64,000 nucleotides of DNA from Elusimicrobiaceae bacterium (GTDB lineage Bacteria > Elusimicrobiota > Elusimicrobia > Elusimicrobiales > Elusimicrobiaceae): the NCBI GenBank assembly GCA_017501565.1, contig JAFVWP010000137.1:1381-65380 (forward strand), written 5' to 3'. Positions 1-64,000 of this stretch are shown here, in pieces. Position 1 is the stretch's first letter, and each line of letters opens with the position of its first letter. The position numbers and the translations under genes were made by a program. Below the pieces are notes generated by a model. The model did no database searches. It was not told where the DNA came from and saw only the letters and a program-made list of their open reading frames with translations.

Positions 1-251
1 TGCTCATCAGAACCAAAAATCTGCATAGAAACAGGCTTTTCCCGCTCGCTGATAGAAAGCATACGCAAACTGCGCGGGTTTTCGTAATGCAAGGCGTGTG
101 CCGATACCATTTCCGCACAGACTACCCCCGCACCGCCACGCAAACAAAGCGCACGGAAAGGGCCGTCGGTAATACCCGCCATCGGGGCCAACCACACATT
201 ATTAGGAGCCGTAAAGGCACCTATTTGTAGCGGGCGGATTAAAGGGCTCAT
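1..251 (-). CDS. dusB: tRNA-dihydrouridine synthase (DusB-like), N-terminal part; runs off the left window edge
   Basis: Not in the ORF track. Manual translation from the ATG at 251 (ATGA overlap with the upstream stop) gives MSPLIRPLQIGAFTAPNNVWLAPMAGITDGPFRALC...VCAEMVSAHAL...PVSMQIFGSD, with the Dus motifs LAPMAG, EMV and QIFG. Confidence 0.9.
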   Translation of the reverse strand, partial: MSPLIRPLQIGAFTAPNNVWLAPMAGITDGPFRALCLRGGAGVVCAEMVSAHALHYENPRSLRMLSISEREKPVSMQIFGSDE

Positions 252-1738
252 TTGGCAGTTCTCCATCGGTTTATTTCCGGCTTAGGGGTGGTATTTTTAC
301 CGGATAAACACAAACGCAAAATCGTACGCATTTCCACTTGCGTATTTTTAAACTCCAACGAATCTATAAATCCGTCATGCCCCGCACCGCCGGCTAACAT
401 ATAGTCGGTTACCGCCACTTTATAGGTGGCTTTAGGGGACAAAGGCACGCCGTTTACGGAAACAGCCAAAATCTTTTTCCCCGTTGCGGCATTAGGGTTA
501 TAGCGTACTTTCAAACCGGATATTTGCGGAAAATGGTCCTTTTCGTCCAACCCCGCTTCCAAGGCAGAAAGCAGGATGTCGCCTTTCATCGTTAAATAAG
601 TTACATGGTCTGCATACGGATACAGGCGGTATAAATCATATTGGGTGATTTCCCCCGCGGGTAATGCTTCGCGCAAAGAATCGGAATTAAGAATGGCCAC
701 GTCAGTTTTGGCCCATTTACGCAAGCAATCCGCGGCAAAATTGCCCAAAGCAGATTCCGCATTTAAATCCCCTTGCAAAGCTTGGTCCATTTTTCCTACA
801 AAACGATTCATCTGCCCGCGGGTACTACGGCGCAAATTAGCGGTTAAATCCGCCACGTGGGCATCTTCGCCGAAATCGCGGCGGTACAAAACAACATCTT
901 CAAATTCCGCTTTGGAAAGCTCTTTATTTTTGTTAAAAAACAAACGCATTTGACCGACGCTGTCCAACTTAGAACCGGGATAAACAATCCACGTTTTCCC
1001 CACGCGTATGCTTTCGGCTTCTTGGCGGCCCAAATTGGCACTTACAATAATATCAATACCCGGCACTTCTTCGGCTAAGCGGCTATCTGTAATGGCTTCT
1101 TTGTCATCAGGGGTACCTAATGCACTGATAAGCACCACTACTTGGGCCCCTTTTTCGCGCAACAGCTGGACCGCTTTTTGGGCAGATTCTATTTCATCAT
1201 GGATTTTCAGACCGCCCAAACGTTGTTTGCCTTTCATGCCATGGCGGCTTACCAAGCCAAAAACACCTACTTTTATACCGGCGGTTTCTTCCAACAGCCA
1301 GGCACGCATTCCGGCGGGCAATTTTCCGTTGGAAAGCGTAACATTTGCCAACACAAACGGAGCGGGAGAATCTTTGACAATATGGCTCAAAGCCCCCCAG
1401 CCGTAGAGCAAGTCTTTTTCGGTAAACAAGCGCGCGGAATAAGGCAAAGAAGATGCCGTTTCATTAAAATATTCCCCTTTGGTCAGTGTTCCTTCCGGGG
1501 TTTGGGCGTACCAATTGCCCCCTTCCAATAAAATGAAAGGCAACGTTTGTTTGTCTAAAAAGGATTTCAAAACAGAAAGACCGCCTGTTACTTCATTGCC
1601 GTAGCGCGGCTCCGGACGGGGCCAAAAAACGCCTTCTATATCCGAAGTGAAAAACAAGTTCAGCGTCGGCTGTTGGGCAGGAGCACACCCCCACACCCAA
1701 CCTAACAGCAAAGCAAGTAAACAAGCGGTCTTTTTCAT
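248..1738 (-). CDS. 5'-nucleotidase-like lipoprotein with degenerate metal-binding motifs
   Basis: 496 aa, lipobox-like VWGC. Metallophosphoesterase plus 5'-NT C-terminal layout (GNFAADC, AILNSDSLR, FPQISG). The DxH, GD and GNHE motifs read DIE, GN and TEKD. Confidence 0.8.
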   Translation of the reverse strand: MKKTACLLALLLGWVWGCAPAQQPTLNLFFTSDIEGVFWPRPEPRYGNEVTGGLSVLKSFLDKQTLPFILLEGGNWYAQTPEGTLTKGEYFNETASSLPYSARLFTEKDLLYGWGALSHIVKDSPAPFVLANVTLSNGKLPAGMRAWLLEETAGIKVGVFGLVSRHGMKGKQRLGGLKIHDEIESAQKAVQLLREKGAQVVVLISALGTPDDKEAITDSRLAEEVPGIDIIVSANLGRQEAESIRVGKTWIVYPGSKLDSVGQMRLFFNKNKELSKAEFEDVVLYRRDFGEDAHVADLTANLRRSTRGQMNRFVGKMDQALQGDLNAESALGNFAADCLRKWAKTDVAILNSDSLREALPAGEITQYDLYRLYPYADHVTYLTMKGDILLSALEAGLDEKDHFPQISGLKVRYNPNAATGKKILAVSVNGVPLSPKATYKVAVTDYMLAGGAGHDGFIDSLEFKNTQVEMRTILRLCLSGKNTTPKPEINRWRTAK

Positions 1739-3203
1739 TACTTAAATTCTACGATGCGCCCGGTCGGCAAGGGTTTAACCGGGGAATATTGTTTGATGCC
1801 GTTTTCCAAAATAGTACGGACATTGCCTTTGCCTACGGCTTGTTTTTTTGCATCATCAATGCGCTTAAACGGCCAGCCTTCGCTACCGCCGAAAGCAATA
1901 TACTCATTGGTAGCCAAAGTATAGATTTTTTTATTTTCTACCGGCTTGCCGTCCACCAAAATTTGCAAATCTTTTACTTTGCCGTTTTTATTGCGGTAAG
2001 TAACACTCATACCGGAATAAGTAAACAAACTGCGCGGCAAAAGAGACTTTTGACTAAAAATTTCAAAAACTTTCCGTCCACTTCCATCTTAACGATGGTG
2101 TTTTCAAAGGGGTGCATATCCACCGTTTCGCGTTTGGTAACGGGGCCTTGCTCCATATCCACGCGGGTACCGCCGTTATTATGCACAAAAATCTGCGTAC
2201 CGGCATAGGCGCGGCCTAAGTCCGCAATCCAATTGTTAAGCGGGCCGTCTTTGTGTTCTTTAACGGAAGAATTGCGGCTGATTTTTTCGGCCGCTTCCCC
2301 AAAGACTTCGTCCATGCCCGGCTCTTTGATAGATTCGGCATAGGCCGCCATTTCTTCATCTTGGCCTACTTTTTCCACGTCCAAAGCAATCAGCTCAGAT
2401 TTAGCGGAAACAAATTTGCCTGTTTTATCATCGGTTTCAATGGTTACCTTGCTGACATTTTTCAAGTAACAGCCGCTTTCCACAAATAAAACTTTATTTA
2501 CATATTCGTTTTGGAAAATTTTATGCGCATGACCGCCCAACACGATATGCACCCGCCCGCTGTATTTGCGGCCGATGTCCCCCACGTAAGCCATCACGCC
2601 GTGTTTATCGTCTTGCAAAGAATCATGCACCAACACCACCACTACGTCTGCTTTTTGGGATTCCACTTCTTTTAAATTTCTTTCCAATGCCGCTAAAGGT
2701 TTGGTAATTTTATAAAGTTTGCCTTTATTGGTCGGGTGTTGGTTGGCAATACCGATCACCGCTATTTTAATATCGTCCACTTCATAGATTTGGTAGGGTT
2801 TTACATTAACAGGGTGTTTGCCGCTTTGTTTTTCAAATAAGTTAGCCGCCAAAAACGGAAATTCTGCTTTTTTAAGAATAGGTTCCACACCGGGGTCTTT
2901 GAAGTCAAATTCATGATTGCCGATGGTGGCGCCGTCATAACCCAGCTTATTCATCAAATCCACACTTTTTAAACCTTTGGAGCGTTTGGCTTCTGCCGTT
3001 CCGTTGGAAAAGTCACCCGAGTCCAACAACAAATAATCTTCGTCTTCTTCGTCCAATACTTCCGCCAAGGCCGCCACGCCGCCTTGTCCGCCTTTGGGAT
3101 AATAAAAACCATGTATATCGCTTGTATGATACAGGACCGCAGTTTTGGCAAACAAACCTACGGCTACAAAAGGCAACAACAGCAGTAAAAGAAATTTCTT
3201 CAT
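1738..3203 (-). pseudogene. Secreted 5'-nucleotidase/metallophosphatase, frameshifted near 2039-2042
   Basis: ORF 2007..3203 has intact motifs (HTSDIHG, DSGD, GNHEFD, GGHAH, NNGGTR). The C-terminal domain continues in another frame (1738..2040, PRSLFTYSGM...YTLATNEYIAFGGSEG). Adding one base in the T4 run joins them into about 488 aa. Confidence 0.8.
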
Positions 3204-3267
3204 ATTTTCTCCTGGGTTTTGGGGTTGTTTCGGTGCAAATTGCGTCTATTTTATCCTAACAAAAACC

Positions 3268-3294
3268 AAACACCCGCTTCAAGAGCGGGTGTTT
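3268..3294. terminator. Intrinsic terminator-like hairpin after nifS
   Basis: AAACACCCGCT-N5-AGCGGGTGTTT inverted repeat with A/T flanks. Confidence 0.7.
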
Positions 3295-3309
3295 TAAGAA
3301 AAACAGCAT

Positions 3310-4476
3310 TTACTTCATTCGGGAAAACGGCGATATTTTGCGTAAGTTTTCTATAATGCCCGGCATGACTTCCAATACTTTATCCACGTCCTCACCGGTG
3401 GTTTGTTCAGACAGCGAAAAGCGCACCGAACCATGGGCAAACTTAAAATCCACCCCCATCGCGCGCAAAACGTGAGAAGGCTCCAAAGAGCCAGACGTAC
3501 AGGCCGAGCCGGAAGAAGCACAAATGCCATACTCGTTTAGGTGCATTAAAATCGCTTCCCCTTCCACATACCCAAAGCTGATATTGGCAGTATTGGGTAC
3601 GCGGTTGTCCGGGTCTCCGTTTAATTTAGCATCGGCAATAGAAGACAACAGCCCCGCTTGCAGTCGGTCCCGCAACGCAGCTATACGGGCCAAAGACCCG
3701 TCTGACACTCTTTTTTGTGCCAATTCAGCCGCTACGCCCAAACCCACGATATAAGGGATATTTTCCGTACCGCCGCGGCGGCCTTTTTCCTGATGGCCCC
3801 CCATCATAAATTCTGTAAAGCGGGTACCGCGTTTGACGTACAAGGCCCCCACCCCTTTGGGTGCGTGGAATTTATGACCGGACAAAGAAAGCATATCTAT
3901 TTTTGTTTCCTGCACATTCACAGGCATTTTACCGATGACTTGCACCGCATCGGTATGAAATAAAGCGCCGTGTTCTTTGGCCAAAGCGGCAATTTCGGCA
4001 ATCGGAAAAATGGTGCCTGTTTCACTATTGGCCCACATCACAGATACCAAAGCGGTGTTGGCGTCCAAAGCGGCTTTGTATTGGTCCATATCAAAGCGGC
4101 CGTTTGCGTCCACGCCGATATAATCTACTTTATAGCCTTGGCTTTCCAAAAATTTATAAGGGTGTAGTACGGCGGGGTGCTCTACTTTGGAAGTAATGAT
4201 ATGTTTTTTCTGCGCATAGGCACGTACGGCAGAAAATATAGCCGTATTGTCGCTTTCGGTGGCACAAGAAGTGAAAATGATTTCGTCCGGATACGCCGCC
4301 CCGATTAAAGCAGCCACTTGCGCACGCGCACGCTCCATAGCGTGATGCGCCTCTGCCGCCATCGGATACATGCTGGAAGCATTGCCGTATTTTTGCGTAA
4401 AATAAGGCAACATAGCTTCCGTTACGGCGGGGGCTACTTGGGTGGTGGCATTGTTATCCAGATAAATCGTTTTCAC
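3310..4476 (-). CDS. nifS: Cysteine desulfurase NifS/IscS
   Basis: YLDNNATT, SGHKFH (PLP Lys) and SSGSACTS (catalytic Cys); adjacent to nifU. Confidence 0.95.
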   Translation of the reverse strand: MKTIYLDNNATTQVAPAVTEAMLPYFTQKYGNASSMYPMAAEAHHAMERARAQVAALIGAAYPDEIIFTSCATESDNTAIFSAVRAYAQKKHIITSKVEHPAVLHPYKFLESQGYKVDYIGVDANGRFDMDQYKAALDANTALVSVMWANSETGTIFPIAEIAALAKEHGALFHTDAVQVIGKMPVNVQETKIDMLSLSGHKFHAPKGVGALYVKRGTRFTEFMMGGHQEKGRRGGTENIPYIVGLGVAAELAQKRVSDGSLARIAALRDRLQAGLLSSIADAKLNGDPDNRVPNTANISFGYVEGEAILMHLNEYGICASSGSACTSGSLEPSHVLRAMGVDFKFAHGSVRFSLSEQTTGEDVDKVLEVMPGIIENLRKISPFSRMK

Positions 4477-4485
4477 ACAAACTCC

Positions 4486-5340
4486 TTAAGCTCTTTCTAC
4501 ACTGATGGAATCGTCTAACTTTTCTTTTAAAGTTTTTTCAATAAAACCCTTCAAGGTGGCATCAGCCGCCAAGCAACCGCTGCACATACCCAACAAACGC
4601 ACTTTTACCACAGCACCGCTTACGTCTATTAACTCTACGTTTCCGCCGTCCATATTCAGCTGGGGGCGGACGTCTTCTTCCAACACTTTTTCAATGCGTT
4701 TGATTTTTTCCACAATGGTCAAACTTTCAAAGGGTTTCTCTTCGGTGTCGGCTGGTTGGGGCACTGCACAGGAATTGACCTTATCTAAAATCTTTTGAAT
4801 TTCCCCTTTGCAACGTCCGCACGCACCGCCGGCTTTGGTAAAGTAGGTCACATCTTCCACAGATGTTAAATGATTGGTGCGAATGGCTTTAATAATCGCT
4901 TCTTCAGACACATTAAAACAATGACAGACAATGTTTTCCGACTCTTGCTCAAACACCACAGGTTTGCCGCCTTGGCGATAACTTTCAATAGCCGCTTCCA
5001 AAGCTTCCATACCCATAACGGAGCAGTGCATTTTTTCAGCCGGCAGAGAGCCTAGCTCATCGGCAATATCCTGGTTGGTAATTTTTGCCGCTTCACTCAG
5101 CGTTTTTCCTTTAATCATTTCCGTTAATACGGAAGAAGACGCAATCGCGCTGGCACAACCGAAAGTTTCAAATTTAGCATCTTCAATTACTTCGGTTTCT
5201 TTATTGATTTTCAACGTCAATTTCAAAGCATCGCCGCAAACCAAACTGCCCACTTGGCCGGTGGCATCGGCATTTTCAATAGCCCCCACATTGCGCGGGT
5301 GGCGGAAATGTTCCATTACTTTATCGGTATAATCCCACAT
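4486..5340 (-). CDS. nifU: Three-domain Fe-S scaffold NifU
   Basis: IscU-like domain (CGD, GCASA, KMHC), BFD-like CxC...CxxC (VCHCF, GACGRC) and Nfu domain GMCSGC. Confidence 0.95.
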
Positions 5341-5451
5341 AAAAACTCCTTATCTGTCTCTGGATATATTATACAATTTATATACTGCACAAACAGCCCT
5401 AAAAGAGGGTTATTTGTTATAATGAGTTGTTCAGAAAACAAAGGAGTTTCT

Positions 5452-5943
5452 ATGAAAAAAGGTTTTACCCTGATTGAATTATTAGTCGTTGTGTTAATCA
5501 TTGGTATTTTATCTGCCGTTGCATTGCCCCAATACCAAAAAGCCGTAGCCAAAAGCCGTGCCACCGAAGCGCTTGCGATTTTAAAAGCGCTTACAGACGC
5601 ACAGGAAATTTATTATATGGCAAACGGCGCTTACGCAGAAGATTTGGAAGCGTTAGATATTCAAGTTCGTCCCGAAGGAAATTATTTTTCCTACGCTTGC
5701 AAAGAAGGGCGCACCTGTCAGGCTTCTCCCAAACAGGCCGGTTACCCTGTTTTTGAGTTTCACTTACAAAACATCGGCACCGGCCAAGACGTCCGCAGCG
5801 GTAAACATTGGTGTATGGTACAACGCCTGGTCAATAATGGCGCAAGTGAAAGCGAAATCCAAAAAGCCCGTGATTTATGCAAGTCCTTCGGACCGCTGGA
5901 CCCGGAAATGACAGAAGGCTATCATTATTTACTTTCCTATTAA
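5452..5943 (+). CDS. Type IV pilin-like protein (PilE family)
   Basis: MKKG|[24 protein letters not shown] prepilin cleavage/methylation motif; SD AAGGAG; TGnTATAAT upstream. ATG at 5452 chosen over the longer ORF-track start. Confidence 0.9.
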
Positions 5944-5991
5944 CAGCCGTTTATGCGGGAAGTTTTCTCTTTTTGCTAAAATAATTTTAAT

Positions 5992-6834
5992 ATGCCTTTT
6001 CATAAAATTGTTTTAGTATGCAACCCTTCTCAACCGCTGGCCGCGCAATTGGCCGGTGACTTGGCGCGTTTCTTGCACCCAAAAGGGGTGCAAAGCGAAA
6101 TTTTAAACGATTACCGCCTTTTGCCACAAATTCCGCAAGCCGATTTATGCATCAGCTTGGGCGGCGACGGCACGGCCTTGCGTTGCGCCCGTCAGACGGC
6201 CCCTTTGGGCTTGCCGCTACTAGCCATCAATTGTGGCAGTTTGGGTTTCTTGTCAGCCTGTGAAGCGCAAGAAGCGCAACACTATTTAGCACAAATTTTA
6301 GACGGCAATTACAGCACCACCCACCGCGCACTTTTGCAAGGCACTATCCGGCGGCAAAATGCCGACAAAATAGAAAATTTATTGGCTTTTAACGATTGTG
6401 TCATTAAAACCACTTCTCCGTTGGCTTTTACTTTGCGGGCCGATTGGAACGGCAAAGAACTGAAACATTTTTACGGAGACGGCGTCATCATATCCACCCC
6501 GGCGGGCTCTACCGCGTATTCTTTAGCGGCCGGCGGGCCGATTCTCGCGCCGGATTTAGATGCGTGGGTCATTACTCCCATTTGCCCGCACAGCCTGACC
6601 GAAAGACCTTTGGTTTTACGCGCAGACGGCGTGTTGAATTTTGAACCGGTATTTAAAAATCACCAAGATAATGCCGTTGTCAGTTTTGACGGACAACACA
6701 GCTACTCTTTGCAACCCGGCGATAAAGTTTGCCTGCAACGTTGCCCGCACCAAGCCCGGCTTATCAGCGCGGGAACTTATGATTTTTTTGGCAGACTCCG
6801 TCAAAAATTAGAATGGGGGAACCGCAATGCTTAA
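5992..6834 (+). CDS. nadK: NAD(+) kinase
   Basis: GGDGT, GSLGF, FND, GDG...STPAGSTAYSLAAGG and PICPH motifs. Confidence 0.95.
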   Translation: MPFHKIVLVCNPSQPLAAQLAGDLARFLHPKGVQSEILNDYRLLPQIPQADLCISLGGDGTALRCARQTAPLGLPLLAINCGSLGFLSACEAQEAQHYLAQILDGNYSTTHRALLQGTIRRQNADKIENLLAFNDCVIKTTSPLAFTLRADWNGKELKHFYGDGVIISTPAGSTAYSLAAGGPILAPDLDAWVITPICPHSLTERPLVLRADGVLNFEPVFKNHQDNAVVSFDGQHSYSLQPGDKVCLQRCPHQARLISAGTYDFFGRLRQKLEWGNRNA

Positions 6835-8482
6835 ATCTCTTTGTGTGAAAAACTTTGCCGTCATCTCATCGGTAGAATTTTCCCCGAAACCCGGGTTAAA
6901 CGTCTTCACCGGAGAAACGGGAGCCGGCAAATCCGTTGCCATTTCCGCGCTAAGCTTTGCCTTAGGCAGCAGAGGTTCTGTTTCTTTAATCAAAGACGGA
7001 GCGGATAAATTAGAAGTGCAAGCCGTTTTTGACACGTCTTCTTTGCCCCGGGAAATCTGCCAAAAATACAATTTACAAGGCACGTTTTGTTTAACCCGCA
7101 CCTTGGACCGCAAAGGAAAAGGAAAAGCTTTTATTAACAAAATGCCGGTACCGGTAACAGCTTTGGCGGAAATAGGTAAAGAGTTGGTAGATTTCCACGG
7201 ACAGCACGAGCACCAAAGTTTACTGCACGCCGACGTGCAACTTAATTTATTGGACCATTATGCCCGATTGCAAACCTTGAAAAGCCAAGTTTTTTCCGCT
7301 TGGAAAAAATGGCAAGAAGCCTCAGCCCAACTGCAAGCGGCCCAAATGAGCGAACAGGAAAAACAACGGCAATTGGATCTCTGTGCTTTTCAGTTAAAAG
7401 AAATTGAGTCCGTCCACCCCAAACCGGGAGAAGATTTAGAGCTAGACCAAAAACTCCCCCAAATCAAACACGCGGGGAAATTATTGGAATTAGCCGCCCA
7501 AGCCTATCAATTTTTATACGAAGATGAAAACTCTGCCACCGCCCTTTTGGGCCGCGCATCGCGCCAAGTGGCAGATATGGCACAAATGGACGAAAGTTTG
7601 GAGCGTGTAGCCGATGCGTTGGCCCAAGCCGAAAGTTTGATATCCGATGCTTGCGCCGAAATCAGCGATTACCGCGACGGCCTGGATGCAGACCCGCAAA
7701 CCATAGATGAAATATTAACGCGGCACGAAAAATTAAAACGCTTAAAGCTTAAATACGGCCCCGAACTAGAAGACGTGCTGAAAACAGCGGCAGAAATGAA
7801 AGCGCAAATAGAAAGATTGCAAAACGCTCATTTATTGGAAGAAGAATTACAAAAAACCGCACAAAAATACCGCCAACAGCTAGACAGCTTGTGTGACGAA
7901 ATACACGAAAAACGCTGTGGGGCGGCGCAAAAACTTTCTGCCCTTTTGCAAAAAGAAATATCCCCCTTGGGCTTTGACGGACTTTGCTTTGAAATTGCCG
8001 TAGAAATGGACCCGCAAACCCCCGGGCCGACAGGTGCGGATCAGGTAGAATTTTTATTCTCGCCCAACCCGGGCCAAACACCCAGACCGCTGCGCCAAAC
8101 AGCTTCCGGCGGGGAGCTATCCCGCGTGATGCTCGGCTTAAAAACCATTTTGGCGGGTGAAATAGGCACTATGATTTTTGATGAAGTAGATACCGGCATC
8201 GGCGGAAGAACGGCCACATTGGTCGGACAAAAATTACGCCAAGTGGCGCAAGGGCGGCAAGTTTTATGCGTTACGCATTTGGCATCGGTCGCGGCGGGAG
8301 CCGATGCGCATTTTTTCATAGAAAAAACGACGGACGGCAAAACAACGCAAGTAGGGCTAAAAGAATTAAGCCCGAAAGAGATACCGCAAGAAATAGCCCG
8401 TATGCTGGGTGCTTTGTCCGATACGGACGCAGTGGCACTCTCTCATGCGCAACAGATGATAGATGCCGCGCACGGAAAATAA
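6827..8482 (+). CDS. recN: DNA repair protein RecN
   Basis: GETGAGKS Walker A, DFHGQHEHQ, SGGELSR signature and FDEVDTG. Confidence 0.95.
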   Translation: MLKSLCVKNFAVISSVEFSPKPGLNVFTGETGAGKSVAISALSFALGSRGSVSLIKDGADKLEVQAVFDTSSLPREICQKYNLQGTFCLTRTLDRKGKGKAFINKMPVPVTALAEIGKELVDFHGQHEHQSLLHADVQLNLLDHYARLQTLKSQVFSAWKKWQEASAQLQAAQMSEQEKQRQLDLCAFQLKEIESVHPKPGEDLELDQKLPQIKHAGKLLELAAQAYQFLYEDENSATALLGRASRQVADMAQMDESLERVADALAQAESLISDACAEISDYRDGLDADPQTIDEILTRHEKLKRLKLKYGPELEDVLKTAAEMKAQIERLQNAHLLEEELQKTAQKYRQQLDSLCDEIHEKRCGAAQKLSALLQKEISPLGFDGLCFEIAVEMDPQTPGPTGADQVEFLFSPNPGQTPRPLRQTASGGELSRVMLGLKTILAGEIGTMIFDEVDTGIGGRTATLVGQKLRQVAQGRQVLCVTHLASVAAGADAHFFIEKTTDGKTTQVGLKELSPKEIPQEIARMLGALSDTDAVALSHAQQMIDAAHGK

Positions 8483-8586
8483 TAATTTATTGACCCTTTC
8501 TTTTGGGTTTTCTTTTGATACAATATAAAGTGAAAGCGGCAGTGGGGGTGTTTCCCTGCCGGATTTTAAATAAAGGAGAAATAACC

Positions 8587-8916
8587 ATGGCTTGTAAAAA
8601 TAAATGGTGGCCGCACAATTGGTTCTGCCTCAAATGCCTGTATTGGGTATTTGTTGTATTGTTCTATCTTACCTTCGCTTATGCAATTTATATTGCTTAT
8701 GCGATGACCGCTACCCCGATGTTGACGGGCCGCGTCTATGTGGAAACGTTGTTTAGTTTCTTGCTCAGCGCCGGTAGCTTGATGTTGGGTTTTATTACCA
8801 TTGCCAAATTGATTCAAGCGGTGGCTAAAATCAAAAAAGCGGTAGCGCCCTGCTGCTGTGAAATGAAAGAAGAAGCCGTCGTAGTCGTATCCACTCAAGA
8901 AGAACAAAACAAATAA
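8587..8916 (+). CDS. Small hypothetical membrane protein (2 TM)
   Basis: SD AAGGAG before the ATG at 8587; two hydrophobic segments; followed by a terminator. Confidence 0.7.
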   Translation: MACKNKWWPHNWFCLKCLYWVFVVLFYLTFAYAIYIAYAMTATPMLTGRVYVETLFSFLLSAGSLMLGFITIAKLIQAVAKIKKAVAPCCCEMKEEAVVVVSTQEEQNK

Positions 8917-8922
8917 TCTGTT

Positions 8923-8955
8923 AAAAGGCGGCATACACCATGCCGCCTTTTTTTG
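8923..8955 (+). terminator. Intrinsic terminator
   Basis: AAAAGGCGGCAT-ACACC-ATGCCGCCTTTT followed by a T run. Confidence 0.8.
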
Positions 8956-8973
8956 ACTTTGACGGAGTATTGC

Positions 8974-10344
8974 ATGAAAAAAAGCGCAGCCCTTTTTTTA
9001 TCCCTTTTCCTTTTTACGTTTTCTTTTGCCGAAACGATTAAACTCAAAGATGGTACCTTTATCAACGGATCTATCGTATCCCAAACGGAATATACTTTAA
9101 ATTTAAATACTTCCTATGGTCCGGTGGTGCTCAACCAACGCGAAGTGGAAGCCATCATGCCGGACAAGCACCGCATCTTCTTAAAAGGCGGCACGCAAAT
9201 TGTCGGGGTAATTATAGACTTAGACGAATTTAACATGAAGTTACAAACCGATAACGGCGTCGTCAATATTGATATGCCCCAAATCGTATCGGTGGAAGTC
9301 TATGACTATGAACAAGGCGATACGGCCCAACAAACCATTGCCCAAAAGCAAGCCCAACACCAAGCCGCCCAACAGGCCATGGCCGAAAGACAAGCGGCTT
9401 TGGCTACCGGTTCTGCTCAAGGGGCAGGAGCCGAGACGGAAAAAGTACCTGCCGCCGGGGGACTTACGTTTGATTCCGACATTGAAAAAGTTTTTGATGT
9501 GAAAAAAGCCGAAGTAGTCAACGGACAAGTACAAACTATTCAAGAAGTATCCGCCGCCGAAATACGCGCCCAACGCGCCAATGCTTTAACCGATGAAGAA
9601 GCTTTTTTAAAGGGCACACAAAAAGAAGCAAAAATTGAGCAAACCGCCGAAGCGGCCCGAAGCGGAAAATTGGAAAAAATGAAAAAGGCCGAAGCCAAAA
9701 AAGCCAAACGCCCCAAAGATGCCAACAGCAACAAATATTTTGCCATCACCATCGGCGCCCAAACCGGCGAACTGGAATTGGATAACTCTTCTAAAGAAGG
9801 CTTTGCCGGTACCGATACCTACGAAGTGGGCGGAACAGGGGTGCGTGCGGAAGCAACGTTTTTATGGCGTTTGAAAAGCAGTAATTTATGGATGGGTCCT
9901 TCTTTGGCGATTGCCAACATTCCCAATGCTTCTTTTAAAGATTTAGACCCGGCTATTGAAGCGGCCAATGACCAAGCACAAAGTACAGGAGACCCTTTAC
10001 CCTATCCCCCCGGCGATGACTTGGACGTCAGCACCAGCGGGCAAATGATAGATCTCATGGCAAAGGCCAATTACTATTTTAACCCCGACGATTTATTTTC
10101 TTTTTATCTCACCGGGGCAGCGGGATACAGAATGCTTTCTCTGAATTACCGCGGAGTTATTGAATCTACTTCCGTGGACTCAAACGGATTTGTAGGTGCG
10201 GTGGGGGTCGGGGTAGAAACCTATGTAGATGATATGATGTTAGGCTTGGAAGTACAAGAATTTTTCAGCCCGTATTCTTCCGAATTTAAAGATTCTTCTG
10301 CCGCCAATTTAGTAGTTTCAGCCAAAATCAATTGGAAATTTTAA
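8974..10344 (+). CDS. Outer-membrane beta-barrel protein with a duplicated N-terminal small beta domain
   Basis: Signal peptide; two similar units (IKLKDGTFINGSI / IFLKGGTQIVGVI); Q/A-rich linker; amphipathic strands ending in INWKF. Confidence 0.65.
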   Translation: MKKSAALFLSLFLFTFSFAETIKLKDGTFINGSIVSQTEYTLNLNTSYGPVVLNQREVEAIMPDKHRIFLKGGTQIVGVIIDLDEFNMKLQTDNGVVNIDMPQIVSVEVYDYEQGDTAQQTIAQKQAQHQAAQQAMAERQAALATGSAQGAGAETEKVPAAGGLTFDSDIEKVFDVKKAEVVNGQVQTIQEVSAAEIRAQRANALTDEEAFLKGTQKEAKIEQTAEAARSGKLEKMKKAEAKKAKRPKDANSNKYFAITIGAQTGELELDNSSKEGFAGTDTYEVGGTGVRAEATFLWRLKSSNLWMGPSLAIANIPNASFKDLDPAIEAANDQAQSTGDPLPYPPGDDLDVSTSGQMIDLMAKANYYFNPDDLFSFYLTGAAGYRMLSLNYRGVIESTSVDSNGFVGAVGVGVETYVDDMMLGLEVQEFFSPYSSEFKDSSAANLVVSAKINWKF

Positions 10345-11450
10345 TGAACATCTTGCTTTTGCCCAATAGTTTAAAAGGTTCTTTAAATGCGCGCCAAACG
10401 GCGCGCATTTTAGAAAATGCGTTGGGGAAAAAGCACACACTTAAAACATTTCTTTTATCTGACGGCGGAGACGGATTTATAGATTTCTTCGCTTCGTTAT
10501 ACCCGCAAGCGCAAAAAGTGCGGGTACGCGCACAAAATGCTTTCGGCAAAAAAACCTATACCCATTATTTGTGGCTAGCCACAACCAAGACGGCGGTTTT
10601 GGAAACAGCACGCATCTGTGGCTTAGGCAGTGCAAAAAAACAAGAGCTAGACCCTTTAGGGGCTACGTCTTTCGGGGTAGGGGAAGTGATGCTGCATGCC
10701 TTAAAAAAGGGAGCTAAAAAGATTTTCATCGGCCTGGGCGGAGTGGCATGCAACGACGGCGGCGCGGGAATTGCGCAAGCCTTGGGCATACAACTTTTAG
10801 ATAAAAAAAATCAGCCCTTACCCAAAGGAGCCGAGCCTTTGCTACGCTTAAACCGCATTGATTTTTCTTCTCTGAATAAATCCCTTAAATCCGTCCGAAT
10901 TTACGCGGTGGCTGATGTTACCAATCCGCTTTTAGGGCCGCAAGGTTCCGCGCGGGTTTTCGGCCCGCAAAAAGGTGCTACCCCGGCCCAAGTACGCACC
11001 TTGGAAAAGGCATTATCCGTTTATGCCAAGCATATCCAAAAAGCCACGCAAAAAGACATTTCCCGCGTGCCCTCCACCGCCGCGGCGGGAGCTTTGTGTG
11101 CCGGGCTTTACGGCTTGTTGCAAGCGGAAATTATTTTAGGGTCGGATTTTTTAAAAAAACATTTGCCTTTGCAAAAATGGACCCGTTGGGCCGATTTACT
11201 GATTACTACCGAAGGGAAATTGGACTGCCAAACCTTGTACGGCAAAGCCCCTTTAGCCGCGTTGCAAGCAGCGGCAAAACAGCATAAAAAAGCTTTGTTT
11301 ATTTGCGGAACTTGTGAAGAAAAAGCCCTGAAAAATTTACCCAAAGGCTTGGATTTGTCCGTTCTTTGTCTAACTGATTTTGCCACTTGCGCTGAAGAAA
11401 GCATCAAGCACGCGGCGCACTTTTTACGTTTAGCCGCCAAAAGTATTTAA
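10344..11450 (+). CDS. Glycerate kinase (GlxK/GarK family)
   Basis: PNSLKGSL, SDGGDG, GLGGVACNDGG, VTNPLLG..G.A..FGPQKGA and TEGKLD.QT..GK motifs. Confidence 0.92.
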   Translation: MNILLLPNSLKGSLNARQTARILENALGKKHTLKTFLLSDGGDGFIDFFASLYPQAQKVRVRAQNAFGKKTYTHYLWLATTKTAVLETARICGLGSAKKQELDPLGATSFGVGEVMLHALKKGAKKIFIGLGGVACNDGGAGIAQALGIQLLDKKNQPLPKGAEPLLRLNRIDFSSLNKSLKSVRIYAVADVTNPLLGPQGSARVFGPQKGATPAQVRTLEKALSVYAKHIQKATQKDISRVPSTAAAGALCAGLYGLLQAEIILGSDFLKKHLPLQKWTRWADLLITTEGKLDCQTLYGKAPLAALQAAAKQHKKALFICGTCEEKALKNLPKGLDLSVLCLTDFATCAEESIKHAAHFLRLAAKSI

Positions 11451-12097
11451 TCCAAAAAATCTAAAATATCCGCCGCTTGATTTGCCACAAACGCAGGCTG
11501 ATATTTTTGCAATTCTTCCAAAGCGTGGAAACCCCATGTAACCGCACAAGCATCTACCCGGCTATTGATAGCGGTTTGCATATCCACATCGCTATCCCCT
11601 ACATACAAGGTGTCTTCGGCAGAGATTTGTGTATGTTGTAAAATTTCTTTTACCAATAACGGGTCCGGCTTGACGGGTAAACCTTCCCGCTGGCCTAATA
11701 CTTTGGCAAATTTTATTTCCGGGAAATAATGACGCACCAATTTTTCGGTAGCGCTTTGGTATTTGTTGGAAGCGACCGCCAACACAATTTTCTGCTCTTG
11801 CAAGCGGGCCAATAGATTTGAGATACCCGGATAAGGAGCCGTCAAATCCGCATTATGTTTGTCATAATACGGAACGAACAGGGCTTTCATTTTTTGCACA
11901 TTTTCAGCGGTGCGGTGCTTTTCGGGCAAGGCGCGCTCAAAGAGTTTAGCGATGCCACTGCCAACAAACTGATAATACGCTTTTTCTTTATGCGTGGCAA
12001 AGCCTAATTGTTGCAACGCGTAGTTGGTGGATTGGGCTAAATCCGCAATGGTGTTTAAAAGAGTGCCGTCCAAATCAAATATCACTAATTTTTTCAT
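11447..12097 (-). CDS. HAD-family phosphatase (phosphoglycolate phosphatase-like)
   Basis: FDLDGTL, SNK, KPDP and YVGDSDVD motifs. Confidence 0.9.
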   Translation of the reverse strand: MKKLVIFDLDGTLLNTIADLAQSTNYALQQLGFATHKEKAYYQFVGSGIAKLFERALPEKHRTAENVQKMKALFVPYYDKHNADLTAPYPGISNLLARLQEQKIVLAVASNKYQSATEKLVRHYFPEIKFAKVLGQREGLPVKPDPLLVKEILQHTQISAEDTLYVGDSDVDMQTAINSRVDACAVTWGFHALEELQKYQPAFVANQAADILDFLD

Positions 12098-12993
12098 TTC
12101 TTTTTTTCCTGTAAAATTTGTTTAAAGGCCGTAGCAAGCGCGGCGATAACATCACTTGCCAATACGCAACGATCCGTCAACTTTTCTGCCGCTATATCTG
12201 CACACAATCCATGTAAATATGCCCCGCAAGCGGCGGCCTTGAAAGCACTTTTTCCGTCAAATCCTTCCGCTATGCCTATCTGCGCCCATAGCCCCGCCAT
12301 CAGCCCCGCTAACACATCGCCTGTTCCGGCTTTGGATAAAGCTGGGCCGCCGGTAGGATTGATGTAAAATTTTTCTCCGTTGCTAATCACGCTATTTGAG
12401 CCTTTCAACAGCGCCACCCCGCCGCTTAATTGGGCCAGCTCTTGGGCATATTCTCTGCGGATTTGCGAATCAGAAGAAATAGGTTTAAGCAGTAATCTTT
12501 TCATCTCGCCGGGGTGCGGCGTAAGAATCAGCGGGAAACGGCCTTTCAACCAAGTGTGCCATTTTTTATCTGCGGCTAATTGATTAAGGGCATCGGCATC
12601 TAAAACACAAGGAATTTTATTTTTCTTTAAAAAAGCCGTTACGCAAGCCGTTTTGCCAAGGCCCGGGCCCATTAACAAAACATTCGGTTTATACTCTTGC
12701 GCAACTGCTTTTAATTTAGCCGCCGCCGTTAAAGAAAGCACGCCGTTTTTTTCCGGCAGAGCAAACGTTATCATTTCGGGCAGAGCCGCCGCGGCGACAC
12801 ATTGGCGGCTGCTTGGCAAGGCCAACGCCACCATTCCCGCCCCGCTCATCAAAGCCGCCCGCGCACACAGCACAGCCGCCCCGCTCATATTGGCAGAGCC
12901 GGCCACAATAAGCACACGCCCGAAGGTGCCTTTATGGGCATTCTTCGGGCGATGCGGTAAAAAGGATTTTACTTTGGCGCGGCTCAGGCGCAT
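12094..12993 (-). CDS. nnrD: ADP-dependent NAD(P)HX dehydratase (stand-alone)
   Basis: HKGTFGRV, GPGLG, LDADAL, TPHPGEM, LKG and GTGDVLAG; no N-terminal epimerase domain. Confidence 0.9.
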   Translation of the reverse strand: MRLSRAKVKSFLPHRPKNAHKGTFGRVLIVAGSANMSGAAVLCARAALMSGAGMVALALPSSRQCVAAAALPEMITFALPEKNGVLSLTAAAKLKAVAQEYKPNVLLMGPGLGKTACVTAFLKKNKIPCVLDADALNQLAADKKWHTWLKGRFPLILTPHPGEMKRLLLKPISSDSQIRREYAQELAQLSGGVALLKGSNSVISNGEKFYINPTGGPALSKAGTGDVLAGLMAGLWAQIGIAEGFDGKSAFKAAACGAYLHGLCADIAAEKLTDRCVLASDVIAALATAFKQILQEKKK

Positions 12994-12999
12994 AAGCGT

Positions 13000-14841
13000 T
13001 TACTCCACGGTTACACTTTTAGCCAAATTGCGCGGTTGGTCAATATCGCGTCCCAAGCGTTTGGCCACCCAATACGCAAAAAATTGCAAAGCTACTATGT
13101 CCAATACCGGTTGCAAATATTCGCTGGCTTGCGGCACGATGATTTGCTTGTCAGATACCGCTGCCGCTTCCTCTTTTCCGTCCGGGGTCGTCAACGCGAT
13201 AACAAAAGCTCCGCGCGCACGGCATTCCGCACAGGCCGACAACATTTTATCAAACAAAAGATTTTTAGGCATCAATATCAAAACAGGCGTACCTTTATCT
13301 ATAATAGAAATCGGGCCGTGCTTAATCTCCCCGGCGGCAAACCCTTCTGCCGACACATAAGAAATTTCTTTTAATTTTAAGGCTCCTTCCAAAGCAATCG
13401 GGTAATCCACATTGCGGCCTAAGAAAATAAAACGATCGGATTTATAAATTTTCTTGGTTAAATGGCGCACGTCATATTCAATTTTTAACGTATCCGCTAC
13501 CGCTTTGGGAACGGCCATCAATTCTTTATAAAGTTTATTGAATACCTTTTGGCTGATATTGCCCGAAGCGTGCCCCAAGAAAATAGCCAAAGCATATAAA
13601 GAAATAATCTGGCTGGTAAAAGCCTTGGTGGAAGCCACGCTGATTTCCGGACCGCAATGGGTAAAAAATACGCTGTTACACGCGCGCGTCAAACCAGACC
13701 CCAACACATTGCAGATAGCCAACCGCTTAAAACCCAGCTCTTTGGCCTTTTTAACAGCGCCCAATGTGTCAGCCGTTTCGCCGGATTGGCTAACAGCAAT
13801 ACACAACGTATTTTCTGCCGGCGGAATAGTGCGGTATTTAAACTCACTGGCCAAATCTACCGAAGCGGTCACTCCGGCAAAATTTTCCAAATAGTATTTG
13901 CCGATCATAGCCGCATGGTATGCAGTACCGCACGCCACCAAATAAACATTTTTAATGTTTCGCAAATCAGTGGTTTTTAACCCTAAAATACGTCCGAAAT
14001 CTTCCCGCGCGGTACGCAAGGTGTCTTCTAAGCCTTGGGGTTGCTCATAGATTTCTTTGAGCATAAAATGTTTATAGCCGCCTTTTTCGGCGGTTTTTTC
14101 GTCCCAAGAAATTTTGGTAGTTTTTACCTTAGTTTCCTGTCCGTCCATACCATAAAGTTTTACTCCGTCGGGAGTTAAAACAGCCGTTTGGCCGTCTTCT
14201 AAAAATAAAACTTTAGAAGTATATTTTAAAAAGGCAGGCACATCGGAAGCTAAAAAGTTTTCATTTTTTCCTAAACCGACCACCAAAGGACTTTGGTTTT
14301 TCACCCCGATAATTTGACGCGGCGTTTTGGCCCACATCACCCCATAGGCAAAGGCTCCGTGCAACTCAGCACTGGTTTTCATAACGGCGCGGAAAAGGCG
14401 CTGTTCATGACTGCCGCTGCGGGTATGTTTTAAGTTTTCTTCTATCAAATGGGCAATGACTTCCGTATCGGTTTCGCTTTGAAATTTGTGCCCCAAGGTT
14501 TGTAATTTTTCTTTTAAAGTCAGGTAGTTTTCTATAATGCCGTTATGCACTACCACAATTTCACCGCTGCAATCAGTGTGCGGGTGGGAATTTTCTTCAC
14601 TCGGTTTTCCGTGCGTCGCCCAACGGGTGTGGCCGATGCCGCAAGTGCCTTGCGGTTTATCTTGTGCGACGGCTTTTTCAAGCTCTGCCACTTTCCCTAC
14701 GGCACGAACACGCACGATTTGGCCGTCTTGCACCACGGCAATACCGGCAGAATCATAACCGCGGTATTCCAGCTTTTTTAGTCCGTCAATTAAAGCCGGA
14801 GTGCATTTTTTCGTCCCTACATAGCCGATAATTCCGCACAT
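13000..14841 (-). CDS. glmS: Glutamine-fructose-6-phosphate aminotransferase
   Basis: MCGI, RGYDSAG, GHTRWATHG, SQSGET and PRNLAKSVTVE. Confidence 0.98.
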   Translation of the reverse strand: MCGIIGYVGTKKCTPALIDGLKKLEYRGYDSAGIAVVQDGQIVRVRAVGKVAELEKAVAQDKPQGTCGIGHTRWATHGKPSEENSHPHTDCSGEIVVVHNGIIENYLTLKEKLQTLGHKFQSETDTEVIAHLIEENLKHTRSGSHEQRLFRAVMKTSAELHGAFAYGVMWAKTPRQIIGVKNQSPLVVGLGKNENFLASDVPAFLKYTSKVLFLEDGQTAVLTPDGVKLYGMDGQETKVKTTKISWDEKTAEKGGYKHFMLKEIYEQPQGLEDTLRTAREDFGRILGLKTTDLRNIKNVYLVACGTAYHAAMIGKYYLENFAGVTASVDLASEFKYRTIPPAENTLCIAVSQSGETADTLGAVKKAKELGFKRLAICNVLGSGLTRACNSVFFTHCGPEISVASTKAFTSQIISLYALAIFLGHASGNISQKVFNKLYKELMAVPKAVADTLKIEYDVRHLTKKIYKSDRFIFLGRNVDYPIALEGALKLKEISYVSAEGFAAGEIKHGPISIIDKGTPVLILMPKNLLFDKMLSACAECRARGAFVIALTTPDGKEEAAAVSDKQIIVPQASEYLQPVLDIVALQFFAYWVAKRLGRDIDQPRNLAKSVTVE

Positions 14842-14853
14842 AAGTTTACTCTC

Positions 14854-15570
14854 CTAAAGCAGCTCTTTCATGGCACAAACAGCATTGGGCAACCCCGCCA
14901 ATACAGCGCGGGAAATAATAGAAAAACCAATATTCATACAGCTTATACCGCACAAATCCGCCACCGGCAGAACATTTTCATAATCCAATCCATGCCCCGC
15001 GTGCACTTCCAACCCCAATTCTTTAGCCAACAAAGAAGCCAACGCCAACTCACTTAAAAGTTTGGCTTGTTCTTTTTTGTTTTTGGCTTCGCTGTAATCA
15101 CGGGTGCAAAGCTCCACGATGTCAGCCCCGCACTTAGCCGCGGCACGTATGGAGTCAGCTGTCGGGTCCACAAACAAACTGACCAAAATGCCTTTATCCT
15201 GTAAAGCTTGTGTCATTTGGCGAATGCGGTCAAAATTTTTAGGGGTAAATTTAAGCCCGCCGGTCGTGGTGATTTCTCCCGGCAACTCCGGCACGATACA
15301 AACAGAGCCGGGTTTATGTTTTAAAACCATTTTTTGCATTTCCAGGGAAGAGTTACATTCCAAATGGATTTGCTTGCGGTAAGCTTTGCATAAACGAGCC
15401 AAATCTTTTTCATTCATGTGGCGTTCATCACCGCGGACGTGAATGACAATATAATCAGCCCCTACACACAAACAAAGTTCCGCCGCCACCAACGGATCCG
15501 GATAAGAAGCTCTGCGTGCTTGACGCAGGGTAGCCACATGGTCAATATTAACACCTAGTTTTAATGCCAT
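14854..15570 (-). CDS. pdxJ: Pyridoxine 5'-phosphate synthase
   Basis: LGVNIDHVATLRQAR, VSLFVDP, HAGHGL and NIGFSII. Confidence 0.96.
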   Translation of the reverse strand: MALKLGVNIDHVATLRQARRASYPDPLVAAELCLCVGADYIVIHVRGDERHMNEKDLARLCKAYRKQIHLECNSSLEMQKMVLKHKPGSVCIVPELPGEITTTGGLKFTPKNFDRIRQMTQALQDKGILVSLFVDPTADSIRAAAKCGADIVELCTRDYSEAKNKKEQAKLLSELALASLLAKELGLEVHAGHGLDYENVLPVADLCGISCMNIGFSIISRAVLAGLPNAVCAMKELL

Positions 15571-16919
15571 TATTTTCCCTCCGTTTTGCTGCGGTAAAGA
15601 GTTTCGGCTTCTTCGGCGGTTTGTTTTACCAAAGATTCATCTTCCCCTTCTACTAAAATGCGTAATTTCGGCTCAGTGCCGCTGTAACGCACAAAAATAC
15701 GTCCTTTTCCGCCTAAGCGGTTTTCCAAAAATTGTATACCTTCCAAAAAGCCGGGTAAACTTTCCAAGGCGGGCTTTTGCTCAACGGCAATAGCGCGCAA
15801 CTCACAGGGATATTTTTTCCACCGCAAGGCAAACTCACTCATGGAAAGACCGGATTTTTTGGCTAATTGCAAAAATTGCAAAGCCGATAAAATTCCGTCG
15901 CCGGTATTGGAATAATACGGGAAAATAATATGGCCGGAAGTTTCCCCCCCAATAGCCAAGCCGTCCTTCTCCAAAGCTTGTGCCACATATTTATCCCCCA
16001 CCGGAGTAAGGGCCATTTCTACGCCGTTTTCTTTCAAATAATTAATACAGCCCAAATTGGCCATAATGGTCATAACGGCTTTGTTTTGTGGCAATTTCCC
16101 TTCTTGCTTTAGCGCCAAAGCAGAAGCGGCAATAATATATTCTCCGTCCAACGGACGTCCTTCTTCATCGGAAGCTATTACGCGGTCGGCATCGCCGTCA
16201 AAACTAAAGCCGGCATAGGCGTTTTCTTGTTTGACCAAAGCGCGCATTTTGGAAGTATGCAAAGCACCCACGCCTTCATTAATCAATGCGCCGTCATTTT
16301 TATCTGCCAACACGACTACTTTCATACCCAAAGATTTAAATACTTCCGGGGCAATTTTATAAGCAGCGCCGTTGGCACAATCCAATACTACTTTGGTATC
16401 TTTAAAAACTCGCGGGTCAATGGTCGCTTTTAAGAAATTCTTATACCCTTCCACCAATTCCGGCGCGGGGCGGTAAGTCCCCACCGCGGCGGGTACTTCG
16501 GTTAATTTTTCAATAGCGGCTTCAATGCTGTCTTCCATTTCTTCGGGCAGTTTGGTGCCGCGGTGGGAGAAAAATTTAATGCCGTTAAACTCCGGCGGGT
16601 TATGGCTGGCAGAAATAACGATGCCACATAAAGAGCCGGTTTGTTTGACCGCAGTAGCCACTGCCGGAGTAGGGGCAATCCCCATATCCAACACGTCTGC
16701 CCCGGCGGCACGAATACCGGCCGATAAATTTTCTAAAATAGACGGGCCGGACAAGCGCGTATCACGCGCGATGATGACCTGATTTTTCAAATGCTGCTCT
16801 TGCGCCACGACGGCTAATTCTTTCAAGGCGCAATAGCCCAATTTAACAATAAAATCTTCCGTCAACGGAAATTGCCCTGCCACGGCACGAACGCCGTCTG
16901 TACCAAAATACTTACCCAT
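15570..16919 (-). CDS. glmM: Phosphoglucosamine mutase
   Basis: FGTDGVR, SASHNP, DGDADR, GGETSGH and RYSGTEP. Confidence 0.96.
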   Translation of the reverse strand: MGKYFGTDGVRAVAGQFPLTEDFIVKLGYCALKELAVVAQEQHLKNQVIIARDTRLSGPSILENLSAGIRAAGADVLDMGIAPTPAVATAVKQTGSLCGIVISASHNPPEFNGIKFFSHRGTKLPEEMEDSIEAAIEKLTEVPAAVGTYRPAPELVEGYKNFLKATIDPRVFKDTKVVLDCANGAAYKIAPEVFKSLGMKVVVLADKNDGALINEGVGALHTSKMRALVKQENAYAGFSFDGDADRVIASDEEGRPLDGEYIIAASALALKQEGKLPQNKAVMTIMANLGCINYLKENGVEMALTPVGDKYVAQALEKDGLAIGGETSGHIIFPYYSNTGDGILSALQFLQLAKKSGLSMSEFALRWKKYPCELRAIAVEQKPALESLPGFLEGIQFLENRLGGKGRIFVRYSGTEPKLRILVEGEDESLVKQTAEEAETLYRSKTEGK

Positions 16920-16978
16920 ACTTTCCTCTTTTCAGCTTACAATAGAAAATAGGCCCGCGCACCGGGCGCGGGCACAGC

Positions 16979-18922
16979 TTAAAACAATTGGGGTTGTTCG
17001 GGAGCCTTGTTTTCTTCGTTTTTATCTTCTTTTTTCGGCTCTGTTTTTTCTTGCGAAGCGGTTTCTTCTTTATCAGGAGTTTGCACCGGTTCTTCTTCTT
17101 TTTTAGCCGGAGCAAAACCTAAAATTTCGTCTATTTCGGCCGCTTCCACTACTTCTTTTTCCAACAACCGCTCCACCAACGTATCAAATTGAGCGCGGTG
17201 GGAAGTAATAATTTCTTTTGCACGGGCATAAGCCCCTTGTAAAGTATCGGAAATTTCCGCATCTATCCGGCGGGCCAAATCTTCGGAATATTGGCGATGG
17301 CGGGAGAAATCTCTTCCTAAGAAGACTTCCCCTTCTTCCCCGCTCGGCAAAGCAATCGGGCCGATTTTGTCGCTCATGCCCAACTCCGTAATCATCTTAC
17401 GAGCATAGGCGGTGGCTTTGTTTAAATCGTCGCTGGCGCCGGAAGTAATTTCCCCAAAAGAAATTTCTTCCGCTACACGTCCGGCTAAAAAGATGCAAAT
17501 GCGGTCCAAAATTTCGGATTTGCTGGTTAAGAACTTATCTTCCAACGGCAATTGCAAAGTATAGCCCAACGCCTGTCCGCGCGGGATAATGGTTACTTTA
17601 TGCACCGGGTCCGAATGATCGGTCAAGCGGGCCACCAAAGTATGCCCCACTTCATGCGCGGCAATAATCTTTTTTTCTTTTTCGGAAATGATACGGCTCT
17701 TTTTCTGCGGTCCGGCAATGACCCGTTCCACAGCTTCGTCCATGTCGGCATTGTCCACGGCATCTTTATCGGCGCGGGCGGCTAAAATGGCCGCTTCGTT
17801 AATAACATTGGCCAAATCTGCCCCCACAAAACCGGGGGTACCTTTGGCAATGGTTTTTAAATCCACTTCCGGAGCCAATTTTACTTTTTTGGCATGCACT
17901 TTTAAGATTTCTTCCCGTCCTTTCAAATCCGGCGCGGGGACGGAAACGTGTCTGTCAAAGCGGCCGGGGCGCACCAAGGCAGGGTCCAATACGTCCGGGC
18001 GGTTGGTAGAAGCCATTAAAATAATGCCTTGTTTGCTTTCAAAGCCGTCCAACTCAATTAAAAGTTGGTTTAAGGTTTGTTCGCGTTCATCATGACCGCC
18101 GCCGATACCGGCAAAACGTCTGCGGCCTACGGCATCTAATTCGTCAATAAAAATGATGGCGGGGGAATTTTTCTTGGCTTGGTCAAACAAATCCCGCACG
18201 CGGGCCGCACCGACCCCTACAAACATTTCCACAAATTCAGAAGCAGACGCACTAAAGAAAGCCACTCCGGCTTCTCCGGCTACGGCTTTGGCCAGCAAAG
18301 TCTTACCTGTACCGGGAGCGCCGTAAAGCAAAATACCTTTGGGCAATTTACCGCCAAGTTTTTGGAATTTTTTCGGATTTTTCAAAAATTTAATAACGTC
18401 TTGCAGTTCTTCTTTGGCTTCTTCCACACCGGCCACGTCTTTAAACGTAATGTTTTGTTTGGAAGGATCTTGCATTTTGGCTTTGCTGCGGGCAAAGTTC
18501 ATGGCGCTTTTTCCGTCGTTTCTTTGCGGACGGATAAAAACGAACCACCACAAACCGATAAGCACAAAAATCCATAAAACATTAAAGAAAATACTGCTCA
18601 ACCAACTATTATCCGCTTGCGCCTTAAAAGAAATATCCTTCGCCGTCAGCTCTCTGACCAAGTCGGGGTCTTCCATGCGAATGGTTTTGAAAGTGCTTTC
18701 TTTTCCGTCGGCATCTTTTACTTTCCCGCTGATAAGGGTGGGAGCAATCGTCAAATCAGACACTTCCGCCGACGCTACTTTTTGCTTAAAGGCAGAATAA
18801 TCCAATGTTTTGGCTTGATTACCCGGACGATTGAAGAAAAATACGGCCAGGCCAAAAATAGCCACCCACATCAAAATTTGATGAAAGGACACAATACGGC
18901 GCTTATTATTTTTGTTATTCAT
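16979..18922 (-). CDS. ftsH: ATP-dependent zinc metalloprotease FtsH
   Basis: Two TM segments, [15 protein letters not shown] ([19 protein letters not shown]) and HEVGH. Confidence 0.98.
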
Positions 18923-19449
18923 TATTTCTTAAATACTCCGATATAAGGCAAGTTGCGGTAAAGCTCATTGTAGTCTAAACCATAACCGATAACAAATTCA
19001 TTTTCAATTTGAAAGCCGATATATTTCGGGTGGACTTCCGCCTTGCGGTTGGCGGGTTTATCCAACAAACAGCAAATTTCTATGCTGGCGGCACCGCGGC
19101 TTTGTAAGTTTTTCATCAGATAATCCAACGTTAAACCGGTATCTACGATGTCTTCTACGATAATTACATGGCGGCCTTTAATGCTTTCACGCAAGTCCAA
19201 CATGGTGCGCACTTCACCGGTGGAGCTGGTGCCGCAATAAGAAGACAAACACATAAAGTCCATATTGCAATCTACGCTTACCGCACGCAATAAATCTGCA
19301 TAAAACATTATACAACCACGCAAAATACCGACGAACAAAGGCTGTTTGCCTCTGTAATCGGCAGAAATTTCACGGCCTAGTTCATTCACTCTTTCGGCCA
19401 ATTGATCTTGAGAAAATAAAACACGCTGTAAAACCGGCGTATCAGACAT
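18922..19449 (-). CDS. hpt: Hypoxanthine phosphoribosyltransferase
   Basis: IVEDIVDTG PRPP motif and FVIGYGLDY; upstream of ftsH as is usual. Confidence 0.96.
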   Translation of the reverse strand: MSDTPVLQRVLFSQDQLAERVNELGREISADYRGKQPLFVGILRGCIMFYADLLRAVSVDCNMDFMCLSSYCGTSSTGEVRTMLDLRESIKGRHVIIVEDIVDTGLTLDYLMKNLQSRGAASIEICCLLDKPANRKAEVHPKYIGFQIENEFVIGYGLDYNELYRNLPYIGVFKK

Positions 19450-19523
19450 AAAGCCTCCAATAGAATTTATATAAATACAGGATACCTTTTTTTACGCGTT
19501 CTGTGAAGATATTATTTCATAAA

Positions 19524-19550
19524 AAAACGCCCGCTTTTCGCGGGCGTTTT
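19524..19550 (-). terminator. Intrinsic terminator after mutL
   Basis: AAAACGCCCGC-TTTTC-GCGGGCGTTTT. Confidence 0.75.
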
Positions 19551-19575
19551 ATTGGGTTCTCTTCTTTTTAAATTT

Positions 19576-21453
19576 TTATCTACCAAATAATTTAGCAATG
19601 TCTTTAATAGCTAAAGACACCACACAGGGCCGTCCGTGCGGGCAGTGCATGCCGTCTTTGCATTTCTTCATGCTATCCAGCAAGGCTTCCGCTTCGGCGG
19701 CAGAAATAACATCATGCGCTTTAATCGCTTTTTTACAGGCCAACATCGCCACCATCTTTTTCTTCAGGCTGTCGTCTGATTTAGCGGGGTCTCCCACAAT
19801 TTGCGCCAAAGATTGCACGAAATTTTTCATATCATTTTCTTTAAAGCGCAAGACCGCCGGCAAACTATTAAGCAAAATCGTACGGGCCGAAAAAAGACTA
19901 ATATCAAACCCGGCTGTTTTCAGCCAAGGGGCCCAACTCATCAAACTTTCGGCATTGCTGGGCGGCAAATCTACATGTATAGGAAAAATCAGCTCTTGCA
20001 CCGCAATATCTTGTTTTTCAAAAGAATCTAAATATTGCTCGTACAAGACACGCTCTTGCGCCGCGTGCTGGTCTATTAAAATCAAGCCGTCCGGATTTTC
20101 AAACACCAAATATGTATTTTGTAATTGCCCCAAATAGCGGTAGGGGCCTTTCCACCAAGCGGGCAAATTTTCTTGGCCCGCGGGCAGCGCATTGCCCGAC
20201 GGAGCTTTTTCTGCCGGGGCACCGGAGCCATAAGGCACCGGCTCTTCCGTTTCGCGCACCATAAAAGTCGGTTTAGGCGTAAAAACAGAAGGCTTTTGCG
20301 CCGGAACAGATAAGGGTAAAGCGGAAGGTTTTTCTTCAAAAAGCGGAGCCGATTCTTTCGGAGCGGGAGTTAGCTCTTTCAGCACAGACAAGGGGGCTTT
20401 TACGTCCGTTGTTTGGGCAGAAGCAGAAGACTCTTTTACCGACATAGGCACTGCAGTAGCCGAATAAAAAATCGTTTCGCTGACGGCATTTAACACGGCA
20501 TTAAACATTGCGCGTTCATCGGCAAAGCGGATATCGCGCTTTTGCGGGTGAATATTCACATCAAAAGAAGCGGGGTCTAATTCTAAATAAATAATAAAAG
20601 CCGGGTGGCGGTCTTTAGAGCGGACATTTTGAAACGCTCTGTAAATGGCCTGTTGAATCGTTTTGCTTTCCACCGGACGGCGATTAACAAACACAAACTG
20701 CAAATCCCGCGTAGCTACTAATTTTTCCGGTGGAGTAACAAATATTTTAAGACCTAAATTTTCAAAACTTTTGGCTAATAAAGATCCGCCTACTTCCGTA
20801 CCCAAAATCTCTTTGGCGCGCGTAATAACGGCTTCTTCTACGGGGCCGTCTTGCGCGGGCAGACGATATTTTTCGCGTCCGTTGCTAAATACGCTATACC
20901 CCACTTGTAAATTTGCCAAAGCGCTTTCTTCCACCACTTTTAACAGACAGGCATTCTCATAAGCTTCGCTTTTTAAGAATTTTAAGCGGGCGGGTACATT
21001 AAAAAATAAATCTTTGATTTCTATGGTAGTGCCCGCAATGGCCGGAGCGGGGCTTTGGGACAGCACCTTTCCGCCGGATACTTCCACCCGGCTACCCACA
21101 CCGCCCGGCACACAGCTGGTTAAGGTCATATTAGACACAGCCGCCACCGAGTATAACGCTTCCCCGCGAAACCCAAAACTGCGCAAGGTGTTTAAATCGT
21201 TAAATGTTTTAATTTTGCTGGTAGCATGGCGCAAAATACTTGTTGCCAAGTCTTCGGCAGTCATACCACAGCCGTTATCGTTAATGCGGATTAATTCCCG
21301 CCCCCCGCCTTTGATGTCTATATTAATGCTGGTGGCCCCCGCATCTACGGAGTTTTCCAACAATTCTTTCAATACACCGGCGGGCCGCTCTATTACTTCT
21401 CCGGCAGCAATTTGGCTGGCGGTGGCTTCGTCCAATACGTGAATTTTATTCAT
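19576..21453 (-). CDS. mutL: DNA mismatch repair protein MutL
   Basis: GHKL motifs (ELLENSVDAG, DNGCG, GFRGEAL); endonuclease motifs DQHAAQERVLYE, ACK and CPHGRP. Confidence 0.98.
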   Translation of the reverse strand: MNKIHVLDEATASQIAAGEVIERPAGVLKELLENSVDAGATSINIDIKGGGRELIRINDNGCGMTAEDLATSILRHATSKIKTFNDLNTLRSFGFRGEALYSVAAVSNMTLTSCVPGGVGSRVEVSGGKVLSQSPAPAIAGTTIEIKDLFFNVPARLKFLKSEAYENACLLKVVEESALANLQVGYSVFSNGREKYRLPAQDGPVEEAVITRAKEILGTEVGGSLLAKSFENLGLKIFVTPPEKLVATRDLQFVFVNRRPVESKTIQQAIYRAFQNVRSKDRHPAFIIYLELDPASFDVNIHPQKRDIRFADERAMFNAVLNAVSETIFYSATAVPMSVKESSASAQTTDVKAPLSVLKELTPAPKESAPLFEEKPSALPLSVPAQKPSVFTPKPTFMVRETEEPVPYGSGAPAEKAPSGNALPAGQENLPAWWKGPYRYLGQLQNTYLVFENPDGLILIDQHAAQERVLYEQYLDSFEKQDIAVQELIFPIHVDLPPSNAESLMSWAPWLKTAGFDISLFSARTILLNSLPAVLRFKENDMKNFVQSLAQIVGDPAKSDDSLKKKMVAMLACKKAIKAHDVISAAEAEALLDSMKKCKDGMHCPHGRPCVVSLAIKDIAKLFGR

Positions 21454-24016
21454 TTTCTACTCTCTTTTTCCACTCGGCAATCAGTTGCAATGCACCCATC
21501 GGGGTCAGTTTATCGGGGTCAGTCATTTTTATTTCTTGTACGATAGGGGCAGAAAACAAATCCTGTACCGGGTCTTTTTCCTTCGCGGAAATACGAGTAC
21601 CTTTTTTGGCTTCCAAATCTTTCAACACTTTGCGGGCCCGTATGGTAACAGCCGCCGGCAACCCGGCAATTTCTGCCACGTGAATACCATAAGATTGATC
21701 CGCCGCACCGGGCAAAATTTGGTACAAAAAGGCCAATTTGCTTTCGCCGTTCACATCTTTATACTCTTTGGCTTCCACATGAAAATTCTTTACGCTGGGA
21801 TACTTATTTTCCAAATCTATCAATTCAAAATAATGCGTGGCAAACAACACTTTAGCCCCGCCGCGCGGTTTGTATAAATATTCCACAATGGCCCAAGCGA
21901 TGGAAATGCCGTCAAAGGTAGAAGTACCGCGGCCCACTTCGTCTAACAAAATCAGACTGCGCGACGTCTGCGAAGACAAAATATGCGCCGTTTCATTCAT
22001 TTCCACCATAAAAGTAGAGTTACCGCGCTGTAAGGCATCATGTGCGCCGATGCGGGTCATAATTTTATCTACTACACCCACTAAAGCTTGCTTGGCGGGC
22101 ACAAAACTGCCGATTTGCGCCATAATAACAATCAAGGCGGTTTGTTTCAAATATACACTTTTACCGCCCATATTAGGCCCTGTAATCAGCATAAGCTGCG
22201 TGTTTAGGCCGTCCACGTCCAAATCATTCGGCACAAAAGAGCCCGCCGGCAGTAAAGACTCCACAATCGGGTGCCGCCCCGCCTGGTAAGAAAGGGCCAT
22301 GCCGTCATTTACTACCGGGCGCACATAATGATATTTCATAGCCGCTAAAGCCAAAGATAGGAAAACGTCCAATTCCGCGGCGGTTTGGGCAAATTCGCGC
22401 ATGGCATTCATTTGCAAAGCGGCCGCTTTGCGGATTTCGTCAAACAAAATGCTTTCCAAACGCAAAATGCGGCTGTCGGCATTTAAGATTTTATTTTCCA
22501 ATTCTTTTAATTCTTCGGTAATAAAACGCTCGGCATTGGTTAAGGTTTGGCGGCGGGTATAGTTATAAGGCACTTTATCTATGTGGGATTTGGTTACTTC
22601 CAAATAATACCCATACACAGAGTTAAACCCTGCTTTCATGTTGGCAATACCTGTTTTTTCCCGCTCGCGTTGGCATAACTCTTCCAAGGCTTTTCCGCTG
22701 CCGCTTCTTAAATTGCGCAGTTCGTCCAACTCGGCATGATAGCCCGGACGAATAATATTGCCGTCGCCGATGCGCAAAGGCGGCTCTTGCTGGATAGACT
22801 CATACAAAAGTTTCGCCAGCTCTTGAGTAGCCGGATAAATACAATCAAAGCGTTCTTTCAACTGCGGAGTAATTTGTGCGCCGTATTTTTCCAACCAACG
22901 GCAAAGCGGTTCGCTATGAAGCAAAGATTGGCGCAAGCCGCCCAAATCGCGCGGGGAAGCATTACCCGCCGCTACCCGCGTCATGATACGTTCCACGTCG
23001 GAAATATTTTGCAAAATAGCCGCCAACGCCGCTAGGGCTTCTTGGTTTTTGATAAGGCCTTCCACGCTGTCTTGACGGCGGGTAATTTCTTCTACCGATA
23101 AAGACGGATGTAAAATCCATTCTTTCAGTTTGCGGCTTCCAAAAGAGGTTTTGGTATGGTCCAATAAATGCCACAGGCTTCCTACGCGGCCCCCTTCCTG
23201 GCTTTTGACCAACTCCAATGAATTAACGGCATTTTCATCAATTTGTAAAAATTCGCTTAATTCCCTGTAAAAAGGAACCAATGTATCTTTAACGCCCGGC
23301 TCGGTAGAAGATACATAATTTAAAATTTCCAGCGCGCAAGAAAGTGCCAACTGCCGCTCTTGCCAATCCGCAAAAGACGGCCAAGAAGCCGGCAAATCAA
23401 AATTTCCGTCAAAAGCGGGGATTTCCGTCAACGGAAGCTGTTGCGGCAAAATGATTTTATTTTGCAAACGTTGCAAGGTGGCGCCGTCGGCTACAATTTC
23501 GGCCGGATTTACCGACGCCAAAGCCCCGGCTAAAGCGGTTAAATGTTCATCATCTGTATTTTGTGTGACCCAAAATTGCCCCGTTGAAACTTCTACACAG
23601 GCCAAACCCCAACCCTTTTTTTCGCAACGCAAAGCCACCAAAAAGTTGGATTGGTTGGCGTCCAACATATTATCTTCCATGATGGTACCGGGGGTAATGA
23701 TCCGAATGACTTTCCGTTCAAAAAGTTTGCTTTTGCTGTCCGACGGAGCCCCAACTTGCTCACAAATGCCTATTTTTTTACCGGCTTTGAGCAGACGCGC
23801 AATATAGGTGGCCGCGGCATGAAAAGGGATACCGCACATCGGCACGCCGTGGCGCTGGGTAAGGGTCAGGCTTAAAATAGCACTTACTTCACGCGCTTGG
23901 TCGTCAAACATTTCATAAAAATCCCCTAACCGGAAAAAAAGAATAATGCCCGGGTTTTGGTTTTTGATGTCGTAATATTGCTTCATCAAAGGGGTATTGT
24001 GGGTCGTGTTCTGCAT
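21446..24016 (-). CDS. mutS: DNA mismatch repair protein MutS
   Basis: TPLMKQY, FRLGDFYE, GPNMGGKS, STFMVEM, DEVGRGTS and SYGIHVA. Confidence 0.98.
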   Translation of the reverse strand: MQNTTHNTPLMKQYYDIKNQNPGIILFFRLGDFYEMFDDQAREVSAILSLTLTQRHGVPMCGIPFHAAATYIARLLKAGKKIGICEQVGAPSDSKSKLFERKVIRIITPGTIMEDNMLDANQSNFLVALRCEKKGWGLACVEVSTGQFWVTQNTDDEHLTALAGALASVNPAEIVADGATLQRLQNKIILPQQLPLTEIPAFDGNFDLPASWPSFADWQERQLALSCALEILNYVSSTEPGVKDTLVPFYRELSEFLQIDENAVNSLELVKSQEGGRVGSLWHLLDHTKTSFGSRKLKEWILHPSLSVEEITRRQDSVEGLIKNQEALAALAAILQNISDVERIMTRVAAGNASPRDLGGLRQSLLHSEPLCRWLEKYGAQITPQLKERFDCIYPATQELAKLLYESIQQEPPLRIGDGNIIRPGYHAELDELRNLRSGSGKALEELCQREREKTGIANMKAGFNSVYGYYLEVTKSHIDKVPYNYTRRQTLTNAERFITEELKELENKILNADSRILRLESILFDEIRKAAALQMNAMREFAQTAAELDVFLSLALAAMKYHYVRPVVNDGMALSYQAGRHPIVESLLPAGSFVPNDLDVDGLNTQLMLITGPNMGGKSVYLKQTALIVIMAQIGSFVPAKQALVGVVDKIMTRIGAHDALQRGNSTFMVEMNETAHILSSQTSRSLILLDEVGRGTSTFDGISIAWAIVEYLYKPRGGAKVLFATHYFELIDLENKYPSVKNFHVEAKEYKDVNGESKLAFLYQILPGAADQSYGIHVAEIAGLPAAVTIRARKVLKDLEAKKGTRISAKEKDPVQDLFSAPIVQEIKMTDPDKLTPMGALQLIAEWKKRVENE

Positions 24017-24089
24017 AAGGGTATTTTAGCAATTTTGGGGCTTTTTTTTGCTTTCGCTTTGAATAGAAAAGAGATTTTTCGGTAAAAAA

Positions 24090-24119
24090 ATGACAAATAG
24101 CCGATTTTTTTGTTATAAT
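24090..24119 (+). promoter_or_regulatory. Probable sigma70 promoter for tRNA-Tyr
   Basis: ATGACA (24090-24095), N18, then extended -10 TGTTATAAT (24111-24119). Confidence 0.6.
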
Positions 24120-24186
24120 AAATATGTCCAAAGTAAATCTTTGACCCGGCTGCGTAGAAAACGCAGCGTTTTTAATCCCTTTGTTC

Positions 24187-24270
24187 GGTAGGGTGGCTGA
24201 GTGGTCAAAAGCAACGGTCTGTAAAACCGTCGGGCTACGCCCTACATAGGTTCGAATCCTATCCCTACCA
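24187..24270 (+). tRNA. tRNA-Tyr(GTA); CCA not encoded
   Basis: Acceptor GGTAGGG/CCCTACC plus discriminator A; anticodon arm ACGGT-CTGTAAA-ACCGT; long variable arm GGGC-TAC-GCCC; T arm ATAGG-TTCGAAT-CCTAT. Confidence 0.97.
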
Positions 24271-24275
24271 AAATT

Positions 24276-24348
24276 TAAACCCCGCTTAAGCGGGGTTTAT
24301 TTTTTTGTAAATTCTCTAAAAAAATCCCCCGTTTTAACGGGGGATTTT
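24276..24348. terminator. Two back-to-back terminators between tRNA-Tyr and the convergent beta-barrel gene
   Basis: TAAACCCCGCTT/AAGCGGGGTTTA plus T run (24276-24306); AAAATCCCCCGTT-TT-AACGGGGGATTTT (24321-24348). Confidence 0.8.
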
Positions 24349-24363
24349 GCTGAAAAACAAATT

Positions 24364-25491
24364 TTACAAAGTGGCTTTTAAGAACAGGCCCCCTTTATTG
24401 CTGTTGTACTCATTCTCATATGTGTTAGAGTGTCTGCTGCGCAACTGGTACCATGCTCCCGCCGAAAGCCATTTATTCAATTGATACGTCACTTCGGGAC
24501 GGACGCCGTATAAATCGTCGGATCTTTTAACTCCTTGATTGTTGGCATGTTCGTAATCCATATTTTCATAAGACAGCGTCACCGCCGCTTTTAAGCGGTT
24601 AGAAAGCTGATGAGAAAAATACAAAGAAATCAACGTATCGGCAAAATAACGATTGTTCACATAGGTAGATTCTTCAAACTTTCTTATTCCTGACAAACGG
24701 ATTACATTTCTGCCGGTCGGTCTATATTCTAAAGAAAGGTCATAACCGAATAAATCTTCGTAAGTGCTGTAACCGGAAAGATGATGCGTATAATCGCGCA
24801 TGGCATAAGTGGCCTTAGCCATACCGGTCACTTTCGGGGCGATTTTTCCTTCTACCCCCAAAGCCAAGGTGCTTCCGTCGGAGTTATGTTCGTCATTGTA
24901 TTTATAGTTTACATTGCTATACATATATTCCACAAAAGCACTTGTTTTAGAAGAAATATTCCAAAACCCCTGCACCGCGGCATTGATTCTGTTTAAATCC
25001 AAGGCCGTTTGCCACGGGTGATCATAGTAATAGTCATAAGAATCATTGGCAGAAAAGCCCAATCCGAAAGTCTTTTCTCTGGAAGTTCTGGCAGAAAGAT
25101 AAACATTATTATTAAATCTTCTTACCATATCCGTCAATTCGGAGTTAGCCAAATCGGACGTATACACAAAGGTATTACCGATATTTAGCAAATCATTAGC
25201 CAAATCCACATTGGCAAACGCGTTCCAAAAGCCGTTTTGGCCATTTTCTTTGGTATAGGCATTATAACCGCCGAAAGCCGTCGCATTAAAAACAAGTCCG
25301 CTATTAGGAACCGCTGTTTTATATTTCATACCCACTTGCGTGGAGTTAATGACGGAACTTTCTTCTTGCGTATTGGAAAGATAAATATTGTCATCATATA
25401 TCAAATCTTCCCAAACAGAAAAAGTCAAATTTTTACCATAGCCCAAAGAAGCCGTTAACAGACAAATTAATAAAATGCTTAGTTTTTTCAT
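24364..25491 (-). CDS. Outer-membrane beta-barrel protein, BBP2/VpsM-like (polysaccharide export-associated)
   Basis: Signal peptide, N-terminal YDDNIYLS motif, many Tyr-rich amphipathic strands, C-terminal Y..R.R.SN...Y..N..GLFLKATL. Confidence 0.7.
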   Translation of the reverse strand: MKKLSILLICLLTASLGYGKNLTFSVWEDLIYDDNIYLSNTQEESSVINSTQVGMKYKTAVPNSGLVFNATAFGGYNAYTKENGQNGFWNAFANVDLANDLLNIGNTFVYTSDLANSELTDMVRRFNNNVYLSARTSREKTFGLGFSANDSYDYYYDHPWQTALDLNRINAAVQGFWNISSKTSAFVEYMYSNVNYKYNDEHNSDGSTLALGVEGKIAPKVTGMAKATYAMRDYTHHLSGYSTYEDLFGYDLSLEYRPTGRNVIRLSGIRKFEESTYVNNRYFADTLISLYFSHQLSNRLKAAVTLSYENMDYEHANNQGVKRSDDLYGVRPEVTYQLNKWLSAGAWYQLRSRHSNTYENEYNSNKGGLFLKATL

Positions 25492-25507
25492 TTTGTTTTC
25501 TCCTGTA

Positions 25508-26062
25508 TTACGGCTCGGGGTTGCTCAATACGTCTTGGATAGCCTGTTGAGTGGCGGTATTAGTTTCTGAAGAAATAACAAAAGAAGGCACTTGCAAAGG
25601 TTCTTCTTCCTGTAACGTAACTTGGAGCGCGTCTTGGGTAGGGGTATTGTTTGGTTGCGCAAAAGAAAATGCCTTTCCTTTTTTAAGAGAAATTTTCTTT
25701 CCGTCATCTCTGGTCAAAAAGGCTTTTTTCCCTTCCAACAACGTAATCGTATTTTTTTGCGTATCAATGGAAACTTTCGTTTTCCCTTTGGATTGGAAAG
25801 TATAAGCGTTTAATCTTACGTTGGAAAAAGAATCCCCTAGAATGGTTAATTTTTTATCCTTATACTGCTCAATGGTTGCTTTTAAATTTTTAGGAAAAAC
25901 CAATTTACTTTCACCGAACGAAAGCTGGGTTCTTTGTACTCCGCTGATTTGAAAAGCAGAAGCGCCGGAATGGACGGCGGGATTAGTTTTTTCGGCGGTT
26001 TGGGCATTTACACCAATACCACAAACCAAAAGAGCCGTTAGGGCAAGCAATAATTTCTTCAT
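25508..26062 (-). CDS. Secreted hypothetical protein (beta-rich, weakly FecR-like)
   Basis: SD AAGGAG, signal peptide; probably co-transcribed with the barrel gene (16-bp gap). Confidence 0.6.
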   Translation of the reverse strand: MKKLLLALTALLVCGIGVNAQTAEKTNPAVHSGASAFQISGVQRTQLSFGESKLVFPKNLKATIEQYKDKKLTILGDSFSNVRLNAYTFQSKGKTKVSIDTQKNTITLLEGKKAFLTRDDGKKISLKKGKAFSFAQPNNTPTQDALQVTLQEEEPLQVPSFVISSETNTATQQAIQDVLSNPEP

Positions 26063-26160
26063 CAAACACTCCTTTTTATAGTATAAGAATATGCTATAAA
26101 ATTATAGTTTGATGAAAAATAATCATTTTTAGCTATTAAAAAATTAATCTTTTCAATTAG

Positions 26161-26427
26161 CTATTTAGACGTTTCCTTTTCCAGGGCCGCCCCGATAGCG
26201 CGGGCCAATTGGTCTGCACAAGAAGTGCCACGGCCGCCGCAATCATTGCCGGACAAAAGCGCCGCTATTTTAGCGGCATCGGCCCCTTCGGTCAATTTAG
26301 AAATAGCCGACAAATTCCCCGGGCAACCGCCAATAAAACAAACCTGATGCAATCTTCCTTGTTCGTCTATTTCAAAACGGATTTCCTGTGAGCATACGCC
26401 CATGGTTTGGTATTTGTAAAAAGCCAT
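26161..26427 (-). CDS. Small TSCPD-domain protein (TIGR03905-like)
   Basis: GVCS.EI.F...GGCPGNL..I..L.EG...C..RGTSCADQLA.A; start at the ATG at 26427. Confidence 0.85.
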   Translation of the reverse strand: MAFYKYQTMGVCSQEIRFEIDEQGRLHQVCFIGGCPGNLSAISKLTEGADAAKIAALLSGNDCGGRGTSCADQLARAIGAALEKETSK

Positions 26428-26437
26428 ATTTATCCCT

Positions 26438-29400
26438 TTACTCAAAGCTCCAGGCATTGCTGCCCAAAGTATTTTCTATATAATCTAGCAATGCGCGGTG
26501 TACTTGGATAGATTTCCCGGTACGTATGCGGTGTATTTTGGTAGGGTCTGCTTTAGAAGGCACTTCCAGATATACGCGGGTGGTGCCGACACCGGCATCT
26601 AAATGCGCTTTAAGTTTTTGTAAATGAGATTGCGAATAGTTGGACGTTAAACGAATGGTCAATTTGCTAGCCAAAGCAGAAATCATACCCGTTACGCTAT
26701 ACACATCGTCTAAAGAAATTTCTACCCGTGCGCTATCGTCATCTTCGCGCACTTCGCCCTGAAAGCACAAAATAGCATTCGGCGATACCCTGTCTAAAAC
26801 TTTTTTCCAAGTTTTTGAAAAAGCATTAACCATAATAGAGCCGGAGCAATCTTCTATCACAAATTGAGCCCATTCTTCTTTGGTACGCTTGCTTTGGCGT
26901 TTTTTTAGGCGGGTAACAATGCCGATTACTTTTACTTTGTTGGCCGCTTTTTTGTCTTGCGGATTTTGTGGCAGTTCTTCAGCGGGTGGATTTTCTTTTT
27001 TGTCAAACAAATCCGCAATAGCCACACAACCCAATTTCGGGAAATATTTTTGATATTGGGCAATGGGGTGACCGCTAAAGTAAATACCCATTACTTCTTT
27101 TTCATTGGCTAAAAGCTCTCTGTGCGGTAGGGGCAAAACAGGGGCCGTACTTTTTCTTTTAAAAGCGGTAATGACAGAAAAATCATCTCCGAACAAGCTG
27201 ACCGCACCGGCTTCTTTTTCTTTGGCAATAGCATGGGCCGTATCAACGGCATCGTCTAAATCAGCCAATAATTCGGCACGTACTTCATGCGGGTCTTTTT
27301 GCGGCATTAAACAATCCAATGCCCCGGCTTTGATTAAACTTTCAATTGTTTTCTTATTGGCCTGAAAAAGGTCCACCCGGGCGCATAAATCTTTCAAGGA
27401 AGTAAACGGCGCTTTCGCCGCTTCTTGCGCAATAGAAATGCAGCCTTCCGTACCGGCATTTTTGACAGCTTCCAACGCATAGCGGATACATTCTTTGCCG
27501 TCTTTTTCTTCTACGGAAAACTCCGGCTGGGACTTATTAATATCCGGCGGCAAAATTTCAAAACCCATTTTTTTGGCATCTTCCAAATAGGTGGCAATTT
27601 TATTTTCTTTATCATCAGATCCGATAGCATTATGGCCGATTTCGTTGGTCAGGGCCGCGCACATAAATTCTATGGGATAATTGGCCTTTAAGTAAGCGGT
27701 TTGATACGAAACCAAAGCATAGGCGTAGGAGTGGGATTTATTAAACCCGTATCCGGCAAAGGCTTTCATCTGCTCGTACAGGTGCGAAGATACTTTCTCC
27801 GGGATTTTATGTATTTTTGCCCCTTCCACAAATTTCTTACCGAAGGCTTCCATGACGTCTAATTTCTTTTTACCCATGGCTTTACGCAACGTATCGGCTT
27901 CCCCGGGAGTAAAACCGCCCAACGTTTTGGATATTTGCATGATTTGTTCCTGATAAACCATACAACCATAGGTATCTTTGAGTAAGTCTTCCAAAAGGGG
28001 TGTCTCGTAAGTGATGGCTTCTTGGCCGTTTTTACGTCGCACGAACATATCCATCATGCCCGATTCCATCGGCCCCGGGCGGTAGAGAGCCACCAAAGCG
28101 GAAATATCACTAAATTGGGTCGGTTGCAGTTTTTTAATCAAGTCCCGCATACCGCCGCTTTCCAATTGGAAAATGCCCAACGTTTGGCAAGCGCATAACA
28201 AATCGTATGTTTTCTTATCGTCTAAAGCAATGGTATTAATATCAAAATCGGGGTTATGGCGGGCGCGAATCATCTTCTCGGCATTATCAATAACCGTTAA
28301 GGTGCGCAAGCCCAAAAAGTCCATTTTCAGCAACCCTAAGTTAGAACAGGGCTCCCCTTCAAACTGCGTGGTGACGGAGCCGTCTTTGGCGCGGGCTAAA
28401 GGAATATAGTCTGCCACCGGGTCACGCGTGATCAGCACGCCTGCGGCGTGAATGCCGGTATGACGTTTGAGCCCTTCAATTTTTTTAGACATTTCAAACA
28501 ACTGCTTGGATACGGGATTGTTTTGAATTTCCGTTTGCAATTCTTTTACATTGGCCAAAGCATCATCTAAAGTAATTTTAGGGTCATTGGGAATCATCTT
28601 GGCTACGCGGTTGGTTTCCGCCACGCTGATACCCATCACGCGGGCCACATCGCGCACTGCCAATTTGGCTTTCATTGTACCGAAAGTAATAATTTGGGAA
28701 ACTTTATCTTGCCCGTACTTATTGCGCACATAGTCAATCACGCGCTCGCGCCCGGTGTCGGACATGTCAATATCCAAGTCGGGCATGCTGACGCGGTCCG
28801 GGTTTAAGAAACGCTCAAACAGCAATTTGCTTTTGATAGGGTCCACGCGGGTAATGTCTAAGCTGTACGCCACAATACTGCCGGCGCCGGAGCCGCGGCC
28901 CGGCCCTATGGGAATGCCGTTGGCCCGCGCCCAATTGATAAAATCTTGCACAATTAAAAAATAGCAATCAAACCCCATGGTAATAATGACGTCAAATTCA
29001 TATTCCAATTGCTTGATGTATTCGGGCGGAACCTGGCCGTTCATCTTTTTTTCCAACCCTTTACGGCACAAATCTTTAAAATAATCGGCTGTGGTGGCAA
29101 ATTGGGGCGGAATATCAAAATTAGGCAAAATAAAGCCGTGTTTCGGAAACTCCAAATTACATTTCTCGGCAATTTCTAAAGTGGTGGTTAACGCTTCCGG
29201 CGTGTGGGAAAACAGCGCATACATTTCTTCGGGAGATTTAAAGTAAAGTTCATGGGTGGTCATCTTCATGCGGTTTTCGTCTTTCAACGTCTTTTGCGTA
29301 GAAATACATAAGTTGACGTCATGCGCTTCCCAATCTTCTTTTTTCTCGTAGTGGCAATCGTTGGTGGCTACCACAGGTATCCCCAATTTTTTGCCCACTT

Positions 29401-29986
29401 CCTTTAAAATAGGTAAGGCTTCCTGTTCTTCGCGGATACCATGGTCCATTAACTCAATATAATAGTTGCCTTTGTCCATGATGTCTTGATATTCTTGAGC
29501 CAAAGCACAGGCTTGCTCAAAAGACTTGGTCAACACATCTTGCGCCAAAAAACCTTTCAAACAGCCCGACAGCGCAATCAATCCGTCTGCATATTGGGCC
29601 AACAGCTCTTTGTCTATGCGGGGCTTGCCGTAAAATCCGTCCACCCAGGCTTTAGAGTTGAGCTTCATCAAATTCAAATAGCCTTGGTAATTTTTGGCCA
29701 ACAAGGTTAAGTGTCCGCGGCGTTGAGTTTTATCCCGGTCGGTATGTTTGCCTTCGGTGATATATACTTCACACCCCACAATAGGCTTAAGGCCAGCCCC
29801 TTTGGCAGCATCATAAAAATCCAAAGCGCCGTACATATTGCCATGATCGGTCAGCGCCATGGCCTTGATGCCGCTTTCGGCCAAGCCGCGTAAAAAACGT
29901 GACGGCTTGTGCTTTTCGGACAAGCGGAGCATTCCGTCTAATAAAGAGTACTCTGAATGGTTATGTAAATGGATAAATTCTTTCAT
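26438..29986 (-). CDS. dnaE: DNA polymerase III alpha subunit
   Basis: PHP motifs (HLHNHSEYS, TDHG, ATNDCHY), GRGSGAGS, PDLDID, YGFNKSH and OB fold; no intein seen. Confidence 0.98.
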   Translation of the reverse strand: MKEFIHLHNHSEYSLLDGMLRLSEKHKPSRFLRGLAESGIKAMALTDHGNMYGALDFYDAAKGAGLKPIVGCEVYITEGKHTDRDKTQRRGHLTLLAKNYQGYLNLMKLNSKAWVDGFYGKPRIDKELLAQYADGLIALSGCLKGFLAQDVLTKSFEQACALAQEYQDIMDKGNYYIELMDHGIREEQEALPILKEVGKKLGIPVVATNDCHYEKKEDWEAHDVNLCISTQKTLKDENRMKMTTHELYFKSPEEMYALFSHTPEALTTTLEIAEKCNLEFPKHGFILPNFDIPPQFATTADYFKDLCRKGLEKKMNGQVPPEYIKQLEYEFDVIITMGFDCYFLIVQDFINWARANGIPIGPGRGSGAGSIVAYSLDITRVDPIKSKLLFERFLNPDRVSMPDLDIDMSDTGRERVIDYVRNKYGQDKVSQIITFGTMKAKLAVRDVARVMGISVAETNRVAKMIPNDPKITLDDALANVKELQTEIQNNPVSKQLFEMSKKIEGLKRHTGIHAAGVLITRDPVADYIPLARAKDGSVTTQFEGEPCSNLGLLKMDFLGLRTLTVIDNAEKMIRARHNPDFDINTIALDDKKTYDLLCACQTLGIFQLESGGMRDLIKKLQPTQFSDISALVALYRPGPMESGMMDMFVRRKNGQEAITYETPLLEDLLKDTYGCMVYQEQIMQISKTLGGFTPGEADTLRKAMGKKKLDVMEAFGKKFVEGAKIHKIPEKVSSHLYEQMKAFAGYGFNKSHSYAYALVSYQTAYLKANYPIEFMCAALTNEIGHNAIGSDDKENKIATYLEDAKKMGFEILPPDINKSQPEFSVEEKDGKECIRYALEAVKNAGTEGCISIAQEAAKAPFTSLKDLCARVDLFQANKKTIESLIKAGALDCLMPQKDPHEVRAELLADLDDAVDTAHAIAKEKEAGAVSLFGDDFSVITAFKRKSTAPVLPLPHRELLANEKEVMGIYFSGHPIAQYQKYFPKLGCVAIADLFDKKENPPAEELPQNPQDKKAANKVKVIGIVTRLKKRQSKRTKEEWAQFVIEDCSGSIMVNAFSKTWKKVLDRVSPNAILCFQGEVREDDDSARVEISLDDVYSVTGMISALASKLTIRLTSNYSQSHLQKLKAHLDAGVGTTRVYLEVPSKADPTKIHRIRTGKSIQVHRALLDYIENTLGSNAWSFE

Positions 29987-30017
29987 ATACAAGGCGCTTT
30001 TTTATAAGATAAATGGT

Positions 30018-30563
30018 ATGAAACATTATAGTAAATTAAAAGAAATCAAGCTCTCTTCTCAAACCCTCTATACAGGAGTAGTGGGGTTTAATTGTGACCA
30101 GGTAAAATTGGTCAACGGAAAAACCGCTTCGCGCGTGTATTTGGTGCATAAAGGAGCCAGCGCCGTTTTGCCTATTGAAGATGATTGTGTCTATTTAGTG
30201 CAGCAGTTTCGCTACCCTATCGGGCGCGTAACGTGGGAATTGCCCGCCGGCAAGCGCGAAGATTACCAAACTTTTTTGACTTGCGCCAAAGCAGAGCTGG
30301 AGCAAGAAGCCGGGTTGAAAGCGTCCCGCTGGAAAAAATTGTGTGTTTTTAACCCCAGCAATGCTTTTTCCAACGAAGACTTACACATCTATTTGGCGCA
30401 AGGGCTGAAAAAAGTAAGCCAAGATTTAGACGAAGACGAATTTGTGAATGTAAAAAAAATCCCGCTCAAAAAAGCCTATCAGATGATAAAGAGCGGCAAA
30501 ATACAAGACGCTAAAACACTCATTGCGCTATTAATGTATCGCAATTTTTGCGAAAAAAAATAA
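30018..30563 (+). CDS. NUDIX hydrolase (ADP-ribose pyrophosphatase-like)
   Basis: QFRYP, WELPAGK...AKAELEQEAG Nudix box and DEDEF. Confidence 0.9.
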   Translation: MKHYSKLKEIKLSSQTLYTGVVGFNCDQVKLVNGKTASRVYLVHKGASAVLPIEDDCVYLVQQFRYPIGRVTWELPAGKREDYQTFLTCAKAELEQEAGLKASRWKKLCVFNPSNAFSNEDLHIYLAQGLKKVSQDLDEDEFVNVKKIPLKKAYQMIKSGKIQDAKTLIALLMYRNFCEKK

Positions 30564-30583
30564 AGTTTTACAAAAAAAATTAA

Positions 30584-30619
30584 TTTTGGTTTAATGGGAG
30601 TATACCCATTAAACCAAAA
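30584..30619. repeat. 15-bp perfect inverted repeat upstream of the second pilin
   Basis: TTTTGGTTTAATGGG-AGTATA-CCCATTAAACCAAAA. Confidence 0.9.
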
Positions 30620-30630
30620 AAGGATAGAAT

Positions 30631-31176
30631 ATGAAAAAAATATATAACTCAAACCACAAAGGTTTTACGCTTATTGAACTTTTGGTAGTAGTATTGATTA
30701 TCGGTATTTTGTCAGCCGTAGCATTGCCGCAGTACAAAAGAGCGGTAATAAAAAGCCGCTTCACACAAGCCATTGTTTGGGGGGATGCCCTAAAGAAAGA
30801 AGCAGAGATTTATTATATGGCTAACGGAGAGTATCCCACTAATTTTGAATTCGTAACTTCTCTTCCTATTGGAAGCGGTTTGTATATAAAAGACCCAAAA
30901 AACGGACTAACCATTGCTCATGCATACATGGCAGAAGAATCGGGATTTATTTGGATATCCCTTAAATCAAGTAGGTACTTCCCGGGAATGACCAGTATCG
31001 GATACGCAACAGCATTAAATCATGCTTCGCAACAATATCGTGGAAAAAGCTATTGTTTGGCCAATGGCCAAGCGACCAGTATCAATGATTTATGTAAAGG
31101 AATATCAGGGTCGAAGGTACTCTCCAGCACGCCGAAAGGGATCAATAGCCAATACAGAGCTTACGAAATGAAGTAA
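30631..31176 (+). CDS. Type IV pilin-like protein (PilE family)
   Basis: KG|[24 protein letters not shown]; C-terminal Cys pair. Confidence 0.9.
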   Translation: MKKIYNSNHKGFTLIELLVVVLIIGILSAVALPQYKRAVIKSRFTQAIVWGDALKKEAEIYYMANGEYPTNFEFVTSLPIGSGLYIKDPKNGLTIAHAYMAEESGFIWISLKSSRYFPGMTSIGYATALNHASQQYRGKSYCLANGQATSINDLCKGISGSKVLSSTPKGINSQYRAYEMK

Positions 31177-31668
31177 CTATTGGTATTGATTGGATTTTGT
31201 ACCGCCCCAATATTCATAACCCAGGTCATTTTTTATCAGTTCTTGGGCTAAGTTTTGCCCCCGGGCATTGGTAACATCGCAGAGAAGACGGAAATATTTG
31301 TCGCGGCTGCAGTTACTTAAAGAAATGGGTCCGTCATTTAAAAAATCTTTGCTAAACGCCTTGGCTTTTTTAGCCAGGCGTTTTTCTTTTTCGGTTTTTC
31401 CTTTTATTTCTGGGGTATCTACCCCCAACACACGCACAGGCACTTTTTCACAATAAAAAGCTAAAGAGCAATTTAAATTAATCTTAAATGTATCCCCATC
31501 GTATACCGATGCTACGGACACATTTTGCAAAGAAGATTGGGTAGGCATGGGGGCTTGGTCGCTGACGGGTTTGCCGTTCTGTTGCATGAACCACCCTAAA
31601 ACAGCCACAAGGATATAAGCCCAAAATTTAGCTTGTTTTTTAGTATATTTTCTTCTTTTCTTTGCCAT
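31177..31668 (-). CDS. Membrane-anchored thermonuclease (SNase family)
   Basis: VYDGDTF, VRVLGVDTPE and DKYFRLL motifs; N-terminal anchor. Confidence 0.9.
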   Translation of the reverse strand: MAKKRRKYTKKQAKFWAYILVAVLGWFMQQNGKPVSDQAPMPTQSSLQNVSVASVYDGDTFKINLNCSLAFYCEKVPVRVLGVDTPEIKGKTEKEKRLAKKAKAFSKDFLNDGPISLSNCSRDKYFRLLCDVTNARGQNLAQELIKNDLGYEYWGGTKSNQYQ

Positions 31669-31669
31669 A

Positions 31670-32551
31670 TTAAAAGCGGTGCGGAATTAATATATTTAAG
31701 GATTTAGGACGCATGGAAATTGTTAATTCCCGCCGGGCTACTTTCGGCTCTCCGTCCAAGTGGTACACAATATCTCCTTCTGCGCGGATAACGGCTTGGG
31801 GCGTTTTGCGGGTGTCGGTCACATCAAAAGGGCGAAAAGTTTTACTGAAAAACGTAGGCAAAGCAAGCAAAAGCTTCCACTTGCCGGTATTATGCACTTG
31901 CACCATATCCAACAGGCCGTCCGTCAAATCCGCGCGGGGGGCAATATTAAAATTACTGCCGTATTGCGTGCCGTTGGCAAACACCAAAGTCAGCGGGGTG
32001 ACAATTTCTTCTTTGCCGTTGTAAGACACTTGCAACGTTTGCGCCCGGTACGAAAAAATATCTTTAGCGGCTAATTTAAAATAAGGCCATTTACCGCGTT
32101 TGCCGATTTTTCCGTATTCGGCAAAATCTTGGGCAATTTGTGCTTCTATTCCTACACCGGCCATATTGAAAAAATATTCTCCGTTGGCTACCCCTACATC
32201 ACAAGCCGTAGGCGTTGCTTTTTGCAAAGCCACCCAGGCTTCTTCATACATCATCGGCATACCTATTTCACGCGCCAGGCCGTTGCCGGAGCCTTTGGGC
32301 ACAATGCCCAAGGCGGTTTTCGTACCCACCAAAGCTTTAGCCGTTTCGTTAATGGTGCCGTCTCCACCGGCGGCAATTACCGCATCATACCCTTCTTGTA
32401 CGGCTTTGGCGGCCAACTCCGTAGCGTGTCCGGCATATTTGGTAAATACGCCGTCTGCGTGCGGAAAATTAATCCGTGCCACCCGCTCTAATGTGGCCTT
32501 ATCTCTATGTTCGCCGCCGCTGATGGGGTTGATGATGATAAGGGTTTTCAT
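31670..32551 (-). CDS. Diacylglycerol/lipid kinase family (YegS/BmrU-like)
   Basis: INPISG, GGDGT, PKGSGNGLAR and DGE motifs. Confidence 0.9.
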   Translation of the reverse strand: MKTLIIINPISGGEHRDKATLERVARINFPHADGVFTKYAGHATELAAKAVQEGYDAVIAAGGDGTINETAKALVGTKTALGIVPKGSGNGLAREIGMPMMYEEAWVALQKATPTACDVGVANGEYFFNMAGVGIEAQIAQDFAEYGKIGKRGKWPYFKLAAKDIFSYRAQTLQVSYNGKEEIVTPLTLVFANGTQYGSNFNIAPRADLTDGLLDMVQVHNTGKWKLLLALPTFFSKTFRPFDVTDTRKTPQAVIRAEGDIVYHLDGEPKVARRELTISMRPKSLNILIPHRF

Positions 32552-32901
32552 AAACGTTGAATATCTTTTTGTTTATCCAAAGCTTCTTTGACAGATAATG
32601 TTTGCAAGGTTTCGCAAATGCGTTCGGTTTTGAGCAAGTTATTGCCGATACCGGCCACTTTCGCCCCGAGCCCCGCCAAAAACATCATCAGCAAAGCAAA
32701 TAAAGAGAGATTTAATATTTGGTTTACGCTGGAGGCTTCCATCTCAATCGGGCCGTATTGTGTATTGACATTGAAGTTTTTAAGTTGCAAAACTTGCACG
32801 ACGGGCTTTTTGTTTACAAATGTCTGATACATGCCCGTGAAAGAAAAGAAAAGGGTCGCTAAACCCACAAACAACAAGAAATAAGCTATTATTTTGTGCA
32901 T
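32548..32901 (-). CDS. Hypothetical membrane protein (2 TM)
   Basis: Two hydrophobic segments; 4-bp overlap with the kinase gene. Confidence 0.65.
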   Translation of the reverse strand: MHKIIAYFLLFVGLATLFFSFTGMYQTFVNKKPVVQVLQLKNFNVNTQYGPIEMEASSVNQILNLSLFALLMMFLAGLGAKVAGIGNNLLKTERICETLQTLSVKEALDKQKDIQRL

Positions 32902-33000
32902 ATCTCATTATAATAAATTCATGCCCGGGCGGGGAGTTTTGTCTATATCGTATTTGATATAATGAATATATATCTTCAAAATATACAGGAAACAATACTT

Positions 33001-35610
33001 ATGAAAAGCACCGAAATAAGAAGCGGTTTTTTACAATTTTTCAATTCCAAAGGGTTGCCGGTTAAACCTTCCAGCTCTTTAATCCCCCATTCGGATCCGA
33101 CTTTGCTGTTTACTTCGGCGGGTATGGTCCAATTTAAGGCCAATTTTTTAGGCATTGATAAATCTTTAAAAAATGCTGCCACTTGCCAAAAATGCGTCCG
33201 CACCACCGATATTGACAGCGTGGGTTTCACCGAACGCCACCTGACGTTTTTTGAAATGTTGGGAAACTTTTCTTTCGGTGATTATTTTAAAAATGAAGCA
33301 ATTGCCTGGGCTTGGGAGTATTTAACCAAGGTCTTGCAAATCCCCGCGGAAAAACTTTCTGTCAGTATTTACAAAGGCGGCATTGCACCGCGCGACGAAG
33401 AAGCCTACAATGCCTGGCTGAAATATGTGCCTGCGGAACGGATTTTTGAATTGGGCGAAGCCGATAACTTTTGGACCATGGGTCCTACCGGTCCTTGCGG
33501 GCCTTGCTCCGAAATTTACTATGATTTTGGCGATAAAGGTTGCACCAATCCCCATTGTGATATTACGTGCAACTGCGGCCGTTATGTGGAAATTTGGAAC
33601 TTGGTCTTTACCCAATTTGACCGCCAAGAAGACGGCACCTTAAATGCCTTGCCCCATAAAAACATTGATACAGGTATGGGTTTAGAACGCTTGTGTATGG
33701 CCATGCAAAATGCCCGCAACGTTTTTGAAACCGATTTGTTCACTCCGCTTACCCGTCAAGCGCAAAAAGATTTGGGCATTGAAGGAAAAACAAAAGAAGA
33801 AATTTCCGCTTTGCGTATTATTGCCGACCACGTGCGTAGCTCTTCTTTCTTAATTGCGGAAGGGATTTTGCCCTCCAACGAAGGCCGCGGGTATATCTTG
33901 CGCCGTTTGATTCGCCGCGCCGCCCGCTACGGCAAATTGATGGGCAATGACAAACCCTATTTATATACCTTGGTACCGGTCGTGCAAGGTATTTTCGGCG
34001 GCTTGTACCCTGAAATTGATAAAAATGCCCAACATATTCAAGACGTACTTAAACAAGAAGAAAGCACTTTCTTAAAAACATTGGTCACCGGCGAAGAAAA
34101 ATTGGCCCAGCTCTTGGCTACTTGCGGTAAAACCTTGCCCGGGGCGGAAGCCTTCCACCTGCACGAAACCTATGGTTTTCCGCTAGAGCTTACCAAAGAA
34201 ATCGCCGCGGCTAAAAATGTGGCGGTAGATGAAGAAGGTTACGAAAAAGCCAAAGAATCTGCCCAAGAAAAAAGCCGTTCTTATGCTGATGAATTTTCTA
34301 AGGAAAAGGCCGTCATCATGCAAAAGGTGGAAAACAGCTACCCCGCCACCTTGTTTGTAGGGTATGAACAATTAACCGCTCAAGCCAAAGTATTGGCCTT
34401 ATTAAACGATAAATTTGAATTTGTAGACAGCTTAAACGGACAAGGTTATGCTGTTTTCAACCAAACCCCATTCTATGCCGAATCCGGCGGTCAGGTGGGC
34501 GATAAAGGGGTCGTGTGCCACAACGGACAAGAAACCGCACACATCACCGATACCCAAAAACCCTTGGGCAAAGTATATTTGCACAAAGTAAACGGCGCTT
34601 TACAAACGGGTGACGAAGTAACTTTATCGGTAGATGTCGCCCGCCGTAAACGTTGCATGGCCAACCACAGCGCCATTCACTTGGTCAATGCGGCTTTGCG
34701 TCAGGTATTTGGCAACAGCGTACACCAAAGCGGTTCTTTTGTATCTGAAGAACGCTTCCGCTTTGACTATACACTCTCCAGAACGCCGAGCGCCGAAGAA
34801 TTGAAAAAGGCTTGGAAAATAGCCAACGAAGCGGCCGAAGCGGCTTTGCCGGTGTATTGCCAAGAACGTCCTTTGGCCGATGCAGACCGCTTGGGTGCCG
34901 TGACCCTTTTGGGAGAAACCTATGCAGACCCGGCCCGCTTTGTATTGATGGGCGGCAGCTTTGAAAACCCCCAAGAAAAATACAGCTTGGAATTGTGCGG
35001 TGGGACACACGTAAAAAACACCGCAGAAGTCATGAGTATTTTGGTGCTGAAAGAAGGCTCCGTTTCTGCCGGGGTACGCCGTATTGAAGGCGTAGCCGGA
35101 TATGCCGCGTTGGACTATTTGAAAAATGTCCATGCACAAGCCGAAGAATTGGCCGCGCGCCTGGTGGTGCCCGCCAAAGACGTTTTCCAACGCGTAAATA
35201 CCATCATGGACGAATTGAAAGAAGTGAAAAAACGCTTCACGCAATTTAGAGAGAAAACATTAGCCGCCGGCGGGGTAAACGAAACAACCTTTACCATGCA
35301 AAACGGCACTACAGTAGTGTTGCGTAATGCCGAAGGAGCCGAGCCGAAAGAATTGCGTAATATTGCCGATACAATTGCCCAAAAACACCAACAAGCCTTA
35401 ATCATCGTAACGTGCGACAAAGAAGGCAAACGCTCTTTTGTGGTAAAAATGGTAGGCAAGCTGCCCAATACCGATGCCGTATCCGTAGCCAAAATGATAG
35501 CCGCTGACTTAAACGGACGCGCAGGCGGGCGGGCGGATTTTGCCCAAGGCGGCGGAGAAGCCAAACGCCCGATGTTGGACTTAATCGGCTCCATGAAAGA
35601 AAGTTTATAA
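33001..35610 (+). CDS. alaS: Alanine-tRNA ligase
   Basis: DPTLLFTSAGM, HLTFFEMLGNF, DTGMGLER; editing motifs HxxxH and ELCGGTH; C-Ala GGRADFAQGG. Confidence 0.98.
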   Translation: MKSTEIRSGFLQFFNSKGLPVKPSSSLIPHSDPTLLFTSAGMVQFKANFLGIDKSLKNAATCQKCVRTTDIDSVGFTERHLTFFEMLGNFSFGDYFKNEAIAWAWEYLTKVLQIPAEKLSVSIYKGGIAPRDEEAYNAWLKYVPAERIFELGEADNFWTMGPTGPCGPCSEIYYDFGDKGCTNPHCDITCNCGRYVEIWNLVFTQFDRQEDGTLNALPHKNIDTGMGLERLCMAMQNARNVFETDLFTPLTRQAQKDLGIEGKTKEEISALRIIADHVRSSSFLIAEGILPSNEGRGYILRRLIRRAARYGKLMGNDKPYLYTLVPVVQGIFGGLYPEIDKNAQHIQDVLKQEESTFLKTLVTGEEKLAQLLATCGKTLPGAEAFHLHETYGFPLELTKEIAAAKNVAVDEEGYEKAKESAQEKSRSYADEFSKEKAVIMQKVENSYPATLFVGYEQLTAQAKVLALLNDKFEFVDSLNGQGYAVFNQTPFYAESGGQVGDKGVVCHNGQETAHITDTQKPLGKVYLHKVNGALQTGDEVTLSVDVARRKRCMANHSAIHLVNAALRQVFGNSVHQSGSFVSEERFRFDYTLSRTPSAEELKKAWKIANEAAEAALPVYCQERPLADADRLGAVTLLGETYADPARFVLMGGSFENPQEKYSLELCGGTHVKNTAEVMSILVLKEGSVSAGVRRIEGVAGYAALDYLKNVHAQAEELAARLVVPAKDVFQRVNTIMDELKEVKKRFTQFREKTLAAGGVNETTFTMQNGTTVVLRNAEGAEPKELRNIADTIAQKHQQALIIVTCDKEGKRSFVVKMVGKLPNTDAVSVAKMIAADLNGRAGGRADFAQGGGEAKRPMLDLIGSMKESL

Positions 35611-35612
35611 TC

Positions 35613-35638
35613 AAAACCCCGGGTAACCGGGGTTTTTT
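35613..35638 (+). terminator. Intrinsic terminator after alaS
   Basis: AAAACCCCGG-GTAA-CCGGGGTTTTTT. Confidence 0.85.
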
Positions 35639-35761
35639 AGGGCCCAGAAAAACATAGGTCCAAATTCCCACAAAAATAGGTCCAAGGACCCTAGAAACAG
35701 ATATAGAGAAAGTCTATACTATAAGTGTAGAAGAAGTAAAAACAAAAAGGAGAACAATTTT

Positions 35762-36328
35762 ATGAAAAAAATGGCTTTATTGTTGGTACTAGCTTTTGTT
35801 TTACCCGCGGTAGCTTCTGCTTATGAATTTCCCTATGGCCGCGAAGGCAAAATTATGGCTTCTGTTGAAAATCTTATGAAAGAAGCGGACAAAAAAAATA
35901 AAGAACAACTTCAAAAGGCTCAAGAAGATGCTAAAAAAGCCGAAGAAGAAGCGAAAGCAAAAGAAAAAATGAGAATCACCGCTCAACAAGAAGCCCAAAA
36001 AGCAACGGAAGCTTTGCTTGCTTTGCAAGAAGCTTACCCTGAATATGCCGAAGAAGTGGCAAGATTCTCTCGCATTCATACTTACTTTGTAGGATTTGCT
36101 GATGGAAAAAATGCAAAAGACAGAAAAGAAGCCTTTGGCAATATCTTTATGCAATTAGAACATTTTTATAGCTGTCTGGAAGATTTGCCGGAAGAAGTGT
36201 CCAAACAGGTTTACGAAATTATGAACCACCAATATTGGATTCAATTTTCCGAAGACTCTTACAGCTTAAGAGGTTTAGGTCCTGCGGCAAAACGCGAAAC
36301 CGGTGTTTTTGATAGTGATTATTTCTAA
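35762..36328 (+). CDS. Secreted helical hypothetical protein (paralogue of 59100..59684)
   Basis: Signal peptide ending ASA; K/E/A-rich coiled coil; SD AGGAG. Confidence 0.75.
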   Translation: MKKMALLLVLAFVLPAVASAYEFPYGREGKIMASVENLMKEADKKNKEQLQKAQEDAKKAEEEAKAKEKMRITAQQEAQKATEALLALQEAYPEYAEEVARFSRIHTYFVGFADGKNAKDRKEAFGNIFMQLEHFYSCLEDLPEEVSKQVYEIMNHQYWIQFSEDSYSLRGLGPAAKRETGVFDSDYF

Positions 36329-36341
36329 AAAGTTGTTTTTT

Positions 36342-36370
36342 AAAAGCCCCGCATTTTGCGGGGCTTTTTT
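36342..36370. terminator. Bidirectional terminator marking the end of the polysaccharide locus
   Basis: AAAAGCCCCGCA-TTT-TGCGGGGCTTTT between convergent genes. Confidence 0.85.
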
Positions 36371-36377
36371 ATTGGAT

Positions 36378-37436
36378 TTACAAAAGGGATAAAAAAGTTT
36401 CCGCGCTGATTTTTAGACGTTTTTCATCAAAATTTTCTATCACCTTTCCGCCCCAGGCCCACAGCATATCCAAGTGTGGGGTCGGTACCTGTAAGATTTC
36501 CGCAATGCAGTGAAGCATAGCCAAACCGAAACAAAAATCTTCCGTAAAATAGCGGTTTGCAAAATCCGGCACAAAGCGGTCGGTCCCCTGTTTTTTCATA
36601 GGGGCTTTGATGCCTTGAAAGGCTTGGATAGAGCGAATTTTGTTCGTCAAAGCAGCCGCGTCTTGGCTTTCGTAATAGGTTAAAAGCGGGGGAACAGGGC
36701 TTAATTTTGCCGGATTCGCTCTCATAACTGCCTGAAACTCGGCATCGCACGCCACCAACAGCAAAGAACTTTCTAAATCCCAATCTTCATAAAACAAAAT
36801 TTCTTTTTCATAAGGACGCTGCGAAGAAAAGCGGTGAAACAAAGAGTATAGGCGGCTGGTGTGTAAAATAGGATTGCTGTTGGTTAAACAGGTCTGCAAA
36901 AAATGCGGCAACAGCACTACGGGCGTGGCAAACATTTCTTCCAGCGTTTCTGCTAATGCTTGTCCCGCCGCATGATGCAAGGTAGCCACCGCTAATTCTT
37001 TTTTATATCCCAACAAACAAGCACTACGTCCGTACTCTTTCACACGGGCAATAAAAGGCACCCGTTGAAAAGCAAATAAAGGGTTTTGGTCTCCCAAAAT
37101 TTCATGTGCTAAAAAGAAAAATCCGCTACTGCCCACCACACACCCCACTTGCGTCTGTTTAGACAAATGCGGTTTAATCCGGCGCAAAGCATCGGCGATG
37201 CAATAGCCGGGAAGGCAAAGCAATAGCATATCGGCATTTTTTACGATGGAAGGATCTTGCGAAATATGAAATAAATCTCCCCGCAAAACAGCGCCCCCGG
37301 GCGTATATATTTGCAGTGTTTTTTGCCATTTTTCCGCAGAAGAAGTGAGCAAAGAAACCTGATAGTCTCTATGCGCTAAAAAACCGCCGATGACATGCCC
37401 TAAATGGCCGCCGCCGCAAATGCAAATATGTTTCAT
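36378..37436 (-). CDS. NAD/NADP-dependent opine (octopine/nopaline) dehydrogenase family
   Basis: Rossmann ICGGGHLG; TNSNPILH, FYEDW and RYFTEDFCFGL motifs. Confidence 0.85.
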   Translation of the reverse strand: MKHICICGGGHLGHVIGGFLAHRDYQVSLLTSSAEKWQKTLQIYTPGGAVLRGDLFHISQDPSIVKNADMLLLCLPGYCIADALRRIKPHLSKQTQVGCVVGSSGFFFLAHEILGDQNPLFAFQRVPFIARVKEYGRSACLLGYKKELAVATLHHAAGQALAETLEEMFATPVVLLPHFLQTCLTNSNPILHTSRLYSLFHRFSSQRPYEKEILFYEDWDLESSLLLVACDAEFQAVMRANPAKLSPVPPLLTYYESQDAAALTNKIRSIQAFQGIKAPMKKQGTDRFVPDFANRYFTEDFCFGLAMLHCIAEILQVPTPHLDMLWAWGGKVIENFDEKRLKISAETFLSLL

Positions 37437-37438
37437 GA

Positions 37439-39229
37439 TTATAATGCTTCAATTAGCGCCGCATTGTCGGCTCTGTTTCGGATCGCAATGCGAATATAGT
37501 TCTTTTGCGCAAAGCCTTTTTTAGCGGAACAATCTTTAATAAAAATTTTCCGTTTCAAAAGTTCTTCTGCCAAGGCCGTCGCTGTTTTGGGCGGCAAAAC
37601 TTCGCACAAAAAATAATTCGCTTGCGAAGGATATACCCGCAAATAGGAAATCTTTTTTAGTTGCTGATAAAAAGTCTCCCGCTCTTGCGCAAAGAGCTGA
37701 CAAGCATTTTTATAATCGGCTTCATACTTGTGGTAAATTTGCAAAAAGAACTCGGCAAACGAGTTAATATTCCAAATAGATAACCGACGGCGCAAATCGT
37801 CCATCAACGCTGTATCTGCACTTGCGGCAATCCCTAAACGAAGCCCCGGTACACCATAAGATTTGGAAATACTTTTTAAAATAATCATCTGCGGGTAGCG
37901 GACTAAAATATCGTTTTTCAGCAAAGAGCTTTCCGCTCCTTTTTCCGCAAAATCCACAAAAGACTCATCTAAAACTAAACGGACTTGTTTAGCCCGGCAC
38001 CAATCCAACAAAGTCAACAAATCTTCTTTTCCGATAAAATTGCCGGACGGATTATCCGGATTAATCAGTAAAAGTGAAGATATGGCTTTGTCTTCAAAAT
38101 AAGCCATCACATCTTTTGCTGTATAAGAAAAACCCGGAGTTTGCGGGGTCCATATCACTAAATCTTGTTGTTTTCGGTTGGGGTACTCTTCAAAAGTAGG
38201 ATAAATCACCCCCATTTTTCCCGGCAATAAAGGCAATAGCTCTTTAATAATTTCCGCCGCGCCGTTTCCGACGGCTAAATACGGAGCATAAACATCAAAG
38301 TTTTTTGCCGCCAGCATACCCATTACACCCGCGCCGGAAGGATATTGGCAGAGTAAATCTTCAAAATTACTTTTTATTTCATCGCACATCTTTTGGGGCG
38401 GGAAATAAGGATTAACCAAATAACAAAAATCTTTCAACCCCGAAAAACGCCAATAGCCGCCGAATCTTTTTTGATAGCGTTGCAAAGTATTTTCTTGGGA
38501 GAAAATCATTTCTGCCGTATCCAAATCTTGCATATCGTCTATTTCATACCAACGCTCCCCTTGCAACGTGCGGGCGCGAATTTGGGCATTTTCAAGAGTA
38601 GATAAAACACGCAACACCTGCTCATAAAAGCCGTTATGCCCCAAAGCCTGGCAATAAGCCTCTAAAAAAGGAACATATTGTTTGGCAGAAAATTCTTTGG
38701 AAAATTTATAAATATTGATGGTTTTATAATAAGAATCTTTTTCGGCAAATTTAAAATTATTTTTAGCAATAAAAGACTCTATTCTTCCGTCATCGGAAAT
38801 TTTTACACAAGTGCCGTCATTCCAATTTTCGTACTTATTTACCAGCGCAATCGTGGGATAAGGGTCTTGCAAAATTTTATCCAACACGGCATCTTCAAAA
38901 ATAAGGTCCGACTCTAAGAGTAAAGTATCTTCTTGGGTCAAATATTCTTTGGCCAGCGCCAAAGAATAAATATTATTGGTTTTATCGTATATCGGGTTTT
39001 CTACAAAAACGATGGGTATATCCAACCCCAAACTTTTTACAAAACAGACCAAAGACTCGGCCTTGTACCCCACCACCAAAACAATGCGAGATAAATTCCG
39101 CCCGGCCAACTGCTTTAACATTCTTTCAATCAGCGTAACGCCGTTTACTTTGACCATACATTTGGTGTTATGCGCGGTCAACTCTTTCAATCTCCGGCCC
39201 AGGCCGGCTGCTAAAATAATGGCTTGCAT
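37439..39229 (-). CDS. Fusion of a LicC-like cytidylyltransferase and a class I/II PLP enzyme (HisC/CobD-like)
   Basis: N-terminus: AIILAAGLGRRL...TKCMV, LLESDL, WYEIDD. C-terminus: GNGAAE, NPDNPSG, DESF.DF, KSISKSYGVPGLRLG. Confidence 0.88.
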   Translation of the reverse strand: MQAIILAAGLGRRLKELTAHNTKCMVKVNGVTLIERMLKQLAGRNLSRIVLVVGYKAESLVCFVKSLGLDIPIVFVENPIYDKTNNIYSLALAKEYLTQEDTLLLESDLIFEDAVLDKILQDPYPTIALVNKYENWNDGTCVKISDDGRIESFIAKNNFKFAEKDSYYKTINIYKFSKEFSAKQYVPFLEAYCQALGHNGFYEQVLRVLSTLENAQIRARTLQGERWYEIDDMQDLDTAEMIFSQENTLQRYQKRFGGYWRFSGLKDFCYLVNPYFPPQKMCDEIKSNFEDLLCQYPSGAGVMGMLAAKNFDVYAPYLAVGNGAAEIIKELLPLLPGKMGVIYPTFEEYPNRKQQDLVIWTPQTPGFSYTAKDVMAYFEDKAISSLLLINPDNPSGNFIGKEDLLTLLDWCRAKQVRLVLDESFVDFAEKGAESSLLKNDILVRYPQMIILKSISKSYGVPGLRLGIAASADTALMDDLRRRLSIWNINSFAEFFLQIYHKYEADYKNACQLFAQERETFYQQLKKISYLRVYPSQANYFLCEVLPPKTATALAEELLKRKIFIKDCSAKKGFAQKNYIRIAIRNRADNAALIEAL

Positions 39230-39249
39230 AGATACTCCAAAAAGAAAAG

Positions 39250-40581
39250 TTAGCTATTTTTACCGATATGTTTGTCTTTTAAAAAAGCTCTTTTGGCTGT
39301 TTTTAAAATAATTTCCACATCTAAAAATAAAGATCTGTTTTTGATATACCACAGGTCATACGCCAAGCGCAAAACCGCATCTTGCAGTTTTTCCTGTGGA
39401 ATTTTTTTGTCTTTATCCAAATCTGCCAACACACAATACGTAGGCGGGGCTTTAAAATTAAGCTGGGCCCACCCGGTCAAACCCGGCTGAATAATATTTC
39501 TGATGCGGTGGCAATAAATATGTTCATTTAAAAACTGATATTCCCTATCCCACACCGGGCGCGGGCCGACAATAGAAATATCCCCCCGCAAAATATTGAT
39601 AAGTTGCGGAATTTCATCTAAACGAAAACGCCTTAAAAAAGCTCCCAAACGGGTCACTTCCTGTGTATGGGGTTTCATGGTTCTAAACTTATAAATGCAA
39701 ATGCGGCGGTCATTTCTGCCCATTCTGACTTGCGGGAAAAAAGGTGGCATTTTATCTGTATATTTAATAAGCCCGTAAATACACAACCCCAACGGAAAAA
39801 AGAGCGGAATAAGCACCAAACTAAAGCCAATATCTATGGCACGTTTTACCAACGGAAAAATGGTACGGCTTTGCCGTTGGGAAAGGCTTTGCACCAGCCA
39901 ATGCGGATTTTGCAAAGCTTCTGCAGAACAGCGGTTAAAAAGCCGCTCGTAAAACTGATAATCCGTTTCCAACAAAACGCCTTTGCAAATTAATTTTTCC
40001 AAAATCAGCGGCCACGCTTGGGGTGCTTTTTCCAAGCAATTATGTGCCATAATCATCAGATCCGGCAAAGGGGTATCCGGGCCAAGGGCTTCTTGCGCCG
40101 TAGCACAACGGCCGGCAATAACATATTCTTTATAAAAGGCCAAATCTTTTTCTATGGCTTTTAGGGTTTCGCTTTGGCCGACAAGCAATATTTTTTGCCG
40201 TACAAAAGCATACGAAGCATAGATTTTTCTGGACAAATAAAGATATGAAAAATAAACGACAAAAACGGAAAGCAAAATCAGCTTTGGCGTGGCAACATTA
40301 AAAAAAGACGTTGTATAATAAATACCGAAGCCGGAAGATAACAAAGAAATGGTAAAAGCCACCAGGATATTTTGATAATTCAGGCGTTGCTTTTTAATAG
40401 TGTTTATATCATAAAAAGAGAAAACCCACAAAATGAGTGTTACCAAACAAAACACCGGCATCAGTACTTGTATGGTAGGCACTAAAACAGAAGGGGAAAA
40501 ATCTTGATAACGCAGGATAACAACCCAGGATATAGTGGCAAAGAAAGAGATAAAATCCAGCAGTAAAAATAAAGCTCTCAT
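39250..40581 (-). CDS. Initiating polyprenyl-phosphate sugar-1-phosphate transferase (WcaJ/WbaP-like)
   Basis: Four N-terminal TMs; KRAIDI, YKFRTM, RLDEIPQLINILRGDISIVGPRP, PGLTGWAQ and DLWYIKNRS. Confidence 0.93.
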   Translation of the reverse strand: MRALFLLLDFISFFATISWVVILRYQDFSPSVLVPTIQVLMPVFCLVTLILWVFSFYDINTIKKQRLNYQNILVAFTISLLSSGFGIYYTTSFFNVATPKLILLSVFVVYFSYLYLSRKIYASYAFVRQKILLVGQSETLKAIEKDLAFYKEYVIAGRCATAQEALGPDTPLPDLMIMAHNCLEKAPQAWPLILEKLICKGVLLETDYQFYERLFNRCSAEALQNPHWLVQSLSQRQSRTIFPLVKRAIDIGFSLVLIPLFFPLGLCIYGLIKYTDKMPPFFPQVRMGRNDRRICIYKFRTMKPHTQEVTRLGAFLRRFRLDEIPQLINILRGDISIVGPRPVWDREYQFLNEHIYCHRIRNIIQPGLTGWAQLNFKAPPTYCVLADLDKDKKIPQEKLQDAVLRLAYDLWYIKNRSLFLDVEIILKTAKRAFLKDKHIGKNS

Positions 40582-41516
40582 AACTCCTTCTGCCCCAAAA
40601 TCATTTTTTGCAGACCCTCTTTTAAGCTGACTTTGGCTTCAAACCCGAGTTTGCAGATTTTACCTGTATCTGCCAAAGAGTGCCGCACATCGGCTTCTCT
40701 TTTAGGCGCAAAACGTATTTTAACAGGCTTACCCGTTACCGCTTCTATCTCTTGGATTAAAGCCAATAAAGACGTGCTCTTTGCACTGCCCACATTATAA
40801 ATTTCGCCCGCTTGGCCGTTTTGCATAACCGCCAGGGTAGCGCGGGCCACGTCTTCTACATAAATAAAATCGCGGGTTTGTTGCCCGTCCCAATCCACCA
40901 CGCATTCTTGCCCTTGCAAGGCTTGCTGTATAAATTTGGCTATCACCGCCGCATAGGCACTTTGCGCATTTTGACGCGGGCCAAATACATTAAAGTATCG
41001 CACCGCCATGGCAGACAGGCCGTACGTTTGATGATAGGTTTGGCATAGTTTTTCCCCGGCAAGCTTGCTAAAAGCGTACGGAGACAAACAAGCCGTAGAA
41101 GCATCTTCGGCATAAGGAGCCTGGGGCTTGTTGCCGTAAACCGCGCTGGAAGAAGCCAACACCACTTTCGGCACGTTTTATTCACACGCGGCTTTTAGGA
41201 CATTCAAAGTGCCTTCTACATTGATTTTTTGGGTCAAGGCCGGCTCTTGCACCGATAGCGGCACAGACACCAAGGCCGCTAAATGAAAAATGCCGTCTAT
41301 CCCCGCTAAAGATTTCTTTAAGGAAGGAAAATCTAAAATATCCCCCTTAATAAATGTAATTTTATCTTGAATTGCGGCTAAGTTTTCCGTTTTGCCTGAT
41401 GAAAGATTATCATAGACCACTACCCCATGCCCTTGGCGAAGCAAAAACGCTGCCAAGTGAGAGCCGATAAATCCGGCACCGCCGGTAATTAAAAAAGTGG
41501 AATTATTCTTTTTCAT
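40578..41516 (-). pseudogene. UDP-hexose/HexNAc 4-epimerase (WbpP-like) with an in-frame TAA at 41178-41180
   Basis: GGAGFIGSH and HLAALVSV upstream of the stop; SSSAVYG, YAFSK and RYFNVFGPRQ downstream. The sequence reads TGT GAA TAA AAC GTG CCG in one frame. Confidence 0.9.
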
Positions 41517-43218
41517 CTGTCTGATAATATTGATAGGATTTTTTGTAATAGCCGTATTTAGAGTAAGACATGGCCTTGGGTTGAAAGTGGCCCAGCACCG
41601 CACCTAAAATCTCAATACCCGCCTTGTTTAATTTATCCATTGCCGCCGCCGCCAAATGCGCATGCGTTTGCCCTTGTTTAAGCACAAATACCGCCCGGGG
41701 AATATAACGTCCCCACAATAAAGTATCCGAAACCGGCACAATGGCGGGGCAATCCACCAACACCTGGTCATAGTTTTTCTCTGCCCACGCAATTAAATCT
41801 GCCAAACGAGCCGAGTTCAAAAGCTCCGCCGGGTTGGGCGGGCGTTGACCCGCCGTCATTACAAAAAGATTTTCTACATCTGGCACTGCTTGCACATTAT
41901 AGCTATATTGGGCTTTTTCCCCTTCTTTTACCCAAAGATTACTCAAGCCTTTATCGGGTGACAGGTGAAACGCTTTATGCAGGCGGGAGCGGCGCAAATC
42001 CCCATCTATTAACAATGTCTTCTTTCCGGTTTGTGCCAGAGCAACAGCCAAATTGGTAGAGAGATGGCTTTTTCCTTCACCTTGCAAAGCACTTGTAATC
42101 AAAATGGGAGCATGCGGAGTTTTGGTTAAAGTAAAAGCCAGCATCGTGCGAATATTGCGCACGTTTTCTGCCAATAAGAAATGTCCTTCTTTCGTCATAA
42201 AGGCATATTCCGGCTCGTTCTTTTTAGTCTTTTCTTTAGGAACAAAACCCAAAAAAGCGACCCGGAGCTTTTTTTCCAAATCTTCGGCATTTTGAATGGT
42301 TTGGTCCAGGTAAGACAACACAAAAACAAACCCCAACCCCAGCAAACCGCCAGCCGACATACCGATTAATAAGTTTAAAAGTTTACGGGGCCGCACCGGG
42401 CTTTCGGCGGCGACGGCGGCATCTACTACGCGGATATTGTTGCCCGAAAATTGGCCGGACAACTCTATTTTAATGCTCTGCACCAAGCGTTTGGTTTCCA
42501 AAGCAATTTTATTTTGTACGGCGGCTAATTGCTTGTTTAAAGAAATCACTTCCGGGTGTTTTTGGGTATATTTGGCCGAGTATTGCGCCTGCTTGTTCAG
42601 CAGTTGCGCTTCTTGCAGTTTTAAGTTTTTAATAAAATCGCTATTAACCACTTGCGGCATGGAGTTCAAGAGCTCTTGGTCATCGCGGCTGCGCTCCGTG
42701 CTTTCCAACGCACGGATTACATCGGCCCCCATAGAAATTCTGTTTTTCACATTGTCTGCCACAAAAGTATCGGCTATTTCATTGGCTATTTCTGCCGATA
42801 AATGGCGGTCATACGCAGTCACGCTCACTTGCACCAAACGCGAACGCAACACAGGCACTACTTTTAATGATTTTAAAAGTTTTTTCCACCCGTAAGGATT
42901 TTTAAATTCATCATATTGGTTCAAATCCATTTTATCGTAAACTCTTTGCAACAGGTTACGGCTTTCCAATAGTTTATATTGCGTGCGGTAATAGTCTTCT
43001 GCCGAAGAAAAAGAAGTATAAGGATTGGTTTCTATTTTGCCCGCTTGCTCTTGATTAATCATCAGCAAAGCCGTAGATTGATAAGCCGGGCGCATAAAAG
43101 TATTGACCAATACCGCCCCCAAAAGCCCCAGCAATACAAAAGCCATCAGCACCCAACTATGTTTGAGTAGAATTTCAAAACATTGTGCAAGATTTATTTC
43201 TTCGTTTTTCTTTTCCAT
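41503..43218 (-). CDS. wzc: Wzc-like polysaccharide co-polymerase/BY-kinase
   Basis: Two TMs; Walker A GEGKS, A' LIDGD, B VLVD; C-terminal Tyr cluster YSKYGYYKKSYQYY. Confidence 0.93.
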   Translation of the reverse strand: MEKKNEEINLAQCFEILLKHSWVLMAFVLLGLLGAVLVNTFMRPAYQSTALLMINQEQAGKIETNPYTSFSSAEDYYRTQYKLLESRNLLQRVYDKMDLNQYDEFKNPYGWKKLLKSLKVVPVLRSRLVQVSVTAYDRHLSAEIANEIADTFVADNVKNRISMGADVIRALESTERSRDDQELLNSMPQVVNSDFIKNLKLQEAQLLNKQAQYSAKYTQKHPEVISLNKQLAAVQNKIALETKRLVQSIKIELSGQFSGNNIRVVDAAVAAESPVRPRKLLNLLIGMSAGGLLGLGFVFVLSYLDQTIQNAEDLEKKLRVAFLGFVPKEKTKKNEPEYAFMTKEGHFLLAENVRNIRTMLAFTLTKTPHAPILITSALQGEGKSHLSTNLAVALAQTGKKTLLIDGDLRRSRLHKAFHLSPDKGLSNLWVKEGEKAQYSYNVQAVPDVENLFVMTAGQRPPNPAELLNSARLADLIAWAEKNYDQVLVDCPAIVPVSDTLLWGRYIPRAVFVLKQGQTHAHLAAAAMDKLNKAGIEILGAVLGHFQPKAMSYSKYGYYKKSYQYYQTDEKE

Positions 43219-43227
43219 ATCCAACCC

Positions 43228-43872
43228 TTAAAACATACTTTGCGGCACAAAAACAATATCGCCCGCTTGCAACACCATATCCAACGCTTTATTGCCTTGC
43301 TTGGTAATTTGGGCAACATCTACGTCCAACGCGGTTTGTTGTCCGTTCTCCATACGCAAAACGCGCACCTTGCTGATAGCGGCCAAATCCGTAAATCCGC
43401 CCACGGAAGTAATTGCTTCCAATAAAGTAAGCGGTTTCTCAGGTAGCAAAGCAAGGGCCGCCGGTTTGGCTACCTGACCCAACACATACACATTGTGATT
43501 GCCATACTCTTTAATCAGCAAAGAAACTTGCGGGTCTTTAATATATTCTTCCAATGCAACCGCCAATACTTTTTCCGCTTGGGAAACGGACAGCCCGGCT
43601 ATTTGAATATTGCCTACCAGCGGATAAGTAATGGTACCGCCCGTGGATATGCGCAACGTGCGCAACATATCCTTTTCCATAAATACCTGTATTTCCAGCA
43701 AATCGCCCGGTTGCAGTTTATATTCCGCGCTGGTCTTTAATTGCGTCAAATTGTCGTTTAAAATTGTTTCGGTGGGCACTCCGGCAGGGATTTCCTGGCG
43801 CGGATCAGTGGCGGCACAAGCCCCCAAAAAGCCCAAAAGCAGAAAAAAGGAAAAATATTTGTATAGGTTCAT
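43228..43872 (-). CDS. wza: Short OPX/Wza-like export lipoprotein (Poly_export plus one SLBB)
   Basis: Lipobox LGAC, YKLQPGD, GTITYPLVG, VYVLGQV and LLEAI..GG; ends at GDIVFVPQSMF with no OM helix. Confidence 0.9.
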   Translation of the reverse strand: MNLYKYFSFFLLLGFLGACAATDPRQEIPAGVPTETILNDNLTQLKTSAEYKLQPGDLLEIQVFMEKDMLRTLRISTGGTITYPLVGNIQIAGLSVSQAEKVLAVALEEYIKDPQVSLLIKEYGNHNVYVLGQVAKPAALALLPEKPLTLLEAITSVGGFTDLAAISKVRVLRMENGQQTALDVDVAQITKQGNKALDMVLQAGDIVFVPQSMF

Positions 43873-43906
43873 TTTTATATTTTACTATATATCTTCCTAT
43901 ACAAAA

Positions 43907-45535
43907 CTAATCTAAAGTATTTATAAAAAGGGCAGATAATTCTTTTTCTTTAGGGTATTTTTTTAAGTATTTTTCAGCCAATGCGTGTGCTTGTTGGCGG
44001 TATTGTTTTTGTTGGGCAAGCGATATTTGGTTATCCAAACTTTTATGATAAAGTGAAAGCCCTAATTCCAACGCATAACGCGGAGACGGATAATAAGAAA
44101 GAACTTTTTGTTGATAGGCAATCTTTTGCTCAAATTTAAACCCCTTACCCAAGCGCCCCAACTGCCACGCAATCGTTTTGCACACCGGGACGTATAAACA
44201 AACCGCTAACAACAATCCCATAGCCGCTAAAACAAGCGGACGCACAGACTTCCTTTGGCCTTCTTCGCGCCAGAAAGTTTCCCCGCATAAAAGACCCGAT
44301 AAGATAAAAAAGAATACGCCACAAGCGGGAATATAAAAGTGAAAATCCACCATCGTCGCACACACAAAACCGGTTAAACCGCAAAAAATGCCCCCCATCA
44401 ATAATGCCTTGTGGCGGGGAAGAACAAAAAGACGTTTCAAAAGCCTTAAAATCCCCATTAGCAGTAAGAGCAGTAAAGGCACAGCGCCCACAAAACCCAC
44501 GCCGAGCAACAACTCTAATCCGTCGCTATGCAAACGCGCCACATATAGGTGCAGGGGTTTATCCATATAAACAGGAAGTACCACCGGCAAACTGCCTACG
44601 CCAAAACCAAAAAGGGGACGCTCTTTAAAAGCTTTTCCGGCCGCCTGATAGAGCTGCACACGGGTATCTGCCGAAAAGGACGAATTTCTTTTGGCAAAGG
44701 TTTGAATGGCGTTTTCGGCCTGAAGCCCGCCTATCAACAGCACTCCAAAAAATAACACAATCCCCAACACCGCACCTATTTTCTGCCAAGTCTTTTTAAG
44801 TAGTAAACAAACCGCTAAAACAGAAAAGCAAAACCCTGATACCCAAAAGGCCAACAACACCCCTCTGGAACGGCTAAACACCGCACTAAAGCAAAGCAGT
44901 AGCGACAAAAGCAACCAGACACTTTGTTTAGCATAAAAATCGGCCCGGCGGTTTTGCAAGGCATATTGGCGGCGCTGTGTTAAAAAACTCCCCCACAAAG
45001 CCAAAGCCGTAAAACCGCCCAAAAATAAAAAGATACCGCCGTTATTTCGGTTCAAAAAGGGTCCAACGCCGTCTTTAAGCCCGCTAAAAAATTTTAAATA
45101 TCCCCCGGGCCAAACCATGTGCAGCAGTGCCACCGCCCCGCAAATGCCACACAATCCCAGCAAAAAAAGCCGGGTTTCTTTCAGATTGCGGCACAAGCAG
45201 GCCGACAATACAAAAACGCTCCACCACAGCACAAATAAACCGGCATGCTCCAGCCCAAACAAAGGCATTACGCTAGAAGGATAAAAAGGCGGATTTTCCA
45301 ATAATGTAGTGGGAAAACACGTCTGCAACAGGGTATATAAGATAAGAAAGGCAAAGAAAAAAGAGAGTATTTTACCGACCGGTGAAAAATAAATTTTCCG
45401 TTGGCAAAAGTAGCTCACAAACAAGATTGAAAACAACACCTGATACGTACTTAAAGTCCAGGCTTGCGTACCGCCAAAAGCAAACACCAGAAAGGAAAAT
45501 AAAAACAAGAAAAAACTTTTATAAAACAGGCTCAT
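43907..45535 (-). CDS. O-antigen ligase/oligosaccharyltransferase-like membrane protein (Wzy_C)
   Basis: Many TMs; GPFLNRN, SRSRG, FGFGVGS and LHSDGLE motifs. The start position is uncertain. Confidence 0.75.
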   Translation of the reverse strand: MSLFYKSFFLFLFSFLVFAFGGTQAWTLSTYQVLFSILFVSYFCQRKIYFSPVGKILSFFFAFLILYTLLQTCFPTTLLENPPFYPSSVMPLFGLEHAGLFVLWWSVFVLSACLCRNLKETRLFLLGLCGICGAVALLHMVWPGGYLKFFSGLKDGVGPFLNRNNGGIFLFLGGFTALALWGSFLTQRRQYALQNRRADFYAKQSVWLLLSLLLCFSAVFSRSRGVLLAFWVSGFCFSVLAVCLLLKKTWQKIGAVLGIVLFFGVLLIGGLQAENAIQTFAKRNSSFSADTRVQLYQAAGKAFKERPLFGFGVGSLPVVLPVYMDKPLHLYVARLHSDGLELLLGVGFVGAVPLLLLLLMGILRLLKRLFVLPRHKALLMGGIFCGLTGFVCATMVDFHFYIPACGVFFFILSGLLCGETFWREEGQRKSVRPLVLAAMGLLLAVCLYVPVCKTIAWQLGRLGKGFKFEQKIAYQQKVLSYYPSPRYALELGLSLYHKSLDNQISLAQQKQYRQQAHALAEKYLKKYPKEKELSALFINTLD

Positions 45536-45574
45536 ACCTTTCATTCTATAAAATTTGATATATTGGAATAAGTT

Positions 45575-46039
45575 ATGAAAATATGTTTTGTCTGCCAAGC
45601 CAACATTTGCCGAAGTTTTGTAGCGCAACAATTGCTCCAACACCTTTTAACGCAAAATAAAAAGCCGAATATAGAGATTATTTCCCGCGGGATTTATACT
45701 TCACCCGCTTATGCGGTGCCGGATAAAATCAAAAATTTTTTGGCCCAAAAACAAATTTTGCCACAAGCTCACACACCTGTATTGCTCTCTAAGCAAGATT
45801 TGGCCCAAAGCGATTTGGTATTAGTCATGACGCAAGAACAATGGGATTTTGTATTTAATCAAGCCCCGCAATTTACCGACAAATATCACTTATTGGCTGA
45901 ATATGCCCTGGGGCAAGAGCAAGACATAGAAGACCCCATTTCTTTGACAGGCAAAGCGTTTGACCGGGTCATGACCCAATTAGAAAAGGCCGTCTTGGAA
46001 GTTTACCGAAAAATTACCCGTCCCGATACCGCCCTATAA
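45575..46039 (+). CDS. wzb: Low-molecular-weight protein tyrosine phosphatase (Wzb-like)
   Basis: CQANICRS (CX5R) and DIEDP. Confidence 0.9.
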   Translation: MKICFVCQANICRSFVAQQLLQHLLTQNKKPNIEIISRGIYTSPAYAVPDKIKNFLAQKQILPQAHTPVLLSKQDLAQSDLVLVMTQEQWDFVFNQAPQFTDKYHLLAEYALGQEQDIEDPISLTGKAFDRVMTQLEKAVLEVYRKITRPDTAL

Positions 46040-46936
46040 GCGCTCTGTCGCCGCATCAAAAGCAATGACAAAATGACGTTCCCTTTTTTCGGGTGGGGGC
46101 ACTTGCATATAGTCTTTTCCGTAAATAGAGCTTAAATAAATTTTGGGTTGCTGGGGCAAAACTACTTCTACCCCTTCAAACAGCCCCTTCTTACCGGGCA
46201 AATAAATATCTTTGGAAAGGACATTATTAAAATATCTGCCGCAAGCAATGGTCATCAGATGGCTTTTGCGGCCCGACATCATTTTATCGGCCCAATTACA
46301 CCAGGTCCGGTGCGGAATGACCGACAAACCTTTGCCAAACATTTTGCGAATAAAAAAGGCCGATTTTGTTTTGCGGCTTTGGCTCATAAAAAGAGCCATT
46401 TCCGCGCTGGGGTATTGCGCGTAAAAAACAGACACCGCTATTTGGCATAACAAATTACAAAACGCGCCTTTTATCCAACGTAAAAATTTATTTTCAGGCG
46501 CATAGTCTAACGGAAAAATATCTATATAAATGCCTTTAGGAAAAGAAGTTTGCGTATCGGATATTTCCAAAAACAAAGTGCCTTTTTTATAGATTTTGGT
46601 GAAATTATTTTTAGATTCTTTGCCGGTATTAGGGGCTGTAAACTCGTATTTATCGCCTAATTCCCGCTCAAAAATAGTAAAAAATTTAGGCAAATCTTTT
46701 CGCAAAACCAACAGGTCCAAATCGTCGTCCCAAGGGATAAAGCCCCCATGGCGCACCGCCCCCAAACAAGAGCCAAAGCCCAACATATACGTTATATGAT
46801 GTTTTTCAAAAACACGCATCAAGTCTTGCAACATTTCAAGCAATGCTTTTTTCAGTTGTGCTTTTTCTTCTTCCGTTAAAGCATGCAATTGTGTGCTTTT
46901 GCGTGCCAAAACATTCATATCGGCCGTTGTGCCCAT
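46034..46936 (-). CDS. licD: LicD-family CDP-alcohol phosphotransferase
   Basis: GSCLGAVRHGGFIPWDDDLD, IDIFPLD and YL..IYG.DYMQVPP. Confidence 0.92.
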   Translation of the reverse strand: MGTTADMNVLARKSTQLHALTEEEKAQLKKALLEMLQDLMRVFEKHHITYMLGFGSCLGAVRHGGFIPWDDDLDLLVLRKDLPKFFTIFERELGDKYEFTAPNTGKESKNNFTKIYKKGTLFLEISDTQTSFPKGIYIDIFPLDYAPENKFLRWIKGAFCNLLCQIAVSVFYAQYPSAEMALFMSQSRKTKSAFFIRKMFGKGLSVIPHRTWCNWADKMMSGRKSHLMTIACGRYFNNVLSKDIYLPGKKGLFEGVEVVLPQQPKIYLSSIYGKDYMQVPPPEKRERHFVIAFDAATERL

Positions 46937-46949
46937 ATTTTTCCCCTTT

Positions 46950-48155
46950 CTATTTTCCGTCAAAAAATCTTTGGTATATTTTTTTAACCAGCGTAACACA
47001 AAAAGGCTTTATTCCCAAAAGTTCGCGCAATAAAGCGTTCAAAGGCTCTTTTCGCCATCGCACAAAAAATTCGGACCGCTTAGCATGCGGTATGCAAGAG
47101 CGGAAAATAGCCGGATTATGCAACATAGCCTGGCGGGCGTCTATCTCCATCGTTTTTATCCCGCTTTTACGCACATATTCGGCCCCTTTAGGCGTATTTA
47201 CCCCCAAGAAAGAAACTCCTTCGTGTTTATTCTTAGGAGTTAAAATATCCGGCCACTCGCCCCACAAATCCCCCAGCGTTACATCGGCCATGCGTTTTTC
47301 CAAATCTTTAGACAGACACAAGTGGCAACTCGGCCGCAGAAAAAGCCCCGCCAAATATCCGCGCAGAAAAAGATTGTGAAACACAAAAGCAGGCGTCATG
47401 GAAAAGAAAGAAAAAATTTTCTCAGCCAAGGTTTGTTTTTGGCTGTGCGCTACCCATTGCCTGCCGACACGAAAACCTAAAAAATACCGGCTCCAACCGC
47501 CGTCTTTTTTACGAAAATTAATCTCTTGCGGAAAAGTGGACGGGAAATTTTCCCGCAAAAATCTTTGCCACACGCCCGTAGAGGCCACACCCAAGCAAAT
47601 AAGTTGTGCCGTTAACAAATGCGCGTAATCTTTATTTAAATAATTACGCAGACCGGCTATTTGGCAAGGAGTGCCCACAAACAGCACACGCCGCCCTTGC
47701 TCCAAAAATTCGTGCGCCTGCCGATAGCTTTGACCAATATCGCTTTGCACATATTTGGAACGGCGCAATTTATCCAAGTCTGACTCGTTATCCACCCATT
47801 GATGAAACACGCGGTATCTTTCATCAAAACAGGCCCCAAACACTACCCCTTTTTCCTTTAATATTTCTTCTGCCAGGGCCGAAAAAACACCCCCCGAAGA
47901 ACTTTTGAGTAAAATTTCCATTTGGCCATGTCGGGCCGCATACACTTGCTGTTGGACAAACATATCGGGCTTGCGCAAAGAAGGGCAGACCGAACGGCAA
48001 AGCCCGCAACCGATGCACCGGGCATGATCTATATGCGGATACAAAAAGCCTTCTCCGTCCGCTTCCATAGAAATACACCCATGCGTGCAAATATTTACGC
48101 ACGCCTGGCAACCGCTGCATTTGTTTTTATCTACTACCGGGATCATCTGTTCCAT
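46950..48155 (-). CDS. FrhB-like (F420 hydrogenase beta-like) oxidoreductase with two 4Fe-4S motifs
   Basis: CSGCQACVNIC, CIGCGLCRSVCP, SSSGG, SKYVQS, GTPCQ, RPSCHLC and DVTLGDLWG. Confidence 0.88.
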   Translation of the reverse strand: MEQMIPVVDKNKCSGCQACVNICTHGCISMEADGEGFLYPHIDHARCIGCGLCRSVCPSLRKPDMFVQQQVYAARHGQMEILLKSSSGGVFSALAEEILKEKGVVFGACFDERYRVFHQWVDNESDLDKLRRSKYVQSDIGQSYRQAHEFLEQGRRVLFVGTPCQIAGLRNYLNKDYAHLLTAQLICLGVASTGVWQRFLRENFPSTFPQEINFRKKDGGWSRYFLGFRVGRQWVAHSQKQTLAEKIFSFFSMTPAFVFHNLFLRGYLAGLFLRPSCHLCLSKDLEKRMADVTLGDLWGEWPDILTPKNKHEGVSFLGVNTPKGAEYVRKSGIKTMEIDARQAMLHNPAIFRSCIPHAKRSEFFVRWRKEPLNALLRELLGIKPFCVTLVKKIYQRFFDGK

Positions 48156-49648
48156 ATTTTTCTAAAAGGAGCTTTCAATAAATTTTTTTCGTATTCGTTC
48201 ATTGCCAAAAACCACATCGCAGCACCATACAACAAGCTAAAGCCGACAATTTCCGCTCCCAAGCTCCAAATACAAAGCGGCCACGTCAGCACATTTTTTA
48301 ACAGCATCATCAGGCCCACCGGCAAAAGCATACAAAGCCACAAACGCACGATTTGCGCGAAAAAAGACTTTATGCAAAAACCAAGCCTAGCATAATAAAT
48401 ATTTAAAATAATTCCTTGCCCCAACAGCAAGCACCCCGCCGTAACGGCCGCACAGGCCATTGCGCCGTAGTGTTTAGCCAAAGGGACCGCCACCAACACA
48501 TTCAGCACCGCAATCAAGGCAAACACTACCGCCCGAAAAGCGTGTTTATTTCTGGCTTGTAAAATAAAAATGCCGGTATTTTGAATTAAAGGTAAAATCA
48601 GAGCCGCCATCAAAAGTAATGTATAAGCATAAGCCGGCAAAAAGTTTTCTCCCGCCCACAGCCGTAAAAAGGATTTACCGAACAAAGCAAATCCCCAAAA
48701 AAACAACATCACCACATAACACTGCAAACGGCCCACTTTAAGAAAAATCTGATTCATTTCCGTCATAGAGCCTTTGGCCGCCAAGGCCGACAAATGCGGT
48801 AAAAACACACCGCTCATATTGGCAGACACATTCATATAAGAAAGGCACAATTGCACAGCCACGGCATATACGGCCACCACCATTGTACCGCTGATCGCAC
48901 CTAAAATCAATTGGCCGCTTTTCCAATAAATCTGGTCCATAACCGCATTTAAAAAAATGAAAAAAGAAAAGAATAAAATTTCTTTTACAAAGGGCCTATC
49001 CCAACCATGTAAACGAAAACGTACTTTTAATTGAAACAAACAATAATACACATTGGCTAAGAATAAGGCAAAATTGCAAAGTGTCTGCACGCACACCAAA
49101 GCAATGATATTGGCCCGAAAATGCAAAACCACAAACACCAAAACCGGCTGTAAAATGATATTCAAAAGAGTCGCACATCGTAAAAAAATAAATTTTTCAT
49201 GCGATTGGATAATCGCCGAAAAAATATGCCCCGGTATCACAAACGCCACATTTATAAGCATAATGGCATAGACATATTTGGCCGTCAGCATATCGGCCGA
49301 AGAAAGCGTTTTGGCATAAAAAGGAACAAGTACTTGCCAAAGCCCCGCACCGACCAATAAAATCAAAACGGAAATGCCTCCATAAATACGCAACATCGTC
49401 GCCAACAGGTTTTCTTGTTTTTCGCGGTCCTGTTGTGCCAAAAAGCGGGAATAATAACGAATGGTGGTATTGGAAAGGCCAAAGTCCATAATAGCGATAT
49501 ATGCAATCATAGAACCGACCAATTGGTACAAGCCATATTGCTGTTGGCTTAAAAAAGCCAGCAACATTGGCACATACAACAAGCCGATCAGGCCGTTGAT
49601 CCCCATGGTCAAATAAGAAAGCAAAACGCCTATTTTTCGCTGGTTCAT
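48143..49648 (-). CDS. wzx: Wzx flippase
   Basis: About 12-14 TMs; YGLYQLVGS..Y..IMDFGL start motif. Confidence 0.88.
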   Translation of the reverse strand: MNQRKIGVLLSYLTMGINGLIGLLYVPMLLAFLSQQQYGLYQLVGSMIAYIAIMDFGLSNTTIRYYSRFLAQQDREKQENLLATMLRIYGGISVLILLVGAGLWQVLVPFYAKTLSSADMLTAKYVYAIMLINVAFVIPGHIFSAIIQSHEKFIFLRCATLLNIILQPVLVFVVLHFRANIIALVCVQTLCNFALFLANVYYCLFQLKVRFRLHGWDRPFVKEILFFSFFIFLNAVMDQIYWKSGQLILGAISGTMVVAVYAVAVQLCLSYMNVSANMSGVFLPHLSALAAKGSMTEMNQIFLKVGRLQCYVVMLFFWGFALFGKSFLRLWAGENFLPAYAYTLLLMAALILPLIQNTGIFILQARNKHAFRAVVFALIAVLNVLVAVPLAKHYGAMACAAVTAGCLLLGQGIILNIYYARLGFCIKSFFAQIVRLWLCMLLPVGLMMLLKNVLTWPLCIWSLGAEIVGFSLLYGAAMWFLAMNEYEKNLLKAPFRKIWNR

Positions 49649-49654
49649 ACCCTT

Positions 49655-50755
49655 TTAAGATAAATATTGCTTTAACAACTGCGCAATTTTTTCACAAGCG
49701 TGTCCGTCTCCGTAAGGATTGACGGACGTGCTCATTCGGCGTAAAAGGGACGGCTCAGACAGCAACTCTTTACACGCCAGGTATATCTTTTCTTGTGAAG
49801 TTCCTGCCAAGCGCAAAATACCGCTGTTTACCCCTTCCGGGCGTTCGGTGGTATCCCTTAACACTAAAACAGGTTTAGCCAAGGCACAGGCTTCTTCTTG
49901 TATGCCGCCGCTATCGGTTAAAATAAACTCACTGCGCGACATAATATTATGAAAATCAACCACCCCCAAAGGTGCGGTCAGGCAAATCCGCTCTTGGCCC
50001 GTCAAATATTGTTGGGCCAAAGCCGTTACTTGCGGGTTCGGGTGAACAGGATAAAGCACTTTTACATTTTCAAATTCGTCCGCTATTTGCCGCACCGCCC
50101 GAAAAATATGCGTCATTTTTTTTCCCCAATTTTCGCGGCGGTGTGCTGTCAGTAAAATTAAACGGCTTCCTTGCGCCCAGGTTAAAAGCGGGTGAGAATA
50201 GTTCGGCAAAAGAGTCGTATTCAAAGCATCTACGATCGTGTTACCGGTTACAAAAATATGTTCGGCTTTTTTTCCTTCTCTTAATAAATTTTCTTTTGCA
50301 ACGGAAGTAGGCGCAAAATGCAAAGCAGCCGTCAGGGATACGGCTTGGCGGTTGAACTCTTCCGGAAAGGGAGCGTAAATATCACCGGTGCGAAGCCCCG
50401 CTTCCACATGGCCCACCGGTATTTGCAAGTAATAACAGGCCAAAGCCGCGGCAAAAGAAGTGGTGGTATCTCCGTGCACCAACACCATATCGGGCTTTTC
50501 CCGCAAAAGAACCGGCGGAAAAGCATGAAGCACCGCCGCAGTAATATCAAAAAGTGTTTGGGCATTTTTCATAATGGACAAATCATAATCCGCCACTACC
50601 GAAAAAGCCTGCAAAACCTGGTCTAACATTTGGCGGTGTTGGCCTGTTACGCATACTTTTACGTCGCACCAAGACAGGGTCTTGAGCACTTTTACCAACG
50701 GACACATTTTAATAGCTTCCGGGCGTGTACCGAAAACCAACATGATTTTTTTCAT
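49655..50755 (-). CDS. wecB: UDP-GlcNAc 2-epimerase (non-hydrolysing)
   Basis: FGTRPEAIKM, TGQHRQML, VHGDT, HVEAGLR, PEEFNR and TDSGGIQEE. Confidence 0.96.
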   Translation of the reverse strand: MKKIMLVFGTRPEAIKMCPLVKVLKTLSWCDVKVCVTGQHRQMLDQVLQAFSVVADYDLSIMKNAQTLFDITAAVLHAFPPVLLREKPDMVLVHGDTTTSFAAALACYYLQIPVGHVEAGLRTGDIYAPFPEEFNRQAVSLTAALHFAPTSVAKENLLREGKKAEHIFVTGNTIVDALNTTLLPNYSHPLLTWAQGSRLILLTAHRRENWGKKMTHIFRAVRQIADEFENVKVLYPVHPNPQVTALAQQYLTGQERICLTAPLGVVDFHNIMSRSEFILTDSGGIQEEACALAKPVLVLRDTTERPEGVNSGILRLAGTSQEKIYLACKELLSEPSLLRRMSTSVNPYGDGHACEKIAQLLKQYLS

Positions 50756-50783
50756 TTAAATGGCTCCCTGTTGCTTAAAAATC

Positions 50784-51995
50784 CTATTTTAACATTTCTT
50801 CACAGCCCTTCCGATAATCCAGCTCTATTTGGCGGTTGCGTTCTTTCAAAAACGCCGCAACAGACTCCTTTTGCCCCAACATTTCCCGGGCCAGGGCCGG
50901 CAATTCCAGCGGGGCTTGTTGCAAAGGCAAAACCCATTTCTCATGCCCATACACATATTGGGCCATACCGCGGCTTTTTTGGCTGTAAGACAAAAACAAA
51001 GCGGGAATATTTTCCGTTAAAGCATTAACAGCACAATGCATACGCGCCGCAATGACTATTTCGCATTGATACATCTCTTGCTTGATGCCTAAAAATCCTT
51101 TGTGATAGTTTGCTATTTTAAGTCGTCCGCGGTATTTCTCGTCCACCGTGTCTTTGAGCAATGTCATAAAATGCAAATCATTATCCAGCGGATTTTTAGC
51201 CAAAACATGCGGCAATAATAAAATATCCTGGGAAAAACTCTCACAAAGTTTTTCTACCATTTCCGCCAAAGGCTTTATCTGTTGACGGGCGGAGCGGCCG
51301 TAAAGCTCCTGTAAAGACAAAGGAGACAAGTTTAAACCAATATATTTTTTTTCTTGGGTGGCGGTAGCGGGCCCTTTGACAATAAAGGCTGGGTCCGGCA
51401 TAAAAGCCGTATTGGTAAGCCCCAAAGCACGCAAATATTGCACGGATTTTTCTTCCCGGCAAATAATTTTTTGGTACTTAGCCAAATGATGGCGGTAATA
51501 CTGCACTGCTTTGGGATACTCGCCGAAAGGACCGACCGAAGCCCCATAAACATATACATCTTTCCCCAAAGCAAAACACCGCTCGCAAAAATCCACCAAG
51601 CTATTGTAATAGGGGTAACGCTTTTTTTGCAGAAGCCGTTGCGCAATGGTATAAATATCCCCGCCGATGGAAAAAAAACAATCAACCGAGTTAATCATCT
51701 TTTTGTAATCAAAACTAAAAATCCGCTTTTCACAACCGATGATTTGTAAAAACTTATTCACGCACTTTAACGGCAAACTTTGGCGAGTGCGGATTTGGAC
51801 CACTTCAATTTCCAAATCTGCCAACACTTCTTTATCATATTCGTAGTGGTAAGAGAAATAAACAATGCGGCTGTGCGGATAGACGGATTTGAGCATTTGA
51901 TAAGTACCGCGGACAATCGCTTCACAACCAAAGTTATATAAGCCGTAAATGCCGTACAATCCGATGGTTTTAAAAGTGTTAGCAGATGGTTTCAT
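50784..51995 (-). CDS. Polysaccharide pyruvyl transferase family
   Basis: NFGCEAI, GGDIY, GASVGPF, CREEKS, MPDPAF and AARMH. Confidence 0.88.
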   Translation of the reverse strand: MKPSANTFKTIGLYGIYGLYNFGCEAIVRGTYQMLKSVYPHSRIVYFSYHYEYDKEVLADLEIEVVQIRTRQSLPLKCVNKFLQIIGCEKRIFSFDYKKMINSVDCFFSIGGDIYTIAQRLLQKKRYPYYNSLVDFCERCFALGKDVYVYGASVGPFGEYPKAVQYYRHHLAKYQKIICREEKSVQYLRALGLTNTAFMPDPAFIVKGPATATQEKKYIGLNLSPLSLQELYGRSARQQIKPLAEMVEKLCESFSQDILLLPHVLAKNPLDNDLHFMTLLKDTVDEKYRGRLKIANYHKGFLGIKQEMYQCEIVIAARMHCAVNALTENIPALFLSYSQKSRGMAQYVYGHEKWVLPLQQAPLELPALAREMLGQKESVAAFLKERNRQIELDYRKGCEEMLK

Positions 51996-53214
51996 ATTTT
52001 TTTAATACTCCCAACAAAATAAACAAAGTAAACAGCTCTTGCGGTTGGTGAAACGGATTGCCTGATAACGCATAAATCATAATAAAAGCAATACCTGATA
52101 AAGCGCCGAAACTCCATTCTTGCCCAGGGGCTTCGGAACGTAACAAGCCGTTTTTTACCCCTTTTAACATCTGCCGAAACAAAAGCGGAAAAAACAACAA
52201 AACACCCAAAAGACCCCACTCGGCCAAAAGTTGCAAATAGCCATTATGCGCACCGGCAAATTCAAAGAAATAATTACGGATACCGGACTCATTAAAAGCC
52301 ACATCATAGCTATTGGCTCCGTTACCGACAAAAGGGCTTTGTATAAACATTTCCCAAGCCAATTGCCACAAAGGCTCTCTGGCAGAAAGCTCTATTTGTT
52401 GTGCGGTCCCTTTTGTTAAAAGCAAAGAGATTTGCTCTGCCAAAAAGCTCCAACAAAGCACCAACAACACACCTCCGGCAATTGCCGTAAAAATTCTCCT
52501 GCGCGTAGGCTTTTTTACCAAAGCGGCACACCCGAATAAAAGCGATAAAAAAGAGATGGCTAAAATCATGCTTCGTTTTTGGGTTTCCCATAAGGCATAA
52601 TAAAACAAACCCAGCAAGCAAATACGCCCGACACACCAAACGAAAGAGCTTTTTTGCGCACTGAAGAATAATTTTCCGTACACCAAACAAAAGGCAATCC
52701 CCAGGTAAAAGCCCGTCAAACTCGGCTCTATAAAAAGCCCGGTATAGTGTTTGGCCACCGCCCCTGAGAGATAAACCATTTCAGCCTGGTTTCCCCAAAA
52801 AAACCATTTTTGCGAAGCGGCATAAAAAAAGCCCGGAAAAAACTTTTGCAATAAAACCGAAACCGCCAGCAGGACGCCTACACCTGTAAATAATTTCCAT
52901 AAAAGCCGATAGGCCCGCTCATCTAATTGCACATGCATACACACCACACAAGCGGAAAACATCGCCGCATACAACAACCCTTGCGGAAAATTCATCAGCC
53001 CGCTTAAACACACATACAACAAAAGTAACCCCCAGCCAAACGTTATTTTTGTGATCTCTATTTTACGCAAAAAAGCCAAGGCAGACACAAATCCCCCCAC
53101 CGCACAACACCACAGAGCGGCGGCTTTTGCCCCGGCCAAAGGTCCCGCATACGCACACAGAACACTTAAAAAAGCCAACACCGCCAAAACACTGCCACGC
53201 ACACAGATTTTCAT
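51979..53214 (-). CDS. wzy: Wzy polymerase (O-antigen ligase-like family)
   Basis: Many TMs; GLFIEP, QKRS, SPFVGNG and AHNGYLQLLAEWGLLG; lies among the glycosyltransferases. Confidence 0.75.
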   Translation of the reverse strand: MKICVRGSVLAVLAFLSVLCAYAGPLAGAKAAALWCCAVGGFVSALAFLRKIEITKITFGWGLLLLYVCLSGLMNFPQGLLYAAMFSACVVCMHVQLDERAYRLLWKLFTGVGVLLAVSVLLQKFFPGFFYAASQKWFFWGNQAEMVYLSGAVAKHYTGLFIEPSLTGFYLGIAFCLVYGKLFFSAQKSSFVWCVGRICLLGLFYYALWETQKRSMILAISFLSLLFGCAALVKKPTRRRIFTAIAGGVLLVLCWSFLAEQISLLLTKGTAQQIELSAREPLWQLAWEMFIQSPFVGNGANSYDVAFNESGIRNYFFEFAGAHNGYLQLLAEWGLLGVLLFFPLLFRQMLKGVKNGLLRSEAPGQEWSFGALSGIAFIMIYALSGNPFHQPQELFTLFILLGVLKKYETIC

Positions 53215-54407
53215 AATAAACCCGCCTTGGCAAAAATTTGGCGCACGATATGAGCCGGGCTAAAAGACTCCAAAGGTTCGTTTTTAATTTGTGAATTTCC
53301 AACCAGGATTTCGGCTAAGGCCTTTTTAATATCCGCTGCATTATTTCGGCAAAAGTAAAAACGCTGAAACGGCTCTAAAAAGCGGCGCAGTACTTCCTGT
53401 TCAGCCGGAGTGCCGTCTAAAATAAACAGCACTTTTTTATACGTTGCGGCATATTGGTAAATTTTCCCCGGGATTTGCCCACCCTTTTTGTTAGCTAAAC
53501 AGACCAAAATGCCTGTTTCCTGTTCGCGGCGCTTCAAATCCGCCAAGTCCAAGCGGGGATAAATGGAAATTTTTTCCGTAGGCTCAAATAAACTTTCCGG
53601 AGATCCGCAAATACAAACGGAAACATTGCTTTGTTTGGCAGCTTGATAAAAAGGAGTCAAATCCCGCGAAAAAGGAAAATAATCGCCGAAATAGCCGAAA
53701 TGATGGTTCGGGGCGGTGGCTTGGGCTTCTTTGTAATAATAAGGCAAAGCTACCCAATCCATTTTACCCGCCGAATCCGTGAACAATTCTTTTTGATATT
53801 GAAGGGTTAAAGGGCTTACATAAAAGACCCGGTCGCAAGCGGATAGCAATTCTTTTTCCATGGTAAATTGTTGCTTGTTTTTTTGGCGGTTGTATAAATC
53901 CAAATACCAAGGGTCTTCCCAAATTTCTATATGTTTTTTACAACGCACTTTTTTCTTTTTAATCAGTTGTACCGCCACCCAATGGCTATGCACCGGGGAA
54001 GAAAGAGAAATCACCACGTCATAATAGGGCAGAGCATTAAAACCGCGCACTGCGTTTTTGGCCCAAGCTCCATGCAAGCCGAAAGGTCCGTAAAAAGAGT
54101 TGACGGCTTTTCTTAGATAAGCAATGATATTGGTTTTCCAACTTTTACGTTGGTTTTGCAGATTGTTTTTGGTTTGTTTCCAAGAAGACGGCCGCATAAA
54201 GCGGTAAAGAAAATTATCGGGAAAGTAACAATATTGTGCTCCTTCGGGCAAGACCATGGAATCATCTGTCACTTGGCCTTTTTCTTCCACACAAAGCACT
54301 TGCACTTGATGTCCGTTTTCCACCAACCCGCGAATATATGCCAAATGGCACAAATTGGCAGAAGAATTAACCCGCAGACAGCTGCCCGCCACCACTAATA
54401 TTTTCAT
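53211..54407 (-). CDS. Putative GT-B glycosyltransferase
   Basis: MKILVV start, DVVISLSSP, PGKIYQY near the C-terminus; locus context. Confidence 0.65.
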   Translation of the reverse strand: MKILVVAGSCLRVNSSANLCHLAYIRGLVENGHQVQVLCVEEKGQVTDDSMVLPEGAQYCYFPDNFLYRFMRPSSWKQTKNNLQNQRKSWKTNIIAYLRKAVNSFYGPFGLHGAWAKNAVRGFNALPYYDVVISLSSPVHSHWVAVQLIKKKKVRCKKHIEIWEDPWYLDLYNRQKNKQQFTMEKELLSACDRVFYVSPLTLQYQKELFTDSAGKMDWVALPYYYKEAQATAPNHHFGYFGDYFPFSRDLTPFYQAAKQSNVSVCICGSPESLFEPTEKISIYPRLDLADLKRREQETGILVCLANKKGGQIPGKIYQYAATYKKVLFILDGTPAEQEVLRRFLEPFQRFYFCRNNAADIKKALAEILVGNSQIKNEPLESFSPAHIVRQIFAKAGLL

Positions 54408-55522
54408 AAAGTTCCCCCGGGCATAGACTCATAAAATTTTTGCATTTGCAGGGCACTATCCGAAATATCAAATCCTTTTTGTTTCAAGAGTTCTATGCCT
54501 TGTTTTCGCTCAAAACAAACTTGTGTTAACAGCCGTTGGGCCCATGCTTCGGGGCCCGCTTCCAGCGGTAAACGGCCACTGCAAGGCAACAGAACGCTTT
54601 CATCGGTAATACCGCAAGACAACACACAAGCTAACCCCGCCGCTTGCGCTTCTACCGCTGCTAACGGAAGCCCTTCATAAAAAGAGGGCATACAAAACAC
54701 ATCAAACGCTTGTAAAAGTGCGGGGGTATCTCGGCGCGCCCCTAAAAATTTCACTTTATTATCCAACCCCATTAGGCGGACCTTTGCCTTGATTTTCTCT
54801 TCCAAAGGCCCACTACCCACAAGCAAAAGAACGCACTGCGGATTTAACTTTACCGCTTCGGCAAAAGTATCCACTAAAAAAGTATGATTTTTTTGCTCAT
54901 TGAAGCGACCGATATGCCCGATCACAAAAAGATTTTCCACCCCCAATTCTTTGCGTTTTTCGGCACGCGCTTGAGGGGTGTAAGTAAACTTTTCCAATTC
55001 AATGGCATTGTTAACAAGGGTAAATTTTTTGCCGAAATAAAACTTGCCCGCCGCCGTAGAACACGCCATTTGATGTGTTATTAACGGCCGCACCGCCCCG
55101 AGCATCAGGCGGTTGCGCAAAGCCGGTAAAGCCTTGTCGCTGTACTGCGTGCCATGGGCATGCTGAATAATAGTTTTCGCGCCAAAAAACTTAGCTAAAG
55201 GAAAAAAAAGCAAGTTTAAATGCGTAATGTGCGAATGAATCGTCAAGTAGCGGTGTTGACGAAAAAAAGCCACCGCAGATTTTAGAAAACGAAAGGGATT
55301 TTTCCCGATATTCGGCAATTGTTCCACGCGCCCGCCCAAGGCTTCTATTTCGGCCTGACAGGAGTGACAGGTAGGCAATAAAAACAAATAATCAAACTGC
55401 ACCTTGCTTCTGTCCAGGCGGCGGTGCCAATTTAACACCACTTGTAAAACCCCGCTGCCCACATAGGCGCTGGAAACAATTTGCAAAATCCGCACAGGAG
55501 TAGAATTTTCTTTTTTATTCAT
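54404..55522 (-). CDS. GT4-family glycosyltransferase (EpsF/CapH-like)
   Basis: HIGRFNEQKNH, PSFYEGLP...VEAQAAG; start at MNKKENS. Confidence 0.9.
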   Translation of the reverse strand: MNKKENSTPVRILQIVSSAYVGSGVLQVVLNWHRRLDRSKVQFDYLFLLPTCHSCQAEIEALGGRVEQLPNIGKNPFRFLKSAVAFFRQHRYLTIHSHITHLNLLFFPLAKFFGAKTIIQHAHGTQYSDKALPALRNRLMLGAVRPLITHQMACSTAAGKFYFGKKFTLVNNAIELEKFTYTPQARAEKRKELGVENLFVIGHIGRFNEQKNHTFLVDTFAEAVKLNPQCVLLLVGSGPLEEKIKAKVRLMGLDNKVKFLGARRDTPALLQAFDVFCMPSFYEGLPLAAVEAQAAGLACVLSCGITDESVLLPCSGRLPLEAGPEAWAQRLLTQVCFERKQGIELLKQKGFDISDSALQMQKFYESMPGGTL

Positions 55523-55524
55523 TT

Positions 55525-56349
55525 TTAACGCAGAACTTTTCGGTAAAATAAACCGCGCCACGAATTGGGCAATAATACTTGCACGCAGAAACGTACCCCT
55601 ACGTTGTGCCCATGCGTCAGCCAGGAAATAAGCCCCAACTGCCGCAAACGGCGGCTCAAGGCGTAATTGCTTTTGAAATATTTCCACCCGCCGCGGCGGG
55701 CATACATATTTTCATCTACGCGGGCATTGACTAATATGTTAGGCAAATTTGCCATCGGGTATTTTGCCGCCGCCAAACGCGCCCACAAATAATAATCTTC
55801 CAACAAATAAAAAGGCTGATAACCGCCCACAGCCGTAACAGCGCTTTTCTTAAACATAACGCTCATGTGATTAAAAGGGCAACGCTTTTTGAGAAATTTT
55901 AAAATATCAGCCGGTTTTTCCGGTACGCGGCGCACCGATAGGGGCGTTAAAGTTGCGCTATCTGTCTCCTGCACCCAGCCGCCCAATACGGCTATATCCG
56001 TATTTTGTTTCAAAAAAGATATTTGTTGGGCAAAACGTCCGGGCAAGGAAATATCATCGGCGTCCATGCGCGCTACCCAGGGGCACGAGCAGACCGAAAG
56101 ACCTTTATTCAGTGCTGCGCCCAACCCTACATTTTTGTCTAAAGGCAGTAAGCGTATCAAAGGGTTTTTCTGCGTAAAATCTGTTAAAACTTTTTGCAAA
56201 TCCGCCCCGATAGGGCCGTCGGTCACCACCACGATTTCCTTTGGCAAAAGGCTGTTTTGCAAAACACTATCCAAAGCTTGGGCCAGCCATAGGGGGCGGT
56301 CCTTAGCGTAGACAGACATCAAAACAGAAAAAGAAAAATCCTGTTTCAT
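55525..56349 (-). CDS. GT2-family glycosyltransferase (AmsE-like)
   Basis: FSVLMSVY, VVTDG, NVGLG.AL, ARMDADD, FNHMSV and EDY.LW. Confidence 0.92.
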   Translation of the reverse strand: MKQDFSFSVLMSVYAKDRPLWLAQALDSVLQNSLLPKEIVVVTDGPIGADLQKVLTDFTQKNPLIRLLPLDKNVGLGAALNKGLSVCSCPWVARMDADDISLPGRFAQQISFLKQNTDIAVLGGWVQETDSATLTPLSVRRVPEKPADILKFLKKRCPFNHMSVMFKKSAVTAVGGYQPFYLLEDYYLWARLAAAKYPMANLPNILVNARVDENMYARRGGWKYFKSNYALSRRLRQLGLISWLTHGHNVGVRFCVQVLLPNSWRGLFYRKVLR

Positions 56350-56548
56350 ATCCTAAATTATATGAATTTTTACTGCCCCTACGTACGCGTTTGCGGGGTT
56401 TCAGCCAAGGCCCTTTACATTTATGCCGCCCGATGCAACAAATCATATAATCTAAAATTTGATATTCACAAAAAAGATTTTTTATTTCATACTGCTAATA
56501 CAGGGAGAAGGGCGGCAACACTATATTTATCCGCTCTTAAAAAGCAGT

Positions 56549-57643
56549 ATGAAAAAAATAACAGCCTTATTGGCAGCAGCCACATTTACGGCTACGGCCG
56601 TTTCTCCGGCTTTGGCATGTACGGGGATTTCTCTGTCCGCCGAAGACGGAACCCGTATTCAAGCGCGTACCATTGAATGGAGCGGATACGATTTAAAGGC
56701 CAAATTGGCCGTTTGGCCGCGCGGTGTGAAAAAAACGTCTTATACACCTGAAGGAAAAAACGGCCTGAGCTGGACTACCCGCTATGGGGTAGTGGGGGCC
56801 ACCACGATCATGGACGAGTTTATTACCGAAGGTATTAATGAAAAGGGGCTTTCGGCGGGGATTTTCTTTTTTTCCCATTATGGCAGTTTGGCGCCGTACA
56901 ATCCTAAAAAAGCCAAACAATCGGTCAGCGATGCTGAGCTGGTCCCGTGGATATTGTCTAACTTTGCTTCGGTAGATGAAGTATTAAAACATCTTAAAAA
57001 GATAGATATTATTCCGATTGCCAAACCCGACGAAAAAGGTAATTATAATACCGGACATTGGCGCATTGCCGATGCCAGCGGACGCAACATTGTATTAGAA
57101 ATCACCAACCGCGGAGAACGCAAAATCTATGAAAATAAAATCGGTGTGTTAACAAACTCTCCCGATTTTGCTTGGCATTTGGGCAACTTGAACAATTACA
57201 TCAATCTCATGCCGGGCACGATACCCGCCAAAACCTTTGGCGGAGCGGATTTATTTTCGTTGGGGTCCGGCTCGGCGCTGTTGGGCATACCCGGTGATTT
57301 TACTCCGCCATCGCGCTTTATCCGTGCGTTCTTTTGGTTGCATGGTTCGCGCACGCCTGCCGATAAATACGGGGCAGTCACACAGGCTTTTCACATCTTA
57401 AATGCGTTTGATATTCCGATAGGGGCCGAGTTCGCACCGGACCAACCGATTCCGAATATACCCAGCGCTACCCAAGTGACCTGCGTTAGCGACACCACCC
57501 ATCCGGCGTTTTATTACCGCACTATGTATAATTCTCAAATCCGCAAAGTGGATTTGACCCAAATAGACTTTAAAAAAGTCCCGTACACAACAACAGCTTT
57601 GGACGAAGATCCGAAAGAACAAATCAAAGAACGGACTTTCTGA
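56549..57643 (+). CDS. Secreted Ntn linear amide C-N hydrolase (penicillin V acylase/bile salt hydrolase family)
   Basis: Signal peptide ALA|C places Cys at the mature N-terminus; ARTIEW, GINEKGL, TNSP and PGDFT..SRF. Confidence 0.9.
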   Translation: MKKITALLAAATFTATAVSPALACTGISLSAEDGTRIQARTIEWSGYDLKAKLAVWPRGVKKTSYTPEGKNGLSWTTRYGVVGATTIMDEFITEGINEKGLSAGIFFFSHYGSLAPYNPKKAKQSVSDAELVPWILSNFASVDEVLKHLKKIDIIPIAKPDEKGNYNTGHWRIADASGRNIVLEITNRGERKIYENKIGVLTNSPDFAWHLGNLNNYINLMPGTIPAKTFGGADLFSLGSGSALLGIPGDFTPPSRFIRAFFWLHGSRTPADKYGAVTQAFHILNAFDIPIGAEFAPDQPIPNIPSATQVTCVSDTTHPAFYYRTMYNSQIRKVDLTQIDFKKVPYTTTALDEDPKEQIKERTF

Positions 57644-57655
57644 TCCGCACAATAC

Positions 57656-57688
57656 AAAAAGGCCCCTTTGCGCAAGGGGCCTTTTTTT
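57656..57688 (+). terminator. Intrinsic terminator
   Basis: AAAAAGGCCCCTT-N5-AAGGGGCCTTTTTTT. Confidence 0.8.
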
Positions 57689-57755
57689 GCGGGTGAAAAT
57701 AGCTTTTTATTTTCTTTTGTATAATCTAACTAGCAAAAAACACCAGGAAATTTTT

Positions 57756-58361
57756 ATGAAGAAAATATTTGCATTATTATTGGGGTTAAATTTTTTGTCC
57801 GGTTGTACGGCTTTTTGTTTAAGCAAAGCAACGGCAGCACCGAATCGGGATTTTGAAGATAGATTACCCTATTTACAAGCGGTTTTTTTAAATGAAGAAT
57901 CTTTAGAAAATTTCAATCCCGAAGCAGAGTTTGCTAGGGCAGATGACCCCATGGCTGAGAGATTTTACCGCGAAGTGGAAGCGAACTTAATTGAACCGGG
58001 AGAAAAAAAGGGATATTTGGTATTACTGCCACAGATGAATATAGCCCGAAACGGAGCATCTTTATATACGTTTTTGTCTGTGGTTACGTTAGGGCTTTCG
58101 CCGGCTTTAGGCTTACCGATCACGACGTTCACAAGCGTTACTGATTTGGAATTAAACGTATTGAATGCCCAGGGCGAATTGATAAAACAATATACTTCGC
58201 AAGCGTTCGTTCAAAATAAAGTCGGCTTCTATCACGGCGATTGCAATAGTGCGCGCAATTGTTATACCAAAGTCGCCTGGGAAGGCTATGAAAGGGCCTT
58301 AGACAACATTATTCAACAAGTTTACAAAGACAGGGCCTACTTAAGAGAACAATTAAATTAG
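57756..58361 (+). CDS. Hypothetical lipoprotein
   Basis: Lipobox LSGC after MKKIFALLLG. Confidence 0.7.
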   Translation: MKKIFALLLGLNFLSGCTAFCLSKATAAPNRDFEDRLPYLQAVFLNEESLENFNPEAEFARADDPMAERFYREVEANLIEPGEKKGYLVLLPQMNIARNGASLYTFLSVVTLGLSPALGLPITTFTSVTDLELNVLNAQGELIKQYTSQAFVQNKVGFYHGDCNSARNCYTKVAWEGYERALDNIIQQVYKDRAYLREQLN

Positions 58362-58414
58362 TGCTTTTTTTCGGTTTCAAAACGCGTTCTATTGGCCCAT
58401 TTTTTCAACGCTAT

Positions 58415-58690
58415 TTAATGTTGCAACTTGTTAAAAAGTTCTTTAATCTCGGCAATTTTTTCTTGGGCAGCATTTTTATTGTCAAAAGAATCCGCCACAC
58501 ATTTTTCCAAGTGGGTAGATAAAATATTTTTTTCTACGGATATAATTGCCGAGCGTACCGCTTTTAATTGAATCAGGATTTCGGGACAATACCGCTGCTC
58601 ATCTATCATTTTTTTAATACCTTCCAGCTGTCCGATCACTCTGTTTAAGCGGGGAAGTTCGGCCTTATGGCAAAGGTGTTTGTTTTCCAT
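58415..58690 (-). CDS. csoR: CsoR-family metal-sensing repressor with a Cu(I)-type fingerprint
   Basis: RLNRVIGQLEGIKKM; Y34-C35, H60, C64 and E81. Confidence 0.92.
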   Translation of the reverse strand: MENKHLCHKAELPRLNRVIGQLEGIKKMIDEQRYCPEILIQLKAVRSAIISVEKNILSTHLEKCVADSFDNKNAAQEKIAEIKELFNKLQH

Positions 58691-58709
58691 AATTTTCTCT
58701 CATTTCTTC

Positions 58710-58740
58710 TATTTCCCCGGAGATATTATCCGGGGAAATA
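58710..58740. repeat. 12-bp stem hairpin between the metallothionein-like ORF and csoR
   Basis: TATTTCCCCGGA-N7-TCCGGGGAAATA; no U-tract follows it on the minus strand. Confidence 0.85.
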
Positions 58741-58750
58741 TATTCTCATA

Positions 58751-58861
58751 TTATTTTTTGTCTGCCGGTTTCGGACATTTGCAAGTGGTTCCGTCGCATT
58801 GGCAGTTATCGCCACAAGTGCAAGGATCACAAGTGCATTTCGGATTTGAACATTTAGCCAT
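58751..58861 (-). CDS. Metallothionein-like peptide (36 aa, 9 Cys), missed by the ORF track
   Basis: MAKCSNPKCTCDPCTCGDNCQCDGTTCKCPKPADKK*; SD TAAGGAGGT 4 nt before the ATG. Confidence 0.88.
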   Translation of the reverse strand: MAKCSNPKCTCDPCTCGDNCQCDGTTCKCPKPADKK

Positions 58862-58873
58862 ATTTACCTCCTT

Positions 58874-58926
58874 ATACCCTTGCGGGTATCTGTCTATATT
58901 ATATACCCCCAGGGGGTATATGTCAA
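58874..58926 (-). promoter_or_regulatory. Consensus sigma70 promoter with two CsoR-type operators
   Basis: TTGACA (58926-58921), N17, TATAAT (58903-58898). Palindrome ATATACCCCC-A-GGGGGTATAT (58901-58921) and ATACCC-TTGC-GGGTAT (58874-58889). Confidence 0.9.
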
Positions 58927-59099
58927 GAAATATTTTACATTATGCAAAAAAGCGTGGTTAACCCGAAAAAGATTTTACTTACTTCTTTTCAGATGTTTAG
59001 TATTTATCCGATAAGGAAATTGATATTAGTGGGGTTATTTGGTATAGTGAAAGGGTAGTTTAACCCATTCAAACCCGGTTGGTGTAAAGGATAAAGTTT

Positions 59100-59684
59100 A
59101 TGAAAAAAATTTGGTTAGTTTTTGGAGTTTTATTTTTTGTTTCCACGAGTGCATCAGCCCAACTTACATCTGGCTTGATGAACTACGAAGTAACGCATAA
59201 TTTGTTGCCGAAGGACAAATGGGAAACATCATTTAAAAAAGCAAATCAAAAAGCAGTAAATCAAATTCGGGCCGAAAAAGGCGCCGCTGCTGCTCAAGAA
59301 CACTTAAAAAGTCTCTTAGATTACTACAAAAAATTTGCAGAAGATTCTACTCAACCCGAAGTGGTAAGAGAAAAAAGAATGGCTTCTTATAAACTGCTGA
59401 TTTCTTTTACCGAACAACATTCCAAACTAGTAGAGCTTGCCGCTCAAGAAAAACCGGAAGAAATTGTTTTGCAAAATCTGCGCTATCAAATGGAAGCTCT
59501 GTACCATTCTTGGGCGGAAATAAAGACGTTAGATGGCAGTATGGCTTATCATATAAGGGAAATTGTCAGAGGGCATAAATATTGGATAGAATGTCTTGAC
59601 ACCGCTGTTTCTTTATATGGAGTGGTAAACGAAATTCACAGAATAACCATTCGGATTGAAGGCGAAGGAGAAAATTTCTTTTAG
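59100..59684 (+). CDS. Secreted helical hypothetical protein (paralogue of 35762..36328)
   Basis: Signal peptide ending ASA; shares the EI...H.YWI......SL.G C-terminal motif. Confidence 0.75.
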   Translation: MKKIWLVFGVLFFVSTSASAQLTSGLMNYEVTHNLLPKDKWETSFKKANQKAVNQIRAEKGAAAAQEHLKSLLDYYKKFAEDSTQPEVVREKRMASYKLLISFTEQHSKLVELAAQEKPEEIVLQNLRYQMEALYHSWAEIKTLDGSMAYHIREIVRGHKYWIECLDTAVSLYGVVNEIHRITIRIEGEGENFF

Positions 59685-59951
59685 AGTGTAAAAGCGCGGT
59701 ACAGGGATTGTCCTTTAAAACAGAAAGTTTATGTAGAAAAAGGACTTTTGCAAAGGATTAAATCAAAGGTGTGATTTTTATTCGTCGGCAAGAAACGAAA
59801 AAAAAAATTTAAAAACGCAGAGAGCTTTCGGGAAAACAATCGGATATTTTCTTTTTTAAAAAATCCCCCATCTTTTTGCTGTTTTTTTATTGAATCTTTC
59901 TTTTTATCTCATACTTTTGCTATAATAAATAGGTAGTCAAAACCGATTTTA

Positions 59952-59988
59952 GCCCAGTTGGCGCAGGGGTAGCGCGTTCCCTTGACAT
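59952..59988 (+). pseudogene. 5' half of tRNA-Val(GAC), truncated at the end of the anticodon loop
   Basis: GCCCAGT-TG-GCGC-AGGGGTA-GCGC-G-TTCCC-TTGACAT, followed by AGCCC instead of GGGAA. TGnTATAAT lies at 59918-59926. Confidence 0.7.
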
Positions 59989-60026
59989 AGCCCCCTCAGA
60001 AGTCACAAATTTATCATTTTTTATAC

Positions 60027-60060
60027 AAATCTCCGACGAAGAATCGGAGATTTTCTTTTT
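60027..60060 (+). terminator. Intrinsic terminator downstream of the tRNA fragment
   Basis: AAATCTCCGA-N7-TCGGAGATTT then TCTTTTT. Confidence 0.7.
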
Positions 60061-60334
60061 TAAGAAAAAATTTACAAATCCTCTGTTTTTTTGCAGTTTT
60101 TTGCTGTTTTTTGAACCTTTATGTAAATTTTTTGTAAATTTTTTTCTGGACCGTTTAAAAAATTTAGGGTTTAATTTAGATTAGTTAAATTAAGCATTTT
60201 AGGTTATTTATTGTATGCTCCCCACTTTTTCATTCGGTTATTAAAGATGTGTAAAAATATAAAAAACCAATAGCACCTGTAAAAACTTGATAAAAATAAA
60301 GACTTTTTACATGCTAAACATCTGATAAATCAGT

Positions 60335-61486
60335 TTATTTGAGAATACTCCACCATGGTTTAGCCATAACCTGCGGATGTAATGGCATCTCTGTAGAATT
60401 TAAAGATAAGATAGCCCTATTGGTGGCAGGCAAATCAACATTCTTTAATTTTCTGGCAAAGTCACTATGAATAGTCTGAGTGGCTTTGATTTCATATAAG
60501 TCTATGCTTTGGCCTTTATCTATAACCAAATCCGCTTCCACTTGATTTGAATCTCTGTAAAAATACAAATTATGTCCGGTGCGATTATAGATATTCTCTT
60601 TTACCGCTTCCATAATAATCATATTTTCAAATATAGCCCCTGCCATAGGTCCTTTAAGCAAGGTATCTGCATCTTTATAACGAAGCAAATATGCCAACAG
60701 CCCCGTATCCGTAAAATACACCTTGGGGGTTTTGACTAGTCTCTTGCTTGCATTATTAAAATAAGGGCGAAGCAAATAAATAATACGGCTGGATTCTAAA
60801 ATAGAAATCCAATTTTTAACCGTAGCATTGGCTACCCCACAGTCATTGGCTAAGTCTTGCATATTGAGTAAATTGCCCACTCTGGCAGCTAATAATTCTA
60901 AAAACCGTTGGAAGGTAGCAATATCATGAATATTTTTTATTTGACGAACATCTCTTTCTACATAAGTAGATAAATAACTGCCGTAAAAGAGCTGTAAGTC
61001 CATCTCTTGCGTATTAGGAGTAGGATAAAACCCTTTAATAATTTGCTCAAAACAAGGAATGGGGTCTTGCGGTACCTTGTTTAACTCTTGAAAAGACAAT
61101 GGCAAAAGCTCAAATAAAGCAACTCTTCCTGCCAAAGTTTCGGACATACCTTGCATTACATTAAACATTTGAGAACCCGTTAGCAGAAACCGTCCGTTTA
61201 CCCTTTCTTTATCAATGTGCATTTTGATGTAGCTCAAAAGTTCCGGAATATATTGAATTTCATCAATAATAACGGGAGTTTGTAAGGTGGAAACAAATAA
61301 AGCCGGATCTTTTTTGGCGATGTTTCTGACGCTCAAATCATCAAATGTCACATAGTGATAGGTAGGGAAAAGCTGCTTAAGCAAAGTAGATTTTCCGGTC
61401 TGACGCGGTCCGGTCAGCACAACAGCAGGAAATTGTTGTACCGCAGATAACAAACTTTTTTCTAGGGTTCTATGTATGTATTGCAT
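60335..61486 (-). CDS. AAA ATPase with DUF4143 (PD-(D/E)XK-like) C-terminus
   Basis: GPRQTGKS, IIDEIQ, LLTGS, KRLVKTPKVYFTDTGL and FYRDSNQVEADLV...YEIK. Confidence 0.9.
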   Translation of the reverse strand: MQYIHRTLEKSLLSAVQQFPAVVLTGPRQTGKSTLLKQLFPTYHYVTFDDLSVRNIAKKDPALFVSTLQTPVIIDEIQYIPELLSYIKMHIDKERVNGRFLLTGSQMFNVMQGMSETLAGRVALFELLPLSFQELNKVPQDPIPCFEQIIKGFYPTPNTQEMDLQLFYGSYLSTYVERDVRQIKNIHDIATFQRFLELLAARVGNLLNMQDLANDCGVANATVKNWISILESSRIIYLLRPYFNNASKRLVKTPKVYFTDTGLLAYLLRYKDADTLLKGPMAGAIFENMIIMEAVKENIYNRTGHNLYFYRDSNQVEADLVIDKGQSIDLYEIKATQTIHSDFARKLKNVDLPATNRAILSLNSTEMPLHPQVMAKPWWSILK

Positions 61487-61492
61487 ATTAAA

Positions 61493-61521
61493 AGTATAAT
61501 TAAATTTATGATAAATGTAAA
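61493..61521 (-). promoter_or_regulatory. Sigma70 promoter, leaderless configuration, for the AAA-DUF4143 gene
   Basis: TTTACA, N17, TATACT, then 6 nt and the ATG; no SD. Confidence 0.65.
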
Positions 61522-61674
61522 GTGTATTTTATAATTATCATAAAAAATACTCCATATGCTTATCATTTGTCCTAAAAATATGCTGAAAATCGATAATTTA
61601 TCCTAAATTTAGGATAAATATAAAGTCAACTTGTAAATTATCATAAGAATATAGCAAATCGGTAATTTCTGTTC

Positions 61675-61729
61675 AATGTCTACTTTTCAGCCATGAATGT
61701 CTACTTTTGAGGTCCTAATGTCTACTTTT
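61675..61729. repeat. Three 13-bp direct repeats with a 21-bp period (iteron-like)
   Basis: AATGTCTACTTTT at 61675, 61696 and 61717. Confidence 0.9.
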
Positions 61730-62574
61730 TGGATATATGGCTGATATATGGCACTTGATTAAAGAGAGGGTTTTTTTCTTCTAAAAAACTAAATGCCTGT
61801 TTTCTAAAAAGAGATAAGGGCGGAGAGAACACGCCCGCCCTTATATTATATTATGTCTTTGTAAGTAAGATAAAAATAATAACTTCAACTATATTCTCTA
61901 ACCTAATGTATCCAGTCTGTTTTCCCAATTGAAAAAATTCAATAAAAATATGCTTTAACATTAATCAAATATTATTTTTATTTAACCTTGCATCAATAGT
62001 TTTTCTATTCAAAAAAGAATATTTTTTGATTTTATAACAAAAGCAATTTATGTTTTCATTATGATTATTTTTAATCCGATTCTAGTTTCTTTATCCATCT
62101 GATAAAAGCCTGTTATAACTTATTTTTAAGTAATTAAATTTATTTTTATCTATTGTTTAAAGTTATGACAAATTAATCATTTTTTGTAGTTGTTATGATA
62201 ATTTAAAAATGAAATTTATATTTATCCGAATTTTAAGATTTTTTGATAATTTTCAATGGAATCTCCTTTCTACAATCTGTCATAAACCTATTTTTGTACA
62301 TAAAATATAATCCAATCATAATCTTCTGTTATTTCTAACAAAATATCATTTGAAAATAAACATTTGCAATAAAGTTAATTTAAATTTAAAAGACTTTAAC
62401 ACAGGAGACAGAGTCAAAATGGAGAATAATAAATCAAAACAAGAATCCAAAGCCCGTTGGACAAGGCTATTAAAACCCACTTTTAAGACCAAGGCAAGGA
62501 AAACCAAGACTCGTTGGACTATTTTATTGAAATAGAAGGTAGGTTAGTTATTCTGTAGCCCTAGCAGATAAATA

Positions 62575-64000
62575 TTAGTTGGAATCCTGTGTATGAGGTT
62601 TCCAATCTTTATAATATTCTTTTATTTCCTGTAATTCTTGACGATGGGTTAAATCTGGTTGCTGTAACAACTGCTCAATAATATCAAAGATATTTTCTTT
62701 TCCCCAAGTCTTCAAAGTATCATTCATAGAGTAACCCTGTGTACTCCTATATAATGTTTCACCTATTGCTTCCCAAAATATAAGTTCGTCTTCTTTAAAT
62801 ACAACTATAGAGTCTGCTTGTCGTTTTTCTAAATAATGGGCAGGATATTTGAAGTCTCTTAACCAGTCATAGAATGCAGCAAAATTATAGTAAGATTGTT
62901 TATAATAAAAACAATCCGATAATACATCTTTAGCATTCCAGTTTTGTTTTTGCAAAAAACCGATTAATTCTTTTGCCTCTTCAGAATTTTCTTGTAACAG
63001 AATGTGATATAAATAAATTTTATAGCAAATAGAATTAACCTCAAAAGCTATTTCTAATAAGGTCTGAGAGGGTATTTTTTTGTCTTTAACTATTTCTTTT
63101 ATTTTTTCAAAAATAGAATCCAGTTCTCCTTTTTTAAAGGGAGTATTTTGCTGATTTATTAAATTTTTCCATGCAAAAGGGAGATAATTTAAAGATTTTA
63201 AATCTAAATTTTGTAAATGGAAGGAAATGTAAGAAAAGAAGCTACCTAATCCTTCTTGATTTTTCACAAGAAAGGCTTGAAGGTTTTCTACAGCGACATC
63301 CTGATTATGCTCTACTTTCAAATTATTCCACAAAGCATCTAATACTTTATCTGGAATTGTAGCTGGTGATAGGGTGTGATTAAAATACCTGTAAAAATAG
63401 TTCTTACTATTTAAGGGTTTCTGAATATAAGAAACGGCCTTGTGCCTTTTTTCGTATAGAATTTCAAAATTGGTATAGGAGGAACCTTCTTTATCATATA
63501 AAAAAGTTAAATAAGCATGATTTAGTATGATAAATATTGGTTTTAAAAAATCTCCTCTTTCCGGATATAGGCTATACAGTGAGGAAAAATAGTTATCCCA
63601 CTCTTTAAAAGTTTCTTCCTGAGTATTAACATTCTTATTATACGCATCTGTTACCCAAAATCTTTCGTTTTGGAAGATTTTATTATAGACCTCAGGAAAA
63701 GAAACCGATAAAATAGTTACTAGAAGAAACTGAAAAGGATCTACTTCTGTTTGTACTTTTTCTTGAAAAAAGGAATTCGTGAAACCTACTAAGATTTTTT
63801 TAGCTTCCCTTAAATTTTTAAAATTTAAATTCGGAAAATTTTCCCCTAAATCATTTCCTTGAAGAAATTTAATATTTTTTTCTTTTTCAATAGACTCTAA
63901 GTTTTTAATAAAAAAATCTCTAATGAAGTAAGGGTGGGGCGCCGGTAATTTAATTATATTCGTTGCGATTTTATCAATATAACCTGAATAATAGGAATAT
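62575..64000 (-). CDS. KAP-family P-loop NTPase, C-terminal part (5' end outside the window)
   Basis: The frame of ORF 62575..63333 stays open to the window edge. Manual translation gives YIDKIATNIIKLP, NLREAKKIL, FLLVTILSVSFPEVYNKI and NYFYRYF, matching post-Walker-B KAP patterns. The Walker motifs are not in view. Confidence 0.65.
   Translation of the reverse strand, partial: YSYYSGYIDKIATNIIKLPAPHPYFIRDFFIKNLESIEKEKNIKFLQGNDLGENFPNLNFKNLREAKKILVGFTNSFFQEKVQTEVDPFQFLLVTILSVSFPEVYNKIFQNERFWVTDAYNKNVNTQEETFKEWDNYFSSLYSLYPERGDFLKPIFIILNHAYLTFLYDKEGSSYTNFEILYEKRHKAVSYIQKPLNSKNYFYRYFNHTLSPATIPDKVLDALWNNLKVEHNQDVAVENLQAFLVKNQEGLGSFFSYISFHLQNLDLKSLNYLPFAWKNLINQQNTPFKKGELDSIFEKIKEIVKDKKIPSQTLLEIAFEVNSICYKIYLYHILLQENSEEAKELIGFLQKQNWNAKDVLSDCFYYKQSYYNFAAFYDWLRDFKYPAHYLEKRQADSIVVFKEDELIFWEAIGETLYRSTQGYSMNDTLKTWGKENIFDIIEQLLQQPDLTHRQELQEIKEYYKDWKPHTQDSN

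Follow-up and report, generated by a model that had tools for sequence, protein, structure and literature searches.

A metallothionein-like peptide gene paired with a CsoR-family repressor gene: a putative mobile metal-sequestration cassette of gut bacteria

A gene for a 36-residue, nine-cysteine peptide and a downstream gene for a CsoR-family repressor most likely form a self-contained, autoregulated two-gene metal-sequestration cassette (probability about 0.8). The peptide represents an undescribed bacterial metallothionein-like family, and the metal it handles is probably either Zn(II)/Cd(II) or Cu(I), as weighed below. Positions refer to the window, i.e., the whole stretch of 64,000 nucleotides of Elusimicrobiaceae DNA that was analysed. 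The locus is read from the minus strand and comprises the following features.

58921..58926, minus strand: -35 hexamer TTGACA (promoter consensus match 12/12; the layout of TTGACA, operator and TATAAT is common to most related loci)
58901..58921, minus strand: putative operator 1, a perfect 21-nt palindrome, ATATACCCCC-T-GGGGGTATAT, filling the promoter spacer and overlapping both hexamers
58898..58903, minus strand: -10 hexamer TATAAT, which shares its first three bases with the end of operator 1
58874..58889, minus strand: putative operator 2, ATACCC-GCAA-GGGTAT, at about +2 to +17 from the inferred start site
58867..58873, minus strand: Shine-Dalgarno sequence AAGGAGG, 5 nt ahead of the ATG
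58751..58861 (stop codon included), minus strand: metallothionein-like peptide gene, 36 aa with 9 Cys, recognised from the ORF, its homologues and codon-position evidence
58710..58740, minus strand: intercistronic 12-bp hairpin without a U tract (-19.2 kcal/mol, z -3.75)
58415..58690, minus strand: CsoR-family repressor gene (PF02583), 91 aa, with H8, Y34, C35, H60, C64 and E81

Most of this architecture had been read correctly in the original prediction, which described the 36-aa ORF with its nine Cys, the perfect promoter with a 17-nt spacer (TTGACA-N17-TATAAT), the strong Shine-Dalgarno sequence, the second ATACCC-N4-GGGTAT site between +1 and that sequence, and a csoR gene with the Tyr-Cys/His/Cys/Glu set. 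The palindrome in the spacer is also present, although the centre base given for it, A, is that of the plus strand; on the coding strand it is T.

The peptide has Cys residues at positions 4, 9, 11, 14, 16, 20, 22, 27 and 29 (25% of its residues), which form four CxC pairs, and it lacks His, Phe, Tyr and Trp. By composition it qualifies as a metallothionein in the operational sense, which asks for a small size, 15-30% Cys arranged in CxC/CxxC motifs and no aromatic residues. In a scan of the whole 1.47-Mb genome, it was the sole hydrophilic Cys-rich small ORF. Differences among its relatives amount to 0.135, 0.129 and 0.499 at the first, second and third codon positions, i.e., third positions are about four times as variable as the other two. 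The invariant Cys residues are written in mixed TGT/TGC codons and the alternative frames are interrupted by stops. On this codon-level evidence, and given its homologues, the ORF is a genuine, selected, metallothionein-like gene, as originally proposed.

Five close homologues were found with a 41-aa frame as the query, in which five upstream codons were added to the peptide. The few bits in a short Cys-rich profile limited a profile search of 1.84 billion representatives to 4 weak matches (E 1e-5 to 4e-4), and a pattern-based locus scan was far more productive. It located relatives in 118 species genomes of Elusimicrobiota, Gastranaerophilales, gut Alphaproteobacteria and a few Bacteroidota and Actinomycetota. 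Among these relatives, which are 55-90% identical across phyla, the Cys residues do not vary. In 71 loci, set in many different neighbourhoods, the next gene downstream is one of the CsoR family, a count that overstates independence because related loci are kin; the synteny and Cys conservation proposed as a check of the original prediction are therefore both seen. Family members range from 33 to 63 aa with 9-20 Cys, and the longer ones carry additional CxC modules, reaching about 20 Cys. They occur widely among bacteria of the human, livestock and rabbit gut, and one 40-aa variant occurs on at least 1000 contigs.

Database entries label these relatives "hypothetical," and an exact-sequence look-up returned no recorded gene with exactly this 36-aa product. 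The peptide matched no family at E<=1 in Pfam, including PF02069 and the other metallothionein families, or in NCBIfam, and no PDB entry at E<=10; the best Pfam match of the longer relatives was Metallothio_5, at E 0.053 and under its cut-off. The view that the peptide is unlike SmtA/BmtA is thereby upheld. The suggested likeness to the Cys domains of plant metallothioneins was rejected, since no model matched and the sequence gives it no detectable support. Literature searches that combined metallothionein with CsoR, CDF or the host taxa turned up no description of the family, and searches by peptide motif strings found no paper. By all these searches the peptide is an undescribed bacterial metallothionein-like family of a known functional kind. 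Its proposed function rests on composition and context, because it has no similarity to any characterised metallothionein.

Within the whole 1.47-Mb genome, a strict form of the operator pattern is confined to the two sites of this locus, about 30 bp apart from centre to centre, and reversed-pattern controls gave none. Because the strict operator and the Cys-rich ORF are each unique in the genome, their meeting in one operon is more than chance. The operator was present in all 70 regulator-linked loci with enough upstream DNA (a second site in 37 of them), in one of the nine loci where the peptide gene has no adjacent regulator, and in 28 of 2768 background windows (1%). This co-occurrence with the regulator supports the view that the two palindromes behave as operators of the CsoR-family repressor, in line with the CsoR control through both sites that had been predicted. 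In five other genomes, two of the extra strict-pattern sites were looked at, besides which one genome (G049) has three more with other spacings. The site in L130 is intragenic and that in L119 belongs to a duplicate promoter/operator unit with no ORF behind it; neither added to the regulon a gene from which the metal could be told.

The hairpin between the peptide gene and csoR, which was absent from the original prediction, is specific to this genome; relatives lack it and have intergenic gaps of 0-65 nt. It was ruled out as a terminator, having no U tract and not being scored as one. It may stabilise the 3' end of the peptide mRNA or damp repressor expression.

The regulator matches PF02583 with E 7e-26 and 90.9 bits (cut-off 22.8) over profile positions 3-78 of 78. 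His8, Tyr34, Cys35, His60, Cys64 and Glu81 are invariant in 71/71 linked regulators, and Cys35, His60 and Cys64 align with the ligands of 4m1p, 4adz and 2hh7. Among solved structures, the top profile match is Cu(I)-bound GtCsoR (4m1p) and the top single-sequence match is the Ni sensor InrS (5fmn, 55 bits). His8 stands within an otherwise variable N-terminus, 12 residues ahead of Gly20, and in the CDF-linked clade (see below) the invariant N-terminal His is residue 3. The N-terminal His of InrS presumably lies 17 residues ahead of the conserved Gly. His8 is a candidate fourth metal ligand, but this is a guess because it is situated five residues nearer helix 1 than the "W" ligand of RcnR/InrS.

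The remaining metal toolkit of this host is small. No HMA domain, CDF, ArsR/SmtB protein, metal-type MerR sensor or other Zn-excess sensor family was found in its assembly, although missing pumps and sensors may be unassembled because the genome is 92% complete. A different contig encodes one atypical P1B ATPase, and the 200 nt ahead of its gene contain no operator. The earlier observation that copA and copZ are not nearby therefore extends to the genome, and "minimal" is a fair description of the module here, its operon being the only place with the operator. Because of this restriction, and because none of the pumps and sensors just listed was found, peptide buffering appears to be the whole metal response of this reduced genome.

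These features suggest the following mechanism. Without excess metal, the repressor would occupy both ATACCC-N-GGGTAT operators and keep a very strong promoter shut, since one operator fills the consensus sigma-70 spacer and the other covers the transcript start; this repressed state is proposed because of the layout and because operator and regulator recur together in many genomes. A thiophilic metal whose cytoplasmic level increases would bind the inter-subunit Cys35/His60/Cys64 site, probably together with the invariant His8. The metal-bound repressor would then leave the DNA, and the operon would yield much peptide and some repressor. By analogy with nine-Cys metallothionein domains, the nine thiolates could chelate about three divalent ions or about six Cu(I).

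The two-gene module looks like a horizontally moved cassette. This reading is based on its low GC content (about 0.37 vs. 0.452 for the genome), on a locus of another Elusimicrobiaceae genome (L024) that has only the two genes in common with it and differs in its flanks, and on its absence from same-genus genomes: the peptide was not found in 24 of these, and a DNA search of 30 with the locus and its flanks (window positions 57650-59700) gave nothing significant and no usable synteny. In the regulator tree, the Elusimicrobial pair is placed beside a Gastranaerophilales clade with support 100/99. The cassette would move between gut bacteria of different phyla. A tblastn search of plasmids and phages with the peptide gave no match, although the low-complexity filter may hide some.

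As to the metal, Zn(II)/Cd(II), alone or together with Cu, has nearly even odds. A specific form of this reading, to which we give a somewhat smaller chance, is a module for Zn(II)/Cd(II), possibly also Co, with a four-coordinate His8/Cys35/His60/Cys64 site and an M(II)3Cys9-type cluster, whose sensor in relatives also switches a Zn-exporting CDF. Sixteen related operons carry a CDF pump, in the orders peptide-CDF-regulator and peptide-regulator-CDF. These CDFs score best as ZitB (1e-48 to 1e-52, vs. 1e-28 to 1e-29 for DmeF) and have the Zn-type H-D/H-D site, with HxxxD in both TM2 and TM5; their N-termini and one loop are rich in His. The invariance of His8 and the lack of another Zn-excess sensor family among those sought in the genome also fit Zn/Cd sensing. 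However, CDF linkage is limited to one alphaproteobacterial subclade and L078, whose regulators are 50-58% identical to this one, and the clade of the window itself has no CDF. The conserved Tyr/Glu pair is a hallmark of Cu-CsoRs, and no characterised Zn sensor of the CsoR family is known. On the other hand, a response to Zn and Cd has been published for C-H-C CsoRs of Bradyrhizobium (PMC5057107), and tight in vitro binding of Zn is described for InrS (PMC4235346).

Cu(I) as the only metal is also possible, at clearly less than even odds, and a strictly Cu(I)-specific module on the model of RicR/MymT, with a classical x-C-H-C CsoR as Cu(I) sensor and the peptide as Cu(I)-thionein, is slightly more doubtful still. 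The original prediction of Cu(I) sequestration drew on the C-H-C, Tyr and Glu set, and this part stands: Tyr34 and Glu81 form the second-shell pair tied to Cu(I) allostery (PMC11672702), the operator fits the ATACCCC-N3-GGGGTAT consensus of Cu-responsive CsoRs (PMC5057107), and the best profile match among solved structures is a Cu(I)-bound one. In two Actinomycetota, moreover, a CopY/BlaI-type repressor carries the same Cys motif as a fusion. Against Cu(I) speak the invariant N-terminal His, as bona fide Cu sensors are described without an N-terminal ligand, and the neighbourhood, since Cu-CsoR genes typically have as hallmark neighbours those for the P1B-1 pump CopA and the chaperone CopZ (PMC11672702). 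Across the 71 linked loci, neither copA nor copZ ever adjoins the module (two of these loci have a non-adjacent P1B gene no more than 3 kb away), and the 16 loci with a Zn-type CDF have that pump instead. Furthermore, the copA-linked CsoRs of related Elusimicrobia are 35-42% identical to this regulator, and three of four have no N-terminal His. Ni/Co or another metal is unlikely.

The most specific proposal joins these points. The peptide-paired regulators may be the first Zn(II)/Cd(II)-sensing CsoR clade, with a His8/Cys35/His60/Cys64 site, controlling a new metallothionein family and, in some lineages, a ZitB-like CDF; in this reduced genome the peptide would be the sole defence against excess zinc, acquired by inter-phylum transfer in the animal gut. 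We hold this composite tentatively, at roughly one chance in three.

Considerably less probable than any metal-sponge reading for Zn/Cd or Cu is that the peptide serves as a partner of the sensor, i.e., a chaperone exchanging metal with the repressor or with an unlinked pump, or as a sacrificial buffer against another thiol-reactive stress (electrophiles or reactive sulfur). A role as sensor accessory would also be consistent with the very close pairing of the peptide and the regulator, and two members of the CsoR family, CstR and FrmR, are sensors of something other than metal (PMC11672702). However, the regulator has His60 and both Cys residues, in contrast to CstR (C-x-C without the His) and FrmR (P-C-H-x), so that CstR- and FrmR-type sensing was rejected for the wrong ligand pattern. 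The consensus promoter and strong Shine-Dalgarno sequence point to bulk expression, and the CxC modules added in relatives scale capacity, as expected of a sponge rather than a chaperone. Finally, the ORF is short and may fall under gene-calling cut-offs, and its exact product is not on record, but that it is a chance reading frame or an untranslated csoR leader is very improbable, being already contradicted by the codon-position analysis (third-position excess, synonymous changes at invariant Cys residues and stops in the other frames) and at odds with the ribosome-binding site and with conservation across phyla.

Characterised bacterial metallothioneins are few, comprising relatives of SmtA/BmtA, MymT and a few one-offs. 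The present family is widespread in the gut and invisible to Pfam and NCBIfam, and its small peptides are simple to synthesise and assay. Its dedicated sensor subgroup departs from textbook Cu-CsoR features, making it a clean system in which to test how metal specificity depends on the ligand set and on the cellular context. Livestock receive high doses of both Zn and Cu in their feed; a mobile sequestration cassette could therefore matter for the metal tolerance of gut communities.

The closest known parallel is RicR-MymT of M. tuberculosis, in which a CsoR paralogue, RicR, represses the small Cu(I) metallothionein gene mymT (PMC11672702; PMC5057107 ref. 22). Both systems have a CsoR-family repressor, a small Cys-rich cytoplasmic peptide and G/C-tract palindromes, and both follow a logic of sequestration rather than export. 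However, MymT belongs to a dispersed regulon, whereas peptide and repressor here make up one dedicated operon, and the present regulator clade has the extra invariant N-terminal His and, in relatives, links to Zn-type CDFs. The peptides were compared by the literature description of MymT, as Pfam and NCBIfam models gave no match to this peptide at all. The csoR-copZ-copA operons (BsCsoR, GtCsoR 4m1p, SlCsoR 4adz) share the PF02583 fold family, the C-H-C ligands, the Tyr/Glu second shell and an operator of the ATACCCC-N-GGGGTAT type. They differ in having the copA/copZ partner that is missing from all 71 loci here; the regulators here have the invariant His8, and the output is a thionein, with or without a CDF. 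The canonical copA-linked csoR of related Elusimicrobia is a different lineage.

InrS of Synechocystis, an H-C-H-C Ni(II) sensor (5fmn), resembles the regulator in its Cys/His/Cys set and N-terminal His. In the alignment, which starts after that His, InrS has Pro ahead of the Cys where this regulator has Tyr. InrS controls a Ni exporter, whereas the regulator here neighbours a thionein gene and, in relatives, a ZitB-like CDF gene. The Cyanobacteria, in which the InrS lineage is found, are sister to Gastranaerophilales, the carriers of most copies of the module. SmtA/BmtA with SmtB likewise pair a metal-inducible thionein with its own repressor gene, and the metal (Zn/Cd) would be the same if the Zn/Cd reading is right. 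However, the peptide here has no PF02069 match, no His ligands and no zinc-finger-like fold signature, and SmtB belongs to another repressor family, ArsR, of which no gene was found in this genome. DmeR-DmeF and RcnR-RcnA, which pair a CsoR/RcnR-family repressor with a divalent-metal exporter, recall the related three-gene operons, in which a repressor of this family would control a CDF, but the DmeR/RcnR sensors are H-C-H-H where this regulator has Cys64, and the CDFs of the three-gene operons score as ZitB-like rather than DmeF-like. DmeR-DmeF and RcnR-RcnA include no thionein, in contrast to the operon described here, where the thionein-like peptide is encoded first and its putative repressor follows.

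The 36-codon ORF with nine Cys residues lies in a compact two-gene unit whose features, as named in the original prediction at 58926..58415 (ORF, promoter, both repeats and csoR), were borne out on re-reading.

Features of the peptide-regulator locus (window coordinates)
58926..58921, minus strand: -35 hexamer TTGACA, from sequence reading
Between TTGACA and TATAAT, minus strand: promoter spacer, 17 nt
58903..58898, minus strand: -10 hexamer TATAAT, from sequence reading
58921..58901, minus strand: operator 1, perfect 21-nt palindrome ATATACCCCC-T-GGGGGTATAT, which takes up the whole spacer and reaches into the -35 and -10 hexamers at their inner edges
58889..58874, minus strand: operator 2, inverted repeat ATACCC-GCAA-GGGTAT
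58873..58867, minus strand: Shine-Dalgarno (SD) sequence AAGGAGG
58861..58751, minus strand: peptide ORF, 36 codons
58740..58710, minus strand: 12-bp GC-rich hairpin within the 60-nt intercistronic gap
58690..58415, minus strand: regulator ORF, 91 codons

The palindrome of operator 1 is as described, except that its central base is T on the coding strand, the previously given A being the plus-strand base. The 12/12 promoter match is unique within the 1.3 kb scanned, and the SD of the regulator is weaker than that of the peptide. The intercistronic hairpin is stable and, among the peptide-regulator loci, present in the window's genome only. As three more CCCCGGA-N-TCCGGGG hairpins occur elsewhere in this genome (C38, C96, C125), it may represent a short palindromic repeat element.

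Comparison with its relatives shows that the small ORF at 58861..58751 is a gene. The nine Cys residues form four CxC pairs plus C4, His and aromatic residues are absent, and the window's genome has no other hydrophilic Cys-rich small ORF. A word-indexed protein search gave five homologues (79-90% identity over the aligned core), and a back-translated pattern scan with one genome per species found relatives in 118 genomes, the best 80 of which were taken as loci L024-L103. Pairwise comparison of 76 distinct sequences over their first 22 codons, which align without gaps, gives mean differences per site of 0.135, 0.129 and 0.499 for first, second and third codon positions. The alternative frames are stop-rich, and all Cys columns hold Cys, encoded by both TGT and TGC, apart from one copy that has a Tyr codon instead. 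The core motif M-x-K-C-[SN]-N-P-x-C-x-C-x-x-C-x-C-G-[DE]-N-C-x-C is kept across relatives and the tails are variable; those of many Alphaproteobacteria contain extra CxC-G-x-x-CxC modules, so that lengths run over 33-63 aa and Cys counts from 9 to ~20. One 40-aa variant occurs on at least 1000 contigs. An alphaproteobacterial copy (L047:3001-3117) has two Cys-to-Tyr changes (TGC to TAC) at positions that are otherwise invariant: either this copy is in decay or the assembly is wrong there.

The regulator belongs to the CsoR/RcnR family (PF02583, E 7e-26), with residues Y34, C35, H60, C64 and E81. A CsoR-family gene lies just downstream of the peptide gene, on the same strand, in 71 loci, mostly after a gap of 0-65 nt; in eight loci a gene of ~0.9-1.2 kb intervenes. 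Neighboring genes are wholly different between lineages, and the conserved unit is therefore the peptide-regulator pair. An operator-like repeat (ATACC-N3-9-GGTAT, at most one arm mismatch, in the 100 nt that precede the peptide gene) is present in 70/70 regulator-linked loci with enough upstream DNA (two sites in 37), in 1/9 loci without a linked regulator and in 28/2768 random windows of the same loci, counts that come from loci related by kinship and hence not independent, although spanning at least three phyla. The commonest layout is that of the window: TTGACA, a palindrome whose right arm enters TATAAT and, often, a second site ~30 bp downstream. Short peptide relatives (22-49 aa) without a CsoR partner or operator, in Flavobacterium agri (L097:2181-3066) and a Bacteroidetes MAG (L100:1736-2563), are preceded by a regulator of the AraC type that has a CxxC segment at its N-terminus.

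The strict pattern ATACCC-N1-8-GGGTAT has two sites in the whole 1.47-Mb assembly, both at the peptide promoter (0 matches for the reversed control). A survey of five other genomes, leaving out three G049 sites of other spacings, gave as extra sites one intragenic match and one ORF-less promoter duplicate. Because strict sites are confined to the peptide promoter in its own genome and the extra ones inspected elsewhere point to no other regulon member, the regulon appears to be limited to the operon itself. The ORF-less duplicate, in a complete Gastranaerophilales chromosome (L119:1490-1570, G047), is a second unit of TTGACA, two operators and SD that leads into neither a start codon nor an ORF, perhaps a cassette duplicate in decay or the promoter of a non-coding RNA.

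Peptide and regulator genes lie in a stretch with a GC content of ~0.36-0.39, compared with a genome mean of 0.452, and between 57600 and 64000 GC falls from ~0.45-0.51 to 0.18-0.41. No copy of the peptide was found in 24 same-genus genomes, of which only two have any CsoR-family gene, in each case a distant one. In a second Elusimicrobiaceae genome (L024) the pair is 84-86% identical and nothing else is common with the window locus; judging by its N-terminal sequence, the product of the adjoining gene resembles a type I restriction-modification methylase. A tree of the regulators places the two Elusimicrobial sequences, grouped with two metagenome contigs, next to the Gastranaerophilales clade (joint clade 100/99), with Alphaproteobacteria on the other side. 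The related loci come from MAGs whose labels may be wrong; "Brachyspira sp. CAG:484", for example, groups with Gastranaerophilales in this tree. The GC content, the same-genus search, the L024 comparison and the tree fit transfer of the cassette between gut phyla, with no direction assigned. ARAGORN found no tRNA in 54000-64000, and no plasmid or phage copies of the peptide were found. In keeping with a gut habitat, a gene of the choloylglycine (bile-salt) hydrolase family lies at 56459-57643 (plus strand; PF02275, E 3.6e-63); the N-terminus of its product is signal/lipoprotein-like.

The original prediction assigned the module to Cu(I). The points for and against this metal, with their caveats, led us to divide the assignment rather than keep Cu(I) alone. 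The reading we favor by a narrow margin (probability about 0.45) is a zinc or cadmium module, acting on these metals alone or together with copper. Sixteen operons encode a CDF transporter, in the order peptide-CDF-regulator (L020, L028, L033, L034, L039, L040, L042, L078) or peptide-regulator-CDF (L058, L062, L082, L089, L091, L094, L099, L101). These CDFs score as ZitB-like (E 1e-48 to 1e-52, versus 1e-28 to 1e-29 for DmeF) and are of the zinc/cadmium/cobalt type, with HxxxD in TM2 as well as TM5 and with His-rich sequence both at the N-terminus and in a loop; their C-terminal tail is rich in Cys (C-x-x-C-C, for example). However, the CDF-linked regulators comprise one alphaproteobacterial subclade and L078, and are 50-58% identical to that of the window. 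In Bradyrhizobium, both Zn and Cd induce CsoRs of the C-H-C type (PMC5057107), and InrS has high affinity for Zn as well as Cu in vitro, its selectivity being set by the other sensors of the cell (PMC4235346).

Sensing of Cu(I) only is an almost equally probable alternative, for which part of the original argument stands: the regulator carries C-H-C with a Tyr/Glu second shell, the Cu(I)-CsoR signature (PMC11672702, section 3.2.4.1), and the operator is the same as the ATACCCC-N3-GGGGTAT consensus considered for CsoRs that respond to Cu (PMC5057107). A search with a family profile gives Cu(I)-bound GtCsoR as the best solved relative, but one with the single sequence gives the Ni sensor InrS (H-C-H-C). 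Bona fide Cu sensors are described as being without an N-terminal ligand and as neighbors of copA and copZ (PMC11672702). In contrast, neither copA nor copZ adjoins the module in any of the loci, and an N-terminal His is invariant in 71/71 regulators (motif [NH]-P-x-H-x3-[ILM]-P-R-L-N-R; residue 3 in the shortest versions), which, with the ZitB-like CDFs, speaks against Cu(I) as the only metal. One caveat is that this His8 sits five residues closer to helix 1 than does the W ligand in RcnR and InrS. Another metal is unlikely.

The metal genes of the window's genome, and the csoR genes of its relatives, also count against Cu(I) as the only metal. In the window's genome (92% complete), no ArsR/SmtB gene, CDF or HMA domain was found; there are one short MerR without the Cys loop and one Fur-family gene. 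Its only P-type ATPase (G000:C104:4865-6817; L104:1057-3009) is of the heavy-metal type by model and P1B-like (TIGR01525 at 4e-97, below cut-off), with S-C-P-L where CPC/CPx is expected, no HMA domain and no operator within 200 nt upstream. Related Elusimicrobia have four canonical csoR genes (35-42% identity to the window regulator), a type not seen in the window's genome. Three of the four products are missing the N-terminal His, and three of the genes adjoin P1B ATPases (L110, L111 and L112, in genomes G034, G024 and G006), of which that of L111 has CPC and that of L110 an HMA-type CxxC N-terminus.

From what is known of the family, we infer that the repressor binds the operators and is released by metal. 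Given the consensus promoter, the strong peptide SD, the weaker repressor SD and the hairpin, release would yield a large burst of peptide with a modest rise in repressor, and repression would be restored as free metal falls. In animal metallothioneins, a domain with nine Cys accommodates three divalent ions or about six Cu(I). By analogy, the nine thiolates of the peptide would have this same capacity, and the extra CxC modules of some lineages presumably raise it. Two Actinomycetota MAGs (L055:3001-3297 and L056:3001-3426) encode a BlaI/CopY-type winged-helix repressor (PF03965 at 5e-15; CopY_TcrY at 1e-7) that begins with the Cys motif, here reading C-S-N-P-K-C-T-C-x-P-C-L-C-G-D-D-C-x-C; in this fusion the thionein module seems to serve as a metal-sensing domain.

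Judged by its sequence, the peptide belongs to none of the described metallothionein families. It has no match in Pfam, NCBIfam or PDB sequences, the best match of longer relatives is a sub-threshold one to Metallothio_5 (E 0.053), and in public records its relatives are entered as "unknown" or "hypothetical protein". A literature search, with subscription journals outside its coverage, found no paper describing the family. As for the regulator, its subgroup within CsoR/RcnR departs from the Cu-CsoRs in one defining respect, the gene neighbors, and perhaps in a second, the N-terminal ligand. The functionally closest system is RicR-MymT, in which a CsoR paralogue controls a Cu thionein; a thionein under a CsoR-type repressor is of a kind already known, and what is new is the peptide family.
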